Shown here: piece by piece, positions 1-26,917 of the stretch
Position numbering within the stretch: position 1 is the first letter of the stretch
Layout: each line of letters begins with the position of its first letter
Source: an uncultured Prolixibacteraceae bacterium
GTDB taxonomy: Bacteria > Bacteroidota > Bacteroidia > Bacteroidales > Prolixibacteraceae
NCBI GenBank assembly: GCA_964604035.1
Contig: CAZRXT010000003.1
Location: 1-26,917 of the forward strand
Length of the DNA stretch: 26,917 bases
Reading direction: 5' to 3'
Notes under the pieces: generated by a model
Told to the model about the DNA's origin: nothing
The model's database searches: none
The model's input: the letters and a program-made list of their open reading frames with translations, nothing else
Program-made: the position numbers and the translations under genes

Positions 1-1799
1 CCTTTTTCTTTGTTCGTACCTGTTGATGTAAAAGGTTTTTCGGGATGCCAGAGTTTTTCTTGTGTCGTTTTATCCATTCCAGCGCCATTGTCTGAAACCG
101 AGATGATTACTTCTGTAGGATTCCTCTCTGCTTTGATGGCGATTTTGCCATTTTGGTTGACGAATTTTATAGCATTAGAGGTTAGGTTTCGAACAATTGT
201 CATTATCATATTTTGGTCAGCCACAAATTCAAACCCATCAGTTTCTGGTTTGAAAAGAGAAATCTTTTTGTTCGCAGCAGCAAATTTTAATAGAGATGTA
301 ACCTCTTCACTTATGTCGCTGAAGTTGATTTTTTCGGGTTGAAAGACCAATTGACCCGATTTTGATTTTGTCCATAAAAGCAAATCTTCCAATAAGTTAT
401 ATGTTTGAAGTGCTGAAATGTTCATTTGAATCAAGAGCTCTTCAAGTTCGTCGATGGTGAACGAGCGAATATCGCTTAGAATGGCATCCATTATGCCAAG
501 AATGCCATTGAAAGGACTTCGCAAATCGTGGGCAAGTATTGACATAAAGCGGTCTTTATCGGCAATTAATTGCTTCATTTTTTGCTCCATTTCAATGCGG
601 TCTGTTATGTCGGTGTGCAGGCCAACAAAACGTTCAGGCTCACCTTTTTCATTGAATTTGATGACTTTCCCGCGGTCGAGGAACCATTTATAGCTACCAC
701 TTTTGCTCCTTAAACGGTGAATGTTGGCGTAAAATTCTGTTTCGCCATTAATGTGCTTGTTTATGTTCTGTAACGCAGCTTCTTTGTCTTCCGGATGTAC
801 CAGCTTAATCCATTCATCGATATTATTTTGGATATCATCGTCGGTGTAACCCAGATTAGATTTCCAGCTTCTGGATAGCTTTAGTTCCCTTGTCAAAATG
901 TTCCAGTCCCATACTCCTTCGCTGGCACCTTCCATGGCCATTTTCCACTGATGTTCACTTTCAACTAGAGCTTTTTCAGCATTGATCTTTTCGGTAATGT
1001 CCTCCTTTATACCAATAAAGCTGGTTATTTTGCCATTTTTATTTTTGATGGGAGATATTTGAGCCGACTCCCAGTAAAGTTCACCATTTTTCCGTTTATT
1101 GTGGAAAACTCCATGCCAATTGAATCCTTGTTTTATTGTGCGCCACAGCTCAGAATATTCCTCAGAGGTCGTTTTGCCCGATTTTAATAACCTTGGATTT
1201 TGCCCTAATAGTTCGCTTTTAGAATAACCTGTTGATTCAATTGCTTTTGGATTTGCATATTCAATGTTGCCTTTTAGGTTTGTGATGATAATGCTTACCG
1301 GGCTTTGCTCTATTGCCTGCGAAAGCCTTTCGATTTTTTCTATTGAACGTTTGGACTCTGTAATATCTCTTGTGAAAATTAAGGCAAGATCTTTGCCCAA
1401 AGGTGTAATTCTGCCTTCAAAAAATATCGGATCATCATTTGTATCTGTTTGATATTCATAGTTTATAGTTTTGTTTTGAAGAATTGAATCTTTTATTTTC
1501 TCGAGTGTTTCAGTTGCTGTTTTGTCGTCGAAGATGTCATTCAAGCTCGATCCAACAATTGCATCTTCTGGTAATGTAATGCTTTTAACAGATGAAGAAT
1601 AGAATTCAAGACAAACACCTTTGCTATCAAACACGAAAATTAGATCGGGGATTGCATGTATAATTGCCGATAGTCGTTCGTTTTGGTTCCTGATTTTTTC
1701 ATCTTGCTCTTTTTGCTCAACCTCCTCAAAACGTTTCAGCTTTTCTTTTAAAAGTTGTATTTCTTGTCTTGCAAGTTCAATATCATTTTTGATTTTCAT
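1..1799 (-). CDS. Cytoplasmic PAS-PAS-PAS sensor histidine kinase (HisKA + HATPase_c); 3' end runs off the window
   Basis: Hand-translated open frame from ATG at 1799 (MKIKNDIELARQEIQ...) to base 1. It contains three PAS/PAC blocks (AIPDLIFVFD..., AIEQSPVSIIITNLKGNIEYAN...WESAQISPIKN, ASEGVWDWNI...VHPED), an H-box (SILAHDLRSPF), an N-box (RNLTSNAIKF), a G1 box (SVSDNGAGM) and the start of G2 (STGTNKEKG). No TM segment seen. It is absent from the ORF track because its stop lies outside the window. Confidence 0.95.
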   Translation of the reverse strand, partial: MKIKNDIELARQEIQLLKEKLKRFEEVEQKEQDEKIRNQNERLSAIIHAIPDLIFVFDSKGVCLEFYSSSVKSITLPEDAIVGSSLNDIFDDKTATETLEKIKDSILQNKTINYEYQTDTNDDPIFFEGRITPLGKDLALIFTRDITESKRSIEKIERLSQAIEQSPVSIIITNLKGNIEYANPKAIESTGYSKSELLGQNPRLLKSGKTTSEEYSELWRTIKQGFNWHGVFHNKRKNGELYWESAQISPIKNKNGKITSFIGIKEDITEKINAEKALVESEHQWKMAMEGASEGVWDWNILTRELKLSRSWKSNLGYTDDDIQNNIDEWIKLVHPEDKEAALQNINKHINGETEFYANIHRLRSKSGSYKWFLDRGKVIKFNEKGEPERFVGLHTDITDRIEMEQKMKQLIADKDRFMSILAHDLRSPFNGILGIMDAILSDIRSFTIDELEELLIQMNISALQTYNLLEDLLLWTKSKSGQLVFQPEKINFSDISEEVTSLLKFAAANKKISLFKPETDGFEFVADQNMIMTIVRNLTSNAIKFVNQNGKIAIKAERNPTEVIISVSDNGAGMDKTTQEKLWHPEKPFTSTGTNKEK

Positions 1800-1895
1800 T
1801 TTCGACCAATTTTATGAATAACAATTGCGACTTGTTTTAGTTAAAAAAATAAAGGTGTTTCAATCAAATTTTAATTATAAAAGAGATATGATTGG

Positions 1896-2426
1896 TCAAC
1901 AAAAATATACTTGATTGTATAGTGTGTTTTTGACTCTCTCAAAATCATTTTTTTCCGATAGGTTTCCAGCGGCCATTAGTCTCATTGGTAGGAAGTCATC
2001 ACCTTTTCGATATGGTGGTTGCTTGTATTCGTGTTGCCAAAGTTGAAATCCAGCTCTTTTGTAAAATTCGATTCGTCGCATACTTATTTCATCTTCAGGT
2101 AATTCAACTTCAAGCACAATTGGTCGATTCCTGTTTTCAATAATGATTTTCAATGCTTGTTGCCCGATTCCCTTATTGCGCATTGTTGGGTCTATGGCAA
2201 AATGTTCGATGTAAATAAAATCATCGAAATCCCAGGAGTTGAGCAGTCCAGCTGGTTGATTATCACTTATAATAATGTGAGTAGAAAAGGCATTGTTGTG
2301 CATCGAAATTTGGCGAAGATGAGCCAAATCTCGTCGTTCCGATTCTGGAAATGAAGCTACAAGCAGGTTTTCGCAATATAGACAATATGCGGTGTCTGTA
2401 GGTTTAATTTTTTGAATAGATACCAT
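1896..2426 (-). CDS. GNAT family N-acetyltransferase
   Basis: 176 aa with acetyl-CoA motif A (YIEHFAIDPTMRNKGIGQ) and motif B (RRIEFYKRAGF). The SFPESERRD N-terminus is typical of Bacteroidales members. Confidence 0.9.
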   Translation of the reverse strand: MVSIQKIKPTDTAYCLYCENLLVASFPESERRDLAHLRQISMHNNAFSTHIIISDNQPAGLLNSWDFDDFIYIEHFAIDPTMRNKGIGQQALKIIIENRNRPIVLEVELPEDEISMRRIEFYKRAGFQLWQHEYKQPPYRKGDDFLPMRLMAAGNLSEKNDFERVKNTLYNQVYFC

Positions 2427-2440
2427 TACTTCTTGCTTAT

Positions 2441-3337
2441 TTAGAAAAGAGTAGGAGGGGTGTCGCTTAGTGTTGACGGTCTTTTTAAGTTTGTTCCGAG
2501 TTCCTTGTTAAGTTTTTCGATGAAATAGGCCGAAAGAAGTGGCGATTCCATTTCGATATTCTGATGGACGAAAAAGTAGATGTCTCGCAATCCCTGATCT
2601 GCCCATGTTCTGAGCCGTGTAACCCACTCGTTGAGACGTTGCCTGTCGCTGTGTTGCTCGTTCGAACCAACATAACGTACAAATGCCATAGGGGTTGTTA
2701 ACCGCATGTGCAGCAAATCTCGCCGGCCAGCTGTATCGACCAAGATATTTGTGATTTTGTACTGTTCGAAAAGTTGAGACACTTCGGAAGAAACTGTTTG
2801 GTTGTTAAACCATTCGGTGTTGCGCATCTCGACAGCCAGTGGAATTGCTTTCGGAAAATTTATGATGAAATTAACTAGCTTATCGAAGTTTTTGTATCCA
2901 AAATTGTCGTTCAATTGGAGGAAAACCATGCCTAGTTTTTCTTCAAAATGGCTGATGCTATCGCAATATTGTTCAGTGAGTTGCGAGACATTTGCCAATC
3001 TGTTCCAGTGACTAATATTTTGGGTGATTTTTGGGAAAAATCTGAAGTCGGCAGGTGTTTTGTCGCGCCAAGCATCTATTTGACTGCTTTTTGGCATATT
3101 GTAAAACGTCGCATTCAGTTCTATGGAATTAAATTGTGTTGAATAATATTGAAGTTCATCTTTTGTGCCTCGCGGATAGAAATTCTTCAAATCTTGTTTG
3201 TTCCATTTTGCACAACCAACAGAAACATTCAAAGGTTTTGATTTGTCGTTTTGTTCAAGAATTATACTTGTTCCCGGATGATCAATGGGTAACGAAAAAT
3301 CAACAGAATCAGGGTTTTCTACTTTTCCAAATTGCAT
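2441..3337 (-). CDS. DUF72 (YecE-like) TIM-barrel protein
   Basis: 298 aa with the family motifs VGCAKW, YYSTQFNSIELNATFY, FFPKITQNISH, LGMVFLQL, AVEMRNTEWF, YVRYVG and YFFVHQ. Confidence 0.92.
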   Translation of the reverse strand: MQFGKVENPDSVDFSLPIDHPGTSIILEQNDKSKPLNVSVGCAKWNKQDLKNFYPRGTKDELQYYSTQFNSIELNATFYNMPKSSQIDAWRDKTPADFRFFPKITQNISHWNRLANVSQLTEQYCDSISHFEEKLGMVFLQLNDNFGYKNFDKLVNFIINFPKAIPLAVEMRNTEWFNNQTVSSEVSQLFEQYKITNILVDTAGRRDLLHMRLTTPMAFVRYVGSNEQHSDRQRLNEWVTRLRTWADQGLRDIYFFVHQNIEMESPLLSAYFIEKLNKELGTNLKRPSTLSDTPPTLF

Positions 3338-3349
3338 AGACGATGCTTT

Positions 3350-4078
3350 TTATTCTTGTCTGTCATTGTAAATCTGAGCACCATTGCCCCAATCGAATCT
3401 GCATTTTGTGGCGACATGAAAATGAGCTTTCGCAATTCCCAAATCGATTAGTTCAAAACGTTGCTTATTTTCAACAGAGGCCCTTAACTCATTTTCACTA
3501 TATGTGAACGTTACAGGTTGCCTGTTAACTGCCGAAGGGGCTTTTTGCACTGCTTTCAGCCCTTCGTAAATCCATGTTGGAATAGGTGAGTCCGATTTGT
3601 AAAACTCTTCAATAAGTTTCGATTTAGGAGCTGCTAATTTGTGAATCAGTCGTTCCTTAAAAGTAACTTCGGGCACGTTTCCAACGGTTATAACACATTC
3701 AAGCAATTCATCTTCGCCAAGTGTTACAAAGTTGCTTCCGCGGTCGAATGTGCCACCAACCCAGCATGTTCCAAGCCCTAAATTAGTGGCTTCCAAAACC
3801 AACAATTCGCCATAAAAACCAAGCTTTTCTTTTCGGTTTTCGTCATCTTTTTTACCAATCAAAGCAATAATCGTTCGTACACCTTTGAAAAGTCCGTAGC
3901 TTTTTGAAACGCCGTTAAATGCGTTACTGGCATCTTCGATAATTGTAATCCGAAGGTTTGCTTCAGAATTATATTTTTCGGCCAACATGCTGAGAAATTC
4001 TAATTTAGATGTTTCAATTGGCGTTTCGAGGTAGGTGCGACGCGACTTTCTTTTAGCTATTGCATCATTATAGTCCAT
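3350..4078 (-). CDS. Nitroreductase-family flavoprotein (TM1586-like)
   Basis: FMN-binding start AIAKRKSRRTY, then GFYGELLVLEATNLGLGTCWVGG, and a second half-domain APSAVNRQP...IDLGIAKAHF. Start moved to ATG 4078; the track start at 4135 overlaps the upstream gene. Confidence 0.88.
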   Translation of the reverse strand: MDYNDAIAKRKSRRTYLETPIETSKLEFLSMLAEKYNSEANLRITIIEDASNAFNGVSKSYGLFKGVRTIIALIGKKDDENRKEKLGFYGELLVLEATNLGLGTCWVGGTFDRGSNFVTLGEDELLECVITVGNVPEVTFKERLIHKLAAPKSKLIEEFYKSDSPIPTWIYEGLKAVQKAPSAVNRQPVTFTYSENELRASVENKQRFELIDLGIAKAHFHVATKCRFDWGNGAQIYNDRQE

Positions 4079-4085
4079 AATCGAA

Positions 4086-5234
4086 TTATTTGTCAAACTT
4101 AATGTCGAAAACAACAACTTCGGGGCGATTGCCAATCCTTACCGATGGTCCCCAAGTTCCGTAACCAGATGAGACATAAAAATTTGTATCTCCTTTTTTC
4201 AAATAGCCCCAACTCAATTCAAACATTGCTTTGGTAATATAATTGAAAGGCCACATTTGTCCATGATGTGTGTGGCCCGAAAGGTGGAGATCAACATTCT
4301 CATTTGCAGCTTCATCAAGGTTGTAGGGTTGATGGTTCATAACAATAATTGGTCTTTCGTGATCGGCGTTGGCAAGCAGATCGGTCAATGGTTTTTGGCT
4401 GTTTTTGTCGAATCCTGCTGAAGATCTATCGTTTCGGCCTACCAATTGTACTCCGTTTGGCAAAGTCACGACCGAATCGAGCAACATTTTGATGTTGATG
4501 CTCTTCAAATATGGCAGCGATTTTTTAATTCCGCCAATATACTCATGGTTGCCGGTGATTGCGTAAACTCCCATTGGGGTTTGGATTTCCTGAATATGTT
4601 TCCCCAAATTCTTTCTGATTACAGGTTCTATTTCGCTATCGATAAGGTCGCCACAAAGCAGAACCAGATCCGGCTTTTGTGCGTTGATTATGTCGAGCAA
4701 ATGTTTCTCTCGGTTTTCGCCAATTAATGCTCCCAAATGAATGTCGGAAGCCATCAATATTCTCATTCCTTGGTTGCCATCAACTTTCTTGTTAATTGTT
4801 AAAGGAATATTCTTTACATTGATTGTCATTGCATTAATGTGGCCACCAATTATAATAACGGTTACGAGAGAAACGGTTATTAAACCTAAGTTGAATTTGA
4901 ATGCCTGATTTATTTCAGGAAGAAAATTGAAGAAGTGGTTAGCAATTCTTACCAAATCGACCAACACTAAAGCCATTAGCATATAAAGCATAAAAGGAAG
5001 CCAGAATGTACCAATACGGAAAACCCACTCGCTGAAGGCCGACGAAGCTGTCCTTTCTAAAATCATTCCCAGAAAAAAAGAATAACTAATTGCGATATAG
5101 GCAATAATGTACCATTTTTTTAGAGGTTGGGTTATTGTAAATGCCTGTATTCCTCGAATGCAGATGTAGTAGTTAGCAAGAGAATAAATTGCCAACGTGG
5201 TCAGAAAAACCAAAATGAAAATAGATAATCTCAT
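4086..5234 (-). CDS. Membrane-anchored metallophosphoesterase (YkuE/YaeI-like, calcineurin-like superfamily)
   Basis: About 4 N-terminal TM helices followed by all five MPP motifs: SDIHLG, GDLID, GNHEY, NHQP and SGHTHHGQ. Confidence 0.93.
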   Translation of the reverse strand: MRLSIFILVFLTTLAIYSLANYYICIRGIQAFTITQPLKKWYIIAYIAISYSFFLGMILERTASSAFSEWVFRIGTFWLPFMLYMLMALVLVDLVRIANHFFNFLPEINQAFKFNLGLITVSLVTVIIIGGHINAMTINVKNIPLTINKKVDGNQGMRILMASDIHLGALIGENREKHLLDIINAQKPDLVLLCGDLIDSEIEPVIRKNLGKHIQEIQTPMGVYAITGNHEYIGGIKKSLPYLKSINIKMLLDSVVTLPNGVQLVGRNDRSSAGFDKNSQKPLTDLLANADHERPIIVMNHQPYNLDEAANENVDLHLSGHTHHGQMWPFNYITKAMFELSWGYLKKGDTNFYVSSGYGTWGPSVRIGNRPEVVVFDIKFDK

Positions 5235-5256
5235 AATTTGAATTGATTGTAACTAT

Positions 5257-5574
5257 TTAGCATTTATCACTTTTCTTCTTTCCAGCACCTTTCCCGCCAA
5301 GAAATCCCCAGCCACCGCTACCAATAAGAAAACCAAAAGCATACCATGCGCCATTATTGTTTGTTGCATAAATTGTTATGTCTTTGTTGAATAGCGAAAT
5401 TACAAAGTCGATTGGGGCAATTATTCCATGCCATAAACCTCCCCAGAATCCAAACTGCTGACCGGTAAGGCAAGCATCAATTACTTCTTTTTTTGCACAC
5501 GACGAGAAGATGATTAGGAGCAAAAGTGTTGAAAATAAAACAGATAAATTTTTAATGGTAGAATTTGTTTTCAT
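5257..5574 (-). CDS. Small conserved hypothetical lipoprotein/membrane protein
   Basis: 105 aa with lipobox-like IIFSSC and a Gly/Trp-rich hydrophobic core (GFWGGLWHGIIAP...NNNGAWYAFGFLIG). It heads the minus-strand run. Confidence 0.75.
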   Translation of the reverse strand: MKTNSTIKNLSVLFSTLLLLIIFSSCAKKEVIDACLTGQQFGFWGGLWHGIIAPIDFVISLFNKDITIYATNNNGAWYAFGFLIGSGGWGFLGGKGAGKKKSDKC

Positions 5575-5696
5575 GAGTATTTGATATTAGAAGTCAACGA
5601 TTTAATCTTTTTCAGGTGTAAATATAAGCGCAATTTGTTAAAAATATCAACGTTCTCTTTTTCGGTTATAGCTATCTTTTATCTTCATCAATTTGT

Positions 5697-5704
5697 TAGT
5701 TTTG
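5697..5704 (+). promoter_or_regulatory. Bacteroidota housekeeping promoter -7 box for the yggS operon
   Basis: TAGTTTTG matches TAnnTTTG exactly, 16 bp before the ATG at 5721. No clear -33 TTTG. Confidence 0.55.
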
Positions 5705-5720
5705 TAAAAAGCATTTAAGA

Positions 5721-6392
5721 ATGTCTGTTTCAGAAAATCTAAATAAAGTAAGGTCAACTTTACCTGCTGGTGTTAAGTTGATTGCAGTGTCGAAAACGAA
5801 ACCAATTTCTGCAATTGTTGACGCTTATAATTGTGGGCAGCGGCTTTTTGGTGAGAATAAAGTTCAGGAGTTGACCGAGAAATTCGAATCGCTTCCCAAA
5901 GATATTGAGTGGCATTTAATTGGTCATCTTCAGACTAATAAAGTAAAATATGTGGCTTCGTTTGTTGCAATGGTTCATGCCGTTGACAGTTTGAAATTGC
6001 TTGCCGAAATAAATAAAGAAGCTTCGAAACACAACCGGATTATCAATTGTTTGTTGCAATTTCACATTGCTCAAGAGGATACAAAGTTTGGATTAGATTT
6101 CGATGGAGCTTGTGAAATTCTTGATTCTTCCGATTTTCGGGATATGAAAAATGTTCATATATCGGGAGTTATGGGCATGGCAACTTACACCGATAATATA
6201 GAGCAAGTGAGCAGCGAATTTGGTTCTCTTCGGAATATTTTTATCGAATTGAAAAACAGATATTTTACTGACGATTCTGCCTTTTCTGAAATATCAATGG
6301 GAATGTCCGACGATTATCTGATTGCAATTGAGCAAGGCGCTACAATGGTCAGGGTAGGCAGTACAATATTTGGAGAAAGAGTTTATTTGTAA
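5721..6392 (+). CDS. yggS: PLP homeostasis protein YggS/PROSC
   Basis: LIAVSKTKP (PLP-binding Lys), FGENKVQE, WHLIGHLQTNKVK, GVMGMAT, SMGMSDDY and MVRVGSTIFG. Confidence 0.98.
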   Translation: MSVSENLNKVRSTLPAGVKLIAVSKTKPISAIVDAYNCGQRLFGENKVQELTEKFESLPKDIEWHLIGHLQTNKVKYVASFVAMVHAVDSLKLLAEINKEASKHNRIINCLLQFHIAQEDTKFGLDFDGACEILDSSDFRDMKNVHISGVMGMATYTDNIEQVSSEFGSLRNIFIELKNRYFTDDSAFSEISMGMSDDYLIAIEQGATMVRVGSTIFGERVYL

Positions 6393-6415
6393 TGTTAACT
6401 TAAAATATATAAGCT

Positions 6416-7411
6416 ATGATCAGTTTGGAAACCAATTACATGGGGTTGGTATTAAAAAATCCACTTGTAGCAGGAAGTTCGGGTTTTACTGGCTCGGCCA
6501 AGTTGATAAAACAATTGGCTGCGGCTGGAGTTGGGGCAGTGGTTTTGAAATCGCTGTTCGAAGAGCAAATAAATATTGAATCTCGAAAAATTGTCTCTTC
6601 CAACGATCAAAATTACAGTTATCCGGGAGCCGAAGAGTACATCCGAAACTATACGAAAAGCAATACTCTTCAGCAATATCTCGATTTGATTAGGGAAGTA
6701 AAAAAGGCTGTTGATATCCCCGTTATTGCAAGCATAAATTGTGTTGGTAATTCCGATTGGACAACTTTTGCTAGAGATATTGAAGCTGCCGGTGCCAATG
6801 CTATCGAGCTAAATATCTTCGAACTGGCTGTTGATAGGAATATTTCAGCCGAAAAATATGAACAGAAATACCTCGATATTTTAAGGGCGGTAAAAAAGAA
6901 TATTTCGATTCCTGTTGCGGTCAAAATCAGTCAGTATTTTACAAATATTGTGCGCGTGGTTGACCAACTTTATGCTAATGGAGCCAATTCGGTTGTCCTT
7001 TTTAATCGTTTTTGGGAGCCAGACATTGATTTGGAGAAACTTGAAATTACAACTGCAAGTATTGTTAGTTCGCCCAACGATTTGACTAAAACGTTGCGAT
7101 GGACAGGCATTGTTAATGGGGTGCTTCCCAATGTGCAAATTGCCGCTTCTACAGGTATTCACAATGGCGATGGCGTTCTGAAAGCAATTTTGGCTGGAGC
7201 TCAGGTTGCTCAGCTTTGTTCAACATTGTATATCAATGGGTATGGAGTTGTAGAGCAAATGTTGACAGAGATGGAGTCTTTTATGAAAAAATGGAATTTC
7301 AATTCAATTGCCGACTTTAGAGGTAAATTGAATTATTCTGAAATTCCGGCTTTTGATAAATATGAAAGGGTTCAGTTTATGAAATATTTCTCAGGTAAAG
7401 AGTTGATATAA
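6416..7411 (+). CDS. Dihydroorotate dehydrogenase-like FMN protein (DHOD_like), not a canonical PyrD
   Basis: YMGLVLKNPLVAGSS, VVLKSLFEEQI, PVIASINC, PVAVKI, VVLFNRF and STGIH...LAGAQVAQLCSTLY. The catalytic ELNxSCPN loop is replaced by ELNIFEL. Confidence 0.88.
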   Translation: MISLETNYMGLVLKNPLVAGSSGFTGSAKLIKQLAAAGVGAVVLKSLFEEQINIESRKIVSSNDQNYSYPGAEEYIRNYTKSNTLQQYLDLIREVKKAVDIPVIASINCVGNSDWTTFARDIEAAGANAIELNIFELAVDRNISAEKYEQKYLDILRAVKKNISIPVAVKISQYFTNIVRVVDQLYANGANSVVLFNRFWEPDIDLEKLEITTASIVSSPNDLTKTLRWTGIVNGVLPNVQIAASTGIHNGDGVLKAILAGAQVAQLCSTLYINGYGVVEQMLTEMESFMKKWNFNSIADFRGKLNYSEIPAFDKYERVQFMKYFSGKELI

Positions 7412-7430
7412 TATTTAAAATCAAAGTTCT

Positions 7431-8423
7431 ATGAAAGTGGTTTTTATTGGAGGTTCAGGAATTATTAGTTCAGCCTCTACCAATTTGGCTCTCAAAAAGG
7501 GGATCGATCTTTTTCATCTCAATAGGGGAAATAGTTCGTCAATCCGACCTGTTCCAGCAGAAGTTAAGCAACTGACGGCTGATGTTCGAGACGCAGATCA
7601 AGCATCAAAAGTGCTTGAGAATCATTTTTTTGACACCGTGGTCGACTGGATTTCGTTTGTTCCTGAACATCTTGAGAATAACCTGAAACTGTTTGCGGGC
7701 AAAGCTAAGCAGTACGTGTTTATAAGCAGTGCATCGGCTTATCAAACTCCACCCGAAAAACTGCCCGTTACAGAACGAACCCCGCTCGAAAATCCGTTTT
7801 GGGAATATTCGCGCAACAAAATTGCTTGTGAAGATTTCCTTCGAAAACATGCCGAAAAATACGGGATGAAATTTACAATTATCCGTCCATCACATACTTA
7901 CGATAAAACGTTGTTGCCTTTCGACGGAGGATATACTGTTTTGAAACGAATGCTCGATGGTAAACCTGTTGTGGTATTGGGCGACGGAACTTCAATTTGG
8001 ACATTAACGCACCACAAAGATTTTGCTGTTGGGTTGGTTGGTTTGCTGAATAACCCAAAGGCAATGAATAATTATTTCCAAATTACTTCTGATGAGTGGC
8101 TTACATGGAATCAAATTTACAACATAGTTGGAAATGCTTTTGGCGTAACGCCTAAACTTGTTCATGTTCCGTCAGAAATTATTGCTTCGTACATTCCAGA
8201 AATAGGCGATGGTTTGTTGGGCGATAAAATGCATAGCATGATCTTTGACAATTCGAAAATCAAGAATGCAGTGCCCGAATTTGGATGTAAAATTCCTTTT
8301 GAAGAAGGTGTAAAAGATTTGGCGGACTGGTACACAAGCAACCAATCGGACAAAACCATCAATAGTGAACTCGATTCAATGTTTGATAAAATAATTTCTG
8401 ATATTAATAGTTTAATGAAATGA
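7431..8423 (+). CDS. NAD-dependent epimerase/dehydratase-family (atypical SDR) protein
   Basis: Rossmann motif FIGGSGIISS, YVFISSASAY, YSRNK (YxxxK) and IIRPSHTY. Confidence 0.9.
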   Translation: MKVVFIGGSGIISSASTNLALKKGIDLFHLNRGNSSSIRPVPAEVKQLTADVRDADQASKVLENHFFDTVVDWISFVPEHLENNLKLFAGKAKQYVFISSASAYQTPPEKLPVTERTPLENPFWEYSRNKIACEDFLRKHAEKYGMKFTIIRPSHTYDKTLLPFDGGYTVLKRMLDGKPVVVLGDGTSIWTLTHHKDFAVGLVGLLNNPKAMNNYFQITSDEWLTWNQIYNIVGNAFGVTPKLVHVPSEIIASYIPEIGDGLLGDKMHSMIFDNSKIKNAVPEFGCKIPFEEGVKDLADWYTSNQSDKTINSELDSMFDKIISDINSLMK

Positions 8424-8803
8424 GAAACAGTTTCTTATATTCTTTATTTTTAGCTCTTTTCTTCTTTTCGGCTTGCAACGAAACAAGCAAAACTGTTGTT
8501 TCAGTTGCCGATGATTTCTCGGCTATTGGTAATGGGAAAATGGTTGCTACGGTCGAGAATGCTGGCGACAAGGTTAAGCTTTCGGGTAGCCTTGAGTTAG
8601 AGGAGGGAATTTTTACCGTCTATCTGTCTAATCCCGACCAGGATACAATTTTTACAAAAGTTTATTCGCAATTCGGAAAGTATAAAATCGATGAAGAATT
8701 TGATCGGATGATAGGAGAGTGGGTTTTTAGTTATACAATTGAAATGGTTAATAAGACAGCTCCCGCAGGAGTTTTCGATTTCGATATTACTTACAACGAT
8801 TGA
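8420..8803 (+). CDS. Hypothetical lipoprotein
   Basis: 127 aa with a signal peptide and lipobox FFSAC, and a beta-rich mature region. ATGA overlap with the upstream stop. Confidence 0.7.
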   Translation: MRNSFLYSLFLALFFFSACNETSKTVVSVADDFSAIGNGKMVATVENAGDKVKLSGSLELEEGIFTVYLSNPDQDTIFTKVYSQFGKYKIDEEFDRMIGEWVFSYTIEMVNKTAPAGVFDFDITYND

Positions 8804-8805
8804 TA

Positions 8806-9528
8806 ATGGCAGATCAGGAACAATTTTATAATCAATTTGATGAATCGTTTTTCAAAGATGGTTACAATATTTGTGACCTCTATTTGGCGGGAGGATTTAC
8901 AAAAGAGAATCTTTTTGCCGCTCAAAAGCATTTATATAAAACCATTGATGAGCTGAACGATATGTTTCTGAGCCGTGTGGCAAAAGAAAATAACCCATCG
9001 GCTTGCAAAATGGGATGCTCTCTTTGCTGCCATCAAACAGTACTAGCTTCTCCCTATGAGCTGCTCTATTTGGCCGATTTTGTGAGTAATAAATTTTCTG
9101 TCGACGCTTTGGGTGTAATTAAACAACGAGCCGAAAACAAGAAGCAGCAAACTTCGAAACTTAGGATTCAGAAATTGCTGAAACACAAGGAGCCTTGTCC
9201 TCTACTTCATCCTTCAGGTGGGTTTTGCCGCGCTTATCAGGCTCGCCCTATGGCTTGTCGAATCTATCTTTCTTCGTGCGTGAAAAGTTGCGAAGACGAC
9301 CTAAATAATCCCGACGACGATACCATATTCCCAAAATTATACGAAATGCCGCTCAGGGCTGGACAAATGATGAACGAAGGTTTTCAGGCTCGCTTGCGTA
9401 ATGGTCGGATGGACAACCTTCAGGCTTTTGAAAATACAATTGAGGAAGGACTTTTAACGGCTCTTAACGAAAATGCTTTTGAAAACTGGTTGAATGGGAA
9501 GAATGTTTTTCGTAAAATTGCCGACTAA
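8806..9528 (+). CDS. YkgJ-family cysteine-cluster (CxxxCxxCC) putative Zn/Fe-S protein
   Basis: ACKMGCSLCCHQTV, PCPLL and CRAYQARPMACR. ATG at 8806 preferred over TTG at 8800. Confidence 0.88.
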   Translation: MADQEQFYNQFDESFFKDGYNICDLYLAGGFTKENLFAAQKHLYKTIDELNDMFLSRVAKENNPSACKMGCSLCCHQTVLASPYELLYLADFVSNKFSVDALGVIKQRAENKKQQTSKLRIQKLLKHKEPCPLLHPSGGFCRAYQARPMACRIYLSSCVKSCEDDLNNPDDDTIFPKLYEMPLRAGQMMNEGFQARLRNGRMDNLQAFENTIEEGLLTALNENAFENWLNGKNVFRKIAD

Positions 9529-9560
9529 TTTTTCAATTGTTGATTTAAAATACGAGACGA

Positions 9561-10682
9561 ATGAAAGTAATTGTTGATGATAAAATTCCATATATAAAAG
9601 GTGCTTTAGAACCTTTTGCCGAAGTGGTTTATTTGCCCGGGAAGAACACAACCCCAGAAGTTGTAAAAGATGCCGATGTAATAATTACCCGCACCCGCAC
9701 TATCTGTAACGAAAAGTTATTGGCAGGTTCAAAAGTTTCGATGATTGCCACAGCCACAATTGGGTTCGATCATATCGATACTGAATATTGCGACAATGCG
9801 GGCATTGAATGGACGAATGCTCCAGGTTGCAATAGTTGGTCGGTAGCCCAATACATTATGGCGGCTTTACACACGTTGGCGTTGGAAAAAAAACTAACAC
9901 TCAGCGAAATGACTATTGGTGTTGTTGGTGCTGGAAATGTTGGGTCAAAAGTAGCTGCTTTATGTAATGCTATTGGAATGAGCGTGTTGGTAAACGATCC
10001 TCCTCGGCAGCGAGCTGAAGGTGATGCCGGGTTCGTCTCATTGAAAGAAATTCAGGAGAATGCCGATATTATTACGATACATACTCCTTTGACTCTTGAT
10101 GGCGAAGATAAAACGTTCCATATTGTTGATCAGTCGTTTATTGATGCTTGTAAGGACAGTGTTTTTGTTATTAATTGTGCGAGAGGCGAGATTTTTGAAA
10201 CGAGCTCTGTTGTTGATGCTTTAACAAGCGGAAAAATTAACGAAGCAATTGTCGATTGTTGGGAAAATGAACCTGATATCGATCAGGAACTGCTCGACAG
10301 AACATTCATTTCAACACCTCACATTGCAGGTTATTCGCGCGATGGAAAGGCAAACGGTACTAGCATGAGCATTCAGGCTATCAGTCGTAAGTTTGATTTG
10401 GGAATCGATAACTGGCAATGCGAAAATATTGAACTTCCTGAAAATACGTTTATCGAAATTGATGGTTCAGGTAAAACAACTCAGCAAATAATAGCAGAGG
10501 CCGTTTTATTTACATACCCAATTCTGAAAGATAGCAATAGGCTCAAAAATTCAATTTTAACTTTTGAAAAGCAGCGAGGAGATTATCCGGTTAGGAGAGA
10601 ATTCCCTGTTTATTCAGTGAAAGTAAAGAATGCCAGTGCCGATGTTATTAAAATATTGTCTGATTTAGGGTTCCAGATTTAA
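9561..10682 (+). CDS. pdxB: Erythronate-4-phosphate dehydrogenase
   Basis: MKVIVDDKIPY, TRTRT, TATIGFDHID, NAPGCNS, GVVGAGNVG, HTPLT, INCARG, DCWENEP and TPHIAGYSRDGK, plus a C-terminal FEKQRGDYPVRRE extension. Confidence 0.95.
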   Translation: MKVIVDDKIPYIKGALEPFAEVVYLPGKNTTPEVVKDADVIITRTRTICNEKLLAGSKVSMIATATIGFDHIDTEYCDNAGIEWTNAPGCNSWSVAQYIMAALHTLALEKKLTLSEMTIGVVGAGNVGSKVAALCNAIGMSVLVNDPPRQRAEGDAGFVSLKEIQENADIITIHTPLTLDGEDKTFHIVDQSFIDACKDSVFVINCARGEIFETSSVVDALTSGKINEAIVDCWENEPDIDQELLDRTFISTPHIAGYSRDGKANGTSMSIQAISRKFDLGIDNWQCENIELPENTFIEIDGSGKTTQQIIAEAVLFTYPILKDSNRLKNSILTFEKQRGDYPVRREFPVYSVKVKNASADVIKILSDLGFQI

Positions 10683-10707
10683 AATTGAGATTGGGAAAAA
10701 CATAAAT

Positions 10708-10745
10708 AAAAAAGCCTTTCCTGTTTTACACGAAAGGCTTTTTTT
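10708..10745. terminator. Bidirectional intrinsic terminator between convergent pdxB and mscL
   Basis: AAAAAAGCCTTTC-11 nt loop-GAAAGGCTTTTTTT, with A and T tracts on opposite sides. Confidence 0.9.
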
Positions 10746-10757
10746 ATGTCTATAGAA

Positions 10758-11159
10758 TTAATTCTTTTTTAGAAGATCACGAATCTCAGTTAAGAGAGTT
10801 TCTTGTGCCGATGGAGCAGGAGGTGCAGCAGGAACTTCTTCTTCTTTCTTCTTCATGCGGTTCATTGCTTTTATTATCATGAATATAGCAAATGCAACTA
10901 TTATGAAATCAATAGTTACTTGTATGAAATTTCCATAATTAAGAGTAACCGCAGCTGCATCGGCGGTGGCATCTTTAAGTATAATTTTGAAATCGGTGAA
11001 ATTGACACCCCCTAAAAGTAGTCCGATAGGAGGCATAATAACATCATTTACAATCGACGATACGATTTTTCCAAAAGCTCCGCCAATGATAATACCTACA
11101 GCCATATCAACAACATTGCCCCGCATGGCAAATTGCTTAAATTCTTTCATTAAACTCAT
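10758..11159 (-). CDS. mscL: Large-conductance mechanosensitive channel
   Basis: [41 protein letters not shown]...YGNFIQ...[10 protein letters not shown]. Confidence 0.99.
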
Positions 11160-11238
11160 TTCTCTAAAGTTTTAGTTGTTTATATTATATTGAATTTATT
11201 TAGGTGTTGCTTTTGATAAAGTCGCTAAACTTATTTTT

Positions 11239-11754
11239 TTACTCGGAAGCCTTTTCAATTTTCTGTTTTTCAAATTCTTCGCTCGAAATAGGAGTAGCAT
11301 CGTTCAGATCCATTGTTTTTCCATTCTCGTCACTGTCCGAATTTTTAATGGTTTTATTTCCACTACTTTGGTTGTTATTCAACAGTTGTTCTAAAGATTC
11401 TTCTTCTCCTGTTTTTGGAGTAAGTTTATAGTAGTGGCTCGATTTATATTTCATTGCCCATAACCAAGCTGGCCAAAAGAAAAAGCCACCAACAACGGCT
11501 CCTCCATCAACTTCTTCGGTACGGCAAATTGTTGTGTAAAATTCGTTGTATCCCTCTTTTTCTATTCTAATTGAAGAACATGAACCTACAATTTTTGTGT
11601 CGGTCATTGAGTAAGGAGTAACGCCTACAGCTTCTTCGTTTATGTATAATTCGGCACCGCTTGGTGTTGAATTAATAAGTGTTGTGCTGGCGCAACTTGA
11701 AAATAAGATACTTGCAGAAAAGATTAAAACAGAAAGTTTTGTAAAATTTTTCAT
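11239..11754 (-). CDS. PEGA-domain lipoprotein
   Basis: Lipobox LFSSC and PEGA-like INSTPSGAELYINEEAVGVTP...IEKEGY, then a Gly-rich hydrophobic helix and a polar tail. Confidence 0.8.
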   Translation of the reverse strand: MKNFTKLSVLIFSASILFSSCASTTLINSTPSGAELYINEEAVGVTPYSMTDTKIVGSCSSIRIEKEGYNEFYTTICRTEEVDGGAVVGGFFFWPAWLWAMKYKSSHYYKLTPKTGEEESLEQLLNNNQSSGNKTIKNSDSDENGKTMDLNDATPISSEEFEKQKIEKASE

Positions 11755-11869
11755 GGCTATTAATTTTAATGTTATGCTATTGTTGTTTACAATAACTATA
11801 CCATAATTTTCGACTATTGAATGAACTTGCTGCTTTAATGTTCATTCCTTTTTCAGATTATGAAAGAGA

Positions 11870-12904
11870 TTATGCCGAAAACTCTTTAACCGCTTTTATA
11901 AAGGCATTAATATTATCGTTCGATACATTTGGAGGCATACCACCTCCGCACGACGGTAACAACATCTTTTTATTCTCGACTAATTGCAGCATTTCCTTAG
12001 TTTGATTATAAACTTCATCGGGGCTACATGCGGCAAGTACATCGCGAGGAGGAAGGCTTCCTAAGATAACAACCTTATTTTCTGTTATTTCATGCAATTC
12101 ATTTATCGATAGCTCAAGTCCTGGATTATATAAGTTGATTCCAATTTCAGAGTAATATTTCACCGATGAAGAACAATCAGCATCATTGTGGAAGAATTTC
12201 ACACTTACATCGGTGTCGTAAATCTCTTTAAGATAAGGGTATCCAAATTCCATGAATTCATCTTCGCCAACAAAACCTACAATATCGTCGAGCATTAGTA
12301 TGCCATCAATGGTTGTAATTGTTTCGCGTTGCAGTTTATGCCACTGTTTCAGAAAATCGGTAATAACTCTCAGTAGTTTATGAACTTTATCGGGTTCCAT
12401 CATCATTGTGGTCATCAATTCTGTTGTTCCCATCAGGAATGATGCAATATTTAGAGGGCCTCTTGATACTGAAAATCGAATTTTATGTCCTGCGGCTTCA
12501 ATTGCTGGCTGTGCAATTTTCAATCGGTTAAGCATAAATGGCAATAAACCATCAGTTTCGGGACTAGGAATTTCTAAATTGTCAATGTCTTCTGAAGAAT
12601 GGATAACTTTTTCAGCAAAAGGGAATTCGTTTTTCCAGAAAACACATTTAGCGCCAAAAGCCGATGGTTCGGTGCACATTCCATATTCACTCCAGAAACC
12701 AGGCAAAAACATTACATCTGGGAATGTTTCAATGGCTTTTAAATTCGCTTTAAGCCACAAATCATCGTTCGAAAAATAATCGAGGATGGAAATGCCGTAC
12801 CATTTAGGGAGCCATGGGCAATCAACAATAAAACCTACAGGCAAACCTCCTGTATTTTCTCCTTTAATAATCGACAGTAAGTCATTCCATTGTTTATCAG
12901 TCAT
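11870..12904 (-). CDS. UroD/MtaA-CmuA superfamily TIM-barrel protein, probable corrinoid-dependent methyltransferase (not HemE)
   Basis: Fold motifs EPSAFGAK, RGPLNIASFLMG...EPDKVH, LDDIVG, FFHND, ILGSLPP and SCGGGMPPNVSNDNINA. The HemE MRQAGR motif is absent. Divergent from corrinoid genes. Confidence 0.85.
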   Translation of the reverse strand: MTDKQWNDLLSIIKGENTGGLPVGFIVDCPWLPKWYGISILDYFSNDDLWLKANLKAIETFPDVMFLPGFWSEYGMCTEPSAFGAKCVFWKNEFPFAEKVIHSSEDIDNLEIPSPETDGLLPFMLNRLKIAQPAIEAAGHKIRFSVSRGPLNIASFLMGTTELMTTMMMEPDKVHKLLRVITDFLKQWHKLQRETITTIDGILMLDDIVGFVGEDEFMEFGYPYLKEIYDTDVSVKFFHNDADCSSSVKYYSEIGINLYNPGLELSINELHEITENKVVILGSLPPRDVLAACSPDEVYNQTKEMLQLVENKKMLLPSCGGGMPPNVSNDNINAFIKAVKEFSA

Positions 12905-13145
12905 GATGTATTCTTTTTTGATTTAAGTGAAATAATATCCAACTAAATTAAGAACTTCATCTGTAGTAGGAAATGTTTTTTATCAAAAGTTCGATAAAAA
13001 GTATGTTTTGGGAGAAATAAAAGAGTTTGAAATTTGAAAAAGAAGCAGGATCGACATATTTTTATAAATTATAACAATGATCTTAGATTTTATGAGGTTA
13101 TTTCGTAATTAATAGTTCATTTTAGGTTCTAATTAAGTTGATATT

Positions 13146-14030
13146 ATGAATAAAATAAGTCAAGAAATATTGAGTGGGAATATTTTAGTTTCCGATGGTG
13201 CTTGGGGAACTTTTCTTCAACAAAAAGGTCTATTGCCTGGCGAATGTCCTGAGTCTTGGAATACATTACATCCCGAAAAAGTTCTCGAAATAGCTCAAAG
13301 TTATATCGATGCAGGTTCCGATATGATTGAAACAAATAGTTTTGGGGGCAACCGCATCAAACTCTCTTATTTTGGAAAAGAAGATCAGGTTTATGAACTA
13401 AACAAAGCTGCTGCCGAAATTTCGCGGAAAGCTGCTGGTCCCAACAAACATGTACTTGGCTCTATTGGACCAACGGGGAAGTTTTTAATAACTGGCGATG
13501 TAACCGAAGAAGAGTTGTTCGAAGTCTTTAAAGAACAGGCAATTGCTTTGGAAGCAGGTGGTGCCGATGCTCTGATTATTGAGACAATGACCGATATTGA
13601 TGAGGCAAAAATTGCGATAAGAGCTTGCAAAGAAAACACTTCGTGCGAAGTGATTTGCACTATGACATTTGACAAAACAGATGAAGCCGTTTTCTATACA
13701 ATGATGGGTGTAACGCCTGCCGATATGACAACTGAACTTGTGGATGCCGGTGTTGATATAATTGGTGCCAATTGTGGAAACGGAATGGAAAATATGGTTG
13801 GCATAACCAAAGAAATACGAGCTGCAAACGCTGAAATTCCTATTCTGATTCATGCAAATGCCGGTGCTCCGGTTTTTCAGAACAACGAAACCCTGTTTCT
13901 TGAAACGCCCGATATTACCGCAGGTTTTGTGAACCCGCTGATTGATGCCGGAGCCAACATTATAGGAGGCTGCTGCGGTACAACGCCCGCACATATTAAA
14001 AGTATAGCTCAAATGGTGAAGCGTAATTAG
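13146..14030 (+). CDS. Stand-alone homocysteine S-methyltransferase domain (MetH Hcy module)
   Basis: LVSDGAWGT, AGSDMIETNSFG, GSIGPTG, IIETM, Zn ligands GANC and GGCCGTTP, and ANAG. Confidence 0.95.
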   Translation: MNKISQEILSGNILVSDGAWGTFLQQKGLLPGECPESWNTLHPEKVLEIAQSYIDAGSDMIETNSFGGNRIKLSYFGKEDQVYELNKAAAEISRKAAGPNKHVLGSIGPTGKFLITGDVTEEELFEVFKEQAIALEAGGADALIIETMTDIDEAKIAIRACKENTSCEVICTMTFDKTDEAVFYTMMGVTPADMTTELVDAGVDIIGANCGNGMENMVGITKEIRAANAEIPILIHANAGAPVFQNNETLFLETPDITAGFVNPLIDAGANIIGGCCGTTPAHIKSIAQMVKRN

Positions 14031-14076
14031 TCTATAAATTACTACTACAATATTTTTATAACTAATCTTTTTTAAG

Positions 14077-14751
14077 ATGAATGCTGAAGAGATATTATTA
14101 AAACTTGCTGAATGTGTTGAGTTTGGCAAAGTGAACAAAGCAGCTCCATTTCCACCAGCAATGAAGGGGATGGATGGTGCCGACGAACTTACCAAGCAAG
14201 CACTTGAAATCGGTGTGAAACCTGTTGATATACTGAATGAAGCTTTAATAAAAGCGATGGATAAAGTGGGCGAAAAGTTTACTCAAAAAAAGATTTTCGT
14301 TCCACAAATGTTAATCGCGGCCAAAGCAATGAATGCTTCGATGGAACATTTGAAACCGTTTTTTCAGAGCGGAGAAGTGAAGCGAAAAGGGAAATTCATT
14401 ATTGGCACTGTTGCCGGCGATTTGCACGATATTGGCAAGAATCTGGTTGCCATGATTGTTGAAGGTGCAGGTTGGGAAGTAATTGATTTGGGCGTAGATG
14501 TTAGTGCTGCCAAGTTTTTACAGGCAATAAAAGAAAATGAAGGCGCTGTTGTTGGTCTATCGGCCTTGTTAACTACAACAATGCTTAGTATGAAAAACAT
14601 AGTTGCAGAAATTAAACGTGAGTATCCAAATGTCACATGTCTTATTGGAGGAGCTCCTATAAATGATCAGTTTATGGTTGAAATTGGAGCCGATGGCTAT
14701 TCTTCCGACCCACAGGGAGCTGTAAATTATTTGAATGCTCTGGTTGCCTGA
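14077..14751 (+). CDS. Stand-alone corrinoid (cobalamin-binding) protein with cap domain
   Basis: Cap helices (AMDKVGEKF...FVPQML), base-off His-on motif GDLHDIGKNLV, VIDLGVDV, GLSALLTTT and IGGAP. Confidence 0.95.
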   Translation: MNAEEILLKLAECVEFGKVNKAAPFPPAMKGMDGADELTKQALEIGVKPVDILNEALIKAMDKVGEKFTQKKIFVPQMLIAAKAMNASMEHLKPFFQSGEVKRKGKFIIGTVAGDLHDIGKNLVAMIVEGAGWEVIDLGVDVSAAKFLQAIKENEGAVVGLSALLTTTMLSMKNIVAEIKREYPNVTCLIGGAPINDQFMVEIGADGYSSDPQGAVNYLNALVA

Positions 14752-14775
14752 TTCTGCTTTTAAAATTTGATTTAA

Positions 14776-15513
14776 TTGGATAAAACTGAAAATATCGAAG
14801 AGGTTATCTCAACCCTTTCAAGTTGTTCCGAAACGTTTATTCCCGAAATTGGGAAAGATGATGTTAATCTTGTGAATATCTTGAAAGGGTTGGGCATGAC
14901 TCTTGCCGATGCTGACGATTACCTGCTCGAACTTATTGATAGGTTTACGCTCGAATGCATCCAACTTCTTCAACCCAAAACATGCTTCTCGGTCTATTCT
15001 GACTTGCATTTCGATTTGAAAGAGAATACGATAACCATTTCAAATCAGACTTTCGAAACAGGGAAAACGGTAACTCAATTATTGAAAAAAAGTGAAGCAA
15101 TAGTTCTTTTTGCTTGCACCACGGGTTCGGCAGTTACAAAACTTTCGAAAACACTTCTTTCTGAAGGACATGTACTTGAGGGGCTTTTGGTCGATTTAAT
15201 TGGGTCCGAACTTGCCGAGTCTATAACCGAACATCTGCATGTTTTTATCGGAACAAAATTTGGAAAGGCGGGGCTCAATGTTTCTAATCGGTTTAGCCCA
15301 GGATATTGCAACTGGTCTGTTTCTGAACAACAAAAACTTTTTCCACTTTTACCTGGCAATCATTCAGGTATTCAACTAACACCATCATCTTTAATGATTC
15401 CTATTAAGTCAGTTAGTGGAATTCTTGGAGTAGGTACTTCTGTAAAAAAAGTTGCTTACAAATGCGATGTTTGTAACGACACGAAGTGTATTATGAGGAG
15501 TTCTGGATTGTAG
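14776..15513 (+). CDS. Stand-alone B12-dependent methionine synthase activation (SAM-binding) domain protein
   Basis: LFACTTG, DLIGSELAE, RFSPGYCNW, GIQLT..SLMIPIKSVSGILG and C-terminal CDVCNDTKC. TTG start is uncertain. Confidence 0.85.
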   Translation: MDKTENIEEVISTLSSCSETFIPEIGKDDVNLVNILKGLGMTLADADDYLLELIDRFTLECIQLLQPKTCFSVYSDLHFDLKENTITISNQTFETGKTVTQLLKKSEAIVLFACTTGSAVTKLSKTLLSEGHVLEGLLVDLIGSELAESITEHLHVFIGTKFGKAGLNVSNRFSPGYCNWSVSEQQKLFPLLPGNHSGIQLTPSSLMIPIKSVSGILGVGTSVKKVAYKCDVCNDTKCIMRSSGL

Positions 15514-15602
15514 TTTTTGTTCAAAATTCAAATTTCATACATTTAACCTGCTTATACATTGAATCTTTAATCATTTCAATTTCTTCTAATTATTCTTTAA
15601 AA

Positions 15603-15610
15603 TACCTTTG
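15603..15610 (+). promoter_or_regulatory. Candidate Bacteroidota -7 box for the 8-TM/80-aa cassette
   Basis: TACCTTTG matches TAnnTTTG. A near -33 element (TTTC, 15580-15583) lies 19 bp upstream. Confidence 0.45.
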
Positions 15611-15725
15611 GGTCTGTTATTGTTCATTCAAAATTTTGTTTTAAATTGTATACTATTCTTCTGTTTCAATTTTTTACAACTAAGATTTTATTGAGTGATT
15701 ATTTGTAGACATTAAATATAAACTT

Positions 15726-16541
15726 ATGAGAGCTAATAGAATTAATATTGTTTGGTACTTTGTTCTGGCAATTGTTTTTATCAACATTTTCTTCTATGTT
15801 GTTAAGCCCGGGGGAGAGATGGTGTTAACCATCGTAAGTGACTTGCTGCCTGTAATATGTTCCTTGATTACTATTGTTGCTCTTTGGGGAACATTTAAAG
15901 CTTTTAAAGTTCATGATTATACAAGAACAGCTTGGTTCCTGATTTTTGTTGGCATGATTATGAATTTTTTAGGCGAATCTTCTTACTCTTATCAAGAGAT
16001 TATTCTTAAGGTTGATTTAGCAAATATTGCTTACAGTATTTCTGATTTGTTTTGGTTTTCAAGTTATCTTTTTTGTATAACTGGATTGTCAATCCTAATT
16101 AGAGGATACTTTAAAAGCGACTTTCCAATTGGTAATCAATTACATCTTACATTAGTTATGCTGTTATTGGTTTTGTTAATAGCAATTTTGATTGTCGTTC
16201 TACTTCAGCCAATTGTTAAAGATGTCGAAACTCCGATGTTAGATAAGGTCGTTTATCTTTTATATCCAATTTTTGATATGATTCAGGTAATAATTGCTTG
16301 TGCGTTGCTATTTATTGTCCGAAAATTTAAAGGTGGATTAGTAAAAGCTCCTTGGCGATTAATTGCTGCTGGATTTTTGTTTATGGCAGTTTCAGATATC
16401 ATGTTTTCTTATTTTAGCTGGAACGATGCTTATGGTAGTGGCAATTTTATCGACTTAGGTTGGAATGCGGGTTATTTGCTTATTGCAATGGCGGGTTTAT
16501 ATCAAAAGAATTTAGTTAAATCGTTAGATGGAGGTGTATGA
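15726..16541 (+). CDS. Uncharacterised 8-TM membrane protein resembling the N-terminal membrane sensor module of GGDEF/His-kinase proteins, with no output domain
   Basis: Eight hydrophobic stretches by eye. Motifs R-x-AW...G, SISDLFWFSSY, LLYPIFD, W-x-LIAAG...SD and IDLGWNAGY. The protein ends about 12 aa after the last TM. Confidence 0.75.
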   Translation: MRANRINIVWYFVLAIVFINIFFYVVKPGGEMVLTIVSDLLPVICSLITIVALWGTFKAFKVHDYTRTAWFLIFVGMIMNFLGESSYSYQEIILKVDLANIAYSISDLFWFSSYLFCITGLSILIRGYFKSDFPIGNQLHLTLVMLLLVLLIAILIVVLLQPIVKDVETPMLDKVVYLLYPIFDMIQVIIACALLFIVRKFKGGLVKAPWRLIAAGFLFMAVSDIMFSYFSWNDAYGSGNFIDLGWNAGYLLIAMAGLYQKNLVKSLDGGV

Positions 16542-16780
16542 TGGGGAATGTATATGCAAATAGGTATGCTGCTCAAATTTTTGCCATATTGTCGCCACTT
16601 ATTGGTGAGTTAATGGCTAAAGGCGCAATTAGGTCGCAATGTAATAGACTTGGAATTACTGAAGATGGTATTGAAAAACAGCATATTCCTGTGCTTGCCG
16701 AAGGGGTAAAGAAAGCTATGACATTATTTGTTGGGTCTGAAGGAGCGTCGCAAATTGAAAAAAGGATAAGATTAATTTGA
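16538..16780 (+). CDS. Small all-helical hypothetical protein (80 aa)
   Basis: ATGA overlap with the upstream stop, an amphipathic helical pattern (LSPLIGELMAKGAI...FVGSEGASQI), and a terminator directly after. Confidence 0.75.
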   Translation: MMGNVYANRYAAQIFAILSPLIGELMAKGAIRSQCNRLGITEDGIEKQHIPVLAEGVKKAMTLFVGSEGASQIEKRIRLI

Positions 16781-16804
16781 AATGGGATCGATATATTTTT
16801 CATT

Positions 16805-16842
16805 AAAACAGGGCTGCTGAATTTTCAGAGCCCTGTTTTTTT
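16805..16842. terminator. Bidirectional intrinsic terminator
   Basis: AAAACAGGGCT-G-CTGA-ATTT-TCAG-AGCCCTGTTTTTTT between convergent genes. Confidence 0.88.
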
Positions 16843-16847
16843 AGGTG

Positions 16848-18248
16848 TTACAAATACGACCAATCTCCTTTTTCGGGGATTTCAATATCCGTAAAGCCTT
16901 TATTTCCTAGGTATTCTTTATAGGCCAGTTGAGATTCGTATTGACCATGAACTATAAAGGTCTTTTTTATTCGATCGATAATTTGACAGTCAAGAAATTC
17001 TGCCATTTCTTCATAATCGCCGTGTCCACTATATGCCTCAATCCTAAATATTTCGGCTCTAACAGGATAAACAATTCCATGTATTGATACTTCTTTGTCA
17101 CCCCTTAATATCTTAGCACCCAAAGTGCTTGGCGAACAATACCCAACCGCTAGAACCGAGTTCCGTTCGTTCGAAATTGTGTTGGCCAGATGGTGTTTTA
17201 CGCGTCCGGCTTCCATCATTCCTGAGGCTGAAATTACGACGCAAGGTTCTTTGCTGTCATTAATTTTTTTCGATTCTTCAACAGTTCTTACATAGTAGAG
17301 CCGTTCAAATCCAAAAGGATCATAATCATAGCGCAACTCATGTTGTATCTCTTCGTTCAAATTGTCGAGGTGATACCTGAAAACTTCGGTAGCACTAACC
17401 GAAAGTGGACTATCAACAAAAATGTCGATTCTGGGTAGTCGTCCTTCGTTAAAGAGTTGATTTAGAGTGTATACAATTTCTTGCGTACGGCCAACACTAA
17501 ACGATGGGATGATTAGTTTGCCTTTCTTAACAACACAGGTATGATGTATGGCATATAAAAGATCTTCGCGTGCTTCTTCGTGTTTTTTGTGAAGCCTGTC
17601 GCCATAAGTAGCTTCAGTTATAAGATAATCGGCTTGAGGAAATGGTTCTGGCGATTTCAGAATCATATTGCTTTTACGTCCGATATCGCCAGTATATGCG
17701 AGTTTCTTTAATCCGTCGGTTTCATTCACCTCAAGAGAAACAACGCTGCTACCAAGCATGTGCCCCGAGTTTGTAAATCTCACTTTAATATCTTCATTTA
17801 TGTAGAATTTTCTATCGTATTCTACCGCAATGAACAGTTGCATTGCCTTTTCGGCATCTTTACGAGTGTAAATTGGTTCAACCGGAGGCAAGCCTTGAAA
17901 AGCTCTTTTTTTGTTGAATTTTATAGTATCGGCTTCATGTATTGCACCCGAATCGGCCAACATAATTGCACATAAATCGCGGGTTGCACTAGTACAAATA
18001 ATCGACCCCCTGAACCCTAGTTTGTAAACGTAAGGTATTAATCCTGAATGGTCTATATGCGCGTGGCTCAGAATGATGTGGTCAATTTCAAGCGGATCGA
18101 ATCCTAAATCGCGGTTCAAACTGTCGGTTTCCAACCCTTTTCCTTGATATAATCCACAATCGAGAAGAATTTTCTTGTCTTTTTGGGTAATTATCAAATG
18201 TTTACTTCCGGTAACCTCGCGGGCTGCCCCTAAAAATTTTACAATCAT
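16848..18248 (-). CDS. Metallo-beta-lactamase/beta-CASP ribonuclease (COG1236/YSH1-like)
   Basis: GAAREVTGSKH, LLDCG, SHAHIDH, GHMLGS, TGDIG, EATYGDR, PSFSVGRTQE, SASGM, YSGHGD and VHG. Confidence 0.95.
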   Translation of the reverse strand: MIVKFLGAAREVTGSKHLIITQKDKKILLDCGLYQGKGLETDSLNRDLGFDPLEIDHIILSHAHIDHSGLIPYVYKLGFRGSIICTSATRDLCAIMLADSGAIHEADTIKFNKKRAFQGLPPVEPIYTRKDAEKAMQLFIAVEYDRKFYINEDIKVRFTNSGHMLGSSVVSLEVNETDGLKKLAYTGDIGRKSNMILKSPEPFPQADYLITEATYGDRLHKKHEEAREDLLYAIHHTCVVKKGKLIIPSFSVGRTQEIVYTLNQLFNEGRLPRIDIFVDSPLSVSATEVFRYHLDNLNEEIQHELRYDYDPFGFERLYYVRTVEESKKINDSKEPCVVISASGMMEAGRVKHHLANTISNERNSVLAVGYCSPSTLGAKILRGDKEVSIHGIVYPVRAEIFRIEAYSGHGDYEEMAEFLDCQIIDRIKKTFIVHGQYESQLAYKEYLGNKGFTDIEIPEKGDWSYL

Positions 18249-18272
18249 GATAATCAGTTTTAAGTTTTGTAA

Positions 18273-19400
18273 TTACTTTTTTATGCCGTTTGGATAGGTC
18301 TTTTCAGGGTATTTTTCGCTGAAGGCTTTCAATCCGGCACCGCATTGTTCTAATGAACCAAAACGGTCTACTCCGTTCGATGTCCAAACCATTAAACCTT
18401 TCCATCCATTTTCATACGTTTTTATGAAGGCATCTTTTATCGGTACTACTAATGAGTCTTGGTTTGAATCTGTTTGCTGAAAAATCCCTGTTGCAGGGTT
18501 TTCGCCTATCATGCAAGGTCGGTCGTTAATACCATAATCTGATGGAGTTTTTTCGGTGCAGAAATTCCCAAACCATTTTACTACCCAACCATAAAAATGT
18601 GGCGAGTAAAAATCGAGGAACGCAAGTGGCGAATCTACTTGTGATTGCAGCGACTTGTTGCTCCAGTAATTTTTTTCCATCAAATCGGGAAGGTCACTGT
18701 TCCATTTTATTGCAGCACTTCCAACAGTAAAAAGGATTTCACTATTTTGGTGAACCGCAACAGCAACTTTTGCCATAAGGTATTGCAAATCTTCCCAAGG
18801 CGCCTGAGCATTGTCTTTATCTTGATGCACCCATTCTATTTCGTTACAGCCGTCGATACTCCACAAATATGGGTTGTTTTTATATCGAGTTATAAAAGGG
18901 ACAACGTAGTTTGAAACGTAAGCATCGGTCTTTTCTTTGCTGCTGATTAGCTTTCTCCATTTTGTATGATTTGGATGGCTGGCTTTTGTGTGGTCGAACG
19001 ATAATAATGTTGCCATAATATAAATCTGATGCTTTTGGGCCAAAGCAAACATGTCGTCCAAATCTTTCCAATGAGCTTTAGTTGCACCTGAAACAAAGCC
19101 ATTCTGGTCGATTTTTATGCCTTTTTCGCCATCACACGAAATCCATATTCTTGAAGAGTTTCCTCCCGCTTCTCGAATGCGCTGAAATTCACTGTCCCAA
19201 AAGCTGTGACGATATTTGCCTCCAAAGTCATTCCATTTATCCCAAGGAGTATTAACTCCATTCATGAAAATTTCTTTTCCATCAACGGTAAACAAAACAC
19301 CTTCTGCTTTAATTCGCTGTGCCGATAAATTAGTTGTTGACAATATATTTATTGATGAAATCATCAATAGTACTTGCAAAATATTTCTACCTGTAATCAT
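18273..19400 (-). CDS. Secreted GH5 glycoside hydrolase, probably GH5_10-like endo-beta-1,4-mannanase
   Basis: Signal peptide ending LSA|Q. Motifs FMNGVNTPW, GGNSSRIW, DQNGFVSG, acid/base NE (CNEIEW), TVGS, FYSPHFY, nucleophile IGE and WT. The motif order matches my recollection of mollusc GH5_10 Man5A. Confidence 0.8.
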   Translation of the reverse strand: MITGRNILQVLLMISSINILSTTNLSAQRIKAEGVLFTVDGKEIFMNGVNTPWDKWNDFGGKYRHSFWDSEFQRIREAGGNSSRIWISCDGEKGIKIDQNGFVSGATKAHWKDLDDMFALAQKHQIYIMATLLSFDHTKASHPNHTKWRKLISSKEKTDAYVSNYVVPFITRYKNNPYLWSIDGCNEIEWVHQDKDNAQAPWEDLQYLMAKVAVAVHQNSEILFTVGSAAIKWNSDLPDLMEKNYWSNKSLQSQVDSPLAFLDFYSPHFYGWVVKWFGNFCTEKTPSDYGINDRPCMIGENPATGIFQQTDSNQDSLVVPIKDAFIKTYENGWKGLMVWTSNGVDRFGSLEQCGAGLKAFSEKYPEKTYPNGIKK

Positions 19401-19427
19401 TTTTTAGAGCTTGATGTGTGATATTAC

Positions 19428-19435
19428 CAAAACTA
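19428..19435 (-). promoter_or_regulatory. Bacteroidota -7 box for the GH5 gene
   Basis: Reverse complement TAGTTTTG, 27 bp upstream of the ATG at 19400. Confidence 0.5.
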
Positions 19436-19684
19436 ACAAAAAAATCACAGAGAGTGTTACACCTTCTAATCTGAGTTTAAAATTCATTGATTTTGTCCTG
19501 TTTTTTCCTGTGGAAGTTTTTTTTAATTGTTTTCAAAATCATGTCTGCTAATCTCAATGAAATCCTTAACTTTTAACCATCTTAAAACGTACTGATTTAA
19601 TTGTGTTATTGTAAAGGAGCTTACATTCTTTTATAAAACCATAATATTAAAAGTCAGAGAGTTGATTTTTCGTGAATTGAATTA

Positions 19685-19692
19685 TATATTTG
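19685..19692 (+). promoter_or_regulatory. Bacteroidota -7 box for the TPR-protein gene
   Basis: TATATTTG, 32 bp before the ATG. A partial -33 element (TTG, 19662-19664) lies 20 bp upstream. Confidence 0.55.
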
Positions 19693-19724
19693 GTAGAGGT
19701 AAGCAAACGGTTTGAAAAGATTTT

Positions 19725-22373
19725 ATGTCCAAATTATTTTCAACAATACTAATTTGTTTTCTTTTCTCGTTAACCTGTTATTCTCAGCAGGTTAAAAGTT
19801 TTTTTCAGGTAACGGGGAAAGTTAAAGTTGATCAGGGTGTGGTTGATGGGACTAAGATTGAGGTATATAGGAACGATGGGTTGCTCCAGAATCTTAGTGT
19901 TAACCGTACAGGCAACTTTACTGTTTCTGTTGAATTAGGCCAACTTTACCGTTTTTTTATTTCAAACGATAACTACTATTCAAAAAATATTGAGATTGAC
20001 ACACATGTGCCGCTCGAGGTTTGTAAAGACAACTGCCTTTTCCCTCCTTATCAGCTCTCTATTCTTCTTTATCGCAAAGTACCGGGAGTTTCAGAAACGC
20101 GGCAACAAACAGGGCGGATTTCTTACAATTCAAAAATCGATAATTTTGATTCTGAGCAATCAAGGGAAGAATCGGATATTGGGAAATTGGCTGTATCTCT
20201 TATAACCGAAGTTCGAGAGAAGAGTCTTCAGTTCGAAAAACAGAAAGCTCAAACAGTAAAAGCTAAATATGACCAATTGCTAGCAGAAGGCGACAGACTT
20301 TATTCTGCGGGCGATTATGAAAATTCGATGCTTAGGTATCGCGATGCGGCTTTGATGTTTCCAACCGAAAAATATCCACGCGAAAAAATTGATCAGTCCT
20401 ATCAAATTTTGGTCCGGCATCAAATGTCTCAAAGTTTTGGTTCTCCCAATGAGTCAAACTTTACGAAATATCTTAATTATGGCGATCTGAAATTCAAAGA
20501 TCACGAATATACTGTTGCAAAAGTTGCTTATAAATCAGCACAATCGGTAAGAACAGACAATGAAGATCTTACCAATAAAATTGATAAATGCGATGTTGAA
20601 ATAAAAAAACTGAAAGATCTAGTAACCGAAGAGGCACTTCATAAAACTCAGGTTTATGAACAACGAATTGTAAAGTACAATGAATTAATTCAGCAGGGCG
20701 ACATGAGTTTCAAGAGCGAGGATGTTGCAAAAGCGCGCGACTATTACTCTTCGGCAGTAACTCAAATAGATGAAAATAGTTATGCCTTAACAATGCTGAA
20801 GAAGCTCGACGACATATTTAAGGACGACGAGCATGCATTGAAAGTTGCAAAAGAACGTGACGAAGCCGAAAAGAAAAGACTTCAAGAGGCCAGAAATCAA
20901 GCATATAAAGATGCAGTGGCCGAGGCCGACCGACTTTTTGCTGATCGGCTTTATCGCGATGCCATTGAATATTATGAACTTGCGTTAACTATTAAGAGTT
21001 TTGAGTTTTATCCGAAGAAACAAATTGATGACATTAACGATATTTTAGCTAAACTACAGTTGCAAGGCAATGAGTACAACAAATTTTTAAAGGAAGGTGA
21101 ATCTTTACTTTCAGAAAAAGAGTATGTTAAGGCTCGCGAGAGCTATTTGAAGGCTCATAATCTTATTCCCGACGAGAAGTTTGCCATAAAAAAAGTGAAC
21201 GAAATTGATCAAATCATTGAAAGGTTAAAAAACGAAGAAATTTTTCAGGTTCAGTATAACGAAGCCATAGCTTTAGCCGATTCGCTTTTTGAAAATAAGA
21301 AGTACCAAGAGGCAATTTCTGCTTACCAAAAATCGTTGACAATTAAGCCATCTGAGGAATATCCAAAGGAACAAATCAAAAATATTCGAGCAATATTGTC
21401 GAAAGAGAATGATGGTCAGAAGCGATTGCAACAACTTCAAAGTGAATATGATTTGACAATTTCGCAGGCCGATGATGCTTTTAATCGGAAATCTTATTTG
21501 CCGGCTCGTACTTTGTATCTGAAAGCTTTGCAAATTATACCTGCACAAAGTTATCCCACAGCTCAGCTTAAGAAAATTGATGAACTATTAAATCAGCAGG
21601 CCGAGAAAAATTCGTTGGCAAAAACGAAACTTGAACAGATCGATTTTTCGAACTTAGATAATGTTTCAAAAGAAGATCGCGATGCAGCTTACAAGGAGGC
21701 AATGGCAATGGGCGAATCTTTTATGAAATCGGAAGAGTGGGGTGTTGCTCGTTTTTATTTCAGAAAAGCACTTGCCCTTTTTCCTAACGATACTCCTGCA
21801 AATCAGAAGTTGGGCGAAGTCGAGAAAATGATCAGAGGTAACGATGTTAATGAGTCGAGGTATATTGAGATGGTTAAGCGGGCCGATGAATCGTTTAAGA
21901 CCGGCGATATTAACGTTGCTCAGTTTTACTATAACAAGGCTTTGGAGGCAAAACCAAACGACCAGTATGTTGTTGAACGATTGTTAGTTGTATCTCAACT
22001 CACACAATCTACAGCAACAAGGGCTAACGATAAAGATTTTGACGAAGCAATAAATAAAGGCAATGAGGCTTTTAATACCGGGAATTACTCCGTTGCCCGT
22101 TTTTTCTATCGTAAAGCTCAGGGACTTAAGCCCTCGGATGTTTTGGCGAAAGATAAAATATTGATGGTCGATCAGGCTTTGGGGCAAAGCAAAACGGCAA
22201 CTTCCGACGAGGGTTACAGTCGTAATATTTTGCTTGCCGATCAGGCATTTAAGCAGAAGAAATATGCTGTAGCCATTAACTTTTATAAGAAAGCGCTAAT
22301 AAATAAACCTGGATCTTCATATCCAACAGAGCAGATTGCTAAATCTGAAGCTCTCATGAAAAGCGGAATGTAA
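19725..22373 (+). CDS. Exported TPR-like repeat protein with an N-terminal beta-sandwich (carboxypeptidase regulatory-like) domain
   Basis: Signal peptide (CYS|QQ), a beta-rich domain (VTGKVKVD...GNFTVSVE), then 11 repeats of Y-x2-h-h-x2-[AG]D-x2-F-x4-Y-x2-A-x3-Y-x2-A-x4-P-x3-YP. Confidence 0.9.
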   Translation: MSKLFSTILICFLFSLTCYSQQVKSFFQVTGKVKVDQGVVDGTKIEVYRNDGLLQNLSVNRTGNFTVSVELGQLYRFFISNDNYYSKNIEIDTHVPLEVCKDNCLFPPYQLSILLYRKVPGVSETRQQTGRISYNSKIDNFDSEQSREESDIGKLAVSLITEVREKSLQFEKQKAQTVKAKYDQLLAEGDRLYSAGDYENSMLRYRDAALMFPTEKYPREKIDQSYQILVRHQMSQSFGSPNESNFTKYLNYGDLKFKDHEYTVAKVAYKSAQSVRTDNEDLTNKIDKCDVEIKKLKDLVTEEALHKTQVYEQRIVKYNELIQQGDMSFKSEDVAKARDYYSSAVTQIDENSYALTMLKKLDDIFKDDEHALKVAKERDEAEKKRLQEARNQAYKDAVAEADRLFADRLYRDAIEYYELALTIKSFEFYPKKQIDDINDILAKLQLQGNEYNKFLKEGESLLSEKEYVKARESYLKAHNLIPDEKFAIKKVNEIDQIIERLKNEEIFQVQYNEAIALADSLFENKKYQEAISAYQKSLTIKPSEEYPKEQIKNIRAILSKENDGQKRLQQLQSEYDLTISQADDAFNRKSYLPARTLYLKALQIIPAQSYPTAQLKKIDELLNQQAEKNSLAKTKLEQIDFSNLDNVSKEDRDAAYKEAMAMGESFMKSEEWGVARFYFRKALALFPNDTPANQKLGEVEKMIRGNDVNESRYIEMVKRADESFKTGDINVAQFYYNKALEAKPNDQYVVERLLVVSQLTQSTATRANDKDFDEAINKGNEAFNTGNYSVARFFYRKAQGLKPSDVLAKDKILMVDQALGQSKTATSDEGYSRNILLADQAFKQKKYAVAINFYKKALINKPGSSYPTEQIAKSEALMKSGM

Positions 22374-22428
22374 ATTGTCTTATATTCAAATGTTTGCTAG
22401 TCTTTTTAAACAAAAATCGGAACTTAAG

Positions 22429-23259
22429 TTAAGATTGTTGTGAGTTGTTTTTGTCAAATTCCGACTCTTCTTCGTTGCAGATACTCTGCATAACTAATCC
22501 TGCTAATGTAAAACCGAATATAGCAGTAATATGTGCCACTGTTCCATTTATTGTCGACTTCAAACTGCTCCAATCATGGTTGGTAAGGCTATCCGCTTCT
22601 TGTTCATTATCATGTATTTGGTTTAGTTCGGTTTTGTATGTTTTAAGCGAACCTTTGTTCTCAAGCAGTTCATCGCTATAAACACATAAGAATTCTTTAG
22701 CCGGTAGTTCGCCTTTTCTCATTCGTTTGCGAACATAATAGCCAAGTGGGCAATATTTTACTTTCCAAAACTCGGCAACTTTTATTCGCGTTGGGTCAAT
22801 TTTTAAACCAGCTCCCATCGACGAGAAAAAGACTGCATTTGTGCGGGTAGCCTTTCTTATTAGGTCTATTTTATTGCTGATACTGTCGATAGCATCGATG
22901 ATGAAATCGTATGTTTCCAGCTCGAACGATTCTGAGCTTTCGGGTTCGTAAATTTTCTGAATAGCTTCAATTTTGGCATGAGGGTTTATTTCAAGCAATC
23001 GTTTTTTCAGAACCTCAGTCTTTGGCTCGCCAACAGTGGTTGTAGTTGCGTGTAACTGTCTGTTGATGTTGCTTGTGCAAATATGGTCGGAGTCAACTAT
23101 GGTTAATTTGCCGATGCCACTACGAACAAGGCTTTCGGCACACCAGCTTCCAACACCACCAATACCAAAAATAATTACCTTTTTTGAAGCAATTTTTTCC
23201 ATCGTTTTATTTCCAAGCAACAATTCAGTGCGTTGAAATATCTCTTGTTCGCTTATCAT
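22429..23259 (-). CDS. tcdA: tRNA threonylcarbamoyladenosine dehydratase (ThiF/E1-like)
   Basis: RTELLLG, GIGGVGSW, VDSD.ICTSNINRQ, IIDAIDS, SSMGAG..IDPTRI and VYSDE. Confidence 0.9.
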   Translation of the reverse strand: MISEQEIFQRTELLLGNKTMEKIASKKVIIFGIGGVGSWCAESLVRSGIGKLTIVDSDHICTSNINRQLHATTTTVGEPKTEVLKKRLLEINPHAKIEAIQKIYEPESSESFELETYDFIIDAIDSISNKIDLIRKATRTNAVFFSSMGAGLKIDPTRIKVAEFWKVKYCPLGYYVRKRMRKGELPAKEFLCVYSDELLENKGSLKTYKTELNQIHDNEQEADSLTNHDWSSLKSTINGTVAHITAIFGFTLAGLVMQSICNEEESEFDKNNSQQS

Positions 23260-23281
23260 GCTTTTGTGAATTGAATTTCGG

Positions 23282-23289
23282 CAAAAATA
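23282..23289 (-). promoter_or_regulatory. Bacteroidota -7 box for tcdA
   Basis: Reverse complement TATTTTTG(C), 22 bp upstream of the ATG at 23259. Confidence 0.55.
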
Positions 23290-23390
23290 GAAAAGAAAAT
23301 CAAACTCAATCGTTTATCTTATACACTAACAATAAAGCAGGTTCTATTATTTTTTTGAACTTTGCAGAACAAATTGAAACTACTGAAATT

Positions 23391-24509
23391 ATGAGCAGAT
23401 ATCGTTATTTACTTCTTTTTTTTCCTCTGATTATCATTCTTTTCGGAGGTTGTGATAAAGATTCGGACAAAGTTCCTACGCTCGACGAGCAAATTGGTCA
23501 AATGCTGCTTGTTGGTTTTCGGGGTACTGTTCTCATGTCTGATAACCATATTGTTAGAGATTTAGAAGACTATAACCTTGGTGGCGTACTTATTTACGAG
23601 AAAGATGGACCAACCCAATCTCGTCCCCGCAATATCGAGTCTGTTGATCAATTGCGGAAGCTAGTTTCTGATTTAAAGACACATAGCGGAGAGAAACTGA
23701 TAGTTGCCATTGATCAGGAAGGTGGGGTAGTGAACAGGTTAAAGACTGGCTATGGTTTTCCGGCTTCGGTAACTGCACAATATCTAGGCGAACTCAATAG
23801 CGAAGATTCTACTCGTTACTGGGCCTCGCAAATGGCTTCAACTTTAAATAATATTGGTGTAAATCTGAACTTTGCTCCGGTGGTCGACTTGAATGTAAAT
23901 CCCGAAAGTCCTGCAATTGGAGCCTTGGGCCGCAGCTTTTCTGCCAACCCCGATACTGTTGTTTTTCATGCTGAAATTTTTATTAACGAACATCAGAAAC
24001 TGAACATTCTGAATTGTTGTAAACATTTTCCAGGTCACGGAAGTGCTACTGTCGACTCTCACCTGGGATTGACCGATGTTACCAATACTTGGCGCGAAAT
24101 TGAACTTGAGCCTTATCGGCAGCTTATTTCTTCGGGGAAGTGCAACATGATAATGAGTGCCCATGTGTTCAATCAGAATTTGGATGCCGATTACCCTGCA
24201 ACGTTGTCGAAGAAAATACTTACAGGCATTCTTCGCGAAGAGCTTGGATATTCGGGTGTTATTGTGTCGGATGCTATGGAGATGGGGGCAATTACCGATA
24301 ATTTTGGTCAGGAAGAAGCAATTGAAAAGGCGATAAATGCTGGTTGCGATATTCTTGTTTTCTCAAATAATACTACCACTTACAACGAGGAAATTGTGCC
24401 CGAAGCTGTAGCAATTATAAAGAATTTGGTAAACGAAGGGAAGATCACCCAAGATAGGATTCGTCAATCATACAATCGAATTCTTAAATTAAAAGAAGGT
24501 TTAATGTAA
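23391..24509 (+). CDS. nagZ: GH3 beta-N-acetylhexosaminidase (NagZ-type, single domain), lipoprotein
   Basis: True start is likely ATG 23391 (MSRYRYLLLFF...LFGGC lipobox). Motifs QIGQMLLVGF, AIDQEGG.V.RL, NFAPVVD, KHFPGHG, D-S-H dyad and SDAMEMGAI. Confidence 0.88.
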   Translation: MSRYRYLLLFFPLIIILFGGCDKDSDKVPTLDEQIGQMLLVGFRGTVLMSDNHIVRDLEDYNLGGVLIYEKDGPTQSRPRNIESVDQLRKLVSDLKTHSGEKLIVAIDQEGGVVNRLKTGYGFPASVTAQYLGELNSEDSTRYWASQMASTLNNIGVNLNFAPVVDLNVNPESPAIGALGRSFSANPDTVVFHAEIFINEHQKLNILNCCKHFPGHGSATVDSHLGLTDVTNTWREIELEPYRQLISSGKCNMIMSAHVFNQNLDADYPATLSKKILTGILREELGYSGVIVSDAMEMGAITDNFGQEEAIEKAINAGCDILVFSNNTTTYNEEIVPEAVAIIKNLVNEGKITQDRIRQSYNRILKLKEGLM

Positions 24510-24519
24510 TCGTCTTGCT

Positions 24520-25080
24520 GTGAGTGGGTTAATAAAAGGGATTACTGGTGTTGTAATGGCTGGTGGCAAAAGTAGTCGCATGGGTTCAGATAAAGGATTG
24601 GTCGAATTTGACGGGAAACCGTTGGTTCAATATACAATTGATTCTCTTAAGTCTGTATGCGATAATGTGTTGATTAGCACTCATAATCCTGCATATTCCA
24701 AATTCGGGCTTCCTCTCATTGCCGATGAAATCCCTGATTGTGGCCCTATCGGTGGAATTTATTCGGCGTTGAAAGCATCTACAACCGACCAAATTCTTGT
24801 GCTTGCTTGCGATATGCCATTTGTAACTTCTGAAACTCTTCTGAAACTCTTAGCACAGAATAACTGTTTTGAATGCATTGTTCCTAGGGTTGCGGGAAAA
24901 TTGGAGCCATTGTGTTCAATCTATCTCAAGTCATTATTGTGTGTTATTGAAAGAAATATCAGAAATGGCAATTTTGCCTTAAATCAGTTGATTATGGAAT
25001 CGAATTATTGCCTGATCGACTTTGATGAAATAGTGGCTGATTTTAAGAATTTCAATACGTTAGACGATATAAAGAGATAA
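24520..25080 (+). CDS. mobA: Molybdenum cofactor guanylyltransferase
   Basis: VVMAGGKSSRMGSDK, GPIGGIYSAL, LACDMPF, EPLCSIY and NFNT. GTG start. Confidence 0.93.
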   Translation: MSGLIKGITGVVMAGGKSSRMGSDKGLVEFDGKPLVQYTIDSLKSVCDNVLISTHNPAYSKFGLPLIADEIPDCGPIGGIYSALKASTTDQILVLACDMPFVTSETLLKLLAQNNCFECIVPRVAGKLEPLCSIYLKSLLCVIERNIRNGNFALNQLIMESNYCLIDFDEIVADFKNFNTLDDIKR

Positions 25081-25126
25081 ATAAACCTATTTTTTTGTTT
25101 GAATAATTCTTCAATCCAACGTTTTA

Positions 25127-25822
25127 TTATCCATGTTCTGATATTGCCTTAAGTCTTTCAATATCAACAATGTCTATATCTTTTCCAAACGTGCGGATAA
25201 TGCCGTTTTTTTTGAATTCAGAAAGTGCCCTTATAACATTTTCGGTTGTCATGCCAATGTAGTCGGCAATCTCTTGTCGCGAAATTGGAAGTTGAATAGT
25301 TCTTTGGTTGTAAACGATGTCGGAGAAATAGATCAGCAAATGGGCAACTCTTCCGTGCAGATGTTTTCTTTTGATTTCCAGATTGTCAAGAATAATTCGG
25401 TCTGTTGCATCACTTATTTTCTGCATAATATTTAGCGCGAATTTACCATTTTCAAGAATCATGTTTTTAACATTCTGCAAATCGAGAATGCAAATTTCAG
25501 TGTCTTCAATAGCTATTACCGAGTAGTTATATCGCGATGAAGAAAAGATACTTAGCAAACTTACGAAATCGAAAGGCTTTGCAAAGCTCAATATCTGCTC
25601 GTTCCCATTGCTGGTTCGCCTTGTTAATTTTACAAGGCCACTTTTAAGGTATATAAAATCGCTGATTATATCGCCTTCAAGAATAATGATTTCGCCCTTT
25701 TTAAATTGATTTTCGATTTTCGCCGAACATAAAATTTGTTGTTGATCGGTCTCTACAAAATCAAAGAACAGCGTTTTTAATTTGCAGTCTAAGCAATTAC
25801 AAAGATGAATTGATTCCCCCAT
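25127..25822 (-). CDS. Crp/Fnr-family transcription regulator with N-terminal Cys cluster
   Basis: C8, C10, C13 and C32 plus central C111. cNMP-fold (KKGE...SGLVKL...GNEQIL) and HTH SRQEIADYIGMTTENVIR. Confidence 0.93.
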   Translation of the reverse strand: MGESIHLCNCLDCKLKTLFFDFVETDQQQILCSAKIENQFKKGEIIILEGDIISDFIYLKSGLVKLTRRTSNGNEQILSFAKPFDFVSLLSIFSSSRYNYSVIAIEDTEICILDLQNVKNMILENGKFALNIMQKISDATDRIILDNLEIKRKHLHGRVAHLLIYFSDIVYNQRTIQLPISRQEIADYIGMTTENVIRALSEFKKNGIIRTFGKDIDIVDIERLKAISEHG

Positions 25823-25981
25823 TTTTTTGATAATCGTTCTTTTCTAAAAATAGATAAAAAAGCTTTACTGCAAAATCAATTGTAAAACATATTTCTATCA
25901 TGGGTTTTACAACAAAAAAATGACGAAATTATTAATCGTGTAGTTGTTTGTCTTGATTTTGTTGATTTTCAATTTGTGGAG

Positions 25982-26012
25982 TTGATATATGTCATGAACT
26001 GATAATTATCAT
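25982..26012. promoter_or_regulatory. Two tandem FNR-like boxes
   Basis: TTGAT-ATAT-GTCAT (25982-25995) and CTGAT-AATT-ATCAT (25999-26012, containing the perfect palindrome TGATAATTATCA), versus the FNR consensus TTGAT-N4-ATCAA. Confidence 0.65.
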
Positions 26013-26020
26013 ATATGTAA

Positions 26021-26053
26021 TTTGTTGATATAAAATGTTATCTGGTATTTTTG
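26021..26053 (+). promoter_or_regulatory. Full-consensus Bacteroidota promoter for the psrA operon
   Basis: TTTG (26021-26024)-N21-TATTTTTG (26046-26053). Confidence 0.7.
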
Positions 26054-26153
26054 AAGATAAGACAAAACGGAACTTTATATAGAAAAAGAGTCTTGAGATA
26101 GTTGCTTTTATATTGACGAACAGTGTTTAATACGATTTATAAAGCCTTTGATT

Positions 26154-26917
26154 ATGGCAAGCAGACGCGATTTTATTAAGATATCGACATTGGTTAGTGG
26201 TGGATTAATGCTTTCAGGTCCTCTCATTCGTAAAGTGCTGGCTAAGCCAGGGGTGCCCTACTTGCTTCCTTCCGACCTGAAACGCACGCCAACCTATTGC
26301 GAGGTGTGTTTTTGGAAATGTGCCGGATGGGTGTATAAAAACGAGAAAGGCGACATCCAAAAGGTGGTTGGCAATGATATTGATCCTGAATGTAATGGCC
26401 GTTTGTGCCCGCGCGGAACAGGTGGAGTGGGCATGTACAACGACGAAGACCGCCTGAAAAACCCGATGATCCGCGTAACCCGCGATGGAAAACAGACTTT
26501 CGAGGAAGTAACCTGGGAAAAAGCGTTCGACTTCATTGCTGAAAAAATGAAGAAAATAAAGGTGGAACATGGGCCTGAATGTACTGCCCTGTTCACGCAT
26601 GGTTCAGGTGGAACTTACTTTGGAACGATGTTGAAAGCCTTTGGGTCGAACAACATTGCTGCTCCATCGTACGCCCAATGTCGTGGTCCTCGAGAGGTAG
26701 CCTTTATTGCAACCTTCGGCGAAGGACTTGATTCGCCCGAAAATACCGATATCCGCGATACCAAATGCCTCGTTTTGATTGGTTCCCACTTGGGCGAAAA
26801 CATGCATAATGGTCAGGTTCAAGAGATGAGCGATGCCATAGATAAAGGTGCAACCATCATCACAGTCGATCCGCGTTATTCCACTGCTGCCAGCAAGTCG
26901 AAATTCTGGCTGCCCAT
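26154..26917 (+). CDS. psrA: Tat-exported Mo-bisPGD oxidoreductase catalytic subunit, polysulfide/thiosulfate reductase (PsrA/PhsA) clade; runs off the window
   Basis: Hand translation: MASRRDFIK (Tat signal), FS0 ligands C49EVC52FWKC56...GRLC85PRG, DRLKNPMIR, FTHG, APSYAQC176RGPREVA (Cys Mo ligand), LIGSHLGENMHN and VDPRYSTAASK. Co-linear with my recollection of Thermus thermophilus PsrA. Confidence 0.9.
   Translation, partial: MASRRDFIKISTLVSGGLMLSGPLIRKVLAKPGVPYLLPSDLKRTPTYCEVCFWKCAGWVYKNEKGDIQKVVGNDIDPECNGRLCPRGTGGVGMYNDEDRLKNPMIRVTRDGKQTFEEVTWEKAFDFIAEKMKKIKVEHGPECTALFTHGSGGTYFGTMLKAFGSNNIAAPSYAQCRGPREVAFIATFGEGLDSPENTDIRDTKCLVLIGSHLGENMHNGQVQEMSDAIDKGATIITVDPRYSTAASKSKFWLP

Follow-up and report, generated by a model that had tools for sequence, protein, structure and literature searches.

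Split methionine-synthase modules beside a divergent UroD-fold gene in a xylan-degrading Bacteroidales bacterium: a candidate folate-independent corrinoid methyltransfer system

Positions 11870–15513 of the window, by which we mean the whole 26,917-nucleotide stretch of DNA that was analysed, hold one divergent gene for a UroD-fold protein and three co-directional genes, here called the trio, which encode a stand-alone homocysteine S-methyltransferase (Hcy-MT), a corrinoid protein and a protein resembling the activation domain of MetH. The UroD-fold protein, the proposed MT-I or methyl donor:Co(I)-corrinoid protein methyltransferase (11870..12904, minus strand; 344 residues; Pfam URO-D, 115 bits), is separated from the trio by an AT-rich intergenic region of 241 bp (12905..13145), which on a reading of the sequence is presumed to carry the promoters of both transcription units. 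A scan of this region for sigma-70-type sites found fewer than in shuffled sequences and thus defines no promoter there, and an Rfam scan of the window found no riboswitch and no other Rfam family. On the plus strand follow the Hcy-MT module, the proposed MT-II or methyl-Co(III)-corrinoid protein:homocysteine methyltransferase (13146..14030; 294 residues), the corrinoid (B12) carrier with its cap and Rossmann domains (14077..14751; 224 residues; Pfam B12-binding_2 and B12-binding), and the activation-like protein, which has a TTG start (14776..15513; 245 residues). Profile and motif searches found domains and catalytic motifs intact in all four proteins, bearing out the sequence-only reading, which had described separate homocysteine (GANC, GGCC), cobalamin (DLHDIG) and activation (RFSPGY) genes with a divergent UroD-fold gene. 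The cluster's neighbours in the window are PEGA, MscL, PdxB and a membrane-protein pair; no xylan or uronate gene lies beside the cluster in the window.

The Hcy module is covered by Pfam S-methyl_trans across the whole profile (234 bits) and carries the three zinc-ligand cysteines of the MetH homocysteine-binding module, one in G-x-N-C and two in G-G-C-C (GANCG, residues 207–211, window 13764–13778; GGCCG, residues 274–278, window 13965–13979). Among NCBIfam models it scores 263 bits on the N-terminal part of PRK08645, 245 on PRK07534 and 171 on positions 3–313 of metH. The corrinoid protein combines a B12-binding_2 cap with a Rossmann domain bearing the base-off/His-on motif D-x-H-x-x-G (DLHDIG, residues 115–120, window 14419–14436), a block that is invariant in 23 orthologues. 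The NCBIfam MtgC, pyl_corrinoid and MtbC models give it 145–181 bits, each under its cut-off, and it also lies under the cut-off of TIGR02370 (167 against 215 bits), indicating a distinct subfamily. PF02965 (Met_synt_B12) matches the activation-like protein over residues 105–220 with 46 bits (cut-off 25), spanning profile positions 119–249 of 273 only, while the N-terminal 100 residues had no match in the Pfam search. Its RFSPGY motif (residues 172–177; RFSPGYC at window 15289–15309) reads [RT]-[FY]-SPG-[YF]-C in 17 orthologues, where S174, P175, G176 and C178 never vary and R172 and Y177 seldom do; C230, C233 and C238, in a C-x2-C-x4-C motif (window 15463–15489), are likewise invariant. Assignment of the trio to the MetH family was rejected: each protein matches a different part of TIGR02082, with 171, 135 and 27.5 bits against a cut-off of 1010.85 for the whole family model, and the window holds no pterin module.

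The UroD-fold protein has no signal peptide. Its AF2 model (pLDDT 95.8) matches UROD and MtaA (4ay7) in Foldseek at TM scores of 0.78–0.82, so that the modelled fold is that of the UroD/MtaA barrel, and its top PDB matches by sequence are true UROD enzymes, though weak (E about 1e-4). Two assignments were rejected. As HemE, the protein agrees in fold alone, scoring 48.6 bits on TIGR01464 against an equivalog cut-off of 302.95; as an MtaA/CmuA-type methylcobamide:thiol methyltransferase, it scores 64.7 bits on TIGR01463 against 235 and is without the MtaA-type zinc cysteines. In a motif alignment, HND (residues 239–241, window 12182–12190) and SxGGG (SCGGG, residues 318–322, window 11939–11953) occupy the positions of HxCG and GC(D), while the paralogues on contig C118 of genome G000 and in G003, aligned in the same run, keep HNCG and SGCD. 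Judged by its sequence, the protein belongs to a distinct subfamily marked by HND and SxGGG and by the loss of the MtaA-type zinc cysteines. A quick maximum-likelihood tree interleaves trio-adjacent and xylan-context members in one Bacteroidota-dominated clade (SH-aLRT 99).

The host is an anaerobic, xylan-degrading Bacteroidales bacterium whose genome, 85% complete, has at least three GH115 genes together with GH10, GH43, UxuA and UxaA/B. A profile search with PF00809 found no pterin-binding gene in the window, and in the genome matched two contigs only, C279 (FolP-like, 292 residues) and C427; RACo_C_ter (PF14574) was absent from the whole 85%-complete genome. The earlier observation that the window lacks both a pterin-binding gene and RACo is therefore upheld. 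A search for full-length metH, which had been proposed as a check, recovered a canonical MetH split by the assembly between C419 (Hcy module) and C427 (pterin and B12 modules, then the activation domain as far as position 85). Thus the trio is not the cell's sole methionine synthase, and the proposal of folate-free methionine synthesis keeps its support as a scheme but not as the organism's only route.

The comparison covered 80 loci that carry an orthologue of the UroD-fold protein, together with a co-occurrence sample of 100 Bacteroidales genomes, one per family. At least one trio gene adjoins the UroD-fold gene in 33 of the 80 loci, mostly divergently and in a single case (L079) co-directionally, in the order URO>HCY>CP>ACT; in 46 no trio gene lies within 8 kb. 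The UroD-fold protein is present in 8 of the 100 genomes. Taking each family's single genome as an independent case, and with a polysaccharide-degrading lifestyle as a possible confounder, a stand-alone Hcy-MT occurs in 7 of these 8 genomes and in 8 of the 92 others (one-sided Fisher p 3e-6), the activation protein in 7 of the 8 (one-sided Fisher p 3e-6), and GH115 alpha-glucuronidase in 7 of 8 against 11 of 92 (one-sided Fisher p 1e-5). The sequence-only reading had held that a consistent pterin-binding partner with methyl-THF as the only donor, or a UroD-fold gene that did not travel with the trio, would speak against it. Neither was seen, since a pterin-binding gene lies within 8 kb of the trio in just one of the 33 trio-carrying UroD loci (L054, directly after the activation gene), and the Hcy-MT co-occurs as above. 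The proposed pairing stands as co-occurrence, but it is not obligatory: the UroD subfamily is missing from 8 of 15 trio-bearing Bacteroidales, the trio adjoins an MttB-family gene in genome G075 and other URO-D paralogues in G070, and in G004 and L063 the corrinoid-protein orthologue has RACo beside it. The trio is thus modular and pairs with other loaders too, such as the MttB homologue.

A complex prediction for the UroD-fold protein and the corrinoid protein scored 0.75, against 0.13 for the best control. Among 80 solved complexes, 58 come up to that mark of 0.75, as do 2 among 110 mismatched pairs; these counts apply only roughly here because our own alignments were used. The runs agree in at least 74% of contacts, with a partner pLDDT of at least 83, and the predicted interface sets the DxHxxG face of the carrier (residues 117–122) against residues 159–170, 211–216 and 243–246 of the barrel, beside HND. 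Likeness to solved corrinoid-protein complexes may contribute to the score.

Taken with the gene linkage, these predictions lead us to regard the four genes as probably forming a modular, folate-independent corrinoid system, in which the UroD-fold protein would load a non-folate methyl group on to the carrier for transfer to homocysteine; the earlier proposal that this protein replaces the folate module gains comparative support from the Hcy-MT co-occurrence and from the adjacency in 33 of 80 loci. In a first step, the cytoplasmic UroD-fold enzyme would take the methyl group of a carbohydrate-derived methyl ether and place it on the Co(I) corrinoid protein. If the donor is 4-O-methyl-D-glucuronate, set free by alpha- or beta-glucuronidases acting on glucuronoxylan or arabinogalactan, its demethylation would yield free glucuronate for the Uxu/Uxa pathway. 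The zinc-dependent Hcy module would then pass the methyl group from methyl-Co(III) to homocysteine, giving methionine, a step suggested by the module's homologues, namely the Hcy module of MetH and stand-alone proteins of the roseobacter MtgE type. The activation-like protein would use SAM and an electron to regenerate methyl-Co(III) whenever the cofactor has been oxidised to Co(II), as its conserved SAM-binding motif suggests; its four invariant cysteines perhaps form a site for this reactivation.

The nature of the donor is suggested by gene context. In four of the 8 genomes the UroD-fold gene lies at most about 10 kb from xylan-degradation genes, namely GH115 in three (G070, GH115>MFS_2>GH10>GH43>URO>UxuA>esterase; G083, GH115<GH3<GH10<MFS_2<LacI< URO>; G051, URO<LacI< esterase>GH115>) and GH43 in one (G012, GH43>x>URO< HcyMT>Act>). 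It lies in a uxaB-uxaA operon in L057 (UxaB>UxaA>SDR>URO>) and adjoins a GH2 gene in G033 (GH2<URO<LacI<). Glucuronidases (GH115, a GH2) recur as neighbours, as do the hexuronate dehydratases or reductases UxuA, UxaA and UxaB, sugar transporters and LacI or AraC regulators, and no aromatic-catabolism gene was seen at the loci examined. From the range of donors listed earlier, this context favours O-methyl sugars, narrowed here to 4-O-methyl-glucuronate, over methoxy-aromatics and methanol. We name 4-O-methyl-D-glucuronate as the likeliest donor, though tentatively, at somewhat below even odds. In Planctomycetota and some Bacteroidota the orthologue is accompanied by DUF6807, ThuA and TAT-exported Gfo/Idh/MocA genes rather than by glucuronidases, so the donor may differ by clade, or another sugar derivative may be the substrate. 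Bulk catabolism of xylan-derived methyl-glucuronate would, on a rough estimate, supply methyl groups at about ten times the demand for methionine and SAM, so that a sink in homocysteine only fits scavenging better than bulk catabolism. It is possible, with the balance slightly against, that the subfamily is the missing oxygen-independent O-demethylase of 4-O-methyl-glucuronic acid, with the methyl group kept as methionine or oxidised to formate. The formate route would be limited to genomes with pterin MT-II, MTHFR and FTHFS genes; a stand-alone pterin MT-II with MTHFR was not found in the 85%-complete host genome, but is present in L054 and G004.

There are several other explanations for these data. 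The best of them, which we nevertheless consider unlikely, keeps the scheme but replaces the sugar donor by methanol, a methylated thiol or a methoxylated aromatic (lignin-derived and released with xylan). OdmB and VdmB, which are characterised MT-I enzymes of the UroD superfamily, use phenyl methyl ethers (PMC10418091), feruloylated or lignin-linked xylan would bring such compounds into the same habitat, and the cluster in the window has no adjoining sugar gene; against this stand the glucuronidase and hexuronate neighbours described above, the lack of aromatic-catabolism genes among them, and the absence of the thiol-chemistry zinc site from the UroD-fold protein. A shade less likely again is that the trio is a split MetH acting on methyl-tetrahydrofolate, the canonical MetH or an unassembled gene providing the pterin module in trans, and the UroD-fold gene an unrelated neighbour. 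Phaeobacter and Burkholderia offer established cases of MetH on separate genes (PMC5764234; 10.1101/741918), GapMind couples B. thetaiotaomicron BT0249, which is PF02965 alone, with BT0180 (10.1101/741918), and both the pterin-binding gene of L054 and the incompleteness of the host genome would suit this explanation. However, the canonical MetH already has a pterin module and the start of an activation domain, making a second methyl-tetrahydrofolate enzyme redundant, a pterin gene beside the trio is the exception among the 33 loci, and from family to family the UroD-fold gene goes with the trio, with a docking prediction that passes its controls.

We think it improbable that the UroD-fold protein is a B12-independent sugar-acid enzyme, for example a cofactor-less decarboxylase such as true UroD is, whose adjacency to the corrinoid genes is fortuitous or regulatory. 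The 46 loci with no nearby trio gene, the Planctomycetota operons that pair the gene with exported oxidoreductases but lack a corrinoid gene, and the weak PDB matches to true UROD all point that way. However, five further genomes with the UroD-fold gene in sugar clusters all hold stand-alone corrinoid-protein and Hcy-MT homologues elsewhere (55–66% identity in two Bacteroidota genomes, 39–48% in three Planctomycetota), and the co-occurrence, the 33 adjacent loci with their one co-directional operon, the low hemE score and the docking to the cofactor face of the carrier argue against it as well. Finally, that the activation-like protein merely serves the canonical MetH, as GapMind's split-candidate logic for BT0249/BT0180 would have it (10.1101/741918) and as the 3 genomes of the 100-genome sample with an activation protein and no stand-alone Hcy-MT would allow, is very improbable, given that the host MetH has already entered an activation domain of its own where the contig breaks off (PF02965 positions 2–85, 111 bits), that 12 of the 15 genomes with the activation protein also have the Hcy-MT, and that the activation gene usually lies in the same operon, directly 3' of the corrinoid-protein or Hcy-MT gene.

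The preferred reading, a folate-independent system fed by a sugar methyl ether, would have several consequences. Hardwood xylan and arabinogalactan proteins carry 4-O-methyl-glucuronic acid as their chief methylated side chain, and large amounts of it are freed in guts, sediments and digesters from the xylan of wood and cereals. If the reading is true, a corrinoid route would supply a step now missing from models of how hemicellulose is degraded anaerobically, constitute a B12-dependent trait of fibre-degrading Bacteroidota relevant to corrinoid cross-feeding, widen Co(I) ether cleavage from aryl to unactivated alkyl (sugar) methyl ethers, and provide a folate-independent methyl source for methionine straight from plant cell walls.

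Compared with known systems, the trio shares homologous Hcy, B12-cap, B12 and activation modules with canonical MetH and its two-gene forms (BT0180 with BT0249, and Burkholderia; 10.1101/741918), and keeps the zinc, DxHxxG and RxxxGY motifs. It differs in having no pterin module, in giving each module its own protein, in an activation protein reduced to positions 119–249 plus a C-terminal Cys motif, and in coexisting with a complete MetH in the host genome. MtaA/MtbA (PDB 4ay7; TM 0.81–0.83) are, like the UroD-fold protein, TIM barrels that work with a separate corrinoid protein, but have a thiol-activating H-x-C...C zinc site where the UroD-fold protein has H-N-D and S-x-G-G-G. The three- or four-component Odm/Vdm O-demethylases of Acetobacterium dehalogenans, as cited in PMC10418091, likewise comprise MT-I, corrinoid protein, MT-II and activator, with a UroD-fold MT-I and oxygen-free cleavage. 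Their donors are phenyl methyl ethers, their methyl acceptor is tetrahydrofolate and their activator is of the ATP-dependent RACo type, whereas the locus, compared by description only, would have an alkyl (sugar) ether donor, homocysteine as acceptor and a SAM-type activator. An OdmB/VdmB-type MT-I is marked by the UroD fold, a cognate corrinoid protein and methyl-ether:Co(I) transfer activity; of these, again by description only, the fold is seen in the model, and the link to a carrier comes from adjacency, co-occurrence and the docking prediction.

The roseobacter split MetH and glycine-betaine methyltransferase (MtgB, MtgC, MtgD and MtgE with RamA and DUF1638; Ruegeria pomeroyi and Phaeobacter inhibens; PMC12478193, PMC5764234) resembles the locus in placing corrinoid carrier and stand-alone Hcy-MT on separate genes, and in one carrier common to a catabolic methyl loader and methionine synthesis. 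MtgE is described as a homologue of the Bhmt predicted in S. meliloti (PMC12478193, PMC5764234), and PRK07534, on which the Hcy module of the window scores 245 bits, is the NCBIfam betaine–homocysteine S-methyltransferase model. That system has the pterin-binding MtgD, an MttB-family betaine loader and RamA with DUF1638, in aerobes, while the locus has no stand-alone pterin module, a UroD-fold loader and PF02965-like reactivation, in anaerobic Bacteroidales. In the literature searched, the only sugar O-demethylases described are oxygen-dependent cytochrome P450 enzymes, and no paper deals with anaerobic methyl-ether removal from 4-O-methyl-glucuronic acid. The P450 enzymes of marine Flavobacteriia, which act on 6-O-methyl-galactose (PMC6292453), answer the same need, to take off the methyl ether that keeps a polysaccharide-derived sugar from being catabolised. 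They are of unrelated fold, depend on oxygen and release formaldehyde, whereas the system at this locus would be oxygen-free and would conserve the methyl group.

The cluster consists of a UroD-fold protein gene (11870-12904, minus strand; Pfam URO-D) and, across an AT-rich intergenic spacer of 241 bp between 12904 and 13146, three closely packed and divergently oriented plus-strand genes. These encode a stand-alone homocysteine S-methyltransferase (Hcy-MT; 13146-14030, Pfam S-methyl_trans), a corrinoid carrier (14077-14751, Pfam B12-binding_2 and B12-binding) and an activation-like protein (14776-15513, Pfam Met_synt_B12), here called the trio. All of the motifs cited for the cluster in the sequence-only reading were located in the sequence. 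None of the four proteins reaches an NCBIfam equivalog cut-off. The top NCBIfam scores are to the N-terminal part of PRK08645 and to PRK07534 for the Hcy module and to the methyltransferase corrinoid proteins MtgC, MtbC and MtaC for the carrier, while the UroD-fold protein scores weakly (64.7 bits for MtaA/CmuA, 48.6 bits for hemE). The nearest relatives of the window proteins come from Prolixibacteraceae MAGs.

No Rfam family was detected in the whole window, and thus no B12 or SAM riboswitch at the cluster. A promoter consensus scan of 11700-15800 returned fewer promoter-like sites than shuffled sequence, an outcome that says little, the consensus being sigma-70-type and Bacteroidota promoters not being of that type; a terminator scan of the same interval gave nothing convincing. 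The flanks are unrelated to the cluster by Pfam and NCBIfam: PdxB, MscL and a PEGA protein lie to one side, and to the other a pair of membrane proteins and a beta-CASP metallo-beta-lactamase nuclease (16848-18248, minus strand). The score of this nuclease is 415 bits with the NCBIfam type VII CRISPR Cas14 model, whose cut-off is 800, and 303 bits with aCPSF1. Two nearby proteins are without a Pfam or NCBIfam match: one of 271 aa, in a 4-base overlap with an 80-aa ORF (15726-16780, plus strand), and one of 375 aa (18273-19400, minus strand).

A search of 1.8 billion cluster representatives gave the UroD-fold protein 122 relatives with E ≤ 1e-30, of which many are fragments. Orthologues more than 50% identical occur in MAGs of Bacteroidales, Ignavibacteriales, Kiritimatiellota, Verrucomicrobiota and Planctomycetota and in a few isolates, and protein-atlas matches are confined to unnamed 'URO-D family' clusters. 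Its AF2 model (pLDDT 95.8) resembles both true UROD and MtaA (4ay7) in Foldseek, at a TM of about 0.8, and a sequence search of PDB chains gave just weak UROD matches (E about 1e-4). No signal peptide was found in the protein. In a 42-sequence alignment the family carries H-N-[DE] and a later S-x-G-G-G, with H239 invariant and N240 nearly so, and the HNCG and SGCD of the MtaA zinc pattern appear in two paralogues. Given these motifs in place of the zinc pattern, and a match at the level of fold only, the protein is, on its sequence, neither HemE nor a thiol-activating MT2.

Several lines of evidence link this protein to the trio. Among 80 fetched loci, at least one trio gene is adjacent to the UroD-fold gene in 33 and all three are in 20, usually divergent as in the window, with one locus (L079) carrying the UroD-fold, Hcy-MT, carrier and activation genes in that order on a single strand. 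Roseimarinus sediminis DSM 28824 and Anaerophaga thermohalophila also have these four genes. A census that took one genome from each of 100 Bacteroidales families found the UroD-fold protein in 8; stand-alone Hcy-MT and the activation protein are each present in 15, and each in 7 of those 8. The loader is missing from half of the trio-bearing genomes. Five further genomes, which have the UroD-fold gene in sugar clusters, all encode homologues of the stand-alone carrier and Hcy-MT elsewhere (55-66% identical in two Bacteroidota, 39-48% in three Planctomycetota). A quick maximum-likelihood tree interleaves trio-adjacent and xylan-context members in one Bacteroidota-dominated clade (SH-aLRT 99), with Planctomycetota members in a separate clade. 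In four Bacteroidales loci (L121, 6424-7527; L034; L048; L051) the UroD-fold gene is directly adjoined by a gene for a protein of ~370 aa without a Pfam match, 72-80% identical among them.

In complex prediction the pair of UroD-fold protein and carrier scored 0.75 and the best control 0.13. Of 80 solved complexes 58 reached the pair's mark, as did 2 of 110 mismatched pairs, an approximate calibration for which our own alignments were used. Contact agreement between runs was at least 74% and partner pLDDT at least 83, and the predicted interface sets the DxHxxG face of the carrier against barrel residues beside HND. As a prediction, the model lends support to binding of the carrier by the UroD-fold protein, though part of the score may come from resemblance to corrinoid-protein complexes already solved. 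The earlier proposal that the UroD-fold protein takes the place of the folate module and feeds the trio is therefore strengthened by this comparative and predicted evidence, and can be put more sharply: as a whole, the scheme suggested by gene context and modelling is that the UroD-fold protein would load a sugar-derived methyl group onto the carrier, from which Hcy-MT would make methionine.

The cluster is not the only methionine synthase of this genome, whose assembly (2.8 Mb in 489 contigs, 85% complete, the window being contig C3) also encodes an ordinary MetH. Matches to the metH model cover positions 1-349 on contig C419 and 334-1007 on C427, the latter running on into positions 2-85 of PF02965 at the contig end. 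Since this MetH enters an activation domain of its own, we reject the possibility that the activation-like protein merely completes a truncated MetH, for which it is not required in this genome, and the cluster is a system additional to MetH. Pterin_bind in the genome is limited to a FolP-like gene (292 aa) and one MetH fragment, and no RACo, MttB or stand-alone pterin methyltransferase was found in the 85% complete assembly. The activation-like protein has four cysteines (178, 230, 233 and 238) invariant in 17 orthologues, the first lying directly after the SAM motif in SPGYC (15289-15309) and the others forming a C-terminal C-x2-C-x4-C (15463-15489). To our knowledge, the activation domain of E. 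coli MetH has no such site, which in the activation-like protein may hold a metal or Fe-S cluster that takes in the reactivating electron.

Gene context points to 4-O-methyl-glucuronate as the likeliest methyl donor. The UroD-fold gene follows GH115, MFS_2, GH10 and GH43 and precedes UxuA and an esterase in one genome (G070); it is divergent from a LacI, MFS_2, GH10, GH3, GH115 run in another (G083), and in a third (G051) it lies downstream of LacI, divergent from an esterase and GH115. Elsewhere it converges on GH43 and an intervening gene, and is divergent from Hcy-MT and the activation gene (G012), follows UxaB, UxaA and SDR (L057), or lies between LacI and GH2 on one strand (G033). GH115 enzymes free glucuronic acid and 4-O-methyl-glucuronic acid from xylan, and the 4-O-methyl ether should block entry into the isomerase/reductase/dehydratase pathway that the neighbouring genes encode. 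Of the 100 Bacteroidales genomes, those with the UroD-fold protein have GH115 in 7 of 8 cases and those without it in 11 of 92, co-occurrence statistics in which residual phylogenetic and lifestyle confounding is left. The window's own genome encodes at least three GH115 together with GH10, GH43, UxuA and UxaA/B, and there is no sugar gene beside its cluster. It is important to note that the sugar-gene enrichment rests on the targeted loci and not on a Pfam census of 86 co-directional UroD-fold neighbours at loci outside the known clusters, which were mostly mixed housekeeping genes plus a few sugar genes. Members of the Planctomycetota clade, and a few from Bacteroidota, have as partners AraC, DUF6807, ThuA and a Gfo/Idh/MocA oxidoreductase exported by TAT, joined at some loci by SusC/SusD or a sulfatase; the donor at these loci may, from their gene content, be another modified sugar.

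The partners of the trio vary. Carrier, Hcy-MT and activation genes are followed by an MttB-family gene in G075; in G070, Hcy-MT adjoins a 417-aa URO-D paralogue while the carrier and activation genes adjoin another URO-D paralogue and an MFS transporter; and in G003, under a LacI regulator, a zinc-type URO-D gene precedes that of the carrier. The G004 carrier (L104, contig C18, 5051-13333) adjoins RACo and faces an AraC, FocA, FTHFS, pterin-MT, MTHFR run, and this pterin-MT and MTHFR pair recurs after the trio in L054 (2959-5261). From these arrangements, the carrier works with several loaders and with activators and acceptors of two types each. To judge by the pterin-MT, MTHFR, FTHFS and formate-channel genes, some genomes would oxidise the methyl group to formate. 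In two Planctomycetota genomes (L105, contig C10 of G005, 6950-11749; L106, contig C306 of G001) the carrier is divergent from both a fused ETF-like protein of 696 aa and an ETF-QO-like Fe-S flavoprotein, which could offer another source of electrons for reducing the corrinoid.

Homocysteine as the only sink looks, by estimate rather than computation, insufficient for bulk methyl-glucuronate catabolism, so in the window's own genome the system may work as a methyl scavenger, or there may be a second acceptor, unassembled or unrecognised. Two further URO-D paralogues are encoded there. One, on contig C118 (L113, 5769-6902), is the genome's third URO-D and carries HNCG ... SGCD, a zinc pattern of MtaA type; it shares 48% identity with the G003 protein directly before the corrinoid protein under the LacI regulator, and may be a thiol-methylating acceptor enzyme, a candidate for the second acceptor. 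The other, on C199, follows a second corrinoid protein and is fused to DUF1638, its gene running off the contig end (L006, 1192-1830 and 1827-3326); DUF1638 has a genetic tie to B12 reactivation in Phaeobacter. On C18 of the same genome (L114, 4139-9702), two histidine kinases flank a stand-alone B12-binding protein, and one of the kinases combines a PocR sensory domain with several PAS domains. The group resembles a B12-linked signalling module separate from the methyltransferase set.

Among known systems, identity with type 1 mlp clusters is rejected. Such clusters combine a Ram/RACE activase with several Mlps of SCMT-like type and occur mainly in Firmicutes (PMC10418091), whereas the loader in the window is without the zinc motif and its activator is PF02965-like. 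In a limited literature search, the sugar O-demethylation described was oxygen-dependent and P450-catalysed (PMC6292453), and no corrinoid-dependent demethylase of methylated sugars or 4-O-methyl-glucuronate was found. The nearest described system is the split MetH MtgBCDE of roseobacters. Mechanistically, the closest analogue is the anaerobic aryl O-demethylase, with MT-I enzymes (OdmB, VdmB) that are members of the UroD superfamily (PMC10418091).

Follow-up and report, generated by a model that had tools for sequence, protein, structure and literature searches.

The window, by which we mean the whole 26,917-nucleotide stretch of DNA from an uncultured Prolixibacteraceae bacterium that was analyzed here, contains a gene pair that raises the question of what a membrane protein with eight predicted helices and no cytoplasmic output domain does together with the small helical protein encoded directly behind it. 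In the initial annotation, the pair was regarded as an output-less, sensor-like protein with a detachable cytoplasmic partner, probably horizontally acquired, with transport or defense as alternative roles. We designate the two genes A and B; their positions and those of the associated features are listed in Table 1. In the reading that we prefer, and to which we assign a probability of roughly 55%, the pair makes up a membrane receptor of two pieces, with B docking beneath A and either relaying or tuning the state of A.

Table 1. Positions in the window of genes A and B and of the features surrounding them
Feature	Position	Strand	Description
AT-rich spacer	15514-15725	+	Separates gene A from the B12 methyl-transfer genes; 212 bp, 20.8% G+C; candidate promoter
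TAnnTTTG site TACCTTTG	15603-15610	+	Match to the Bacteroidetes-type -7 motif
Sigma-70-like sites in the spacer	15627-15654, 15673-15702		Motif scan
Gene A	15726-16541	+	271-aa ORF; eight predicted TM helices, no cytoplasmic output domain
ATGA overlap	16538-16541	+	Stop codon of A overlapping the start codon of B in the sequence; translational coupling
Gene B	16538-16780	+	80-aa ORF; soluble helical protein, plausibly STAC-like
Terminator hairpin and T-run	16805-16842	.	RNA fold; hairpin 16805-16839, T-run to 16842
beta-CASP gene	16848-18248	-	Convergent neighbor of the A-B pair

A and B constitute a real, tightly coupled two-gene operon. As initially proposed, the two reading frames overlap in an ATGA sequence and are followed by a terminator (Table 1). 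The 70-nt stretch containing the terminator has a predicted folding energy of -23.6 kcal/mol (z = -4.8), and none of 200 shuffled sequences was as stable. A consensus scanner missed this terminator. An equivalent hairpin is also present 3′ of B in the congener G003. Because the structure is symmetric, consisting of an A-run, a stem, and a T-run, it is probably shared by the A-B pair and the convergent beta-CASP gene. The initial annotation also gave the pair a candidate promoter of its own. Its start coordinate, 15603, coincides with a TAnnTTTG sequence, the only one on the plus strand of the spacer. However, this motif occurs in the window about as often as expected by chance (31 found versus 36 expected), and the sigma-70-like sites were not commoner than in shuffled sequences. 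As neither type of motif is enriched, the promoter of A-B stays a candidate.

The co-occurrence of the two genes is strict. In all 29 genome loci, B follows A immediately, and metagenome loci contributed another eight pairs; the spacing between A and B ranged from -4 to +19 bases in the 28 loci with readable ends of both genes. The pairwise identities of the A proteins correlate with those of the B proteins (r = 0.71), a value that was reached in 0 of 2,000 permutations. Furthermore, in the 348-aa protein P0037, A and B are naturally fused, with B forming the C terminus (B profile, E = 4e-15). No longer proteins containing a B domain came out of a word-index search, a null result that is weak because the search also missed the known fusion P0037. 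Apart from A and B themselves, the neighboring genes vary by lineage, and there is no conserved third gene pointing to an output.

The AF2 model of A (pLDDT 87, pTM 0.88) contains eight helices (residues 3-26, 30-59, 65-93, 105-130, 138-165, 171-198, 204-232, and 242-267), in agreement with the eight TM segments counted in the initial annotation. A is a full-length stand-alone protein and not, as had been considered, a truncated kinase or cyclase. It is built from an internal 4+4 TM repeat (N-terminal versus C-terminal half in hhalign, E = 2.2e-5), and its two 4-TM halves are parallel and not inverted, which is unusual for secondary carriers. A hand count on the AF2 helices gave ~14 Lys/Arg residues in the inside loops versus ~4 in the outside loops; this bias and the position of B at the C terminus of P0037 fit a location of the C terminus of A inside the cell. 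The motifs AW..G, (S/A)D..W..Y, and YP..D, which had been recognized initially, are conserved in the orthologues of A and also in distant relatives, and within the 4+4 repeat A has its own motifs D..W..GY, W..G..E/D, and YP..D. The conserved acidic and aromatic residues are E84, D107, D166, D184, D224, D243, W110, Y114, Y180, W232, Y236, and W246. According to the orthologue alignments and the AF2 model, conserved acidic residues of A fall inside membrane helices. Conserved elements on the cytoplasmic side of A are F60/D64, Y128-G136, F201-W210, and Q260.

A belongs to a superfamily of 6,309 representative clusters (50% identity), most members of which are stand-alone proteins. The likeness to membrane input domains that had been noticed from the motifs was substantiated by domain fusions, as the A domain serves as an N-terminal membrane module of c-di-GMP (GGDEF) and GAF proteins: it is located N-terminal to GGDEF in P0162 and P0164 and N-terminal to three GAF domains in P0108. 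In P0121 and P0149 the A domain is accompanied by a sub-threshold PAS_9 match. Fused forms of ~550 aa show a weak PAS-like match, and a B-like domain was absent from them when searched with the profiles of B and of a distant partner. This distant partner is a different protein of 105-125 aa with the motifs L-G-E-S-x-R-K-A and F-G-x-G-A, which is tightly coupled to 27 distant relatives of A; these relatives, with their partner carrying an LGPxxA-like motif, are probably archaeal. Several further distant relatives are devoid of any small partner and are followed by genes that we take to be uvrC-like or thiL-like. As most relatives of A are stand-alone and several distant ones lack a partner, A may have a non-signaling function of its own.

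Database searches did not place A in a described family. There was no match to A in Pfam or NCBIfam (Pfam at E ≤ 1), the transporter family models of both libraries included. The Pfam models for MASE, 7TMR-DISM, 5TMR-LYT, and HisKA_7TM gave nothing beyond stray single matches for A and its orthologues at E ≤ 10 (7TMR-DISM with E = 2.1; MASE3 in 1 of 30 with E = 0.006), and the ESM feature scores of A versus the HisKA_7TM, MASE3, and MASE4 clusters were 0.79, which is chance level. A Foldseek search of the PDB yielded no match at E ≤ 0.001. In a wide fold search, only generic 7TM bundles were obtained (designed GPCR-like folds, LYCHOS, and GPCRs), with Z ≤ 11.3 and thus below the noise for helical bundles of Z ~13. 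As these scores lie within the noise, an identity of A as a GPCR or CREST protein was dropped and no such claim is made.

A rather unlikely alternative that has to be weighed against these data is that A transports or conducts a solute, such as a cation, as a carrier or channel, with B as its cytoplasmic regulatory subunit; the GGDEF and GAF fusions would then be "transceptors" like the SLC5-STAC kinases. The lack of a match to any transporter family in Pfam or NCBIfam, the parallel orientation of the 4-TM halves, and the structural neighbors of A, which are 7TM receptor-like bundles with scores within the noise, all argue against this assumption. In its favor are the many stand-alone relatives, the conserved acidic residues within the membrane helices, and the tandem A-A fusion P0016, which hints at a dimeric unit. 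It would also agree with the role first proposed for STAC proteins, the regulation of solute transport, and with the presence of an MgtE-type transporter in the Af1503/Af1502 operon (PMC4834066).

The suggestion of a horizontal acquisition was based on the low G+C content of the pair, which we could reproduce: the two 500-bp bins covering A and B have 28.6% and 32.2% G+C compared to ~38% elsewhere. As the initial annotation had allowed for in part, the low G+C content results mostly from the amino acid composition of the TM-rich coding sequence. Gene A (32.7% G+C) is at the 2.8th percentile among the ORFs of at least 200 aa, but after correction for Phe, Ile, Leu, and Val its deviation is only z = -1.2. 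The GC3 values of 27.7% for A and 27.5% for B are ~1.5 sd below the genome-wide value of 37.4 ± 6.4%. Three congeners carry the pair next to the same beta-CASP gene, and their A proteins, which share ~47% identity across the congener divergence, form one clade. Given the weak signal after correction for hydrophobicity, the shared beta-CASP neighbor, and the single A clade, a horizontal acquisition is treated here as a possibility only. A fourth congener does have an exact empty site without the pair, but it can be explained by loss as well as by gain, which are indistinguishable because the flanking genes of G000 and G001 are about equally distant from those of G003 and G004.

The distribution of the pair is very patchy. 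Three of five congeners have it, whereas it was absent from all 31 further genera examined within the family and from 400 other sampled Bacteroidota genomes, so that G000 was the only one of the 401 sampled genomes with both A and B; a search of the 400 genomes for B gave only partial matches at noise level. The pair is also carried by the cultured strain Breznakibacter xylanolyticus DSM 6779, where it occupies positions 5908-6982 of locus L030. Such patchiness, the exact empty site, the somewhat low GC3, and the organization as a self-contained two-gene unit with variable neighbors would also suit a mobile toxin-antitoxin, abortive-infection, or other defense cassette, in which a membrane-disrupting A is held in check by B. 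We consider this explanation very improbable, as neither A nor B matched PADLOC models at E ≤ 1, the ORFs on either side of the site, both in the window and in three congener loci, included no integrase, transposase, or repeats, and the neighbors scanned were ordinary metabolic genes and not defense islands. Moreover, the pair was inherited next to the same gene through a divergence leaving ~47% A identity, and the A domain serves as a GGDEF and GAF input module. In view of the co-occurrence, the fusion P0037, the full-length nature of A, the GGDEF and GAF fusions, and the lack of transporter and defense matches, the interpretation of the pair as an output-less, sensor-like protein with a detachable cytoplasmic partner stands.

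No name had been known for the pair, and for B the designation STAC-like is now plausible. Proteins consisting of a STAC domain (SLC5 and TCST-Associated Component) comprise 60 to 90 aa and have two helical hairpins connected by a loop of ~nine residues, with an LGPx(x)A motif linking h1 to h2 (PMC4834066, PMC5715377). With 80 aa, and 78-80 aa in the alignment of 29 sequences (B and 28 orthologues), B is inside the range of stand-alone STAC proteins. The residues N8, P20, G23, G39, F64, G66, A70, and I77 are invariant in this alignment. B contains the sequence I-G-E-L-M-A at residues 22-27, at the h1/h2 junction (consensus L-x-G-x-x-M-A, including the invariant G23); it is devoid of the Pro of LGPx(x)A, and the invariant P20 is located three residues upstream. 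A central loop of eight residues (39-46) and an invariant F64-x-G66 follow. B also shares with STAC proteins the coupling to a membrane receptor or transporter, as evident from the ATGA overlap, the adjacency to A in all 29 loci, and P0037.

The AF2 model of B (pLDDT 94) contains helices at residues 9-22, 24-38, and 47-78, the last of which was not split by DSSP and appears as one long helix without a clear h3/h4 hairpin. The best whole-chain match in the PDB was Af1502 (5a1q_B; Z = 6.4, rmsd 3.1 Å, 68/68 residues), which ranked second of 48,161 entries with a Z score within the stated noise of the tool for helical bundles. Af1502 is the founding STAC protein of Archaeoglobus fulgidus (PDB 5A1Q; Korycinski et al. 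2015, as cited in PMC4834066) and, according to its depositors, a singleton as far as sequence searches are concerned (PMC4834066). For B, Foldseek returned no match; when the list of Foldseek itself was rescored, a designed four-helix binder was at the top (Z = 5.4), and PF1176 (2hjm) reached Z = 3.3.

At the sequence level, B had no family match in Pfam or NCBIfam. No STAC model was found in the libraries searched, and the STAC profile test was performed against Af1502 in the PDB, where neither the profile of B nor that of the distant partner matched Af1502 at E ≤ 10. A direct comparison of B with the distant partner in hhalign gave E = 0.022 at a probability of 2%. NitrOD5 (PF11537) did not match B or any of its 28 orthologues; for the distant partner, 7 of 19 sequences had NitrOD5 matches that were sub-threshold (best E = 0.012; ~15-16 bits versus a gathering cutoff of 27 bits), and a weak match to PH0832 was observed (2p9x; E = 0.016). 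The structural neighbors of B in the ESM Atlas included PAS-HisKA-HATPase proteins, some of them from Pseudomonadota, as well as small proteins that stand alone in Myxococcota, Actinomycetota, and Methanobacteriota. That B is instead a small nucleic-acid-binding or transcription-regulating protein, held at the membrane by A and freed on a signal, would supply the missing output and would fit its slightly basic composition (10 Lys/Arg versus 7 Asp/Glu by hand count) and its weak structural neighbors among helix-hairpin DNA-repair domains (endonuclease III, AlkA, and MBD4; Z ~5), but this is very improbable, since these scores are at noise level, searches with B and its 28 orthologues yielded no HTH or DNA-binding family except for stray single matches, and the conserved P20, G23, G39, F64, G66, and A70 are turn and packing positions that do not outline a basic surface.

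In the two-piece receptor that we favor, A would span the cytoplasmic membrane, and both of its ends would face the cytoplasm. As judged from the predicted topology, the conserved acidic and aromatic residues are located in the outer half of A and could form a pocket for a ligand from the periplasm, perhaps a cation or a polar solute. B would be made in step with A via the ATGA overlap and, as a small STAC-type bundle of four helices, would dock on the cytoplasmic face of A in the way that STAC is positioned under SLC5 in CbrA. A change in A might then be passed through B to a partner encoded elsewhere; alternatively, B might tune the activity of A.

More tentatively, and less likely than not, A and B may represent a widespread, unnamed class of two-piece receptors of bacteria and archaea, composed of an 8-TM ligand-binding module with a 4+4 repeat and a detachable STAC-type adaptor, with signaling by pure protein-protein contact. 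If this is true, STAC-like adaptors would be general couplers for several unrelated membrane modules beyond SLC5 and Af1503, and the pair of B. xylanolyticus DSM 6779 would be a convenient system to work out the role of STAC. The function of STAC is still open ten years after its first description, although the structure of CbrA has been determined by cryo-EM. With a second membrane partner that is unrelated and an adaptor encoded separately, a clean genetic test would become possible, in which B is deleted and A is kept; A-B also provides a natural fusion suited to structural studies, as well as a cultured host. The A family is very large, yet it is outside the curated libraries searched, despite its role as an input module; once named and characterized, it would provide an annotation for thousands of membrane proteins now labeled "hypothetical". 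Within this single genome, A-B is a modest finding, namely, one small sensory module.

The arrangement of A and B resembles the archaeal receptor-adaptor pair Af1503/Af1502, with a different membrane protein. In that pair, translation of the STAC protein is coupled to that of Af1503, a receptor without output (PMC4834066, PMC5715377), and in both systems an effector-less membrane receptor, putative in the case of A, is followed by a coupled helical protein of 60 to 90 aa. Af1502 and B appear alike in having a Gly motif ending in Ala at h1/h2 and a central loop close to nine residues in length. The receptors differ, as Af1503 possesses two TM helices, a periplasmic sensor, and HAMP, whereas A is an 8-TM bundle without HAMP or an extramembrane domain. 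The motifs differ as well, being LGPxxA in proteins of the Af1502 type and I/L-x-G-E/D-x-M-A in B, and no link between B and STAC was obtained at the sequence level. The small helical domains of the NitrOD5 type (PF11537), which occur alone or fused to REC, have a sub-threshold likeness in the distant partner.

The SLC5-STAC sensor kinases CbrA and CrbS (MxtR) of Pseudomonas and Vibrio are comparable to the proposed A-B receptor in that a polytopic membrane domain is combined with a small four-helix domain at the cytoplasmic face for signaling; in the cryo-EM structure of CbrA, described in a preprint, STAC docks beneath the membrane domain via the tips of h3 and h4 (PMC13022988). In CbrA and CrbS, a 13-TM sodium/solute symporter, the small domain, and a kinase output are part of a single polypeptide, whereas A is unrelated to SLC5 and the adaptor B is encoded by a separate gene without a linked kinase. 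MASE1-9, 7TMR-DISM_7TM, 5TMR-LYT, and HisKA_7TM are, like A, polytopic and without a large periplasmic part, and like the A domain they are located N-terminal to GGDEF, GAF, and PAS modules. A differs from these MASE-type domains in being mostly stand-alone and in having its own 4+4 repeat and motifs.

Two genes in the window, named A for the membrane protein with eight predicted transmembrane helices and B for its small partner, have overlapping open reading frames, the overlap being the sequence ATGA. Upstream of gene A, a Bacteroidetes-type -7 motif, TACCTTTG, was found at position 15603, where the initial annotation had begun the element. Because both this motif and sigma-70-like sites occur at least as often in shuffled sequence, the promoter ahead of A remains a candidate. 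The 70 nt following B fold with -23.6 kcal/mol (z = -4.8) and contain a hairpin that is flanked on the opposite side by an A-run, is separated by 6 bp from the stop codon of a convergent beta-CASP/RMMBL gene, and probably ends the transcripts of both this gene and the A-B pair. The open reading frames, their overlap, and the z score of the fold confirmed the two-gene cassette with ATGA coupling and a terminator described in the initial annotation. The three genes directly upstream form a split methionine-synthase-like set.

Features of the A-B locus in the window and of loci holding homologues of A
Feature	Sequence	Positions	Strand	Remarks
Three upstream genes	window	13146-15513	+	homocysteine S-methyltransferase domain, B12-binding protein, MetH activation-domain protein
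Spacer, B12 methyl-transfer genes to gene A	window			212 bp, 20.8% G+C
Gene A	window	15726-16541	+	271 aa
Gene B	window	16538-16780	+	80 aa
Hairpin	window	16805-16839		followed by T-run to 16842
beta-CASP/RMMBL gene	window	16848-18248	-	466-aa metallo-beta-lactamase/beta-CASP/RMMBL protein, RNase J/CPSF-type fold
Giant open frame upstream of pair	L007 (G004)	2-6205	-	>2,068 aa, runs off fetched stretch
A homologue with in-frame stop	L027	455-1261		
Interrupted pair	L033	6001-6818		Draconibacterium MAG
A fusion, about 550 aa	L052	69-1754		
A fusion, about 550 aa	L057	1746-3419		
A fusion, about 550 aa	L066	2776-4389		
A fusion, about 550 aa	L071	2776-4425		
A fusion, about 550 aa	L089	2626-4425		
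A fusion, about 550 aa	L098	2932-4596		
A fusion, about 550 aa	L110	812-2524		
A fusions, about 550 aa, from profile search	P0121, P0128, P0136, P0149, P0158			
Loci with 105-125-aa partner	L051, L058-L063, L065, L067, L069, L077, L082-L084, L086, L090, L095, L096, L100, L101, L103-L105, L113, L116, L117, L119			

The co-occurrence of the two genes was analyzed in 29 loci, comprising three in congeners from the genome search and 26 further ones taken with one genome per species, the latter all from Bacteroidales-type MAGs except that of the cultured strain Breznakibacter xylanolyticus DSM 6779. A homologue of B lies immediately 3' of A in all 29 loci, with a spacing of -4 to +19 bases in the 28 loci where both gene ends are readable; the one interrupted pair is broken by a run of N. 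Clustering of neighboring ORFs showed that only A and B are common to different lineages, the neighbors elsewhere including a CBS protein, MsrA, a Tim44-like protein, a TPM protein, an amidohydrolase, and a rhamnosidase. The pairwise identities of A and B are correlated (r = 0.71, reached in 0 of 2,000 permutations), and of 401 evenly sampled Bacteroidota genomes, only that of the window yielded A or B. One A homologue (L027) carries a single in-frame stop codon, probably a sequencing error given the 1.8x coverage of its contig.

An AF2 model of A built from 30 sequences (pLDDT 87, pTM 0.88) shows eight helices. A hand count of Lys and Arg in the loops gave about 14 inside and about 4 outside, by which both termini are predicted to be cytoplasmic. 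The N-terminal half of A is homologous to the C-terminal half (hhalign E value of 2.2e-5 over 106 columns), with D-L-L-P aligned to P-I-x-D, A-W...G...E to P-W...G...D, and D..W..x-Y to D..W..G-Y. In the predicted topology, the invariant or near-invariant residues E84, D107, W110, Y114, D166, Y180, P181, D184, D224, W232, Y236, D243, and W246 lie toward the outside, in the outer helix halves or the outer loops, and a second conserved set (F60, D64, Y128, P134, G136, F201, P209, W210, Q260) sits on the inner, cytoplasmic side. A matched no family in Pfam or NCBIfam, and its comparison with solved structures gave no match above helical-bundle noise.

A word-index search with A returned only 13 clusters; an exhaustive profile search raised this to 6,309 representative clusters (E <= 0.001), of which 2,115 remained at <= 1e-10. 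The membrane base of the pair is a large family outside the curated libraries searched here. Among the best 150 of the 6,309 matches, most are stand-alone proteins of 245 to 290 aa. Longer forms join A to GGDEF (P0162, P0164) or to three GAF domains (P0108), and because of these fusions the link drawn in the initial annotation between the motifs of A and the input domains of signaling proteins proved correct. P0016 (525 aa) contains two complete A-type domains in tandem, which hints at a dimer as the working unit of the family. In the forms of about 550 aa, a common cytoplasmic module of about 250 aa follows the A-type domain; it is 20 to 64% identical among these proteins, has no Pfam coverage save a weak PAS_9 match, and may represent an output or sensor module not described before. 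In a natural fusion, P0037 (348 aa), the C-terminal end of A continues into B (E value of 4e-15 with the B profile). As a lead only, the ESM Atlas shows similar-looking stand-alone clusters from Spirochaetota and Nitrososphaerota.

Scanning metagenomes with a remote branch of the A family yielded 80 loci, whose states were read from ORF listings. A true B partner was located downstream in 8 of them, a different, tightly coupled ORF of 105 to 125 aa in 27, and in 9 A was fused to the 250-aa module; in the remainder, a small partner was absent or the DNA downstream was too short. In the loci without a small partner, the next genes are, for example, uvrC-like or thiL-like. The 105-125-aa proteins share the motifs L-G-E-S-x-R-K-A, E-D-I-P, and F-G-x-G-A-x-x-I-E, showed sub-threshold NitrOD5 matches in 7 of 19 cases and a weak match to PH0832, and align in register with B over 69 columns at an E value of only 0.022. 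In L116, two such units form one 232-aa protein. A PCNA-like neighbor in L081 and the ESM taxa suggest that some of these contigs are archaeal. Pairing of the A family with a small helical partner is therefore recurrent, not universal.

Among the congeners, the pair and its surroundings in G003 are fully syntenic with the window. In G004 it adjoins the same beta-CASP gene, the upstream neighbor differs, and a giant open frame occupies the place of the methyl-transfer genes of the window and G003; in G005 the pair is at a different genomic place. G001 shows an exact empty site, with the MetH-activation-like and beta-CASP genes 63 bp apart and only a terminator hairpin between them. Comparison of four congeners gave 82 to 83% identity for the beta-CASP protein; its gene is the stable anchor of the pair in the window genome, G003, and G004, whose A proteins group with two metagenome sequences in a single clade (quick tree, SH-aLRT of 99). 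Between the window genome and G003, A is 47% and B 61% identical, compared to 53 to 87% for the flanking proteins, and A thus evolves fast. The flanking genes do not place G001 inside or outside the pair carriers, and its empty site could reflect either loss or gain. Searches beyond the genus detected the pair in none of 31 further genera of the family, 24 further families of the order, or 400 sampled Bacteroidota; this patchy distribution fits old transfers or many losses.

The low G+C content of the cassette was confirmed: two bins of 500 bp have 28.6% and 32.2%, versus about 38%. Among the long ORFs of the genome, gene A (32.7%) ranks at the 2.8th percentile. Phe, Ile, Leu, and Val make up 44% of its protein, and since A deviates by only z = -1.2 after regression on their content and GC3 (27.7% in A, 27.5% in B) is about 1.5 sd under the mean, composition alone does not demonstrate a foreign origin. 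The pair did not reach this genome recently. The horizontal acquisition proposed in the initial annotation was not demonstrated by composition or flanks, whereas its core reading, a signaling module of an output-less A and a detachable partner, was supported.

We favor, with a probability of about 0.55, a two-piece receptor, that is, an output-less receptor with a detachable STAC-type (SLC5 and TCST-Associated Component) adaptor on a membrane base that the curated libraries searched do not cover. On the outer side A would bind something; B, produced in stoichiometric amount and seated on the inner face of A, would either tune A or convey its state to an unlinked partner. That A is instead a transporter and B its regulatory subunit would agree with the original STAC proposal and with the many stand-alone relatives of A, but is unlikely, as A matches no transporter family or fold. 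A toxin-antitoxin or defence cassette is very improbable: the distribution is patchy and an empty site exists, but there was no PADLOC match, the neighbors are ordinary, the position is stable within the genus, and the A domain is used in GGDEF and GAF proteins. A DNA-binding B held at the membrane is the least probable, with nothing positive in its favor.

The adaptor part of the two-piece receptor was assessed by structure. B has no family match, and no sequence profile connects it to any STAC. When its AF2 model (pLDDT 94) was compared with 48,161 representative chains, Af1502 of Archaeoglobus fulgidus ranked second and was the best whole-chain match (68/68 residues, rmsd 3.1 A), with a Z score of 6.4 that is within helical-bundle noise. 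Among the structural neighbors of B in the ESM Atlas are PAS-HisKA-HATPase proteins from Pseudomonadota, an HATPase_c protein from Myxococcota, and small proteins of the stand-alone type from Myxococcota, Actinomycetota, and Methanobacteriota. The founding STAC protein is Af1502. Its depositors describe a protein of 60 to 90 residues whose translation is coupled to that of the output-less receptor Af1503 and which is related to the domain that, in CbrA, connects SLC5 transporter domains with kinase domains (PMC4834066; also PMC5715377, PMC7918813). Its fold, by the same account, is a four-helix bundle in which nine linker residues connect two hairpins and LGPx(x)A is the motif between helices 1 and 2 (PMC4834066). 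B has I-G-E-L-M-A with the invariant G23 at the break between its helices 1 and 2, and an eight-residue loop (39-46); DSSP left helices 3 and 4 of the model unsplit. According to a cryo-EM preprint on CbrA, the tips of helices 3 and 4 dock STAC under the transporter (PMC13022988), and the invariant F64-x-G66 of B appears to be located where such a tip would fall. Homology of B to STAC is slightly favored on this comparison, and a STAC-like function somewhat more so.
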